Part shown: one piece after another, positions 1-64,000 of the stretch
Numbering within the stretch: the first letter of the stretch is position 1
How the letters are laid out: each line of letters opens with the position of its first letter
DNA from: Callorhinchus milii
Taxonomy: Eukaryota
Length of the DNA: 64,000 bases
Assembly (NCBI RefSeq): GCF_018977255.1
Contig: NW_024704742.1
Location: 40,426,001-40,490,000, forward strand
Reading direction: 5' to 3'
Notes under the pieces: model-generated
Databases searched by the model: none
Told to the model about the DNA's origin: nothing
The model's input: only the letters and a program-made list of their open reading frames with translations
Made by a program: the position numbers and the translations under genes

Positions 1-612
1 AAATTCTTGTTCATGCCTTTATCACCTCCAGGCTCGAGTATGCAAACTCCCTGCTTGTCAGCCTTCCCAACTCCTCCCTCCACAGGCTGCAGATAATCCA
101 GAACTCTGCAGCCCGTGTCCTCTCCCACACCAAACTCCATGACCCCATCTCCCCCACTCTCGCCCGACTCCACTGGCTCCCTATCCTTCAGAGGATCCAG
201 TTCAAGATCCTGGTCCTCACCTACAAAGCCCTCCATGGCCTCGCCCCACCCTACCTCTGTGACCTCCTAACCCCCTACCAACCCGCCCATTCCCTCCGCT
301 CAGCCGGCTCCGGCCTGCTCCACATCCCCCGACCCACCCGTCCCATCATTGGCGGGAGAGCCTTCAGCCACTCTGCCCCAAACCTCTGGAATTCCATCCT
401 CCAATCACTCCGACTCGCCCCCGCCTTAGCCTCCTTTAAGTCCCTCCTCAAGACTCTCCTCTTCAAACATGCCATCGCCCACACCTCCTTCCTCTCCCCC
501 CTTCCCTGACCCCAGCTCAGGTCTGAAATGCTGTGCACTGTTCAGCGCCTTGGGACATCCTCCCGACATGAAAGGCGCTATACAAATGTAATCTGGTTGT
601 TGTTGTTGTTGC
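1..612 (+). mobile_element. L2-clade LINE 3' fragment (ORF2 C-terminus, 3' stem-loop, (TTG)n tail)
   Basis: The frame from base 3 reads ILVHAFITSRLEYANSLL...LQIIQNSAARVL...LHWLP...RAFSHSAPNLWNS, typical of the L2 ORF2 end. Confidence 0.9.
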
Positions 613-1419
613 TAATAATGTCTGTTGGCATTTTTTCTGATGTGATTGTAAATTTGCAGATTTGAGCTTCTAGGTTCCTAGTGTTCTAGGGCAAGGGGAA
701 CAAGAATAACAAAAATCATTATTGTGTAGCAAGGTTGGATACCCTACAATTCCATTGTGAAATTAAGCAGAAAATGATTCCACATTGATACATTGCCTTA
801 AAAGGCCTGGGTGCGTCACACAGTCACAAATGGATGAATGAAAGGTTTATGGAGCAACAAGGTTATTGAGATAAATTATCCGGATATCACATTAGTCAAA
901 ATGGACTCTGAGGAGAATACTAAAGGATAAATGTCACTAAATGGCCTTGCCCCAAGTTGTAAATCTGCAATCTATGCCCCGACACTTAATTTTTTCTATT
1001 GAACAATAATATATAACCTTTTTAAAAACACTTACCACACAGTCATTGGTTTCATTTTCACAGCAATTCCAAGGTTTCAGCCCTCAAATGTAATGCCGCT
1101 TCTCAGTGAAAGTAATCAGCAGCTGGGAGTCACTGGGCTGCGTGTTCAGTGATGGAGCACCATATTCCGGCTCCCAAATCCTGCAAATGCAACAAAGTTC
1201 ACAGCCAACAGCAGCAGATCAGCAGGGGTTGTGTTGTGAGATTGTAATTATGGCTTTTTTTTATTAAATGAGATGTAAGAACCAGTGAAGAACATGCAGA
1301 GACATAGACAGACACTTTGCTAGCAGAGGCATTAAGGGTTCTTGTACAAGCCCTCCCCCTTTTCAATACAGGGTACAATGCAAAGGACGACTCTAGCTGC
1401 TTTCTAGTCCGATTCAAGT

Positions 1420-1635
1420 CTATTACATGCTCAAAGAATGGTGGAAGCCACTTCGATAACAACTTTTAAGAGAGAAGTTGATAATTATTTGGGGAGGACA
1501 AGTTTCCAGGGCTATGGGGAGACAGCGGGGGAGTGGGATTGAATTGGATAGCTCTTTTCAAAGAGCTGGCACAGATGATGGCCGAATGGCCTCCTTCTGT
1601 GCTGTATAATTCTATGAGTCTATGATTCTATGATG
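1420..1635 (+). mobile_element. CR1-clade LINE 3' end
   Basis: GCCGAATGGCCTCCTTCTGTGCTGT followed by (TTCTATGA)-type tail repeats. Related copies at ~27240-27395, 37975-38280, 46490-46600 and 57720-57860. Confidence 0.75.
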
Positions 1636-2604
1636 TGTGTTCCTATTTTACAGATGACTGTTGAAAAGGTGAAGGAAGTGTTGAGTCTTATGGTTCAGAA
1701 TTCTTTGAAATGGGTCTACAATGCAATATTTGTCACAAGATTCACAAATAATGATTTAAAGTTGTAAATAGCAAGTTCTGCTGACCCAAGAGAACTCTGC
1801 TCTGACACAATCTGCATCCAGATCAAGATCCCATTGATTGGTGTGACACATTTCCAGTTCCTGGCAGGTCGTATTAGTATAAACACTATTTCCTGAAAAA
1901 ATAGCTTAGGGATTAAAGAAGTGTAAGAACGGTTTAGAAATCAGAGCAGCATTTTGTCTGTTTGTAATTTGAACCATTTGCAACAATCCCATTCTAATTT
2001 AGAGTTAATGGTTTTATCATTTTGTGAAGCTTTGTTCAGAAGAAAGCAGAGTGCAATAGGAGCTTGGTTTTAAATGCTGTTGACAGACTTGGGGCTGGAA
2101 TATGATTTAACAATATTTCTGTGCAGAGAGTCACTATTCCAGATTGTTCTGACATTAACACCAACAATAACCTTACCCCAAAGCCAGATCTTCAATTCCC
2201 TGCCGGGTAATTACCAAAGACGAGATGTGGATTTAGCAAGAACCTGCATTTATTTATGAATCACTGGGTCCTGAAAGATTCACTGCTTAAGGCAATAATT
2301 GTCAGCACCAAGAGATGTTTGGGTTGTATACGAGCAAAGCAATAGTACTTCTACCCTCGTCGCTGATTTCTTACAAGAGAAGATATGGAATCAGCATGAA
2401 CTAATGACATTAATCACATTAATAATGTGTTGTACTAGCAGTGTCAGCTCTCAATGTTAACAAAAGGATTAACAATGCACGAAAAGCCTCAAGGATAAGT
2501 CATAGGTTCTAAGCAACCACATCTTGATTTGAAATTTAGGAATGAATTTTCATCTCCAAAAATATACCTCACCCCTGACCAAATTGGAGCCTATGTTTTT
2601 ACAT

Positions 2605-2850
2605 AATAATAATAAAATAATAATCCTTGCATTTGATATAGCGCTTTTCACATCTTCTGGCTGTCTCAAAGCACTTCACAGAATAGACTGTAAAGTGAAT
2701 TGACAGTATATTTGTGGGCGAAACGCGGCAGCCAATTGAGCACAGCAATGTCCCACAAACAGTCGTAGATTGAAAATGACCAATTTATTATTGTTTTTGT
2801 TTTGGAGGGATTATTATTAGGCGTGTGGAGTAAGGAAACTTGCCCTTAAA
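2605..2850 (-). mobile_element. tRNA-derived SINE, head missing
   Basis: Reverse complement of the body and tail of the element at 6186-6509. Confidence 0.85.
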
Positions 2851-2959
2851 TAACTGTTTTAAACTATTGAAGACTATAGGGTCAGGTGTGAAATTAACAG
2901 ATGGTACAAAGTCAAGATTAGTTCTGTACTGTTGGCCAGAAAGCATAAAGAGGATACAT

Positions 2960-3250
2960 ACCCTACCATCGGTGGCCGGGCTTTCAGCCTCTCTGCCCCC
3001 AAGCTCTGGAACTCCATCCCACGGTCCCTTTGCCTCGCTTCCTCCCTTACCTCCTTCAAGACCGGTCTCAAGACTCTTCTCTTCAATCGTGCCTTTGTCC
3101 GCCCTCCCACCTCTCTGCCTTCCTTCACCCCTACACCATCCCTCCCCCATGCTCGGGCCCCGACACCTGACTGTTCAGCGCTTTGGGACATCCTCCCAAC
3201 GTGAAAGGCACTCTATAAATGTAATTTTGTTGTTGTTGGTTGTTGTTGTT
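2960..3250 (+). mobile_element. L2 LINE 3' fragment
   Basis: Encodes PTIGGRAFSLSAPKLWNSIP...FKTGLKTLLF, followed by the stem-loop and (TTG)n tail. Confidence 0.88.
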
Positions 3251-4140
3251 GATGTTACATGCAAGGAAATTATAGCAACTTTGTGTTGAGACCCAGTGTT
3301 GTAATGAAAGTTCAGTATTTCAATGCCAGGGCAAGTTCATTATACCTGTTAGATGTATACTTACAGGCAGCTTCACTGAGATGTTTTTTTTCTTTGCAAT
3401 TCCTCTGCTTATTGTTTGCTAGATAGAGGCACACATTAGTATAGTGGCACAGATTATACAACATGTAATCTAATGTTACGGTTTAAATTTACTAAAAGCA
3501 TAGCATCCCCTAAGTATAATGATTGGACTTTCCCTTTACACCACATTTTTGCTTCTCATTGTACCAGCGCCTTGGGACGTCCTCCCGACATGAAAGGCGT
3601 TCTATAAATGCAATCTTGTTGTTGTTGCTTTCTGATTTGTCTCAGGGAATCTCACATGGAATATCAGAAACAAAAAGGAAGTTTTCCTGGACATGTCTTG
3701 CTGCCTTCTCTCATTTGTGCATTTAAAAAAAACTATGGGTTCAAGATTAATACAAGGATATGCTTCTGCAATTTTACAGTCTCCCCATAGTTAGCTTGTA
3801 CAATTCAAACCATATGTTCTTATGTAACCAATCGAGAATACTTGAAATGTACTCTGTTTACTCTGCAGTGTCCTACATGGAACACACATTCAAGAACTTT
3901 TTTCTGCCTGCTGACCATTTTGAAGATTCAAGCAGTTGAGCTAAAATGCCAGAATTGATTAATTTCTTTCTATTCGTATTTGCGTTGAATATCTCATAAC
4001 ATATAAGAATTTTCACCAAGATGGAAGTAATGATATAACCGTGGCCGGGGAGAGAAAACGAACACAAAATGACAAGACTGCGCTTTGGGGTTGAGTTCAG
4101 CTAAGAGAAACTGACACAAGCAGGGAATGAACACGATTGA

Positions 4141-4510
4141 GTCAGCCTGGCTCAGTTAGTGGTAATCACACCTTTGGTTCAGAAAGGTTCAAGTCTAATG
4201 TTGGGACTGGATTTACAATCCAGACTGACACTTTACTGCAGTATTGGGAGCACTGCATTGTTGGAGCAGCCTTCTAGGGAAGGAGACCCTAAACCAATAA
4301 CCCATCTGCCTGCCCTTAGGTGGATGTTAAAGATCCCATAATAGCACTATTCAAAACGAGAAGAGAGTGTCATTGTCTTGGCAAATAAAACCTTTGGATT
4401 AATTGGGCATTCATCCCATGGCCATTTATGGGGACTTGCTGACACAAACAGCTGCCTATAAAAACAGTCACTTGACAGTGATTACCTGTGAAGTGCCTTG
4501 AGATATTTCA
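4141..4510 (+). mobile_element. Old Deu-domain-type SINE (SacSINE1/AmnSINE-like), degraded
   Basis: tRNA-like head (CAGCCTGGCTCAG...) and core TAGGTGGATGTTAAAGATCCCAT. Related degraded copies at ~9833-10140, 14950-15250, 21590-21870, 28240-28620(-), 30480-30720(-), 31555-31880 and 43790-44030(-). Family name from recall. Confidence 0.6.
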
Positions 4511-5461
4511 ACGTGATGAGGCAAAATAGCAAAAAAAAGTAAGCTCCTTTATCATTACTGAGAGGCATCCCAAAGTTGAGTGCCATTGATTCCAGTACTG
4601 ATTTAGAATGAAGAGTGTGGGAGGATTATAGCAGTAAGTGGAGTTTGGATGAAGCTGACCTCCTTTTCTTGCTATAAATAGGGCACTAAATAACACTGCT
4701 CCTAGCCACTTAGTCAGTCCTTACTATTCCCTCAGGAGTTATTTTTATTGTCCGTTTTCCTTCAGTTCATGTTCAGGAAGCCTTTGCGTTTTTTCTTCGC
4801 AAGTCTGTCTCCTCATCTCACTGAGCGCATTAAATCAATGAGTTAAATGATCAGTCATGAAAGACTTGAGCGATAACAAAGCTTTTATTTTCCCCCAGCA
4901 CAGGATGAACATGTCCTATGGAAATCTTCCTTGATTGTGTATCCTTTGTTTGCCCTGAGTGGCTCGCTCAGAGTAAACAAATCAACAGTCACCATCAGCT
5001 GAGGCTGTTTGCTCGGTCTGCTTTATTGAACACACACATTCTCCTGTAGAAAACAACCAAACAGTGCAGTCAGTCAGTCAAATGTGGGCCATTGAGATCC
5101 GCCTGCGCTTTATTCCTCTCCTGATATATATGCCCAGCTGGAAGGCTGTTTAGTGTCTTCAACTGATCAGCTGTACGTTGCAATGGTAATAGTTTGAACC
5201 CAGCCTGGTACCTTTCAAGTCCAGTAAAACCAGGGAAAGGTTTCTGGGCTGCAAAACATAAACATATTCACTTGCTGAGTGTCAGTACAAACAATTGCAC
5301 TTCGGTTTTACAAATAGTGAAACAGACGACTACTTTTGGAAAACAAAACATATGTTGTCTTTTTGCACTTCTAAACCCTTGAAAACTTAAACATTTTTTT
5401 GTGCTTTTCCAAATCATGAGATAACACACCCTGGCTGCCCTGTGTGAAGAAATATAGTGGA

Positions 5462-5860
5462 AATAATTATAATAATAAATAATAATCCTTGCATTTGATA
5501 TAGCGCCTTATCACATCTTCGAGACATCTCAAAGCACTTCACAGGATATACTGTAAAGTGGATTGACTGTATATTTTGTGGGCAAAACACAGCAGCCAAT
5601 GGCTCACACCAGTGTCCCAAACAGTCATGGATTGAGTAACCAAATTCTTCTTATTATTTTTGTTTATTTATTTTTGAATTGATTGTTACCCCCTTAAAAG
5701 TGATCCGCCAATCAAATAATAACCAGATTCCTACTTACTGCTAGGTAAACAGAGGTGTGGAGTAAGGAAACTTGTGCAACGTTTTGCCCTGCTGAGAATT
5801 GAATCCAGGTCCTCTCGCTTGTGAGACAAGTGCTCTAACCACTAAGCTACAGGACTCCAA
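5462..5860 (-). mobile_element. tRNA-derived SINE, older subfamily with CTCTGTTTACCTAGCAGTAAGTAGG central block
   Basis: Head GGAGTCCTGTAGCTTAGTGGTTAGAGC with loop CTCACAA, and the same 3' tail as the 6186 family. Related copies at 20060-20232(-), 38370-38545(+), 44580-44915(-) and 55280-55560(+). Confidence 0.8.
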
Positions 5861-6185
5861 ATAAACCATCAATGAATTCTAGAGATGTATATGACCTCAT
5901 AATGTAGTGTCCCCAGTTACGGAAATGCAAAAAATTGTATTTATTTAAATTCTTTATTGTTTTGGAGTTCATGTATATGTCACACAATCTATTTTACACC
6001 ATAGGTTCCTCGGACCACTGTGTGAATTGTTATGACTGTCTGGTGACTGTCACAGCCACTGCCTCTCAAAGCATCTATTTCTGAACACAACTCTCCCACC
6101 CCCAAACATCATGAGTATAACTAACGTTGCTTTCTTCTTGGGATTAGTAACACATTACCTTATATATTATATTACATTATATTTT

Positions 6186-6509
6186 GGAGTCCTGTAGCTC
6201 AGTGGTTAGAGCACTCGCTTTGCAAGTGAGAGACCTGAGTTAAATTCCAGGCAGAGGGCGAAACCTTGGGCAAGTTTCCTTACTCCACACAGAGCCTAAT
6301 AATAATCCCTCCAAAACCAAAAACAATAATAAATTGGTCATATTCAATCTACGACTGTTTGTGGGACATTGCTGTGCGCAATTGGCTGCCACGTTCGCCC
6401 ACAAATATACAGTCAATTCACTTTACAGTGTGTTCTGTGAAGCGCTTTGGGACGTCCTCCCGACGTGAAAAGCGTTATATCAAATGCAAGGATTATTATT
6501 ATTATTATA
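6186..6509 (+). mobile_element. Full-length tRNA-Ala(TGC)-derived SINE with L2-type 3' stem-loop
   Basis: A-box TAGCTCAGTGG, anticodon arm CTCGC-TTTGCAA-GTGAG, degenerate B-box, 3' stem-loop and (ATT)n tail. Confidence 0.9.
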
Positions 6510-8429
6510 TACTGAAGAGAATTGCCAAAGGAAGAAAGAAATAGATACCCATTAGGTGGCATATATCTCTTTTGCTGAAGCAATTACACTGTTGGATTAA
6601 TAAGTAAAATGTTCAAATGTAGTGAGGCTTTCATTGGGCTTCATCATATGCTGATTGCTAAAGATAACAATTGATTTTGCATCTTTAGAGTTGAATTTTC
6701 CATTATAAAGATGTATGTAGTGAGAAAATTGCCCCTTTTAATGATCAGGTTATGATAACACCATCGTTTTCATGCTTATATGTTCACTTATGGCCTGTAG
6801 AACCAAAGGAATTGGACATTTGCCAATGGTGTTTGTGTTGGCTCTTTTGAAAAAGAAATCCATTTAGTCCTATTTACCTTCTTTTTCAGCATAGAGTTCA
6901 CCTAAAAATACACAGTCACAGTAATTCCTGTGAAACCCTTTGAGATATCCTCCCCATGTGAAAAGCACCATATCAAATGCAATGAATGCCATTATTTTAC
7001 CCTTGCAAATTATTCTTTTTTAGATATGTACCATTCACAAACTTCTTAGTCCAGCAACAACCCATAAATATTATTTTCTGATTAGATACCGATATCATTG
7101 TATTCTAATACCTATCTGAGTTATATTTAAAAAAAATAAAATTTGATGTAGCATAATCTATAGATTGGAACAAATTGCATAGGAATCCAAAAAGCAAACT
7201 GTAAATGTTATGCAATGTGATGTGTAATATTATCTAGCATAAATATAATCGGGCACCAGTGCACAAATTGTTAATTCTGTGTAAATTTTTATATTATTAA
7301 TCTGTATTTAAAAGGGGAAAATTCAGTGCCGGCTTTGAGAAGTAAGTTGAATAAGGACATGATAGAAATATAAATGACTTTATTTTCTCCTTGTGTTAAA
7401 ACTGATAATAGTCATATAATTCCAGAACATGTTGCGCTCTGACAGAATTTAATTTGAATAAATTTACAGACACCAAAGATCTTCAAAATGGCATTATTAA
7501 TGACACAGTGGTACAGAGACAGTAACTAATTTCAAACTCCACAGCACTCTGCAGTTTATAATTATTCTTAATCATTTAAATGCAAATGAATTTCCTGGGA
7601 GAAAAAGATCTAAGGCACTTGAGTGGGAACATATATCGTTGTGAGGAGCCCTGCACTGGGAGATTTCAGATAGCTGATAACAGTTGATTTGAGGTCAAAT
7701 AATAGTGTTCGTACATTTTGTATTTTATGTCACAGTTGATCCTCTTCCCACTCCTGTAAAGCTACACCTGTTCAAATGTTCACATTCTTAATCCAACCCT
7801 AACCATTGTGCTCACAGCAGAGAAAATAGTCTCCAAGGGGTTGTGGTGATTAAGTATTCTCATTGCTACGTGATCATGACCAATATTTGACTAATGTTAA
7901 ATTAATTGAACATCCTTTATTCCTCCTGAGCTCCAAATATGCCAAATCGTACATGCTCTTCATCTACCTCACATCCTTAATGTTGAAATCAAAATGCTTT
8001 GTATCATTTCCTACTCTGGACCATGCTATTTAACTGCAGATGTCTATCCCCATGCATTTTGCCCACCAAAACACACAGTCACTACACTTTACAGTATATT
8101 CTGTGAAGCGCTTTGAGATGTCTCAAAGACATGATAAGGTCCAAATCAAATGCAAGGGTTATTATTGTTAATATCCTCCTTCAGTGTTGGTCACCTGTTT
8201 CCAATCAAAATTGTGAATGCAGCCTTTTACCTTCTTCAATCATCCCCTTCAGGCAATGTATAATGTATAGTACCAGAAAAGACCATTCTATCTGCTTCAC
8301 TCACAAAATACACAGTCACTCCACTTTACAGTCTATCCATTCAAGCACTTTGAGACGTATCAACGTATCAAATGCAAGGATTATTATTATTAATAAGGAA
8401 AAACATATGTATTTGTCATATACTTATCT

Positions 8430-8580
8430 CAGGATGTGGGTGACTCTGACAGGCTCAGCATTTATTGCTCATCCCTGGTTGCCCTGAGACGATGGTGGCT
8501 GGGTTTTCTTTGTAAACCACTGAAGTCGTGGTGATGGTGCGCCCACAATGGTGTTGGGTAAAACATTCCAGGATTTTCTG
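8430..8580 (-). mobile_element. Degraded LINE (CR1-like) 3' end
   Basis: The reverse strand reads AAAATCCTGGAA...GGGCAACCAGGGATGAGCAATAAATGCTG, resembling a recalled chondrichthyan LINE 3' end. Confidence 0.5.
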
Positions 8581-8663
8581 GTGATTACGTGATGATTATG
8601 CCATGCAATAGTTTATGATTTGCCACACTATTACCACACTATTACCACATCTATTACCACTAG

Positions 8664-9221
8664 GCTCCATGACCCCATTACTCTCACCCTCGCCCGACTC
8701 CATGGCTCCCCATCCCCACAGAGGATCAAGTTCAAGGGCTCTGGCCTGCTCCACATCTCCCCCCCGACCCACCCTACAATCGATAGCCGGGCTTTCAGCC
8801 TCTCTACTCCCACACTCTGGAACTCCATCTCACAGTCCCTTTGCCTCACTTCCTCCCTTGCCTCCTTCAAGGCCGGTCTCAAGACCCTTCTCTTCGATCG
8901 TGCCTTTGGTCGCCCTCCCACCTCTCTGCCTTCCCTGACCCCTACACCACCCCTCCCCCATGCTTGGGCCCCGACACCTGACTGTTCAGCACTTTGGGAC
9001 ATCCTCCCGACGTGAAAGGCGTTCTATAAATGTCATTTTGCTGTTGTTAGTTCAAGTCCCGCCTCAAGACCTCCTCTTCGAACATGCCATCGGCCACCCC
9101 TTTCCCCTCCCCTCCCTTTCCCCCCCGACCCCAGCTCGGATCTGAAATACTGTACACTGTCCAGCGCCTTGGGACGTCCTCCCGACGTGAAAGGCGCTAT
9201 ACAAATGTAATCTTGTTGTTG
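8664..9221 (+). mobile_element. Compound L2 insertion (internally deleted 3' fragment plus a second L2 tail)
   Basis: Encodes LHDPITLTLARLH...RAFSLSTPTLWNS, with two stem-loop/(TTG) tails ending at ~9048 and 9221. Confidence 0.85.
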
Positions 9222-10148
9222 TATTACCACATCTATTACCACACTACTTCTACACTATTACAGGGACCTAAAACCATAATAGTTGCCATGTTTCAAATCT
9301 TTTCTATAAAAGTACAAAGAAAATTCCCATTTCACTCTAAATGCAGGCATGCCTTACTGATTACTGAAGAATTATGATACGTTTTCAAGTACCAGCCAAG
9401 ACACGACCACTGCGTGTATCCAGAACTACATATGGGTGGAAAAGGTATGGCTCAAATCATAGTGAGATGCATTAGGAAAACTGACCAGTTTCACCATTGA
9501 CTCATCATTGATACTTACAGATATTTGATTACCACTCCATATAACATTTTACATCATTGTCTAAACTTACTTGGTCGCAATTTCATTTGCTGCAATTCTA
9601 TTTGTGTTGCTGAAACAATGCCAGCTGTAGCAATTTGATGTTTGACCAGATGTGTACTGCTTATGCACATTACTTCAGTATTGTTCACCACTTTCCACAC
9701 AACGTGGGGAGGAGGGGAATACTTACTTCATTATTGTCCTCTGGGGACTTTCCTTGTGGTACCATCATCAATGAAGTATTGAATTACTGTCTGTTGCCTT
9801 TGGAGGGGAGGCAACTGTAGTGCCTTTCCTTGCCAGCTCAGTTAGCAGCTCTGAGTTGGAAGGTTGTGGATTTAGGAGTTTAAACTAATATCATCCAGGC
9901 TGACACTCTATTGCAGTTTTGGAGATGTGCTGCACTGGTGGAGGTGATGCCCTTTGGAAGAGAGAAGTTACTTCTGGTGTCCTGGCCAACAATCCCCCAG
10001 ATAAGATTGATCATCCACTCATCGTAGCTGTTTGTGTGACATTGCTATGTGCAAATTAGCTGCCATATTTACCCACAAAAATACAGTCACTAGAGTGAAT
10101 CCTGTGAAGTGTTTCAGGCTTCCTCCTGACATGAAAGGCGTTATATAA

Positions 10149-10700
10149 AACTAAATTCACCCATTGCAGCTATGCTTGCAACCAAAGGATCCAATATAGA
10201 ATGTAGATTGAGACACAGACAAACCCACAGACAGACATTTCATCTTTATCTTTACTCATCTGGGAGGACTCCTGTGGGAGGACTCCTTTTGGGAGGATTC
10301 AGCGGGAGGACTCAGTGCTTTAAAAAATGTAATTTTGTTGTTGTTGCCACAGCTTAGCTTTGTCTGTTTTCTTTATTGTGTTCTTGCCACATGGCTGCAT
10401 GCGTGCTCTGTGATGCAGGTTGCCACAGCGCCATGGTCAGCCGGCATGGCCACCAGGTGTAACTGCAGTGCGTGCGTACATACATACGTGCTTTGTGATG
10501 CACAATGCCACGGTAACACTTTGACTCAGCAGCCACCAGGTGTAACTGCAGCGAAAAACGCTAAACTGAAAATAACTCATGAACAATATAATAACGATAA
10601 ACAAATATGTCCATGTCACTCCCAACGATGCAAGACCTTTCTGATGAGGTGTAAATCATGTCTCTACATCAATCGATTATTGAGATCCTTCTTGAAGCGC
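10149..10700 (-). mobile_element. Non-autonomous Helitron-like element
   Basis: Homologous in opposite orientation to 31885-32370. On the minus strand it ends with a subterminal hairpin TTGCAAGC-ATA-GCTGCAA followed by ...TTAG|T. Confidence 0.5.
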
Positions 10701-11969
10701 AGAGAGATATTGTCATTTTCTTAATATATATATAATCCCTTACTCAACACCTGAAGTGATATCGGCTGATAGATATGCAACCTATGCGATCTTCTTCGGA
10801 AATGTGTTCTGGAAACAAAAGGTATAACACTTAATCAGCCATCTGGTAAATAAAGCATACATTGTTACACTTCTTGAGTATTTCGTGAAACCAAGATGCT
10901 TTACATAAAGTGTCAAATGCATTCCCAGAAATGCAATTTCACCAAATTGCTGGTTTTGTGTTTTGAAGTGCACTACTTCCTCAAAATGCAATCATTGATT
11001 TTCCCCATAGGCAATGTTTTGCTCTTGCCCTGGTTAATAGATCTCTAAATTAAGATCATATCAATTTTCTCCCATTTTTAGGTTTGGTTGACAGTGTCTT
11101 TGGTCTTTTTTTTTTAAATTTCTTATTTCCCTGTTGACCATGACGATACTTGTCAAATCCTTTGAGATATTCTTTTTTCGAGAAGGGTGAAATATAAATA
11201 TAATTTTTTGCTGATGATGAATACAACTTTCACTCCCAAATGCAAACTATTGTAGCTGCAAGTGCTCCATTATCTTAATTTTTGAACAATGGCACCTAGG
11301 CGAGGAGAGCATCTTTTGAGATATCCTCTATGCAGAGTGCTTTCAGATGTATAATGCAGTGTGGTGAAGTTTCCATTACTACATAACCAAACTTAGCAAA
11401 TTTCACTCAAATATTCCTGAGTTTCTAAACATATTTTCCATCATCATGTTATATAATAAAATGGCAGTGCGCAAATTTCACATTTTCCTACAATTTTACT
11501 TAAAGTAAAGGTACAATACTAACATATGGGATTGTCTGCCTCAGGAATCTGTCTCTTCTATGTGGAGTAGGATCTCAAACTGTGGAACAGTGGTTATCTT
11601 TGAGATTTACTATCAAAAATCTGACTATGTAAAGGGAATATTTATACAGTAATTCTATGAAATTTAGCTGCAAATCCTAAATTTTTGGGGGCTTAACAAG
11701 TATTTTGTGTATTCCAAATTTGTTTTTTACTCTATTCCAAAAGTTTACATTACTCTTTGTATATTTTTGAACTGTTTTTATCACTGTGACCTATGTACTG
11801 ATCGACCCATGTTGCAATTGGACAGTAATTAACTTTTGCACTGAAATCAAATCAGTACATCATTAAACTCAGAAATATGTGTCTACATCATCAATGGTTG
11901 AGAGAACTACCAATAATTACCTGTTAAAGGTCTTAACTTATTGGACCTATCTGTTACTCATTGTACCGA

Positions 11970-12262
11970 CATTTCGCTCCACCAGGTCTGGCCTCCTCCT
12001 TGTCCCATGCGTCCTCCGTTCCACCATCGGCAGCCGTGCCTTCAGTCATTATGCCCCAAGGCTCTGGAACTCCCTTCCTCACTCCCTTCACCTCGCTCCC
12101 TCTCTTCCCACTTTCAGGTCTCGGCTGAAGACCTTTCTTTTCGACCACGCCTTTGGACACCTTCCTCCCCCTCCCCCTGGCTCGGCTCCAGGATTTGTTA
12201 CTGTGAAGTGCTCTGAGACGCTGTCCGGCGTGGAGGGCGCTACATGAATCAAAGTTGTTGTT
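11970..12262 (+). mobile_element. L2 LINE 3' fragment (second subfamily)
   Basis: Encodes RSTRSGLLLVP...RAFSHYAPRLWNSLP...RLKTFLF. Confidence 0.85.
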
Positions 12263-12349
12263 ATGTTGCAATCATTACACTCTTGCTCAAACACCAAAGC
12301 AACATGCCATCCTTTCAATTTTGAGTGTTGTGTTATTCTTAATAAAGTA

Positions 12350-13035
12350 CAACAACAACAACAACATTCCATTTATAGAGTGCCTTTCACGACGGGAGGA
12401 CGTCCCAAGGCGCTGGGCAGTTGGGTCAGGACCCGAGCAGGGGGGAAATGGTCAGGGTGAGTGGAGGGAAGGGAGGGGGCGAGGAGGGGTAGAGAGTCGA
12501 GAGGGGAGCTGAAGGCACGGTCAAAGAGAAAGGTGTTGAGACCGGCCTTGAAGGAGGAGAGGGAGGAGGCGGCGAAGGCACTGGGGGATAGAGTTCCAGA
12601 GCCTTGGGGCTGAGAGGCTGAAGGCCCGACCACCGATGGTAGGGCGATTGGGGCGGGGGACGTGGAGCAGACCGGAGCCAGAGGAACGGAGGATACGGGC
12701 AGGTAGGTAGGGGGATAGTAGGTCGGAGAGGTAGGAGGGTGCAAGGCCGTGAATGGCCTTGTAAGTGAGGATGAGGATCTTGAATTCGATCCTCTGGGGG
12801 ATGGGGAGCCAGTGGAGGCGAGCGAGGGTGGGAGTGATGTGGTCGCGGTGTCTGGTGCGGGACAGTACACGAGCTGCAGAGTTCTGAATGACCTGCAGCT
12901 TGTGGAGGGAGGTGCCGGGAAGGCCGGCGAGGAGAGAGTTCCCATAGCCTTGAGGTGATAAAGGCGTGGACCAGAGTTTCAGCAGCGTGAGGGGTGAGGT
13001 AGTGCCGTAGTCTGGTGAAGTAATGATAGACACCC
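12350..13035 (-). mobile_element. L2 LINE 3' fragment
   Basis: Encodes AAETLVHAFITSRL / LHKLQVIQNSAARVL...LHWLPIPQRIEFKIL...RAFSLSAPRLWNS with frameshifts; the tail appears as (AAC)n on the + strand. Confidence 0.9.
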
Positions 13036-16000
13036 ATCATAACGAAGTGACTTTTATTCACAGGCAGTCATCAACATTGATTAGTTTTTGTTTTTCTTTT
13101 CTTTACTTCCTTTAAGAATACAAATGAACAAAAATAATTTTGGTGAAGAGATATTCCTCTCTTTCTTATCAATAAAAGTTGATGCAGTCAGACCCTATTA
13201 TAATTTAGTGGTTTGGGTACATAAAATCAGACCTTGGGTTAGAATGAGTCTAGTGATATAAAATGGCTGCTGATCTGAAATTCTAGGTTGTCAGTTCGCT
13301 GTTGATGTCACTTCTATCATTCTGTGCTAACTATCTGACTTTGTGAGTGTGTGTACAGCACACAGGATTTCGGCTTGTGCTGGCAGTCCTTCTATATCTG
13401 TGTGTCATTTCCAGGTAGCCAGGCAGACACTGCCGGAAGCCAGAATTGTTCCACACTCTGGTATTCCAAGGGTCTGTGATGTATTGGCACTATAAACAGA
13501 TCTGCACTGTACTAAAGCATATTGTAACAAGGTCTGACTGTATTCTGTTGATTTATGGTTTGTAAAACACTTTAAAATTAGAAATATTCAGATGCTGGTT
13601 TCTGTTAATTGAAGTAGGTTCTGAAATAAAATATCTAGCCATTTGTCCCTTCTATTTTTAGTGAATTTTGTAGAGTAGGACGTCAATACTGGAAATATAA
13701 ATCTTTTGTTCCCTTGCGGTCAAGTGCAACACAACCAGAAAGCAAAGTGAATCTCCCTTCACTCTTTTTACCATCAGAAGTCGTGCTTTCAGCCACTATG
13801 CTCCGAAACTCTGGAAACCTCTCCCTCAATCCCTCCACCTTGCCCCCTCTCTCCCCTTATTGATCGTGCTTTCAGTTACCTTCCCCCACCCCCCACTCTC
13901 CTCAGTTGCCCCACCCAGATTGGGCTGCCAGTCAGCTGTGTGAGGTGTTTTTCCTGACATGTTGTATCCCACGCAACAGCACTCAAATGTCACATTCTTA
14001 TGTGGGAAAGTGTCTTCTGCACTCAGGCATGGTGTGAGAAGCTAGAAAACCATATCTCTCCGTTCTTATTTTTGTCTGAAATGATCAAAATACTGCGTCA
14101 CTCAATAGGGGCACAACAATATAATTTCAAAACATCTTCCTTTCAGAGCTGTCCAGCACTGATAAGCAGAAGATTTGAATCAGGCTTACACAACTCATCA
14201 TTTGATTATTTAGATCAAGGCCAATTGGGAGTGCCAAAGTTTCTAAAGAAAAGGCTGCTGCTGGACAAAAAGTAATGCTCAATGTCATCAATAACAGAGC
14301 AGAAAACAACTCCTAGTAATGTATCTGTAGAGTCCTATTCACTTGCTCGTACACAATAATACTAAGCAAGATTATCTGTAGATGTGGCATTAGTTAATTA
14401 GTGATGGACAAATCATTGGACTTGTGCTGAATAATACTAAGTGAAAATGACTAATAGCTGGGTAACTGGGTCAAATAGCTATTCCTGTTAATCCAACTGA
14501 ACATTCTCCAAGGTGGTGCCTTGAAAATGATGCAATATTACTGCATTCTGTTGGCTGTATAGCATATGATGTGGGTTGTGCATTGGATATAAGTAAAGGC
14601 CAGAAGGTAATGCCTAATGTAAGAGATATATGGCACATAAGGGTACAGAATACGTACTGCCTAAGGGCAACCTGTGCCCCTTTAAGATCTTTTGTAGCAG
14701 GGCTCAGAAATGTTAGAATTATCATTGAAACTTTCCAAATGTAATTCAACCTAACATTAAGCTAGCCCCTACTATTGAAATCCACATGAAATTATTAATA
14801 TAACTTTGTTCCGTGATCAGAAAGATCTCTTGATGAAGCTCATCAAACTTGTTTACCATCATAGCAAATTATTTGACAATTAATAGCTTTTGTTTTCAAC
14901 AAGAAAACAATAATGTTTGTATTTCTTCTTTACAGTGCAGCAGTTTCAATTTGATGCAGTTTGCTTAGGGTGAAACCAAGGTCCCGTCTGGCTGTTCAGG
15001 TGGACTTTGAAGATCCCATGGCACTGATCAAAAAAGAAGGAAATTTCTTCCAGGGTCCTAACCAACAATCCTCCAGATAAATATTGGTCATTTCACTTCA
15101 TGATAGTTGTGGGATATTTCTATGCAAAAATTGGCTTGTCACATTTGCCTCCAAATATACAGTCAGATCTCAGCAACTTTGTGAATCACTTTAAGAGCTT
15201 CTCAGTACAGTATAATAGGTGCTGTATCGAATGCAAGATTATTATTATTAACTCTCTGCACCCGTCTGAACTAACACAATAAAATGACTTCATGGCATCA
15301 TAAAATCTCAGCTTCACTCAGCAACAATCCCAAGAGTTCTGCTTGAAGCAGATGCAGACATGTTCATTGCATGTGCCACTGCGTCTCCTGCCCTGCAGTA
15401 CATTAACACCTTTTGTTTTAAAGCTTATTTTCCGGGGTTAGCAGTTACCCTGTGCCACTTGACAGAACATGCTGTGGGACTCTGGGGGAAGAAAACCCAC
15501 CGAAGAGTGACTGCACACACCATTACTCACCAAAAGCCCATTGCGCAAGTGGTTTGGCAGATGTGTCTTTACTTGCAAGACGACAGAAGTGCAAATGCAA
15601 TCCCAATCTACTTTAATCACCTACCAAATGCAAATGCACACTCGATCTTACCCACCAGCTTCATTGTCTGGCTACGTACGATCTCACAAAGATGTTAATT
15701 GAGCATTGTCTCAGTGACACCAGGATTTCAAATTCTAAACTTAAGCCAAATTCCCTTCACTTATCAATTTGCAATTCTCTGAATATTTTAATACCCTATT
15801 AAAATAGAAAATGGCATATTCATTTTTGACATTTGATGTATTATAGCAACCTTCTTTGTTCCCCTCTTTTTCATCTCTGTGTCAAAACTGATTAATTCAA
15901 TTCCTATGCTCACACACATATCTCATTTAGTATTTCTAATCAGTTTACCCTTGTCTCTTTTTTAAATCATCATATAATGAATATGTAATTTCGCTTTGCT

Positions 16001-16497
16001 GGTTCTCTGAGTTATCATTCTGGTGCGTATGTGTGCATTCATTTCCATAAATTGTCCTTCTGTTCTTCATTTAACCTAAACTTAATACGAGTTCCCTCTG
16101 CTCTGAGGAAAGGTTCCCCCATGTGTAATCTGGCGCTATGATCTAAATAAGATCAGCTATGTTCAATAGCTGCCCTATTAAATAGTCAAGATGAGTGTGA
16201 GCTATCTGGGAGGGGAAGATCAACACTGATCAGGAATTTTTAATTCAAATGAAATAAAAATTAAACATTTTGGTGATACATTATATTTGTAAAGTACGTG
16301 AAAATATGTAAATGCAAGGATTGAACACAAAGAATTCCAATGAAATGCCAATTTTTCAAGCAATTTCCAAAACAAAAATGTGATTTAGTTGATTTTATTT
16401 ACAGCAACTTGCACTCATATAACCCTTTTCAGGCAAAAGAATATCTCAAAGTATTTGATAAATCTAGTGCTCACCGATATCAATATTATAAATGTTG

Positions 16498-16818
16498 ATA
16501 ATAATAATAATCCTTGGATTTGATACAGCGCTTTTCACGTCTTCTCAACGTCTCAAAGCACTTCACAGAATATACTGTAAAGTGAATTGACTGTATATTT
16601 GTGGGCGAACGCGGCAGCCAATTGCGCACAGCAATGTCCCACAAACAGTCGTGGATTGAAAATGACCAATTTATTATTGTTTTTTTCGTTTTTGGAGGGA
16701 TTATTATTAGGCTGTGTGTGGAGTAAGGAAACTTGCCCAAGGTTTCGCCCTGCCTGGAATTGAACTCAGGTCTCTTGCTTGCAAAGCGAGTGCTCTAACC
16801 ACTGAGCTACAGGACTCC
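16498..16818 (-). mobile_element. Full-length tRNA-Ala-derived SINE
   Basis: Near-identical reverse complement of 6186-6509. Confidence 0.9.
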
Positions 16819-19800
16819 ATGATCAAAGGCATGAAGAGATATTTTGGCACGACAAGGAGAGAGGTGGCAAAGCAAAGTGGTTTTGGAAGAGTTGCAGAGA
16901 ATAGGGGCTGAGTGACGACTAAAGGCTCAGTCGCTTTTAAAGTAGTGAAGAAAGTTGGGAGCAAGCAATAGACCAGTGTTACAATAATGGAAGACGTGGG
17001 CTAGAATTTAGAGCTGGAGGAGGTGCCATACTTTGGTGAAGTGAGGCCCTCAATGATCCACCATTCACAATAGTCTTAATAAGAATAATCAAAATACTCA
17101 AAATAGGAATAATCAAAAAAAATCTTGTTTCACTTTTAATCTTATTTTTGGCCATAAACCCTGTTACAATGTTTCAGTGCATAAACCTTCTGGTGAAACT
17201 ATCAGCACTGACAATCAGTTCCTAAATGATCAAATATTACTGCAGCATCAACAAAATGTCCACATACAGCCTTATGACGTGAATCTAAGAGCCCTTGACA
17301 TTTGTAAATTTTGTGCAATTTATCATATTAATAGCCAAACTTATTTAATTACAGGAATAGCACAGCACTAGAAGCTAATAGAAAAATCTGGAGCTGAGAT
17401 TTACTGCAATTCATTTCTTTCACAAAGCTTTAGTGATGTATTGCTTCATACGGAGGCTTCATCCATATCACTTTGGATTTCATTAACCTCAGCACCATAT
17501 CAGAGAAAATGAAGGTAAACATATTGCAGTATTCCTAGAATAGAATCTGTCTGGAATTTTTGCATTCTTACTCATGTACTGTTAGACACTATTACCATCC
17601 CACATACAGCATTCGCCATGGAGTGGGACTGCTGGAATACATTCATTCCACTCAACTAAATAAATCATATTTACAAACTTTATATTGACTCTTCCAGTTT
17701 TGTGAACAAGGCATAATGGCATAATGGTGCTAATGCACAGACTTTCCTTTTGGCATTTAATGCAGTCATATAAAGTTAACTATTGTTTTTTACATTGCTT
17801 CCATGCCCCGCCATGCATTATGTGCTATGACTTCCATGAACAATAACTACTTGCATTTATATAGTGCCTTTCACATAAAAAAGCCTCAAAGCACTCGATA
17901 AATATATTGAGACCAAAGCAACAAAACAAGAAATATATACAGTTTACCAAATGCACAATCAAAGACAGCAAAGCAACATCGTTTTGGAGGTGCATTCCAG
18001 AGGGGAGGGGCATAGTGGTTGAATGTTCAGCCACTGATGGTGGAGTGAATGGAACAAGGAGTGAGCAAAAGGCCAGAGTCAGAAGAATAAAACGTATGAC
18101 CTGGAATCTTGAGCTAAAGATTACATACGCAGTGAGGGATGGGGCTGTGGAAATATTTGAAGGTCAGCGCTCAATTTCCTAAGGTGTGTTTGGGGGTAAC
18201 AAATATGTTGAGAATTATGTGGATCCCACATCTGTGAATGATACATGTTATGTTCTTCATATTAAAAAAATCACTTATTTATTGATAAATGCCATTTCTC
18301 TTCTCTATAGAAAATGCATAATCCTTATTGGAGTTAAAAAAGTGTTCTGACAAGTGCCTTGAGGATTTCAGACACCAACAGTAGAAGGATAATGCATGTG
18401 TTGTTTTTCTTCTCAGCAATACTTTCTTCTCTTCTCAATTTCTTTAACTGGGTTGCAGTTCCACATGTGTTAGGCACTCTCCAGTATTTCACTCAGGAGG
18501 CCATTATTCATGTATGAGTCTTGACAGTATTTACAGGCTATTTGACTTTAGGTAAATTGACGTCTCAAAGACATGATAAAGTGCTATATCAAATGCTAGG
18601 ATTATTATTAGTATTATATTATTAAAATTGTATCCAACTCCTGTCCAGTCCTGTCCAGTTAGGATTGTCTTACCCATAATGGATTTGGTTTGGACAGTTG
18701 AAGACATGGATCTGTGTCTTCTCGGAGGTATTTCAATATAAGGGAAGCCCAAATTACTTACCCCTTATTCCCAAGGATATATTTCTTTGCAACTTTTAAA
18801 GGGTGAAGCATTGGCTGAGTGGACCAATAGCATTCAAACTCAGATCTCAGAACTTTCTGTTCCCATGTTTGGTGCTCAAGTATCTAAGATGCTGCAATAA
18901 CTTCTAACTTCTAAAAGTCTAGTTTAACAACACATATGCAAATGGTATCACTGTTTCACACTCAAAATATACAGTCAATTCACTTTACAGTATATTCTGT
19001 GAAGTGCTTTGAGATGCCTCGAAGACATAATTAGGAAAACTCTTAAATTCATAGAATTACAAACAGCATAACATAGAGAAAGACCATTCAGCACAACTGG
19101 TCCATGCCAGTATTTATATTCCATATGAACCTCTACCCTTCCTAATCCCTTATCCCATACCCCACTATTGCCTTCTTTCTCAATCAATTCAATCTTAATT
19201 GTGAATTCTTGACACTTAATTGAAGAATTTTCTGAAATCCTGTGTAAGCTTAAATGTTAAGGCAATGGCTTTAAGGCTAAGATCATGAGAAATATTTGGG
19301 TTATTTCCACATGGTGGTGGGGAGCGGGTGGGGGCTGGTTGGGAGGGAGGAAAGCAGATGGGAGGTTTAGTCTAAAATCCGATACTTAAAATTAATTTGT
19401 TTTATTCACTTCAACTTCAAGTTTGTGAGTATCAGATTGTGAAATCATGGTTGCAAATTGTGAATCCCAAATCAGCTAAGAGTGAATAAGAGTCAGCAAT
19501 ACAAAACAATGCACAATTACTGTTTCCTTGTACAAGTCACATTTCTTGGTATCATGAACAAATGTTAAAGAACAAGAACTTCCATATAATTTATGAATAA
19601 TATGAACAGGAATGGATCCAGAACACATCCATGTGGAATTCCACTTGTAACTACCCTCCAGACAGTAACTTTTTCATGTATCATTACATCCTACTTTCGA
19701 CTGTCAAGGCAATTTTTAATCTAGCTAGTTCATTTACTAGTAACTCAATGAGCCGGGAAGGATCCTTAAAAGCCTTTTGAGAAAATCATTGTCAAATGCT

Positions 19801-22800
19801 GACTGTTCCTTATTGTTTTGAAGTTTCTTAGATGAATATTGATAACATCCTATAGAATGCGCTTGAACCTTTTCCTAGCTATTGATTAACAAGCTGAAAT
19901 GCTGCAGAGCATTTCTTCTGCCACTGCTATTAGCTAGCGGTTCTCTAATTCCTTGATTTATACCTCACATCGTATTTGAATACAGTATCAACAAATTCAT
20001 GACCTGGCATAGAATTCAATTCTGGCTGTTTCAAGGATGAGATGAAACTTGCAGTTATTACCCCTGGAAATGCGATTCGCCAAACGACTAACGATCAGGT
20101 TGCTACTTACTGATAGGTAAATAAATGTGTGGAGTAAGGATACTTGACTAAAATTTTGCCCTGCCCGGGAATCAAACTCAAGTCCTCTCGCTTATGAGAT
20201 GAGTGCTCCATCCAATACGCTACAGGACTCCAAGAATGGAATTTTATGCCTCAGGAATCTGTATGGTTCTCCTATGCAAAGTAGAGCAAAAGGATCGGAA
20301 GTTATAGAACAGTAGTTATCTTTGAGATTTACGATCAAAAACCTGACCCATCTAAAGGAAACATTTAAACAGTCATTCCATGAACTTTAGCTCCAAGTAC
20401 CACTCCGAGGTGAGTGCTTTAATGAATACGTGACAGGACTCCACAAATCATAACTCAAACAGCATAGGTAAATTGTGGAGCAGTTGCAAAAGAACAGCCT
20501 CGGTGCTTAGCAATCCTCCCTCGCCTCAGCTTCCATGCACCACAGGCATCTTTTTCATGTTCATATATTTTAACGCAGCCACCTTGGATTTTTGGATCAC
20601 AAATCAGACTTTGATCATGAATCCTAGAAGCAACACTTGAGTTCTGCTTCGCAAGATACTACCTTAATTAAGTTGTTATCCTGCTTTTAGCTGCACTCAA
20701 ACAACAATTTCCATGATTGGGAGCAACAACATACAAAGAAATCCTCAGGGTGCAACCATTTTGCTGAGCTGTTTTCTGTGATAGAGTTTGGGATTTGAAA
20801 CACCCCAAGGTAGAAGCCAACTGTCGGCTTCAGAGCAGGAAGATATGGGGAGAAAGTTAGAACAGAAAAATCAACTGAAAAAAAGATGTCTTTATTTAAA
20901 AATGGATTTGATGAATAGAAATTTACTTACATTGAAAGTAGTTATTCTAGAATGGGCCTCCAATGAAGCCACAATGTTGGCCTAAAAAAAGAATATAGTA
21001 GTACTCAACCCACGACTGTTTGTGGGTCACTCATTTAGTTCCTGCTTTCGATCTCCTTGCTTCCCCCACTGCCCTCCAACCTCCCTGACCCCAACCCCCA
21101 GCTCGGGTCTGTAACTCTGTCTGTCCAGCACCTTGGGATGTCCTCCCAACGTGAAAGGCGCTTTACAAATGTAATTTTTTTTGTTGTCAGTTCCAGTATT
21201 CAATATTGGCTTGTTGAATTTTAAGGCCTCCTTCTGTGATAGTGGTTTGGATCTGTTTTGAACAGTGGTCCAGTTTTATTTTCTCTACTTGGGGTGTCTC
21301 CTAAAACTCTGTTGACTATTGGGCTGAGCTCATAAGAAAGTAATATCAGTGAGCTAGGCATCTTACCCAAATCTAGATACTAATTACATAGCAGCAGAGA
21401 CTGACCCATAAAAAGTGGTCACTTGCTGTTTTCTTCTTAGAGATATTGTGTGTGGCATAAAGAATGAGTGCCATTGTCTCATTGATTTAATTTTTGTGAT
21501 GATGTAATTTGTGGTGTGTTTGTTTTTAACCTGACCTGTGTGCCTACTCCCCCTTCACTTTGTCCGCTCTGACAACTCATCTGCTTCACCATCTTTTGGA
21601 GACGTTAAACTGAGGTCTCTTCTGCCTGTTCAGGTGGATGTTAAAGATCCCAAGACACTATTCAAAAAGAGAAGGGAGATTCTCTTCCCGATGTCCTGAC
21701 CACCAATTCCACAAATAAAATTTGTCATCACTCCATGGTTGTTTGTGGGACATTGCTGCGTGGCACCGGCTGCCACATTTCGCCCACAGTCACTCCATTT
21801 TACAGCATATTCTGTGAAGTGCTTTATGACATCTCAACAATGTGATAAGGTGCTATACCAAATGCAAGGACTATATTATTATATTCCCCACCCCCTCCTC
21901 ACAGCCACTGGAACTCTTTTCATGGAAGGCTCCCTTTCTGCTTTCAAAACACATCTAAAAAGCTACCAGTTTGAATATGCCTTTAGCCCCCTCCCTCCCT
22001 TCCATCCCAACCACCCCCACTTCTTTTCTACCACCCTCAGGCTCCCATTCTGTCTCAGTCAAGTACTTTGAAACATTTCCCTTCACGAAAGACACTAAAT
22101 TTGTAAAGCACTCCAAGGCATTATCCTATGTGAAGGGTACTATACAAATGTAAACTGTTATTGTTGTAAATATGTGCAAGTTGTTGTTGGCTTTTGCGGA
22201 AGGGCTTTGAGTTCCTTAGCCGGAAAGAGTAGGATACATAAGTCTCTTTTTCGTCTTCCACAAGACATGCTGTAAATGATTATTAGTTCATTGTCATTTG
22301 CAAATTAGCTATCGCATTTGCCTACGAAATACATTGGTACAGCACTTTACAGTATGTCCTATGAACAGCTTTGAAACATCCTCCTGATGTGAAAGATCAA
22401 ATGCAAGAAGCAAGGATTTTAACTTACTTTAATGCTGTATCATGGAATTCCTTAACTCAATGATTAGTTCAATCTTTCTGTTTTCTGGAGTCATCTAGTT
22501 AATGTGTTAGAAATGTTGACTGGTCTTTAGACACTCCCTCTGCTTTCCATACTTCGCCTCTCAATTATTTGAACTTTTAATAATAATTGATTTCCAATTG
22601 ATATAGCCCTTATTATGCTAAAACATCTCAAAGGTCTTTAATGTAACGTCCCAGATGTGGAATGTGAATCCACAACCATCTGACTGAGAGAGAAGAGTGC
22701 TATTAACTAAGCCGGACTGAAACCATTAAAGGTATTATAGGCTAATTTGTAAGAAGTAGTTGCTTGCAGCTCTGAAAATGTCATGATCAGTCTTACTGGT

Positions 22801-23599
22801 GGCACAGTCAAGGACCAAAGAGGGTAGTTTTCAGAATGTATCCCTAGTTCTGGAGGTTGAGGACTGCACTGCTCAGTGATTTATTCTTGTTTGGTATAAT
22901 ACTTGACAGAACCAAAGCTCATTTGGAGAACTGTAAAAGTGAATCTTGCTGTAAAAATGTTATACTTCTCCAGAAGTCACTAATTAAAACTATTTTTAAT
23001 ATTTAAATGATAATTTTCACCCTCCGTCAAGGTTTAGCGTTTACCAAGTTTGTGAATTGTGTCATGTTCTTGCAATCATCATTTCCTGCTATTTTTAAAT
23101 GTGTAATATTAATCTTCTTTTAGAATGCCAGTGTTCATTGCAACTAGTCTCTTGAGAGAGCAGGCATGCCTCTCTGTATGTTTTATTTTCAGGGTCCGTG
23201 AGTATTTGGTAAAACATAAACACACTCAGTGACAACTTAAAAAACACAAACAGTTTGGGTTTGATGTCCAAAGAGACTGTTCTGCTAAAACTGACATTAT
23301 GAAGTGCAAGCACTCCAAGGGAATTCACTCCAATTGGGTGATGTTATTCCAGCACATCTGCTTCACTGTTTGTTTAAGGAAATAGATAGCCAACAGAGCT
23401 TCACAGAAAACACATGTAAATGTCTTTCCCCCCTTCCTGGTATTTGTTCCAGGTGCTATTTGCCCGCTGAGTGAAGAAATACATCCTGGTGTCTGTTCTG
23501 AAATTACTCTTTGCAACCTTGAACCCATACCCTCTTATTCTTCTGCCTTGGTGTATGTGAAAGCATTATTCTGGGTTTACAACAACAAACAACACAAAG

Positions 23600-23910
23600 T
23601 GCATTCATATAATGCCTTTCATATCTGGAGGATGTCCTAAGACTCTGGACAGTTGAGGATTTAAACCAGAGTTGGGGATTGGGTTTGGGAGGGGTGGGGG
23701 GCCAAGGAGGTGGGGGCTAAAGACGACTACGGTCAAAGGCTTTGAGATGGACTTTGAAGGAATTGAGGAAAGGGGTGAGATGAAAGGTTTCCAGGATGGA
23801 GTTTCAGAGAGTGGAGGCAGATAGGCTGAAGGCCTGACTGCTGATGGTGGGGCGAGAAGGGCAGGAGCTGCCAGCAGACCAGTGACTGCCAAGTAGATGG
23901 AACGGGCAGG
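23600..23910 (-). mobile_element. Degraded L2 3' fragment
   Basis: Reverse-strand L2 tail and stem-loop with remnant ORF2 similarity. Confidence 0.65.
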
Positions 23911-24639
23911 TTAGTAGTGTCACTGAACTATGATAGGCAAGCCTGTTTACTGTCTCAATATCATTTAGAATAATATATGCATCTATAAGGTCTGCTGTGT
24001 CTCCTTTTCAAAGCTGAAGAGCCCTATCCTATCTTATCCTTGCTTACAGTCATTCTTCTGACACTGGGGATCATCCTCATTGCCCTCATCTTCACTGTCC
24101 CTCAGGCCTTTAAACCCCCTTATGTCACTGAAACCAGAACTATATCCAGTGCTTCAATGTGGTCTGCACATCTTGACAATGACTTCTGGGTAGCTGAACT
24201 GGGCTGATTCGATATTATAGCCTAGCAATCAATTGTTTCTTGTTTAATGCTATCTCATACTGTCTTAGCATCAAGATGTCCAAACATCTGCCTGAGCATA
24301 AAAGGATGTTCATCTTTTAGGAATCTTTGTTAGGAATCTCAAAGGAAATGAAGCCATTCATGGCAGCATCTTAGACTTCTGATACCAGTACTTCCAAAGC
24401 AGCATTGATGAGAAAGATATCTGCTTTGCCAAGGTCTCAACTGCTTAGAACCATTACATTAGTCTAACTGGAGAATGGGATAGGAGAACAACAACAAATT
24501 GCATATCTGTAGCACCTTTCATGTTGGGAGGACATCCCAAGGAGTGATTGCAGACCTCCACACTACACAGATTGCATTATTGTTAAAAGCAACTTACAGA
24601 TAAACAGCTTAAAAATTAAGGCTGTATTTAAGAATTTCC

Positions 24640-24790
24640 CAAATTCGTATGCTCTGAAATGTAACATGATTGGGTCAATGTAGACCCCACATATTTTATG
24701 TTTCACTAATCTCTTGTGACACATCACTTCAAACAGCATCTGTAAATCTAAATATGCAATATTGATTGCATGTATTTTGTTCAAGGGTCA
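24640..24790 (-). mobile_element. Degraded CR1 reverse-transcriptase fragment
   Basis: IAYLDLQMLFEVMCHKRLV resembles the CR1 RT motif YLDFQKAFDKVPHxRL. Confidence 0.5.
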
Positions 24791-25121
24791 TCTTGCCAGA
24801 TCAGCCTGCTTTCACATCTTGTTCTTGTATTATGTAGGGCTAAGTCAGCTCAATATATATTTTTATATTTTAGAAGTTATTCTAATATATTGGTGTGTTT
24901 GTGTGGTTTAAACAGAAGTATGCAATAGGCCATCTGAATGAAAGTCGATACACCCATATTAATGCCACAAGAACAACTAGGAACATTAACACAAACAAGA
25001 TGTAAAGAGATATCAAACCATTTTTAAATTTCTTAAAAAATACAATTATAACAATATTCCTTGCATTTGATATAGCGCAATTAAACTTACATTTTCTTAA
25101 TGTGATGTGTCAATTTGTGTA

Positions 25122-25540
25122 TCAGCTTGGCTCAAGAGGTAGCACTCTTGCCTCTGAGTTAGAAGGTTGTGAGTTCCAGGCCCACATCAGAACACTGAAC
25201 TCACATAATTTAGCTGAACCTCCAGTGCAGTGCTGGAGGTGTGTTGCATTATTGCATATGTCACGCTTCAGATGAGACACTAAAATGACTGTCTACTTGT
25301 TCAGGTGGACATTAAAGATCCCATGGCATTCAAAATGAGAAGGGGGTTTCTCAGTGTCCTGGCAAGGATACCCTGGATAAAATTGGTCACTCACTTTGTG
25401 ACTGTTTGTGGGACAATGCTGTGCCCAAATTGTCTGCTGTGTTTGTTAACAAAATACACAGTCATCACACTACACTTTACAGTAAATCCCATGAAGTGCC
25501 TAATGTGAAAGCCAGTACATCAAATACAAGGATTATTATA
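25122..25540 (+). mobile_element. Deu-domain-type SINE, near full length
   Basis: Head CAGCTTGGCTCAAGAGGTAGCACTCTTGCCTCTGAG, core TTCAGGTGGACATTAAAGATCCCATGGCA, and a shared SINE 3' tail. Confidence 0.7.
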
Positions 25541-26539
25541 CATCAAATGTGTTGTTTCTCTAGTTTACGCAGACATTGAAAAGGCCTTGTTCAGCTTTCT
25601 GATTAAGATGAAGAGAACCTCTTGTATGCCAGGCTGTGAATGGCTACTCAGCTTATCACTTGCTGGACTCGAGGACAGATGTGTGCCTCCCTCGAATATC
25701 CAGGTGCAAGTTAACTGGATCAAAAAAAGAAGGTAACCCTGCTTTAACTCTTTCAATGCTCATCTACTGGCGTTTCTATTTTACAGAGAATGGAGCCATA
25801 AATTCACGAGGTATAATTCCACACAAGGAAATTACATGTAAGCAGTGATAGAGGTCAGTAAATAACATTGTCCACAGAGGATACTCATCTCAACAAAATA
25901 ATTCATACAAACAAGGGAAAAATAGCTCACCAAAAATCCATTAAACATAGAGGAGAAAATTGTGATTTTTCTTACCCTGTTGGATGGGTTAATTAGCACA
26001 TTGGCAAATCTAGTAATTTTCTAGTTAATGCAGGCATAAAAAGGACACACAAGGTACAGTGCAAACCAAAACAATAGCCTTTTGTTTTATTTTAGGATAT
26101 CATATGCTTATATTATTTCCTAGCTGACAGGAATAAGAACCATCTGAAACCAGATGTCTGAGAGGAACTATAAACCATCTAGTGACATAAAAAAGATGAT
26201 TTAAATGTTTGAAATTTATATTGAATATTGGAGCTGCAAATTCATATAAGTAATGTCACTTATTAATAAATCGAATGATGCTGGACTTGGGATCCTGATT
26301 TATTAGCCTCCATTTATGTAGATTAATTGGAATTCTATTTCAACAAGCCTTTTAACAGCTGTGATAAGTTCAATAACAGGAATTCATATTGAATTAATGT
26401 ACTAGTCAATCAGTTTCCTGAAAGTTAAATAGAATATAAACAACTTACTAACGTTCACTCAAAGCAATCCAACATTAACAGTGCATTTGCTTCAAATCAA
26501 AAGAAATTTGAAATACAGACCCATAATACATAATAGCTC

Positions 26540-26760
26540 CAGTGGGTTCTGCCCTGCCCACAGCACAGAGACAACCCTCGCCAAAGTAACCAACAATGTC
26601 CTCTCACTCTATGGCCAAGGCTCTATCTGCTTCCTTGTCCTCCTAGATCTCTGTGTGCTTTCGGCACCGTCGACCTTTCCATTCTCCTCAACTCTCTTTT
26701 CCCTCTTCTATCTCTGTGGCACTGCACTCTCCTGCTTCCTATCCTACCCGACCCACTGAC
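26540..26760 (+). mobile_element. Degraded L2 reverse-transcriptase fragment
   Basis: SGFCPAHSTETTLAKVTNN...LVLLDL resembles L2 RT QSGFRxxHSTETALxKV...LLDLSAAFD. Confidence 0.75.
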
Positions 26761-29496
26761 CTCCACTTGATCTCTGCTAAGAGTCTCTCCTCACAACGTG
26801 GTTAATTCAGGCCCATTGATTTAGCTGTTTGTTTAGCATGAAAACACACTCTTTGAAGATGCCTCATCGGGCCCAGAGAAATGGGTCTTTGTGCACAATT
26901 TTACAACTCCACAGATTATCACCATTAATATTCTGAGATTCTTCCTCACGCAGTGAGATCTACTCGTGTCACAGATTTCGGAATCTAATTTACTTGTTTA
27001 CAATTTCACCAATCATCATTAGAAGAAGCCATTCGATAGAACTGCTATTTCCTGGTGCTCTCCAGCTCATTTCTAGCTCATACAGAGTGACCAAAAAGTC
27101 ATGATAACTACCTTATTAACTAAATAAAATCAACATTTCTTTAAGACTTATTAGACATGCAATGGTATCCCAATTTTTGGTCACCCTGTACGACCTGTTC
27201 TTTAATATTCTATTTTATTATCACATTCTTGTTTCAAGAGGGAAGTAAACAAGTACATGAAAGAAAAAGGCTTGGAGGGTTATGGGGATAGGGTGGGGGG
27301 TATGGGATTGAATGGATAGCTTGACTGAATCAGTGCTGACTCAATGGGCCAAATGGTCTCCTTCGGTGCTGTAAATGTCTCTGATTCTGTGATTTCAACA
27401 AAGCAAACAAAAATGTGTATATCCCTTGAGCTGCTATCTGCGATTAGAACTGCTCTGAACTTTGTGACACAGCTTTCACAGGATACTCTTCACATTTTAA
27501 TCTCTGAAGCTCCTGGACAAGCCAATCATTTCTAGATAATATGCTTTCCCATAACTGACATAGCAGAAAGAATTTTTATATTTTTATAGTGCCTTATCAC
27601 ATTAAAATGCCACAAAGCAATTTACACAAATTATTGGCAAGGTTAGGGTGTACGTTTTGGAGGCATATACAGCAAATCCACTCCGATCACTCACATGTGA
27701 TGGGACATGTTACTGGCTTGATTACACACCATACTTAGTGAAAGACACGGCTTCCAGTTGTATTAGCTATGTCACACTTTTGAGAATGATTGATTATGCA
27801 TTTATAGGACTACTACAAAACAGTTAGAAGTAATCACTAATTCAGAAGATATTTTAGCACCACTCTGCTGTTAGAGTACAGCATTTGAACAAGAATGTGA
27901 TAATAATTGAACCTGAGTGATTATTAGGAACAGGAGCTAAACCAATAGATTGATCAGAATGCAAACAATAAACTAAATTCCGCAGATTAAGATATTGGAG
28001 AAATGTCTCTTTCAGTATGTCAAGCTACTTATTTCTCTTCAGTGTAATTCAAAAGTTGTAGTATATTATAATTGACATATTTTTCATTGCTCAAAAGTAA
28101 GTAATATAACTTGCATTGCTTGCATTGAATAGAAACTATTACACATACAAACCAATATTTGAGACACTAGACACAAGACAATATTCTGTATTGCTACAAA
28201 TTCATGATTCTTAACCCAAATCCTTATATTCGGTGTAGTGCCTTTCACATCCAGGTGACATACCAAAGCCCTCCACTGTAAAGTGAATTGGTTGTGAGTT
28301 TTGTGAGCGAATGTGGCAAGCCAATTTGCACACAGTTATGTCCCCAAAACAACAACAAAGTGAATGACCAATTATATTTGAGAGATTTTTGGCCGGGACA
28401 TCAGAAGAAACTCTTTTCTCTTTTCAAATAGTACCATAGGATCTTCAAACTGAACAGCCAGATAGGGCCTTGATTTAGGGTTTCATCCAAAGGACAGCAC
28501 CAACAATGAAACACACCCCCAACACTGCACTGGGGTATCACCTTAGATTATACCAGTCCCAGTCCCGAAGTGGTACTTGAACCACAACCTCTGACTCCAG
28601 TTGGTCATAGCCACTAGTTCATAATTGGAAATAATTGTTACATACTTGTAACAGTAACAATAACAGAAATGATAATAACATTGAGGGTGATTTCACCATA
28701 TATTTCTTCTTCAAAATTGTGTCAAGAAAATAGATTTCAAAATGTACTTCTTTTACTAGGAAGTAAGAATAGTCAATCAAAAACCTGTGGACTTTATTGA
28801 TTATTTTCCATGTGCAAAGGTGACCAATGAATAAATTCAATGAATAAATTCTACGGAAGGCAATTGAAACACACATTTCTACCTGAGGCGGGAAGTGATT
28901 ATTGCAAATTTCCTTGGCACAAGTGTGAACACAACACAACCCAAGAATTGCAATTTCTGAAACCAGCATCTTTGCTTAGAGGACGACAGATTGGATTTCT
29001 GTTTCAATGTGATATCTGGCAACTGCTGTGTGAATGCATAAACAAACAAAAGTTACACCACAAATGCTCCTGTGAATTGTGGCCAGGTGGAATTAGGATG
29101 TGTAAGTGATATCTGCTTTCATAAAGACCTGACAAGAACATATTATTATTTTCTACTTAGTTTTACTTATGATTTCAGCCTAAGGATTTAAAACTGTGCA
29201 ATAAACATCTAGTTTCATCTAACTACATGCTCCTTTTAATGAAAAAAAAGGATAAATACGACATGCTCTAAATCCGCACTACAATAATCTTCCTATTTAG
29301 AGATGCCTATTTTCTGCATGCCTATTGGTATTCTGACATTGGGATCAAATATGCAATATTTCTAATAGGATTCTTTATCTCTGCTAAGGAAATAGATACG
29401 GTCAGAATAGAGTTCTCATGGGTAGATGCAACGTGCATTTGAAGTAGCATCTTTACCTCAGGAGGATGTGTCAGCACTTCAAATATTTTACTGGAA

Positions 29497-29940
29497 ACAA
29501 CAACATTTATAGAGCACCTTTCACGTCGGGAGGACTTCCCAAGGCGTTGGACAGTCAGTGGTCAGGACCCGAGCATGGGGGAGGAGTGGGGTAGGGGTGA
29601 GGGAAGGCAGAGAGGTGGGAGGGTGACCAAAGGCACGATCGAAGAGGTGGGTCTTGAGACCGGCCTTGAAGGAGGCAAAGGAGGAAGCGAGGCGAAGGGA
29701 CTGTGGGATGGAGTTCCAGAGTGTGGGGGCAGTGAGGCTGAAAGCTCGGCCACTGATGGTAGGGCTGGTCGGGCGGGAGACATGAAGCAGGCCGTAGCCC
29801 GCTGAACGGAGGGAGCGGGCAGATTGGTAGGGAGTCAGCAGGTCAGAGAGGTAGGAGGGAGCAAGGCCATGGATGGCCTTAAAAGCGAGGAAGAGGATCT
29901 TGAATTCGATCCTCTGAGGGATGGGAAGCCAGTGTAGTCG
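29497..29940 (-). mobile_element. L2 LINE 3' fragment
   Basis: Reverse complement of the same L2 family as 2960-3250. Confidence 0.85.
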
Positions 29941-29957
29941 TAAAGTTATTCTATTTC

Positions 29958-30470
29958 AATAATAATAATAATAACCCTTGCATTTGATATAGCGCGTTTC
30001 ACGTCTTCTACATGTCTCAAAGCGCTTCACAGAATATACTGTAAAGTGAATTGACTGCATATTTGTGGGCGAAACGCAGCAGTCAATTGCTCACAGCAGT
30101 GTCCCACAAACAGTCGTGGATTGAAGTGACCAATTCATTATTGATTTTTTTTTCTTGAGGGATTATTATTAAATTTGTGGAGTAAGGACATTTGCCCAAA
30201 GTTTTGCCCTGCTGGGAATCAATCCCAGGTCTCTCACTTGCGAGGTAAGTGCTCTACTGAGCTACTGGATTCCACAAAAATAAATTGGTCATTTCCATCC
30301 ACGACTGTTTGTGGGTCGCTGCTGTGCGCAATTGGCTGCCCCGTTTCGCCCACAAAATATACATTCAATTCACATTACAATATATTCTGTGAAGCGCTTT
30401 GAGATGTCTCAAAGACGTGATGAGGTGCTATATCAAATGCAAGGATTAATATTATTACTATTATTATTTG
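29958..30470. mobile_element. Two adjacent tRNA-SINEs in opposite orientation (minus copy 29958-30275, plus 3' half 30278-30470)
   Basis: Both match the 6186 family body and tail. Confidence 0.85.
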
Positions 30471-31884
30471 TAGGCACACGTATGCACAGCAATGTTCCAC
30501 AAACAGTTTGAAATGAATGACCAATTTTCTTTCACATCCATCTGAACAGCCAGGCGGAACCTTGTGTGAAAATCTCATCTGCAGGATGACAGCACCTCAG
30601 ACAATTGTCAGCATAGACAATTAATTTAAAATTAATTTAAAATCCAGACATGGGTCTTGAACTCGCAACCTTTTGACTCAGAGGTGAGAGTATTACCAAA
30701 TGAACCTGGCTGATAATACCTCCTATAGGAATTTACTATCAAATTTATAGCTTTTCAAAACAGTCTGAGCTGTTGGATTACCACAAGGAATATGTTATGA
30801 GCAGTTGCAAATTTCACCCTAGTTCCAAGCTTAATGATTACCTAACAAGTTGTCATGCAAACAGAATAATGCTAAATTTGGTTCTGAAGTAATCACTGGA
30901 GTCAGCGCTCAAAGGCACTATGCTTTCCCTGTGAAGGGCACTATATAAAATGCAAGTTGGTGCTCTTGTATTTGCAGAAAATAAGAGCAAACTTTGAAGT
31001 TTGTCAATACTGAAAACTGTGTCCTTCATTGAAGTTCAATGTTAGGAGAGATAGAACACACTTGCTTACTTCAGAGGAAGTAACAATGTGAAACAGTCCG
31101 TTTCTCAATGTACTTAGTCACTGTACTAATAAGAAGAGTGTGTCCTGTATGTCAATTGTTATTCAACATGATAACTAATGTCGCGGTTTTATCAGGCAGC
31201 AACATTTGTAGACCGATTTAAGAAATGTCATGATGACTGATGTTTTAAACAATACCATGAATTTCATAGAAGGGAGCGTAATGAAGTAAGACATTTGATT
31301 TGTTACCTGAAAAAAAAACTGCACTGCAATTTCAATTTAGTTATTAATATAAAAACCCATGCTATTAAGTCAAATGTTATTAGTCGACTTGGTATGTTTA
31401 CCTTACTCTAAGCATCTGGAGATAAAAATGCAGTGGAATCCTGTTATGATAAATTGTGAAAGAAAAAATAATCAGATATAGCTGGATACAATTTCAAGTA
31501 ACATGTAATGTAGCATCAACTCTTTTTATTGGGAGTCTACTGTTGTCAGGTATTAAATTGAAGTCCTGTCTGCCTGTTCAGGTGGACCGGAACAATGCAT
31601 ATTTATAAAGCACCTTTCGGGTCCAGAGGATATCTCACTCAGAGCCTGAGCTGGGGAAAGATGGAGTGGAGGAGGGTGGAGGAAAAGATTATCAAAAGCG
31701 CAATATGAAAGATTTAAAAGATCTAAAATCCCATGGCACAGTTCAAAAAGAGACTGGAGTTCCTTCTGATGACCTGTCCAACAATCCCACAAATACAATT
31801 CCCCATTCATTTCATTGGTTGTTTGTGGGATATTATTGTGTGCAAATTGACAGACACGTTTGCCTACAAATGCATATAACAGCA

Positions 31885-32370
31885 TTTTATATACATGTAA
31901 TAAAGATGAAATGTCTGTGTGTCTGTCTGTGTATCCGACAATAAGGCAATAACCAATTGACTTAGAGACATGTTTTATACCTCATTGGAAAGGTCTTGCA
32001 TGTGTGAGTGTCATGGGCATTTTCTTTTCAGAGGTCTCATATCGTTGTTGAGTGTTGAGCTATATTTTAAAAATGCTTTAATTATACCCCAAAGTATGAG
32101 GTATGCATGATTTCTGCAACAGAGTAGCTACAGAGGAAAGCACACATATTCTGCAACAAATGTATGTCAGTTTTTTTGCCTTGCAATAACTCAAGGACAC
32201 ACCGGATCACACAGTGAACTCCTTCAGTTAGCGTAGTTTTGATAGGAGTCCTCCCACAGGAGTCCTCTCAGCTGAGTATAGATAAAGACGAAATGTGTAT
32301 TTCTGTCTGTGTGTCAATCTACATTCCATATTAGATCTTTGGTTGCAAGCGAAGCTGCAACGGGTATTTC
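31885..32370 (+). mobile_element. Non-autonomous Helitron-like element
   Basis: 5' TATATAC...AATAAAGATGAAATGTCTGTGTGTCTGTCTG with a short CTGT microsatellite, and 3' hairpin TTGCAAGC-GAA-GCTGCAA about 10 nt before the end. A second copy is at 10149-10700. Confidence 0.5.
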
Positions 32371-35300
32371 TCTCCATGCATATATTTACTGTGGCTTGAG
32401 TCAACCATGTGCAAACATGTTTGTATAGAGAGAATTACAGGTACCTACATTATGTAATTAACTCCTGTTAAGGATTATAAAACTTCCTGGGATTATATTC
32501 ACTGGTTGTTAATTCATAATGAAGGGCATCTGTAATACCCTCAGCACACGTGTGTTTTGCACATGGTTAGCCCATCCCTCAAATTGTGCATTATAGGTCA
32601 TTAATCCAAGCCATGAATTAAGACTCCATAAAACTTTTAATTCTCTTCAGAAGACATATAAGAGTGTCAATATGAGGTAAGATGGTTTCCCGACAAGGGG
32701 CACAGAAACTCTATGTTGGCAATAACAATGGTGATGCTGAAATGTGTCTGGTTTCGGGCCCTATCATTTGCTGAAGTCAGATTCACAAACTGACTGGAAA
32801 TCTTGATGACCCATAAATATGTTGCATTCAATGTTCAGCCCATAATAAGAAATAGTGAATACTAGATTTTGGAATATAGTTAGCAAACCAAATGTGAATA
32901 CCCCAGACGTAAATACATGTGTTTTCAAATACTCACAAACAAAATTAACGTTTAAGATGATTTGCTGGGAAATGTTATTTGTAGCCATCACAATAGTTAC
33001 TGTACAAGGTCAGGTTTCCTGCTAAACTCTCATTTGCTATCTTTTTAGGCTGAATACAACTTCTTGTCTTAAATTAGCATCCACAGCTGCAGACTGGATG
33101 CATATAAAGTGTGTCCTTAATTGTTCTGTAGCATGAAGTGCTGGGTGCACACCAGAGTGAGAAACAATTTCAGCGTAATGGTCTACTTCTTTTCACAAAG
33201 AAAAAAAAAGAAAATTTGAGTCATTTGTTCACAATATTCTCGATGTAAATCCTTTTTTTCCATGAAATTTATAACTGAAGTTTTCGGGTATTTTATTAAT
33301 AACGTTTAAGTTTTGGTTGCCTTTAATTTATAAGCATAGATATTGCGATAGCAATTATACAGTAGTAGGACATGCTGTACTGCAGCAGCAAATGAGCTGA
33401 TGCATAAGCATAATTTTCTGCATTAGTATGCTGACATGTTTCAAAGTATAACAGATGACTACTCATTCTTAACTAAGCAAGCATTTTGTAGGCAGTATAT
33501 TTAGTTGCTTAATGTAGTTTTATAGTGGCATTGTACTATGGACAATTTTAACACTTTGAAGCTCTTTGCATTAGGTTCGATTAAATTGTACGTTCCTGAA
33601 TCACTATTCAATAAATACGAAGTCCTAAATTAGAAAATTGGAGGCCTGTGTACAATTGTCCAGACAGTGATAGAGTAAAATCCCAATCACTCTTACACCA
33701 TCTGTTGACACAGGCCTGTGTGTCTGTGTGTGGTACAGCTGACAGACGCACATTCAGTGCCATCAAATTGTGCTGAATCAGCATTGATAGAAAATGAAAG
33801 ACCTGATTCTACAGGCCGGACACTCAGAAGACAGCGAGCACCACAGCTGAGAGGCCTATCACAACGATACATAATTATACCAAATGTTATCATTATGACT
33901 AGCTCCTTCACCCCAGGCTTAAATATTATAATCAGGCAAACAATGAAAAGTGCAGATTACAGAAGACGAGCTTCACAACCACAATGCCAACAGCTGCAGT
34001 TCTATTTCAGTCAGAGTCTCGACTGGTAATAACTCGTGTGTAACTGTTTACCGCTATGAGGGGAAAGCACACTGGAGCAACGAAAATCCTGCTAATTATG
34101 TTACTGATCATTATTCATAGTGGATCTGGAAAGTTATCCTTGTACTGCCTGCTTAAAATATATTATATTGACTACAAGTCATTTACATTTTATGGAAAAT
34201 ATAAAATATATGTTCATAAGCATTTCTCTTTTGATTTATTTTTAAAATAGGAAAATCCTGAAGTACACTTTTAAATTCAGGGCATTTAAAATGCCCAAAT
34301 AGGAACAAGGGATGCGAACGACAGATGTAACAGTTGAGATGGTCTCTTCTCCACATGAATTGTACACAGTTACCTCAGGGTCTAAATTGGGATATTTCTG
34401 AATAAGGAATTTGAACCTTGCAAATAGGGATTCCTTCCCATAACTAGAACAACATCATGCTGACCTGTAGAAACTCGGCTCCAATCCAATCTATTTCAAG
34501 AGCAGTTTCTGTGGACAGGAATTCTAACAGGATTCTTATTGAGAAAACTTGTTAGGAAATACGGTTAATAATAATAATCTTTGCACCTTGATACAGCGTC
34601 TTTCACGTCAGTAGGGCTTCTCAAAGTGTTTCACATGATTTATACTAATAATAATCCATGCATTTGATATAGTGCCTTATCACATCGTTGAGATGTCTCA
34701 AAGTGTTTCACAGGATATACTGTAAAGTGGATTGTCTGTGTATTTTGTGTGTATCTGTATATTTACTGAAAATTGTAGGCATTGTGTAGGTATTTAGCAG
34801 GAAAATGCAGCAGTTAATTTGGGCACAGCAATGTCCCACAAATAGCCATGAAGTGAATTTGATTCAAGTTAGAATTTTTTTCATTGCAGAAATCAACTCT
34901 TAAACTTGGGTATATAAAACAGTGATGCTTGGGAACATTTAAACAAGAACATATCATTAAATTGCATTGCACTCAAGATTGCTGCAATAGTATATTTTAT
35001 TATTGTTAAACAATGGCATTAAATACCAAAATAATAAGGAATTGCTCACATATGTGATCTTTTCATATTTCAAACAGAACGTTTACTTTTTATAAACATT
35101 TTTGCGAATGGCTCCTCCAATGTAATTATTTTAACTGGAATCATTTCATATGAAAACAGATTGAGAGTGGATTTTTAACTCAAACTTGTCTAAAAGCCGC
35201 AGCCTGGCAGCTGGCTGACAGCCCATTATCTGTGTCTGGTCCTGTCTGGCTAATTACAGCCACAGATTACTCAGCATTAAACAGCACCATCACCTGCCTC

Positions 35301-37974
35301 AGCCTGACACATTTATTCCATCTGTGCCACATGGCCAAAGCACAGATCTGGCACTGGATCAGCAAGAGGGGCAAATAGCCCTTAATAGGAGGTGAACGTG
35401 TGTTCAGAGACAGCTGACAGTTATCTGTCAGGGGCCATGCCTGGACAACTGGGTGGATGCAGGGAGGAACCAATTCAAAATATTTAATATTACACATGGA
35501 TAGTTTATTGAGCCACATGACTTTTTTTTTGGATCTCAGATAGTTCTGTACCCCAAACAACAACAATAAATTACATATGTATAGCGCAAATGTTTCTAAA
35601 CTGAACACGGAAACGTTTTGTATTCAACATGCGTAAAATTTTGCAATCTGTAAAATTTGTTTGATGCAGTCAGGTTGTTTTGTTTTAGATTTTCAGAAAA
35701 CGTTTTCTTATTTTCAACACTTTGTGATGGTTTATTGAACAGCAGAACTTTTTAATATCTCTCGAGCTATGAATAATATTAATAATTGTTCAGTGCTCTT
35801 TTTAATTGCATTACATTTGAAAAGAACTATTTCACATTTCCACTAAGTCATTAAGAGTGTCGTAATTCTTTCTTAGTCAGGGTTTAATTATTCCAATGGC
35901 CTGCACACCAGACTCCTCAACCAGCTACTCCCAACATAAGTTGCAAGCCATTCCAGAGCTCTGCAATCATGTAGTCTCCTACACTCCAGCTTTGATAGGC
36001 ACCGGCCTATCAGCCCCAACCTCTCTCAGTCTTCACAGGTTCCCCATCCCCGGCAGATTTAATAATAATAATAATCCTTGCATTTGATATAGCGCTTTTC
36101 ACGTCTTCTAGAAGTCTCAAAGTGCTTCACAGAAAAGACTAAAGTGAATTGACTGTATATTTGTGGGTGAAATGCGGCAGCCAATTGCGCACAGCAGTGT
36201 CAAACAGATTTAATTCAAGATACTCATAGTCCCTTTCCCAGAAACTTGTCCACTGCTTCTTGGAACCCTTGTTCCACCATATTTGCAGATTATTCCACAT
36301 GGTTATCTTATTGGACTGAAAAATAATTATCTTGCCCTTCTTATTTGGTTTTGTTGTCCTTATTGTGAAGCTATGACTGCTTGCTTTTGAATCTTGTACA
36401 CGGCAAAATAACTTCACGTCACCCAAATGTTCCAAATCATTCATGGTTTTAAACACCTCTATCACAATTCCCATTTCCCCTCAGTCTTTTCTCTTCCTGT
36501 ACAATTATCTACGGATAATATATTGCTGTCTGATAAAACTTAGACAAATGAAACTCGAAGAACTTCCTGTTAGCTTACTTTACAGACATAATAGGAGTAC
36601 TCTTGCACATAATGGAAAATATTTTTCATGATTGTTGTCAGTGGATTTATTTTTGTTAAACGCGGTTACAAATATCTGGAATTACTTCTTAAGCCAAAAC
36701 ACCCAACAAAACATTATGTGACTTCACCAGTATCTCTTCTTGCTGAGAGGCAGACAGATTTGATCTAAGGCCAACTCTAGTGTCACATCAGGCACCCATT
36801 ATCATTACACGGCACTGACACTGTTTTGAAACTCTTGGCTGGAGTGTAGAGGGAGTTACATGCCAAATTCTAGTCTGCACAAATCATACTTCAAGCAGGT
36901 TGTAAGATTGAAATGTGTTTTAAAATGCTTGTTTGTTTTGACTGTTTAGATATATTAAAAAAAATTATTGAAAGACTTGGAGATACTTGATAGTCATACA
37001 TTATAATTTGCACAGACAATGCCTTTGTAAAATACTACAGCAAAGGTAATAACTGGCTACTAAACACTGCTCTGCTATTGCCATTGTGACAGCAGGAAGT
37101 TAAAGCCTGGTGAAATTCACAACCAAGCAATTTGCATATTAAAATAATAATAATTATTATTATTACAATTATAATAAACTACAATTATTATTATCATTAT
37201 ATTTGATATGGCACCTCTCAAATCAAAAGGACATTGCAAAACAATTCACAGTGTATACTATAAAGTGTAATGACTGTCTAATTTCTGGGTTAATTATTTT
37301 TACTTTCTTTTCCTCTGCAGGGAAATTTGGGAGATTTTACACAACAAAAACTAGATTTCTAGCAGGTTCATTCAAAATGGTTTAAAAAAGGAGGATTTTA
37401 CAAACTAAGTTAATCATAAAAACCCTGAATTTCCATTTAATAATTACCCTCGTATACAATTATGTTTTTACATGAATAAACAAGGTTACTGCTAAATTGC
37501 TGTGAGATGTAACATTTTGAGTAAAATGAATGATGAAAACCATGAGTAGATTTCCACAATGAATAGGAGATGGAACTGTTAAGGATCCCTCTTAATTACA
37601 GAGAGATTGCAATTGCTTATATAAAGATGTTATATAGCCTGGATATTTGCCAGCCTAGCTCTCACAGCTGCCTTCAGCCATCGTTCAAAACTATATATTG
37701 CGTACAAATAAAATAAATCTTTCTTTGTGAAAAAAACGCTTGTCCCTATTCCCGCTCCCCACACCCATCCCTTCACCCCAACCCCACAGCAGAACATTTT
37801 TACGGATAATATATTGCTAACTGATAAAATTTAAACAAGTGAAACTCGCAGAACTTCCTGTTAGATTACTTTAGCTCTTGTTAGGCCTTTACAGTTCACT
37901 TTTTTGTGTCTTTCTACAGGTTCATGAAAACAGATCAAATTAATATGCACATTGAGAAAGTTGGAATTAACTTA

Positions 37975-38280
37975 CGCCAACTTCTGAGAGAGAAGTAGAT
38001 AATTATTTGAGGAAGACAAGTTTGCAGGGGAATGGGATTCATTTGGATAACTCTTTTCAAAGAGCCGGCACAGACACATTGGGCTGAATGGCCTCCTTCT
38101 GTGCTGTATAATTCTATAATTATAACTGCTGTGCGCAATTGGCTGCCGCGTTCGCCCACAAATATACAGTCAATTCACTTTACAGTGTGTTCTGTGAAGC
38201 GCTTTGGGACGTCCTCCCGACGTGAAAAGCGCTATATCAAATGCAAGGATTATTATTATTATTATAATTCTATGATCTTG
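37975..38280 (+). mobile_element. CR1 3' end with a truncated tRNA-SINE nested in its tail
   Basis: CR1 end ...CCTTCTGTGCTGTATAATTCTAT, then the SINE 3' half at 38127-38265, then ATAATTCTATGAT resumes. Confidence 0.75.
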
Positions 38281-38914
38281 TGTTTTGTTCATTGCCTTCT
38301 TCTTAGTCTGCAAATTCCGTTAGCCTGGATATCCTGCAATAAATTATGCAGTGTTGTCTTAAGTAGCATGGATTCCTGCAGCGTAGTGGTTAGAGCACTC
38401 GTCTCACAAGGACCCAGGTTCGATTCACGGGTGGGGAAACCTTAGGTACGTTTCCTTACTCCACACGCCTCTGTTTACCTAGCAGTAGGTAGGAACCCAG
38501 TTGTTAGTCGATTGGTGGATTGCTTTTCCAGGGGTAATAATCCTTCCAACATCTCATCTGAAGTATTGTACCTTCAACAATCCAGCACACCCCAGCAGTG
38601 TATTGGAGTGTCAGCCTGTTCAAAGTCCTGTCTTCAGAAATCAGACAACAACCTGGAAATACCAAATATCTTGTGTAAATAAAATAATTTCCACAGTACA
38701 CATCATTTCCTGACAGAGTGCAAGCAAATGACAAAGGCTGTCAGCATGCTCCCTGCTGTCTGAACCCCCTCACCTGTCCCCATGAAATGTCCACCTCTGT
38801 TAGAGACCATGGCTAGAGTAGACACGCATAGATTTTTCTGTTAGACTGACAGAACACTTTAGAGCCTGTGTTCTTTCTGTGACAATCTCAAAAACAAAAA
38901 ACGAAAACAAAAAA

Positions 38915-39137
38915 TTTGGTCACTCAATCCATGACTGTTTGTGGGACACTGCTGTGCGCAATTGGCTGCTGTGTTTCGCCCACAAACATACAGTCAATTC
39001 ACTTTACAGTATATTCTGTGAAGTGCTTTGAGACGTCTAGAAGATGTGATAAGTCGCTATATCAAATGCAAGGATTATTATTATTATTGTTATTATGATT
39101 ATTATTATTATTGTTATTATTATTATTATTATGTTAT
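38915..39137 (+). mobile_element. SINE 3' half with an expanded (ATT)n microsatellite tail
   Basis: Matches the SINE body, with about 60 nt of imperfect ATT repeats. Confidence 0.8.
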
Positions 39138-39534
39138 TGTGCTTCTCAAAATGCTGCTTTTGGCCTAGTTGTCAGAAAGTTCACAGGACTAATATGGGTT
39201 AATACTCTGTCTTTTTAATTGATTTCTTTCTTCCTCTGGGAAAACATCTAATTTTGCTCAGCTCCCTTCCCCCTCTCGTCTAACTAAGATTGAGAACTCA
39301 TTTTGAGCCTGATATCTCTCTTCCAATTAAAATAATAAAACCGGTAATTATATTTTCAAAGCAATATTAATAATATAATCCCATTTGTGAGAAAAAAAAT
39401 ATTCCTTGGATTTTATAGAGCGTTTCAACTCAGGCGATGCCTCAAAGCATTTCCCTGGTCTGATTGTTAAGTGTAATGATTTTGTATTTTGTAGGTGAAC
39501 ACAACAGCCAATTTTCAAATAGTGATGTCCCACA

Positions 39535-39855
39535 AGAACAACAACAAATTGCATTTATATAGCACCTTTCATCTCAGGTGGACATCCCAAGGCACTGTAT
39601 ATCAAGGGTTTGCACCCAAACTAGAGATTGGTGGGGACCAAGGGAGGTGAGGAGGTGGGGAGGGGAAGGTGACCAAAGTCGCAGTCAAAGAGGAGATAGA
39701 CCTTGAAGGAGGCAAGAGAAGGGTGAGGTGGTGCAAGTCCAGAATGGAGTTCCAAAGAGTGAGGGCATATAAGCTGAAAGCCCAACTGCTGGTGGTGGGG
39801 TGGGTAGGGTAAGGGACTTGAAGCAGGCCAAACAGAGGGGGCAGATGGATTGGTA
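39535..39855 (-). mobile_element. Degraded L2 3' fragment
   Basis: Reverse-strand L2 tail and ORF2 remnant. Confidence 0.65.
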
Positions 39856-42548
39856 AGGTTTTTGAAAAAACAGCCCTGTAGTGAATGACACAATTTTGTC
39901 TGGCGGAATGATGGCTGAGACTCTAGGAGAAATTTGAGTTTTACTTATTTTAAACTTAGCTTTTAAATTGTAGCAGTTAATAATAATAATAATCATTACA
40001 TTCAATATAACGCCTTATCACGTCTTCGAGATGTCTCAAAACGCTTCACAGAATATACTGTAAAGTGTAGTGACTGTGGTTTTGTGGGCGAAACGCACAG
40101 CCAATTGCGTACACATGCTGATGATGGACCTGAAACATTGCGGATTTCATACTTTTGTAGAAACCAACAGAATAAAAAGTGCAAAAAGACCTTCAAAACA
40201 ATTGTAGAGAACATGGCTCAATGACAGCAGCCCAAACACAAAATTTCAGGGGGAGTGGTAAGCAGCCAAGTGTCTGAACCATCATTATTCAAACCAGTCT
40301 TAGAGTTCCACATATGTCTACCGCCCACACAGGGAAATTTATTTGTGTCTGCAATGCAAGAGATATTCTCTTACTGAAAGGATACAGCCTGAGAGTATTA
40401 GGTGCAGGTTGGCAAGATCCAAAGCTTGGGTACCCCACAGTGTGTGTTTGGGTATTGTTGGAGTTTAACCAGCTATAACAGCATAACTTGCCATCGAAAG
40501 CACTGTCTAGTAAGCTTCCGCTGCTTGTCCAGGTTGATTTTCAGGTAGAAAGTCTGACAAGTCATGGCCCAATAACATTTTTGTGGGGGAGGTCATCAAC
40601 CTCCACTCACATTTGGACAAAGTGAGATGCACGGTATCTGGGAGAGACAGTATCAACATTATAAATGTACATTTCCAAACTTCACATGGATTTACACTGG
40701 GAGGAAGTTAACCAGCAGTGAAATCGTTTTTAAATGTTTTCCAATAATTTGCGTCTGTGTTTCTCACTTCCTTAGAATAATACTGACTGTATCACAAAGA
40801 TAGTTACATAACTTGTGTTGAAAATATTTAATGCTAGTCATGATTCATTTAGCATGTGCTTTGCATACAAATAAACTGAATGACCTAAATAACATAACTT
40901 GCAAAGTAGAGGTAGAACATCTTCTGTATTTAGTAACTATTATTAATTCTACAATTTGATACCTGTACTTGGAAATGCTAAATTTATATATGGTAAATAT
41001 TTTTAATGCAGGTAACTCTATTATAATGTACAATTCTGTCAATATTGCCATCCAGAACAATATTTCTGCCATTCTCTCTCCCTCGGTGGACTATAAAAAT
41101 TTGAAGCCTATAAAGTAGGACTCTTTCAGATAATATTTAAAGAAAGTATTCTTAAATATTAAGCCATTCTATAAAGCTTTAATCAGATCTCTTACTTAAT
41201 GGTGAGACTTAGTGAGATTTAGATAAACCTATAGATTTAATGTTTGATGGCATAGCATCCAGGCACATTTGAAAAATCTGAGAAGCAGCTGACATACACA
41301 ATTTGAAATATTACATGTAATCTTCATTATATGTAAGACATTAAGACATAAACAAATAATACATTTAGTTTTAACAATATATCCCCAAACATTGTACAAT
41401 ATAAACAGGAAATCGATTGGGAAACTGCAGTCATTGTAGATAGTGTATCCATTTGTGAAGTGGGGGAAGGTGCTTGACGTAATCCTATATGTGCAATCCA
41501 AGCAACCTGGTTTATTGTTTTGAAGGGCACCACTTATTTTGTCTGTGTGAAAGACAGACACTCTATGCTCCATCAGGGAAATAAAAAAGGACATTCAGTT
41601 CCTTAGCATTTTTTTAAAAAAGGCAGGGTCTTACTTTGTCTCCTAAAGAGTTTAAGGAAGGATTGCTGTCCTATCTCTTCCTTTCTTAGCTAATAAGAAT
41701 CCAATGTTGAAGGCCGGGAGCAGGCAATCCAGCCTTTGTTCCTACAGTTGCCCTGAGACCATTCATCAGCAGTTTGGGAAACTGATGAAGGCAACGTGAC
41801 TCTGAGGGATGGATCCCAAAGGAGCCATCATCCTTCCCAATAAACCAAGTGTGTGTGTGTGCATGAAAGAGAAGGAGAGATGGGAGAGGGAGAGGGGAAA
41901 GCATATTATTTGTTTTCATCAACTGAGAAGGAAACAATCATCATCATTTGGGAACTGGAAACTGATGCTGGAATTCTCTCCGTACATAGTATGATTTTAA
42001 AACTATTTTTAAAAACCCAGCTATATTCAACACTTTATTAACCACATATCTTTGCAAACTAAACAAATATGCTGTACAAATTATATTAAAAATTAATTGA
42101 ATTACCACCAAATTGACCAACACGTAACCCTCAAGAATTTAGCAGAATTTTTTTTCTCAATTTTTCATCTTCTGGCAGCACATTGTTAAAAAAAAGTCAA
42201 TTGTTTTAATCGTTCAAAATGATTTGTAGCAGATTGCTGATCATTGCAAAAATCAACCAACCTCGATGTTTATTGATTTTTTTATCAACTCCAGGCAAAC
42301 TAAAAATAAGTTAACTGCCCTCATGCAATCCCTATATCTCTCTGTGTTAGCAAATATTATAAAATGATTCTGTTATGTCTCTGGCCTGGAACATGTTCTC
42401 CTCTTTCAGGCTATCTTTGTTCTTGCAGGCTTGACTTTTTCATTATGTTTTATATTTTACTGCTTCGTGGGGGTTGCTTTAATCCTTAATACTCTTCTTC
42501 TCTGGCATAATGCAAAGAACACTATATTGATAAGAACCCACAGTGCTT

Positions 42549-42790
42549 TAATAATAATAATAATAATAATAATAATCATCCTTGCATTTAATATAGCACT
42601 TTTCACATCTTCTAGACGTCTCAAAGCGCTTCACAGAATGGACTGTAAAGTGAATTGATTGTATATTTGAGGGCAAAATGCGGCAGCCAATTGCTAACAG
42701 CAGTGACCCACAAACAGTCCTGATTTTGAAGTGACCAATTTATTATTGTTTTCTTGAGGGATTAGTATCAGGCGTGTGGAGTAAGGAAAC
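42549..42790 (-). mobile_element. tRNA-SINE, head missing, with (AAT)n tail
   Basis: Reverse complement of the 6186 family. Confidence 0.85.
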
Positions 42791-45779
42791 AGGTGGGGAA
42801 GTAGCATCAATGTGATGGATATATTTACGAGTGTCAAACAGATAAAAGCAATTTATTTGTTAAGGGCTTCTAAGAGAGCAAACAACCATTTGCTAATGTA
42901 GGAGAAAACTTCCCACCAAGTTTCCAGTTGTTAATTTCTTGATTTCTCAAGGATACTCAGCTACTTCAGGGATTCACACACAAAATACACAGTCAATTCA
43001 ATTTACAGTATATTCTGTGAGACGTCTCAATGACGTGATAAGGCGTTATATCAAATACAAGGATTATTATTATTACTTCATTAACCTATTGATGCCCTCT
43101 GTCTTCCTGGTTATTCATAACTATTACTGATCTAGGTAAAGGATAGCAGCAAGGCAAATGATATGTTTCTTGAGCTTGATATGTATCCAGAGTTGAACTG
43201 AGAAGAGTCGTTGAAGAAGCAATGTCAAATGACAGCAATCCTTTTCCTGGTAACTTCCAGCTCTTCCACTGGTTGATCCTTGTGTTTCTTACAAAGCTGG
43301 AATCTTGCCAGTAACAATTGCCTCAGTAAGCAGTCACTGACCATCATGCAGATTCTACGAAATAGAATCCATCTGAAATCTAATCCTGCATTTCTACCTC
43401 AGATGCCTTCTTTGCATTTCAAACTATCTATCATCCTATCATGTGAATATCTGTATCTTGCAGGGAAGGTGAGCCAAAATATCAAATTTCCATATACCAG
43501 TTCTCTTGTTGGATAGTAGAATAAATCACAGCCTTTCAATCATTAAAATATCAACCCTGTCCTACCTAAATAAAATTGCACTCAGCAGAGAAGTGGCCTT
43601 GTTCGTTATAGTTGCCATTCCATTTTCGCATCAGTCTATAGGAAACTTGTGTTATAAAAATATAATAATAATCCTTTCACGTTGGAAGAATGTCTCAAAG
43701 TGCTTCACACACCCCTGACATACGTAAACATGAGCAGGACATAGTGAAGCACATAGATTATTCATGATGAAAGAGTCATTAATTAGTAAATACTAATCCT
43801 TACATTTGATATAGCCTTTCACAGAAGCATGTCTCAAAAAGCTTCAAATATTTCCTGTAAAGTGTAATGACTATGTACTTTGTAGGCTTCCAATGGCAGC
43901 TAATTTCACAGAGCAACCAACCATAAAATAATTGACCAATTTTATCTGGGAATTGTTGGCCAGGTTACTGGGAGAAATTCCCTTTTCCTTTGAATAGTGC
44001 TATGGATTCTTTAACATCCACCTGAATGGCTTCCAAATTTATGATTGCATTTAAAATTGTCTCATCATTTTTGTTGAGAGAAAGTGATCTTATAGACTAA
44101 GACAAACCTCAGGAGAGTTCATCTGGTGAATGGTTACTGGGTAGGTGTAGAGTATACCTGTTGTGACTATACAGTAGTCAGTTTATAAGTTAGGCTATTA
44201 AATTTCAAATTACTTGACAGTGGATGATGAAGTGTACATGAGAGTAGGGGTGAAGCAAGAGGGACGAAAAACTGTCAGAATCAATTCCAGCCTGATCTAA
44301 GAACAACACTTTTGGTTGTGAGTAAAGTGTAGGCATTGAAGACAGCAATAGAGTTGATAAATTGCCTTTTGTCACTTATCTGACTTGCAATATAACACTA
44401 AAACTCACCTTTTGTTTCATTTTTAGTGGGTATTTACCCTTGAAATAGACGAATTGTACGTTCCAGATTTTCCTGTTGCTCTAAAATCCTGCTTAGATTC
44501 TGACCAATTGGAGCTGTTTCTGGACCTCCACCGATTCTGCCTAAGCCCATACACTAGAACGCAAGTGATAGCAGCTCAGCGATAATAATCCTTGCATTTG
44601 ATACAGCGCCTTATCACGTTAGTGAAATGTTTCAAAGCACTTCATAAAATATACTGTAAAGTGAATTGACTATATTTTGTGAGCGAAACACTGAAGGCAA
44701 TTGCGCACGGCAGTGTCCCACAAACTGTCGTGATTGAGTGACCAAACTATTCTTTTTTTAAGGGATTGTTACCCTGGAAAAACGATCCACCAATCGCCAG
44801 AAAAAAACGGGTTTCTACTTACTGCTAGGTAAACAGAGGTGTGTGCAGTAAGGAAACTTGTCTAACATTTCGCCCTGCCTGGGGATCAAACCCAGGTCCT
44901 CTCATTTGTGAACCCAAGTCCTGTGAAACACTTTGAGATGTCTCGACGATATGATAAGGCGCTATATCAAATGAAAGGATTATGATTGCTCTATCCCGCT
45001 ATGTATAAAACCCAGCTTTCTTTATAGCCTTTACAACTTGTGATGTCACTCTCAATAATAATAATAATCCTTGTATTTGATATAATGCCTTTTCATGTCA
45101 TCAAATGACTTATGTACCTGCACTCCTTTTATATCCCTTTGCTTTTCAACTCTTCAACTGCAAAACTAAGCCATCTAATACACCCTCCCTTTCCTCAGTC
45201 TTCTACCAAAATGAATCACCTCAAATTAAACTTCATTTGCCTTGGTTCTGAAGGCAACTAAGGTGTTGTAGCCTTCTTCCATTAAAATGTAACACTTATA
45301 TTTCATCAATGTATGGGCAGCAAACTCCTCTGCTTTTTACAATTGTGTTTTTTTTTAAATATGGTAAGTTTATTTATGAAATGTGTCATAAGCATCACAA
45401 GACTGACTGAATACTACTTATTTGAATAATTGTGTGCTAAACAAATACATCCTTCCCATTTATTTTATATAAATCAATGTAGAAGGTTTTATCACACCAT
45501 TGATTTTTGTTGGAACTCTGTAATGATTCACTGCATTTTGGACACTAAGGTAAACATAATAGAGGAGCTGTCAAGATGGAGGAAATGTTAGACGTGAGAT
45601 TTATAATCAAAAAGACTGAGATAGATGATAAACCCATTTTAAGCACATGGAACAGTGTTTTGTTTTCAGTGCAACCTAGGACCATGGGGTATTGGTTGGT
45701 AATTCTTTGAAACATTCAGTGGTGTGAGGCAGCAGACAGGACAACAAAGTTTGTTGATAGGATTCTGCCAAGCAATGGT

Positions 45780-46190
45780 ACAATAACAACTTGAATTTGT
45801 ACAGCACCCCTCATGCAGGGTAGCGTCCCAAATCGCTTGACAGTGGCGGAGCACAAGGCCGAGCTGCAGAGAGGTTATTGTAAGCACTGTCGAAAAAGAA
45901 GGTCTTCAGGTGTGACCTGAAAATGGGGAAGGAGAAGGCAAGGTGGAAGGATAGAGGAAAAGTGTTTCAGAGTTTCGGGGTTTAGTGGCTGAAAGCGCGG
46001 CCACCGATGGTGGAACAGAGGGCATGAGGGACAAGCAGGAGACCGGAGCCAGTTGAACAGAGGCAGCTGATAGTAGATTGGGAAGTAAGCAGGTCGGTGA
46101 GGTAGAGCGGATGAAGGGATTTGAAAATGAGTATCAGGATCTTGAAATTGATCCATTCTGTGTTAGGGAGCCAGTGGAGCCTGGCTAGAA
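45780..46190 (-). mobile_element. Degraded L2 3' fragment
   Basis: Reverse-strand LHWLP...FKIL-type and RAFS...LW-type ORF2 remnants. Confidence 0.7.
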
Positions 46191-46249
46191 CTCATGTACC
46201 TGGTCATCAACGATCTCGTCCTTGATGAGAGCGTTGAAAAAAAAAAAAA

Positions 46250-46464
46250 TTCTCTTTGACCGTGCCTTCAGCTCCCCTCTCGACTCTCAACCCCCTCCTC
46301 GCTCCTTCCCTCCCCTCACCCTGACCATTTCCCCCCTCCTTGCTCCCTCCCTTCCCTCACCCTGACCATTTCCCCCCTGCTCGGGTCCTGACCCACCTGT
46401 ACAGCGCCTTGGGACGTCCTCCCGACGTGAAAGGCGCTCTATAAATGGAATCTTGTTGTTGTTG
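46250..46464 (+). mobile_element. Young L2 3' tail with an internal ~40-nt tandem duplication
   Basis: Near-identical to the tail of the 12350-13035 copy; CCCTCACCCTGACCATTTCCCCCCT occurs twice. Confidence 0.85.
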
Positions 46465-47952
46465 TACGGAGTTTAGAAACTAGAGAACTGCAACTAGGAA
46501 AGGGCAGGTAAATGGGAGGAAATGATTGCTCTTAAAAGAGCCAACACAGACACAATGGTTGAAATATCCTTCTTCTGTGTCGTAAAATTGTATGGTTCTG
46601 CACTTAAAAGTATTAATTTCAGTCCAGGGGATAAACTATGAGGATATATCACAGAAGTTGGGAATATTCACATTGGAAAAGAGACAATTGAAAGATGATT
46701 TGATTTGTTTCCAAATCCTAAAGGATACAGTCAATGTTTTATCCAATATGGTCAAGAGATTCTCAAGAGATCATAGTTCAAACTCAGACCAGGGTGAGGC
46801 AATGATTTGATTAATTACGTTAGGCAGAAAGTAGTTATCGTGGAAGTGTTTGACCGGGGAGTTTGGAGATGTCTTGTCCCTCTGGAAGAGGGATGCAAAG
46901 TAAAGGGAACATAATCTTAGAACTGAACTGGTCAGAAGTGAATTCATAAAACATTTGTGAAAATGTGAAATTTACTACTTCCAAAGGGCTTAGAGGCTGG
47001 GAGATAAATAGAAAGTAAGCTCATTAAATGGTTTGGAAAATAGGTGGGGAAATGGGATTAAAAGATTTGCTATGATCTAATCAACTGGTAAAACAGGTTC
47101 GATAAGCTGAATAATCTCATCCTTCTCTTATATTTTTTTGACGTCTTATAGTTCTGGGATGTCTTTCCGATGTGAAGCACGCTATACAAGTGTAATTTGT
47201 TGTTGTTATTGTTGCCAGAAAAGAGAATTGGGGATATGTGAAACAAGGAATAATGGTACAGTATTTGAAAATGGTACCAGGCAATTGGATTGTAGTGGTG
47301 TTTTTCAGTTATATACATTCCTACGTTTCTATGAAAACAGGTTATGTTTTAATTCTCCACTCTTCCCCTCCGCCCTCAAAAAAAAGGAATACAGTAGAAT
47401 GTCCACACACCAAATATTTGCATGTCTATTTATCTGTATCAAATTCCGCAATGGAAATGGACACGGGCTAAGATACCAGCAAAAAATCCTGTTGGGTGCA
47501 TATGAGTGCATCTGAGCAAATGTAAAGATTGATCTGAAGGACATTCTTAGCAGTTTTGTACATGTGCAGAACAGGATTTTTTCTTGATAGTGTGAAAGCC
47601 TGACTCACAAGGTGTGTTTCACTGAACTTTTATACACTACGAAGTTGAGGGTCAGAAAAGGCAGAGTTGGAGAGGGAGAAGCACCTTTTGCTACTACAAG
47701 TAACTGTATAACTCCTGATGGAACTGCCTTTTAGGTAGCAATGGAGCCAATTTCTACTTTGTATGATGTTCAATTATTCTCACTGTTTGCTTATCGTCAA
47801 CTGGGCAAACCCCAATTAGTACGGATAATCAGCTCCTTACTGTACTCGACAGGTGTGACAACGCAAGAAATTGCCGCCGCAAAATAGCTGTTTCCTGATT
47901 TCCTGGGTTAACTTGTTTGCTGATTGCCCGATATAAACAAATAGCCTCATGT

Positions 47953-48280
47953 GGAGTCCTGTAGCTCAGTGGTTCGAGCACTCACTTTGCAAGCGAGAGA
48001 CCTGGGATCGATTCCAGGCAGAGGGCGAAACCTTGGGCAAGTTTCCTGACTCCACACGCCTGATAATAATCCCTCAAGAAAACAGAACAATAATAAATCG
48101 GTCACTTCAATCCACGACTGTTTGTGGGACACTGCTGTGCGCAATTGGCTGCCGCGTTTCGCCCACAAATATGCAGTCAATTCACTTTACAGCGTATTCT
48201 GTGAAGCGCTTTGAGACGTCGAGAAGACGTGAAAAGGCGCTATATCAAATGCAAGGATTATTATTACGTTATTATTATTT
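47953..48280 (+). mobile_element. Full-length tRNA-Ala(TGC)-derived SINE just upstream of the CPEB2 promoter
   Basis: A-box TAGCTCAGTGG, anticodon loop TTTGCAA, B-box-like GATCGATTCC, stem-loop and ATT tail. Confidence 0.9.
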
Positions 48281-48439
48281 TTTGGACCATTGACCAGGAA
48301 GCGGCTTGTGTGCCTTGCCCATTGCTCGCTCCTCCAGCTAGTCCCTGCTCCCTCACTTATCCCCTCCCGCTCCTATAGCCTCCCCCACTGGTACCCCCAC
48401 TCCACCCTCACCTCCACACTGTCAGCCCATCTCATAGCC

Positions 48440-48760
48440 CACCTTCACTCCTAACCCCGGCCCCGCCCACTCCACTCCTAGTCCCGCCCACTCATCTTCT
48501 AGCCCCGCCCCCCGAGACTCATCACCAAGCCCCGCCCACCCAACACCTCTCACAGGCCCCGCCCACTTCTCCTCGCCCTACCCCTCCCCTCACTCCTTTC
48601 CTAACCCCGCCCACTCTTGCGCCTAGCCCCGCCCAGTTCGCTCTAGCCCCGCCCCCGCCCCCCTTCGGCGAGCAGGCGGTTGAGAACGGTTTTTGAACCG
48701 TGTTCCCGGCGGCGCGCGGTGAGTGCGCGTCAATGCAAATGAGGTGGCGGTGCGCCTGGC
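48440..48760 (+). promoter_or_regulatory. CPEB2 promoter: GC-box (Sp/KLF) array plus octamer motif at the 5' edge of a CpG island
   Basis: About 8 CCCGCCC motifs between 48460 and 48665, and ATGCAAAT at 48733-48740. There is a sharp switch from AT-rich to GC/CpG-rich sequence and no evident TATA box. Confidence 0.75.
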
Positions 48761-49286
48761 GCGTGTACCTGAGGGGGAAGGGGTGGGGGTTGGGGGGCGC
48801 CCCCCCCCCCAGGGCAGAGAGGTGGGGGGGGGGGGGAAGGGAAGCCTGGAAACAGCGCAGTGTGGGAAGAGGCGAGGGTCGGGTCGGTCAGTGATACCGA
48901 GACGGGGGGGAAGAGGTGGCGATCGCTGGGGGGGGGGAATCAATCAATCAATCGGTGACTGGAAAGTGGGGGGGGAAGAGTGCGGGGAACCCCCCCACTC
49001 CCCTCCCAAGTAACTCCCATCTGATGAGGAGCAATAAAGCGCAAAACACACCCAATATATATTTTATTGTTATTGTTATATCCCAAAAAAAAAGCCTTAC
49101 GTTTCCCCCCTCCAACCGCCCCCTTTCATATTTTTTTTTAAAAAAAATAACCGTTTTTTGAAACCCAACTCCACCGGAGACGAAAAAAAACAATAGGGTC
49201 GGTGCGCTTTTTTTTCCTCTCTAATGTAATGTGGTCAGTAGGTGTGTGTGTGTGTGTATGTGGGTGGAGTGGGGGGTGACCTTAAA

Positions 49287-49349
49287 ATGGGGGATAACCG
49301 GTTCGGTTTATTACAGACGACGGCGGCCGGTGTGAGGAGGAGGAGGTAG
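49287..49349 (+). other. Short upstream ORF MGDNRFGLLQTTAAGVRRRR*, resembling the ancestral CPEB2/4 N-terminus
   Basis: AAAATGG is a strong Kozak context. The peptide resembles recalled CPEB4 MGDYGFGVLVQ and CPEB2 MRDFGFGVLQT. TAG at 49347-49349. Confidence 0.65.
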
Positions 49350-50106
49350 AGGTGGTAACGGAGTGTTACCCCCACCGGTCAGATATGAGAGCTCGGTGTT
49401 AGCGGCTTCTCCTCCCTCCCTCCCTCCTCCTCCTGCTGCTGCTGCTCGTCTTCTTCACACGGCGATGGCACCGCCTCTTCCCCCGCCTCTTTGTTTTTCC
49501 CAGTGCCCCCGGTTGGGTACGACACTGCTGTAACAGGATGAGCACTTTTTAATGCCGGACAGCGCGGCTCCGACAAGCACTCCCACCATCACCAGAGCAG
49601 CAGCAACGACAGCAGCAGCAGCAGCCGCCGCCCTCCTCCTCCTCCTCCTCAGCTCCGCCGCCGCCGCCGCCGCCAGCAGCAGCAGCAACAACAACAACAA
49701 CAAGAGCAACTCGGCACCGGCAGCCTCTCCGCACCGAGCTCTTCGCTCACTCAAATCGGGGCACAGGGACGGTAACAACAACAACAACAACAACAAGAAA
49801 AAGAAGGACGAGAACGGCTGAGACCCCCCACCCCAGAGCTGTTGGGAGAACGTGAGCAAACGCAACCACCACCTCCACCCTCCTCCTCCTCCCCCTCCTG
49901 CTCTCCTCCACCCTCCTCCTCACCAACAGCAGGACCTCCGCCTCCACCCCGCCACCGCCGGAGAGCAGCAGCACTGCTACCGGGAGGAGGAGGAGAAGAG
50001 GGGAGGAGGAGGAGGAGGAGAAAAGGACACGGAGACCTCCTCGCTCGATGCCAATGTCTGCGCCGCCGCTGCTGTGAACCCACCGAGCCGCAGCCCAGTG
50101 CAGAGG

Positions 50107-50769
50107 ATGATGGAGACTCCCGGTAACATGAGCGGCATCGGCGGAACCGGCTGCTCGGCGGCCAGTGGCGGCGGCATCGGGATGTTACCGGGGCTCGGAG
50201 CCGGCGGCTTTCAACAGCAACAGCAGCTCCACCATCACCAGGACACCGGCCCCGGAGGGGGAGGCAGCAGCGGAGGCAGCAGCAGCAGCAGCGGCTCCTC
50301 TCCATCCCCGGTCGCCGCTCTGACCGGCTACGGCACTGCCTGGTCACCGGCCACCGGCGCTCAGACCAGCACTTCACCGGGATCGGGAGCTGGAGGGAAC
50401 AACCCGGGACCTTCCGTCGGAACCGGTGCCATCCCGAGCCCCGCCGCCGCCGCAGCCGCAGCCGCCGCCGCCGCCGCCGAAGACAGCTTCTTCCACGGGC
50501 TCCAGTCCATTAACGGCACAGTCCTCTTCCAGAATTTCGCCGCCAATGCGGCCGGTGTGAGCCCGGGCTTCGGCGGCACCTTCTCTCCTCAGATCAGTTT
50601 ACCTCAGCAGCAGCAGCAGCAGCAGCAGCAGAACCGTCGATCTCCTGTCGGCCTCCAACACCATCACCACCACCACCCCCAGCACCACCATCCCCATCCC
50701 CAACACCAACACCAACACCAACACCAGGCCGCTTTCCCTCACCAGAGGAACACCTACAACCATCATCAG
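50107..50769 (+). CDS. CPEB2: CPEB2 first coding exon (low-complexity N-terminal region); start codon uncertain
   Basis: The frame is open from 49822 and its first ATG is at 50107 (MMETPG, cf. human CPEB2 MESPN). It encodes EDSFFHGLQSINGTVLFQNF...VSPGFGGTFSPQI and RRSP...QRNTYNHHQ, motifs of the CPEB2/3/4 N-terminus. It ends at a phase-0 donor CAG|GTACAG at 50769/50770. Confidence 0.85.
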
Positions 50770-51165
50770 GTACAGCCTTCAGTTTGGCCCGTGTCGCCGC
50801 CTCCTGCACACACCGCGCTCCACCGTCCGCTTTATTTTCCATACATTCCTCTTTTATTCCCCCCTCTCTCCCTCCCTCCCTCTCCCTCCCTCCCCTCCTC
50901 TCCTCTCCCTCCGCTTCCCCCTTCTCTCTTTTTTTTCTTGAAACCGAATTCCCTTTGTTCCGGCTCTTAGGTATGTCATAACCCCGAGTAAATGTTAGGT
51001 GTCCATTGGCAGTGGTTATTTAAGTGGAGGGGATGGATACCGCGCGGTGTGTGTGTGTGTGTTTGGGTGTGTGTTTGGGTGTGTTCCTGGTCGCTCGGGT
51101 CGATCCTGTCCTGTTGTGCGGACACGGATTTGGGAGAGTCGTGTCCGCTCTCTTTCCGTGGACTG

Positions 51166-51227
51166 GATAGACAGACGTTGCTGAAGATAGACAGACGTTG
51201 CTGAAGATAGACAGACGTTGCTGAAGA
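51166..51227 (+). repeat. Perfect 20-nt tandem repeat x3 (GATAGACAGACGTTGCTGAA)
   Basis: Directly visible in CPEB2 intron 1. Confidence 0.95.
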
Positions 51228-51973
51228 CCGAAAGGGTTGTTTTGTTTGTTTATTGATTTTATTTAATTTTATTTTATTTTATTTTATTTTATTTTTTTTG
51301 CCTCGGTAACAAGTCGGGCTTCCGAGTTGTCAGCAGTCACCGATGTTCGCTAAAATCCTTTGCTGAATCATTTGCAGTTCTGACAACGACCGTCGATGTT
51401 AACTATTTAATGTTCGGCATTTTGACCCTTTCCCGCAGCAAACGTACATTTTTTTTTGAGGTGGGGGTGTGGGGGGGGGGGGGGGGGGTAGGGGGTTAAA
51501 GTCGATGTTTATTCCGATTTGCGATTATTATTATTATTATTATTATTATTATTTTTGCGTTTCTTTTAATCATTCCCCCCGCGGAGCATTCATTTTACCT
51601 GCAGTGCAGTGTGTGTGCAGCCGAGTATTTTATTTTTTTTTCGGTTTCGAAATAAATGTCAATGAGATCCTGAAGATCGCGGGGATGTTAAAACAGTCGC
51701 TGATCACTTACAGGAGGGAATCTCAGTACCCGTCTCTCTCCTCCGCACCCACTCGTATATCCATCAGCCACTGCTCGGTTATGTCAGGAGGGATCGTCGA
51801 TTCTTGACCACAGTAGTGCACACACATAAACATGTATATGTAGCCCATAAAATGTCCCCCCAATAATTTTAAGTTACATCGAGGTACAGTGTGCAGTTCT
51901 GATATTGTAGCTGCACTTGGATATACCCGATGCAGAAGGGCAATGCTGATTGAAAATTGTGGAGGTTTGCACC

Positions 51974-52087
51974 AACAGATACAAGGCTGGGTCCAGTTCA
52001 TAGGGTGGGTCGGTGGTATATAATAATATTATTATTATAACAGATACAAGGCTGTGTTCAGTTCATAGGGTGGGTCGGTGGTATATA
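51974..52087 (+). repeat. ~49-nt direct duplication separated by an AT-rich spacer
   Basis: AACAGATACAAGGCTG...GGTCGGTGGTATATA at 51974 and at 52039. Confidence 0.9.
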
Positions 52088-52868
52088 CAGTATGTTGGTT
52101 TCTCAATGCTGAATGATGTCAACGATTATGTTGCTGCAAATCTAAGTTATTGCATTGCGCACTTAAAATAGGTCATGGCACCCTGTAGGTTTGTGCTACA
52201 GAAAAGCATACAGGATTTTGTGGAAGTCGAAACTGTTCAGCGTTGAAGGTTTTCAGCGCACAGAATGATTGCATAACACCACTGTGGCGAAAGCACTTAC
52301 TGGGGAATGCGAGCTGGGAAAGATTCTGTTGCTCAGTAATCCAGAAATTCTCTGGGAGGCTGCCAGGAAGTGCAGTGGGGATTTAAACTGAATGATAAGA
52401 AAGGTTTGGACCCATTTCTATTATATCCGAATATGCTCTCATTACTGTTGTGTGGGTCATCTGGGGTGGGGGGAATAGCATAGGATACGTAGCTTTAGTG
52501 GGACTCAATATAGTCTGTCAAACGTGTATTTTAATTCATTCAAATTTGATGGAAACATCATGCCATTTTAATCTTTAAAGTGGAGGTGCAGGTATTTAAC
52601 AAATGTATTCAGTAACATTAAAAAAACGTGTACTGGCCCTTACAATTTTGGCAATTTAGCTTGAATGTTTGCTTCATATTTGGCTGTTGAAAGTATGTAC
52701 GATTAAAGTTGCTTTGATTTACACCAATTACCCATTGTAGATTAGATGTGGTTTTCATGACACAATGGCCTATATAGAAATTATAAGGTACCTATGTGTT
52801 ATAATCTCTTTGTTCTGTATATCGTGAATGACATTTGCTGGTTGTACCTGGAATTGGAACAAGATATG

Positions 52869-53280
52869 TCAGCTTGACTCCGTTGGTAGCACTCTCGCCT
52901 CTGGGTCAGAAGATTGTGGGTTCACGCCACATGTCAGAGACTTAGCTTGCAGTATAGGCTGACATTTTAGTGAAGTGTTGGTGGAGTGCTGCATTGTCAG
53001 GGGTAGCGTTCTTTGAATTCGATGTTAAATCAAAGTCCTATTTGTTTGTTCAGGTGGATGTTGGACATGATTGAAAAAGAGAAGGGAGTTTCGTCTGTTG
53101 TCCGAACTAACAACCCTCCAAAATGAATTGGTCATTCACCTCTTGGCTGTTTGTGGGGCATTGCTGTGAGCAAATTAGCTGCTGTATTTGTCTGCAAATA
53201 CAGCTATTAGATTTAACAGTAATTACTGTAAAACATTTTGATATAAGCACTATAAATCAAATACAGGCATTATTCATTAA
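52869..53280 (+). mobile_element. Deu-domain-type SINE in CPEB2 intron 1
   Basis: Same head and core as 25122-25540; another copy at ~61262-61690. Confidence 0.65.
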
Positions 53281-53957
53281 TGTGAATTCAAAAACAACTA
53301 GAAAAATGACATATTTTTGGTGCCTGAAAATCTGGGGATATTATGCTATATTACTACTGTTAAAGAAAATCTGTCGCAGTGGGTTAGAAATCCCAGCAGC
53401 TGAAATCAGTCCAGACTGATGATCCAAATGTCTCCTCCGTTAGATCTAAGAGGCCTAACTGAAATTATTTCAAGCATTCTTAGATACCACAACACAAAAC
53501 TGTTCTTAATTTGTCACTGGTTGGTATTAAATTTTCAATCTAGCTTAGATAGGCCAAGGATGGTGGGAGAATTGGAGAATGTAATGCTAGGATATTGGAG
53601 AAGTGTTCTTGTAAGGTTGATTTTGAAGCAGCAGAAGTGGGGGATTTACTGTGAATCGAACTGAACGTGAACTGGGATTGCTTTATGCTGGCATCTCTTC
53701 TGTATACTAGCATGACATTCACAAAATAGTTATATAAAAAGGAATTGAACACACTACTTGGAGTGTTCAAACCATTAAGAAGGGGACAAAAGCTGAAATT
53801 TTATCATTGATCTTTCAATGATTTTTCTATTCCTATAATTTAAAATGTTGTTTAAATTCTTCTACAGGAATTTAATTGTTGCATGGAAAATATTGCAAAA
53901 TGTCTGACGTTTGTAATTTATGGTTTAATAAAGTAAGTTTGTTATTGTTGTTAGCAG

Positions 53958-54236
53958 CCCATAATGAAACAATCTCCATGGAACAGCCACCAGAGCAGTG
54001 GGTGGAGCGCAGGAGTCTCTTGGGGAGGCATGTCGACAAGAGATCACCGTAGAGCTGCTGGAGTAGGGATGCCGGCAACAATGAACCAAATTTCTCCACT
54101 GAAGAAACCTTTCTCCAGTAATGTCATAGCGCCACCCAAATTTCCTCGTTCAGCCCCAACACTGACACCAAAATCCTGGATCGAAGACAATGTTTTCAGG
54201 ACCGACAACAATAGCAACACTCTGTTACCTTTACAG
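53958..54236 (+). CDS. CPEB2: CPEB2 coding exon 2
   Basis: Encodes PIMKQSPWNSHQSSGW...MNQISPLKKPFSSNVIAPPKFPRSAPTLTPKSWIEDNVFRTDNNSNTLLPLQ, which closely matches recalled human CPEB2 (PLLKQSPWSNHQSSGW...KSWIEDNVFRTDNNSNTLLPLQ). Acceptor ttagcag| and donor CAG|GTAAGA, both phase 0; 279 nt. Confidence 0.93.
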
Positions 54237-57200
54237 GTAAGAACAGGACATGCTGTTTTTTTGGCATACACAGTAGTGAAGACATGAAATATAGTGTACT
54301 TTCCTTAAGAGCATGTTTCACCATCAGTAGTTTTTAAAAACACAAAAAAATCAAGTTACAAAGAATGATTATTAACTTTTATTCTTCCCCTCCCCAAGTT
54401 TAAACAGTGAAATGCTGATGACATCATTGGAGGAATATTCTTGGAGGAGTTACTGAGCTAGATAGTGTCTAGGAGCAGAAATAATATCAACAAGGATGAA
54501 CTAATTAAATCAGGGTGTTTTGTATACATAACAATTGTTAATTTATCTTCCTACCTGTTAGGTTTGGTAACTCCTGATTGAACTCCTACCTGCTCTCTTT
54601 TCCCCCAATAAAACCACCAGTATTTGAAAATGAAACAGATGGAATGGTAAGTACACCACTCAGTATGGTACTGAGCCACAGAGCCTCACATTTTATCTTG
54701 GCTGCGTTAGCTGAAGTCAGCCTCGTCATTTATTTAAGGCGGCACAACACTTGGCCTGTATTATTATTTCTATAACACTTGGCCTCAATGTTGTCCTGTT
54801 CAGAGAAGAGGCGTGCAAGTATAGATGTTCCTTTTTCTTCCCAGAATGTGCGTGTTGATTGAGCTTGGCTTAGATATGCCCATGATCAAATAGCCTAGTG
54901 ACATTTGTTGTCTTAAGTTTGATATGAAGAATAGCCAATTAGTTGATTTACTGGAAGGGTTGATGTTGCCTTTCAAACACCTGCCTATGTGTTACTACTA
55001 CCTTTGAGTGAACAGAGTAGATTATCTGGTGATGACAGGTAAATAAAAGAAAATTTGTTTTTACAACAGCTTCAAGGTGCTGATATTAAAACTTAGCCTA
55101 ATAAGGTATCCTTTGTGTGTTAATTCAAATGTAATGTACCCATACTCTTTGCGAAGGTACATGAAAACGCATTGAAAGATATCTTAATAACATAATGAGC
55201 GAATTGATTCCTTAACTGGGTTGGTGCAGCTGTTCTGTCAACGTGTGTGAGTCAATTTAGTTCAGTGATGGACATGATGGGGTGATATTTGCATTTAGTT
55301 ACTATATTACTCCACATGCCTTTTATTTACCTCAGAGGGAGTGGGAGCCCGGTTGTTGGTCGATTGGCAGATCGCTTTTCCAGGGGTAATAATCTCTTTT
55401 AAACAAAACAAATAAACAATAAATAAAAGTAATGATAATATGATCAGTCAATCCATGACTGTTTGTGGGAAACTGCTGTATGCAATTGGCTTCCGCATCC
55501 ACAACATATAGTCAATTCACTTTAAAGTATATCCTGTGAAGCTCTTTGATACTTCTAGAAGAGCAGGTCATAGGAATAGAAGTAGTCGTTTTATATAAAT
55601 ATATATATATTTAATCTATAATGTTTATTTAGCAGATCATTAGAGGTATAAATATTTCTAATCAGAATCTGCCAAATACATCAAATTAAGATGTAAGACT
55701 TTAAATATAGCAATGCAAATGCTAGTTTCATATCTGTTTTTGTGATGATACTGGACCTGAAACTGCTTCGAGTTACATTACAAAAGGTTTTTTTTGTCCA
55801 GAAGCCCTTGGAATAACATTGCACGTACTATCAAAATCTTTTCAAGCAACAGCTTGGGTAAGCTGTTATTTGTCAGGGTGGGGGAGGGAGGGAGGGGTGT
55901 GCTGGTAGACTATTTGACTGAGGGAGGGTTGGAGAAGATGGGTACAAGAGCCAGACCTGCTCCTTGTCCTTGTAGAATATTGATGTAAAATGGACAGTGA
56001 TTAGTAATGGGCACCCTGTTTTTTTCTCTTCCTTTCTCTAATCATCCTGCACCCAGAGATTAATTTAAGCGTTTTTACTGCTACCCTATCTGAGGTGAGT
56101 TAGCTCAGTACAGATTAGGGATAAGACCTTGGATCTGCCTTATAGCTGAGCTGTTTGCTGGAAAAAATTACTGAAGCTGCTGAAGCTAATTTCTATAAAT
56201 TACAGCATAAGAAACCAATCTGACAAACAATCTTTGGGAGATGATTCAAATAAACCCAATTAATTTCTATTATATTTTGGTTGGTTTTGGTCAGCCGGAT
56301 GTCTGACACATGCAGAAACCCATCACCATGCTTAGAAAATCCCATCTGAACATGGAAATTCCAGCGATGTTTATTAGAATGAAATGCGCCCTCGCCCTAG
56401 AGGGATGCATCCTGCTTACCTAATTCTGTGGTATTAGCTGCAGGTTGGCCAGAGCCAAGGGTTGGAACCCTAGCGTTTGTGTTGGGTCCCAAGCCTCAGA
56501 GTTTCCTCATCAGCTATCGGGCGGGCATCTGCCTTCAGCATGATGGGAGGATCTTTACAGCTTGTGACGTGGCAGCTACCTTGATGTTCTCGATGACCAA
56601 TGCTGCTTATTAGACACCAGCTGGTTAATCCAGATCCTCATGTGAGGAACCTTGGCAAATAGACATGCCCGCTGTGAAGCTGACTCTGCCTCCAGGATGC
56701 TCAATAACAGGTCAGTGTAGGCCGGTGCCCTCCTTCCTGCAGCCGCTTCCCGTGTTTGCCACAAATCCATTTCACTGCTTGATCCTGGACTTTGCAAATG
56801 GGCTGGAGGAACCCCAAGAGCTTGTTTATCACCTTGGTTCAAAAGATATATATGAAACTTGGTTTATGATGTGTTTGCAGTTCATGGTTTTAAATGCTTA
56901 TTTGACAGAACCCACCAGAAGGCAGAATTGTGAACATGACTCAGTTGATATTGTGCTACAGGAGTGATGTTCAATCGCTAGAACTGTTTCTGGCCACCCT
57001 TTGCCCTTTGTGATGGGGAAATGCATGCAAACTGCGAACGAATAAGGCAGTGCACATGCACTAAATTGAACAGCATCTGTGTTCTAACAGTTTTTAACCT
57101 AATTTATAATTGCAAAAGGTTTTCCTCATTTTGGAACTACAAAATATTGCAGTTTAAAATATGTTTATTTGGAATTGATACAGTGGGATGGATACATACA

Positions 57201-60200
57201 GTATTGTCTTCCTCTTCCCCTCCCCAACTTATCACTTTTCTTCATCCAGGAGTATTGTTGGGTCACACTAAGAATACATGTTTCTAAGTTACTTATTTTC
57301 TAAGCTACACTTTAACAGGTGTCTTGAACTTTATTTGTAACGTGTAAAAGGGCGCGTTACTTATTTAATTACATTATAGTAGAACTGTTAAGACCCCCCC
57401 TTGTAATGCTGTTTCACGTATATTCCCTGTGGACTTGTCCTGGCTTCAGCCCGGGTTAATCAGCTTACAGTGAGCTGCCTGCCTTCCAACCTGCTCATCA
57501 GGTTGCTGCCGATATCAAGCAGGAAGTGAAGCTGTTGGCGACTTGATGACCTGGAAGTCAGCCATTTTTTAGCAAAAGAAGCTAACTTTTTGCAAGCATT
57601 CATAGTGAATGTGGAAGAGGTGAGCTTGATCGAGCTCTTCTATAAAGCATGCTAGGATGTTATGTACTTCCAACAGCCATCTTATAATATCTTATACTGT
57701 ATATTTATCCTTAGAGGTAAATTTTCAAGATTGAGGTGGATAGTTAAGGGTATCAAGGGATATGGGGCAAAGGCGGGTAATTGGCGTTGAGGTGCAGATC
57801 TTATAGAATGGCAGAACAGGCTCAAGAGGCTGAATGGCCTACTCCTGTTTCTATATGTGCTTGATTTAGTGTGGTTATTCAAAAGCAGAAGCTCCACTGA
57901 ATGATTTTGTTAAAACATTTGGAAAGTACATGTACTTGTTAGCTTTTGATTTTCTTGTTGTCAGCCGGGTGTCTGACACATGTGGAAACCCGTCCCATGC
58001 TTAAGAGTATCCAAACCAAACGAGAATTCCGTGTATCCCATCTACACATGGAAATCCCAGAGATAGATTGTTGTAATGGAATGATTCATTCCCTCTCCTG
58101 CAGTTATTGTTAGCTGTTCTACCATTCTTGGTCTCCCACAGACTCTGATTAGTAGCCATAATCGCTCAAAATATTTAGAATTGATGACGAATTCTGAAAG
58201 CTCTTAATATTTAACCATCGTAACTGAATTCTTGTGGTAACAACTATCTCAGCCTCGGAAATGGCAAAACATTCTGTTTCTCTATCTAAACTCTTTCCTT
58301 TTTGCACATATGCCTAGATTGTGCTGGTCAGTAGTGAAGGTGATCATCAATTTTTGTACTCTCTCTTTGTCTGTTACAGATAACAGGAGTATTGTGGGGG
58401 AAAATGTTATGGATATAGTTACTAAAGGTCCACATAAGTCTTTAGCAAAAACTGAAATGCATTTGGTTACTCCTGTGATTTTTCACTCAATATAAATAAT
58501 CTGGCCATTCACCACTACTGAAGAATTGTTAAGACGTACTGCAAATACTGTTTTTACTAGTTTTACAGTAAAACTGCTTGTGTTCTGATTTAGGCTTGTA
58601 CAGAATCAATATGAAATTAATATACTGTGTTATGTGAGATTTTGCAGTGAGGGATGAAAATTATCTTCTATTTGCAACATTTTTAGAATTAAAATGTGTT
58701 TGTTCTTACTATCAAATTTACATACATCTGCACATAATATACATATTTGGTTTTTATGCCTTTTTTTGGATGAGAAAATACCTTAGTTGTGTAAGTTAAT
58801 AAGCTACATATTTAGAGTTTGGATAAGTTAAAGTTAGAGAAATGCTGAAATTGTTTCGCTGACTGATTATGTTGAGTGGAAATTAGTTGTGAGCATTTGG
58901 TGACAAGTGACTATTTCCTTCCAATTCAGTCTTGCTGATTGATAAATCAAGATATTCGTCTAATAAAACTGGAGCACGCTTACTGAGTAACTGTACTGTT
59001 CTTATCTGGTGAGAAATATTCTTGTTCCTCTAAATGTTGCTTATGTCTTACTGGATCAGCGTTCCTAATGTTACCAACCATATGATTCTGACATTCCCTA
59101 TGAATTTTCACATTCTTGCAGGAGTTAGTGTAGCCTTGAGGAGGATATTGCAGACTTTCAGAAAGTCTGTCCTTCACACAAATAATTTAATTGAACTAAC
59201 ATTTTTGAATTGATTTTCTTTGAAAATGTTTAGGCATTGTTGACCCTTGGAAATGTATGTAGTTTAATTATTTTTAAATTAAATTCCCCATCCCCTGAAG
59301 AAAATAAATGTACAATAAGATTTAAATCACGATATTTGGGATCTTAAGTGGATCTCATTTTTACTCGGGTATTGCTTCATGGAACAAGTATTTGAATTGA
59401 ATTTCGAATTCTGAATTTTAACAGAATGAACAGCGCTTCTGTCATCATTGGAATACTGCAACTGCCGGTGGCAGACATAATGTTGCAGTAGCAATGGAAA
59501 GTTAAATGTACTGCTGCAAACTACAGGCACTGAGATCCATCCACAGAGCCATCAGTTGTTTGGCAGTAGACATAAATACTTTGCTGTAAGAGTTAGATTG
59601 CTATTTTTTTTGATGCTGACATACGTGTGCCGTAACCGGAAATATCTAATACCACCCATGTAGACCAGTAGTTTTCTGATTGCTCATCTGAGAGGACTTT
59701 CCCCACATATTATGGCTGCATTAATTGTTTCTCCGGTAGAGTGCATATGTCTTGGGGTGAATTGCACAGCCCTGTAAAGAGAACAACAATTAGCAGTTCA
59801 GTGCATTCATTGACCAGTTTTTGCACAACACAGTGATTTCAGATTTGTTGTGGATTGCATCAAGACGAGGAAATGCACTATGTTGGTGCTGCATACGGTG
59901 AAATATACTGTTGCAGAATCTGTTAAAGGATGCCTAGCCATTTGTCTTTCATTGATTTGATACAAGTATGTCTATGTTCAGTATTTTTTCTATGTACATT
60001 GAAATAATTTTTCAACCAAAAGCAAAACACGGGGAAATTGTGTTATAGTTGAGAATAATTTCCTTTCAGTGTCAAGTATTTGATAGGCTTTGAAGAGTTT
60101 AACATTAACTCTTAGAATGCATGTAACTGGATATTAGCTAGTGTACAATTTTAATAAAATCTTAATGTCTACAACAAATCCAGTGCAGTTGATGTCTTTA

Positions 60201-63200
60201 TGGACCTTGTAAGTGGATAGATAATTAAAATAATTATGCATGGCATGTTATGATACTTGGGATGATAGCCATTATTGCTGGGAAATTAAATACTTTTCCA
60301 CTTTTGTTATTTGGTGTCAGCCTCAAGCCCTCCCAGGCTGGTTACATTATGGGACAGATGCAGAATAAAACTGCTCTGTTTCAGCCCCTGAGCATCACTG
60401 AATAGCTTAAATTAAGTCATTTTTTTCATTTTCCCATTCCAGCCATCCTTAAGGCCCCTTTTATTGAGAGTGTCATTATGGGCCTTTGTCAGCAGTGTTG
60501 AGTGCTTTGAGACGTCCTCCTGACTTGAAGGGTACTATATAAATGTATGTTGTATTATACAGGTTTAATGTTTAAGTGAACCAAAATATGACCATATGAT
60601 TGCTACAAAGAGGTATTATAGTCTTGCACAAGATTTGCTGTGATGGTAGTGTCACTGTCCAGGTTCACGCATGAAGATGAACCACATGGGTATGGGAATG
60701 CAAGTTAATTGATGTTCTAAGATGCTGAAGGAGTTTCTGTCATTAAGAAAGCAAGCTATAGAGATTAAACTTCGAGAGGAAAGTTTGCTTTAACTGTGAT
60801 CTAAAAGCATGCCCTCTTCCAGCTTTAATGAGTGCTGAGCTAGCCAGTGGTATATCAACTGATTACAATTTCTGATCCCATCAGCTGTGGGAACGCTGGA
60901 GTTTAAAGGGTCAGATCGTTTCAGGATAGACTGATGCTGCTGCTGTGTCTCACACAAACAGACCCTTTTTCAAGGAAAGTTACCGTTTCTAAATTTTAAA
61001 AAATACGTTTATCTGGTGGAAGAAAATCACAATTGATTCATCTCTTAATAGGAGGGAAACCCCGGTTATGAAATTCAAAGCTTTAACAGTAATAACTTGT
61101 GTTTATATAAATTTTGATATAAAATGTATCAAAGTGCTTCACAAAATATAATTATCTAAGAAAAGATTAATGATATTGGCCAACATGTCTAATCTGTAAC
61201 AGCAATTTTCCTTAAACATTTTCAACCTATTCTTAACAGTGCAAATGTCTGGATAATTGACATTGGATAGCAAATATCCTCTGAGTCAGAATTTTGTGGG
61301 TTCATTGCCTCACTTCAAGCCTTTGAGCTCATTTAATCTCGGCTGACACACCAATCCAGTGTTGGGGTTGCACTGTATTATTGGAGATGCCATCGGTGAG
61401 ATGTTAAACAAAGTGCTGTCTACCTGTTTAGGTGGATGTCAAAGATTCCATGGCACTTCTCAAAAGGAGAAGGGAGTTTCTCTTATTATCTGAGCCAACA
61501 ATCCCACAAATAAAATTGGTCATTCACTTTATGGCTGTTGTGGGACATTTTTGCATGCAAGTTGGCTACTGTGTTTGCCAGCAAAATACATGACACTTTA
61601 CAGTATATCCTGTGAAAAACTTCGAGATATAACACTTTGTTCTCTCAATATGAAAGTTGTTATGTCAAATGCAAGGATTATTACTATTATAAATACAAAT
61701 TTGAACAGAAAATCATTCCAATGTTATGTTACTTTCTGTCACTAGTGATCCCACCCTTAGTTTGGGTGTAAAGTGCTTTGTGATGTCCTCAATGGGGAAA
61801 AATGCTACTTAAATTTGTATTTTATGTAGCATTTTACAAAGTGGAAATTGATGTTGGTCATATGGGAAATCTTAGCTTGTTATTTTCGAAACATGATTTT
61901 GTAATGGTATATAAGAACAGATATCTATTCTGTACATTTTAATTAAATCTTGTGAAAAGTACCTTATGTTTCCCAAACAAAACAGCAGTGTGGTGCAGCA
62001 CCAGTACGTAGATGCACAGGATTCTTCTCATCACTTTAGTTCTTCATCTCTGCAGCATCACTGCAGAAAGTGCAAATGTCTGATATTGTCTCACAAAAGG
62101 AAAATGCAAGGGGCAGTGAGTCGTTACTGAGCTTGGTAGTTTATAAAAGACATTAGGAAATGGAGATAGAAAAAATAGTTACAGGCATGAGTAGATCATT
62201 GGATAATCCAATCTACCTATCACAAGTTTCATAAAGATTTCTTCCACTACTTTAGTCTGTTCAATGAATAACCTTGAATCTTGTTAAACTCCAGGAATTT
62301 GTCTATTTTCTTCCAAAGAGAGATGTTGTCCAAACTTTCAGTACTTGAATACTTAACGGGGATGATCGGATAAATAAGATTGCTTAGTTTACACAATAGT
62401 GTCTCACTAAACAGGCTTCAGCTGCATTTTGTCTCTACCATGTACCCAATTTAATAAATGTTTTAAGAAAAGATTATATAAATATAGAAAAGGCACCAAA
62501 TAGGAATGTTTTTAACAGGTGAGATACTATAAGCTATTCTTTTCAAATAAGTTGCTTTACAGTCCCAATATTATAGTGAATCAGGTTGATTGTACAGATT
62601 GGTCTTAATCCTTATAGATATTGTAAATCTGGATTTTCTAATTCTTGAGAACTTTTGTGAAAGTGATTTAACCAATTCACAGTTTTTATAATATCTAGAA
62701 GAGTTTATGTAAAAGTTCTGTTTTATAATTGGAATTTTAAACTCTATCAACAATTGTTTAAGTGCTGTGCGCAGTGGGTAGCAGACTGGAGAGTAGTGAA
62801 AGTCTACATTATAGTTTTAGCATCTGAAAGTATTTTTGAATACGGATCCACAGTGTGTATGCTGTAATGTTTACTACATGCGAATGAGCAATAACATGCC
62901 ACTGCTTGAAGCTGTCATGCAATATTTAGTGTTGTATTAAAGCAAATCAGTAACAACTTGAAGTTTATTCATTGAAAGCCTTCAGGTTACGGCATCAAAG
63001 ATATTTCAATACTCAGTTACTCAGTTATCACCTTTTCTCTCCCAGTTCTACTTACGGATTATCAAATTCACTTGCATTCAACAATTTCCTTCCCCCAATT
63101 GCTGAGGAAGTTAATGTGTGATAATAAAATCACCTAGCTGCCAGATCATCATGTTCGCAATAATTTTCTAAAGCAAGAATACCAGGATCTCCCCATAAGG

Positions 63201-64000
63201 TTGCACTTTGGTCGGTTTTTTAAATAGCAAGACTGCTACAGTAACCTATGAAAAAGACAAAATGCAATGGGGGAGAATTTTAATGATGTAAGTTTAAAAA
63301 GTGAACAAGATTTTTTTTAATAGTTTTTCAAGTAAGGAAGAGTGCCAGTATCTTCAGAAGCAGCATTGATGCCTCATTTACCTTATATTGCTGTTGAAGT
63401 TGGAGCTGCTGTTGGCATCACTGCTGTAATATAAAAGCACCATCAGGCTGACTTGGCAAATTGTTTGAATTGTTCTCCTTGCATTCCAGCGCCTCCAGTT
63501 TTCAGTAAACATTTCCAAATCTTTTGCTAATTAAGCATTGTGGGCTGCTGTTCCACACTTGCCTGCTTCAGTAGAGAATTCATATTCGTTCAAACAGAAT
63601 TAAAAACATTTGCAAGTTTTAATTAATGATTTGTACTGTATATGATAAACTTGGTTAAAGCCTTCAGGTCACAAAAAGGCTATGTGAACACCCTCCCATG
63701 TTGGATAGTGTAAGGCTTTTGTGAAAATGATGAGAATGGAGCAAATAAATAAAATAAAAAGCAAATAAAAACAGTGTTTCCACAATCAATGTTTAAAGTT
63801 TCTTCCATTTTAGTTTTCTGTGCTTTTGATTGGGCAAACCCATAATACTGCACGGCCCAGTATGGTAATATGTTCACAAATTTCTACTGTTGCTGCTTGT
63901 ATCTAGATACTGTGAGTGGTGAGAAGGCTGCCAGATGTTTCCTTGTGGAATTGAGAGTGTATGTGTGTGTATGGTCTTTACCTGTTGGGTCTGATAGATG

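Follow-up and report, generated by a model that had tools for sequence, protein, structure and literature searches.

Introduction

Leaders that carry several upstream open reading frames (uORFs) of short length are familiar from ATF4 and GCN4; a uORF of the ATF4 type, overlapping the main start, is absent from the elephant shark (Callorhinchus milii) gene described here. The leader of Cpeb4, whose mRNA experiments showed to be controlled through uORFs during the unfolded protein response (review PMC11874964), likewise places several short upstream ORFs before a coding sequence of the CPEB2-4 family. It belongs to another paralogue, however, and the uORFs of elephant shark CPEB2 differ in being derived from former coding sequence.

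The size of CPEB2 disagrees by source, from about 1000 residues in mammalian databases to 716 in functional work and about 50 kDa in a pig study. A long CPEB2 transcript would encode a 110 kDa protein in silico, and a single band of about 50 kDa was observed (PMC6214008). In rat, the protein taken as full length has 716 residues, with N-terminal cysteines at positions 157, 350 and 444; it represses translation and binds eEF2 (PMC4627054). The N-terminal domain of CPEB proteins has been called highly variable (PMC9465852), and CPEB2 is described as His-rich in a study linking the condensation of CPEB4 to a His cluster (PMC11711090).

Vertebrate CPEB2 exon 1 contains three successive in-frame Met codons, in the motifs MGD, MQD and MESP. 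The long isoform, starting at MGD or MRD, comes from the same gene as the elephant shark locus and shares with it the motif order (MGD, LF, QD, MESP) and the exon 1/2 junction, but in the elephant shark four breaks in the MGD-MESP frame prevent translation through it. Here we report that about 270 CPEB2 codons have been turned into 5' leader in this species, as verified in sequencing reads. An earlier report of this loss was not found in the mostly open-access literature searched on CPEB2 starts and isoforms, CPEB evolution, chimaeras and ancestral-start uORFs; in the passages covered, PMC10284499 names no Callorhinchus, PMC11317171 no CPEB, and PMC4767366 gives no account of elephant shark CPEB2 loss.

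Results

Identity of the gene and layout of exon 1

We analyzed a window of 64,000 nucleotides of elephant shark DNA. CPEB2 exon 2 matches the C. milii protein P0001 at 100% and shark and ray CPEB2 at 90-96%, and one member of the protein cluster matching this exon carries the name CPEB2. Loose contig ends at 50769 in two sequencing runs (X3 and X9, see below) run on into exon 2, a splice that keeps the frame, and the region is assigned on these grounds to exon 1 of CPEB2. The exons for the two RRMs and the ZZ domain of the product (PF16367, PF00076 and PF16366, read on the public model P0121) lie outside the window and are connected with it via exon 2; no Pfam family covers exon 1 or exon 2. 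The features are as follows.

48462-48654, no strand: GC-box cluster, the likely CPEB2 promoter, with 8 of the window's 12 CCCGCCC/GGGCGGG words
49164-49286, plus strand: 5' leader that precedes the ancestral ATG and holds three upstream ATGs (49224, 49229, 49258), taken from the start of the X3 contig, which is strandless
49287-49349, plus strand: old CPEB2 start with the MGD motif, reduced to a uORF of 20 codons in strong context; translation, alignment, X1 and X3
49336-49446, plus strand: relic coding segment GGGGRGG..PVRYESSVLAAS in the +1 frame, flanked by two compensating shifts; alignment, and an X3 contig across it with no net indel
49447-49531, plus strand: relic coding segment SSPASLFFPVPP..TAV, first frame again; identical in X1, X3 and X9 from 49460
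49530-49536, plus strand: third lesion, an extra A at 49532, with the Met of MQD missing too; in 3/3 organism A runs, absent in organism B
49534-49821, plus strand: relic QDEHFLMPD segment in the main frame; translation, with 49594-49816 masked in the run comparison
49819-49821, plus strand: in-frame TGA severing all upstream frames from the main ORF; present in X1 and X3
49822-50106, plus strand: open homologous stretch without an in-frame ATG; alignment and ATG table
50107-50769, plus strand: what remains coding in exon 1, 221 codons from MMETPG.. to a His-rich end; X3 and X9 join it to exon 2
53955-54236, plus strand: intact CPEB2 exon 2; identity to P0001, and run ends at 50769 continue with its letters

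Several features of the surroundings were recorded along the way. The exon 2 acceptor is a tandem NAGNAG (TAG-CAG, 53952-53957), whose first AG is used in X3 and X9; model P0123 is one Gln shorter there, and sawshark isoforms vary by one residue at this place. At the end of exon 1 the donor scores a weak 6 of 9, and the frame runs on past it through 66 open codons of intron 1 (50770-50970) to a stop at 50968. Intron 1 also holds a perfect tandem repeat of a 20-base unit in 3.1 copies (51166-51227). A tRNA-derived SINE (47959-48290), with like copies elsewhere in the window, lies directly 5' of the putative promoter. An Rfam scan of 47500-54500 returned a tRNA-like SINE head only, and a sigma-70 promoter scan was set aside as not applicable to vertebrate DNA.

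A relic N-terminal frame broken by several lesions

A sequence-only reading of this DNA had described CPEB2/4-like motifs in the expected order and in shifting frames, and three-frame translation placed each of them at the coordinates claimed. ATG 49287 (aaaATGg) reads MGDNRFGLLQTTAAGVRRRR and meets its stop at TAG 49347-49349; GNGVLPPPVRY follows in the +1 frame, SLFFPVP..AV is again in the first frame, and QDEHFL begins at 49534 in the +1 frame, directly after GTAACAG. The likening of PVRY to PVRF draws on a paralogue, CPEB4; in shark CPEB2 the counterpart of the GNGVLPPPVRY stretch is GGGGVGVYRC.

In a frameshift-aware alignment with CPEB2 of the sawshark Pristiophorus, the frame changes near 49339, near 49446 and near 49540, and a stop falls at 49819. 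The position of the second shift is uncertain (49446 with the sawshark, 49410 with other queries), and one query hints at an additional compensated shift pair inside the repeats. For three shark or coelacanth CPEB2 N-terminus queries, the frameshift-aware scores against 49280-49570 were 71, 61 and 15, compared with 22, 33 and 2 without frameshifts and with shuffle maxima of 14, 25 and 13; for each query, 0/150 dinucleotide shuffles reached the score. The match of the relic to CPEB2 N-termini is thus far above chance.

The open frame from MGD to the RRMs, which defines the long isoform, is absent, being interrupted by TAG 49347, the shift at 49532 and TGA 49819; the part lost amounts to about 270 disordered codons. 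On unspliced RNA the main frame cannot extend above 49822, and its first ATGs are 50107 and 50110. Within 49822-50106 there are near-cognate codons at 49852, 50029, 50074 and 50098 and weak out-of-frame ATGs at 50048 and 50054. The affected stretch had been given as 49287-49851, and the lesions do lie there, but the decisive TGA 49819 had been overlooked and the dead stretch reaches 50106. The public model P0123 crosses this TGA in another frame, with residues identical to this DNA.

Two further observations concern the relic. Across 49594-49816 the +1 frame is poly-Leu and may conceal another compensated shift pair. The conserved SLFFP codons (49485-49503) form a T-rich acceptor-like site; joined to it, a donor-like site at 49330 would keep the first frame, yet that frame ends at TGA 49539.

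The lesions are present in DNA and in spliced RNA

We compared the region 48650-50850 with 4 of the 24 sequencing runs listed, namely X1, X3 and X9, from three independent studies of organism A, and X15 from organism B. X1 spans promoter and intron and so behaves as DNA. X3 and X9 both end at the donor 50769 and resume in exon 2, and so hold spliced RNA, although the run comparison classes their kind as a guess; no run is on record as RNA, so that this nature of X3 and X9 is taken from their spliced ends.

Every lesion that was covered was reproduced: TAG 49347 in 2/2 covering runs (X1, X3), the extra A at 49532 in 3/3 (X1, X3, X9) and TGA 49819 in 2/2 (X1 and X3 pieces from 49817). The X3 contig over 49164-49593 departs from the window by one substitution (49358 A>G) and one extra G 5' of ATG 49287; the X1 pieces 49272-49408 and 49460-49593 are gap-free, and the X9 piece 49460-49593 is identical. 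The second shift (49409-49459) is covered solely via the length of the X3 contig. In the two covering runs the N of 'GNG' reads S.

The sequence-only reading had named consensus errors in GC-rich low-complexity DNA, with the true frame open, as its alternative. The window does disagree with the reads nearby, by G insertions at 48903, 48927 and 49205, which together with a CCT at 49878 also demonstrate that the comparison detects indels, and 49675-49795 lies outside run coverage, within a stretch (49594-49816) that was repeat-masked in the comparison. Against such errors stand the reproduction of the covered lesions in up to three studies and TGA 49819, which by itself shuts the frame whatever 49675-49795 holds; the gap is immaterial to the conclusion because this TGA closes the sole frame joining the main ORF. 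The frame from 49287 is not continuous, and the consensus-error explanation is largely refuted and scarcely credible now. The lesions are real, being found in DNA and spliced-RNA runs, and are not a product of mis-assembly, so that the earlier claim of several lesions, with loss of the N-terminal extension as coding sequence, holds at the genomic level and in spliced RNA.

The runs differ from the window at some other places. Triplet-repeat lengths within 49594-49816 vary between runs by threes: the X3 contig carries 6 more letters up to 49650, in frame, and then one CCG less. Further differences lie at 48934, 49048, 49358, 49851 and 50806; those at 49205, 49358 and 49851 are common to X1 and X3. 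The G insertions within G runs may be consensus errors of the window.

The surviving start coincides with a conserved Met

ATG 50107 has an adequate and ATG 50110 a strong context. The product from 50107/50110 would comprise about 665 residues, of which exon 1 contributes 221 codons. A third Met motif, M[ED][SATP][PT], stands at this place in 72/86 distinct N-termini; it is missing from 14, those of amphibians, of one sturgeon model and of mammalian models, several of these with part of exon 1 skipped. Counted from MESP, a cat CPEB2 model has 718 residues and Cys at 162, 360 and 446, other starts giving unlike sets, and the spacings of 94 and 210 recur in a rat model. From this cysteine numbering we infer that the 716-residue rat form begins at the Met that survives in the elephant shark; the mammalian upstream frame differs in having stayed open. 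The loss is less singular than had been proposed, since the Met at which the surviving frame starts is conserved and corresponds to that of the rat working form.

The locus lacks the marks of a pseudogene: 50107-50769 and exon 2 are open, the contigs are spliced, and 3 of the 4 changes listed there against organism B are silent. The retained part of exon 1 has 21 His and 9 SP/TP sites. We do not claim a condensation defect from the lost N-terminus, as the CPEB4 His cluster lies further in and its counterpart survives here; the idea that the first CPEB4 residues drive condensation did not appear in the passages covered of PMC11711090 or its bioRxiv version. The cluster has four public C. milii models, of 402-570 residues, and 0/4 contain the product of about 665 residues.

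The N-terminal extension in other vertebrates

Starts in other species were taken from annotation, not from DNA. MGD is the annotated start in 8/18 elasmobranch species (rays, sawshark) and in bony fish, amphibians and mammals, whereas the remaining 10/18 (nine galeomorphs and Heptranchias) are annotated from MQD/MPD. Among turtles, with 15 of 124 cluster members listed, 15/16 species are annotated from MQD/MPD and 0 from MGD. These galeomorph, Heptranchias and turtle models resemble the elephant shark in being without the first MGD segment; unlike it, they retain the stretch between MQD and MESP (about 120-200 residues), and their loss is known from annotation alone. In a rat model, V replaces the Met of MQD. 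Model P0133 (Chiloscyllium punctatum) has 47 residues above MQD that are unlike the MGD segment, a weak hint of true loss in galeomorphs.

The extension looks widely kept but labile, and the elephant shark shows the greatest loss. Rays, sawshark, bony fish, amphibians and mammals all have an open MGD frame, which therefore appears to be under selection in most vertebrates, and loss of the MGD segment may be non-neutral, which counts against a passive loss.

Comparison with organism B

Organism B is 91-96% identical over the aligned pieces, with no listed change in QDEHFL, and is probably another holocephalan. It is without the extra A at 49532, the sole lesion shown to differ between organisms A and B, and this lesion is therefore lineage-specific; the Met of MQD is missing in organism B too. 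Its contig aligns at 49283-49335, with differences at 2/53 sites, but not across the TAG or the TGA. The earlier claim of a lineage-specific loss thus stands for the 49532 lesion and falls short in that other lineages are also annotated without the first segment.

Changes listed against organism B alter the amino acid in 10/12 cases above 50107 and 1/4 below (Fisher p 0.063), where random change would give a silent share of 13-26%. This pattern fits loss of constraint above 50107, but the sample is small, the contrast falls short of significance, and the region is disordered and variable among sharks in any case. Overall divergence did not differ (12/134 above 50107, 9/155 below, p 0.37), in a count that omits the pieces 49881-50133, which straddles the start, and 49283-49335. 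A +27 spacing in organism B, considered as a sign of an open frame, was dropped, as the organism A anchors likewise lie in one frame.

Protein searches returned no relative's protein across the lesions. The relic ORF 49534-49818 matched 0/4351 candidates; the exon 1 ORF matched 1 of 8000 scored, a whale-shark model; and a cluster-representative search gave three matches, one shark CPEB2 and two CPEB3-like pieces. Such negatives carry little weight with low-complexity queries.

The leader and the use of its ATGs

The GC-box cluster points to a promoter lying upstream of the old ATG. If transcription starts by 49164, as the X3 contig would suggest, the leader is at least 943 bases long and contains 10 upstream ATGs, two of them in strong context (49287 and 49465). 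As had been proposed, the ancestral start is left as a strong-context uORF: ATG 49287 is retained with its context (aaaATGg) and opens 20 codons ending at the TAG seen in X1 and X3. Four ATGs follow 36-203 bases past this uORF, then 493 ATG-free bases; from ATG 49552, in weak context, a uORF of 89 codons runs to TGA 49819-49821. The last uORF ends at 50077, 30 bases before 50107, and none overlaps the main start, so that the ATF4-type layout is absent. The ATG count of the leader is in mild excess (6 against 2.9 +/- 1.4 in shuffles). At positions where relatives keep Y/F and G or A, the uORF peptide carries N and R.

This layout raises the possibility that the dead coding sequence was co-opted as a GCN4/CPEB4-like leader, in which the 20-codon uORF would be translated, reinitiation would normally occur at the following ATGs, and these would be bypassed to 50107 upon eIF2-alpha phosphorylation. 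The strong ATG 49287, the four-ATG cluster after its stop with the long ATG-free stretch beyond, and RNA contigs over the leader all agree with such a switch. At 20 codons, though, the uORF is on the long side for efficient reinitiation, and it has three ATGs ahead of it. The main start is overlapped by no uORF, and decay would also give this layout. As to precedent, uORFs activate Cpeb4 mRNA, but the review that describes this sets CPEB4 apart from other CPEBs in uORF control (PMC11874964). The regulatory CPEB4-like device put forward earlier therefore has no support so far, the more so as its peptide has drifted, no contig links the leader to the main ORF and the contigs are strandless. CPEB4-like stress control of CPEB2 is possible by analogy; the co-opted switch as a whole we consider unlikely.

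A shift of promoter would account for the relic differently, with most CPEB2 mRNA beginning below the lesions (at about 49800-50050 or in intron 1) and the relic reduced to 5' flank or to a minor, possibly antisense, RNA. In the runs compared, no contig joins leader and main ORF across the AAC repeat at 49796; X3 depth is 9.4 upstream and 65.4 downstream, although contig depth is a poor measure of level and was not taken as one of expression; the public models P0001, P0121 and P0122 start in or just before exon 2; and the contigs carry no strand, which leaves room for antisense. The break at 49796, however, is a graph feature, because the DNA-like run X1 is interrupted at that very letter too, in an AAC microsatellite. 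Moreover, two RNA-like runs cover the relic, X9 doing so while lacking 49817-50504, and the GC-box cluster lies upstream of 49287. RNA contigs that cover ATG 49287, from 49164 in X3, speak against a transcription start downstream of the relic, which the sequence-only reading had named as refuting its proposal. We regard a promoter shift as improbable.

The long protein could, lastly, still be made through an intron inside exon 1 or by recoding past the lesions. Mammalian models P0086 and P0036 do join an early to a later part of exon 1, acceptor-like sites exist at 49503, 49652 and 49929, and contigs omit rare forms. Such joints were seen in 0/4 runs (rows at repeats having been dropped), and the single acceptor below the TGA is out of frame with each of the listed donors (4/4 pairs). 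Recoding would need four events, three shifts and one readthrough, and TGA 49819 is followed by GAC, not by the leaky context UGA-CUAG. Rescue by either route is very unlikely.

Discussion

The explanation that we favor, at a probability of roughly 55%, is that a dispensable long isoform was lost, that the protein is made from 50107/50110, and that the old ATG persists as a passive leftover uORF. The part above the third Met would have decayed in the elephant-shark lineage through three frameshifts, loss of the second Met and one nonsense codon, the first lesion freeing the remaining extension to decay. The resulting protein of about 665 residues would correspond to the rat form of 716 and keep the His-rich segment, both RRMs and the ZZ domain. 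Its start may be reached on transcripts with a shorter leader or, on long-leader transcripts, by inefficient leaky scanning or reinitiation past the 10 upstream ATGs; the old ATG uORF would dampen the output of long transcripts without being a selected switch.

Passive loss is supported because the lesions are reproduced, the third Met is conserved, the extension is labile, the uORF peptide has drifted, changes above 50107 are replacement-rich and the four donor-acceptor pairs are out of frame. It is weakened by the retention of the ATG and its context, by the few differences from organism B at 49283-49335 and by the ATG excess. A wider reading would have CPEB2 N-terminal coding sequence converted stepwise and repeatedly across vertebrates into a uORF leader, in galeomorph sharks, the sevengill shark and turtles and furthest in the elephant shark, with the ancestral AUG as a selected switch conferring CPEB4-like stress-inducible translation by exaptation; this we hold to be distinctly unlikely.

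If the uORF is passive, as in the favored reading, the finding amounts to a one-lineage truncation of a disordered region. It nevertheless corrects the C. milii CPEB2 annotation, as the product of about 665 residues is absent from its four public cluster models. It also speaks to the unsettled question of which CPEB2 start is really used: the elephant shark is a natural deletion of all that lies above the 716-type start, and the extension would thus not be essential in a jawed vertebrate. A comparison of ray and elephant shark could test the extension's role in condensation or dosage. More generally, coding sequence turned into 5' leader with the old AUG in place offers a clean substrate for studying the origin of uORFs.
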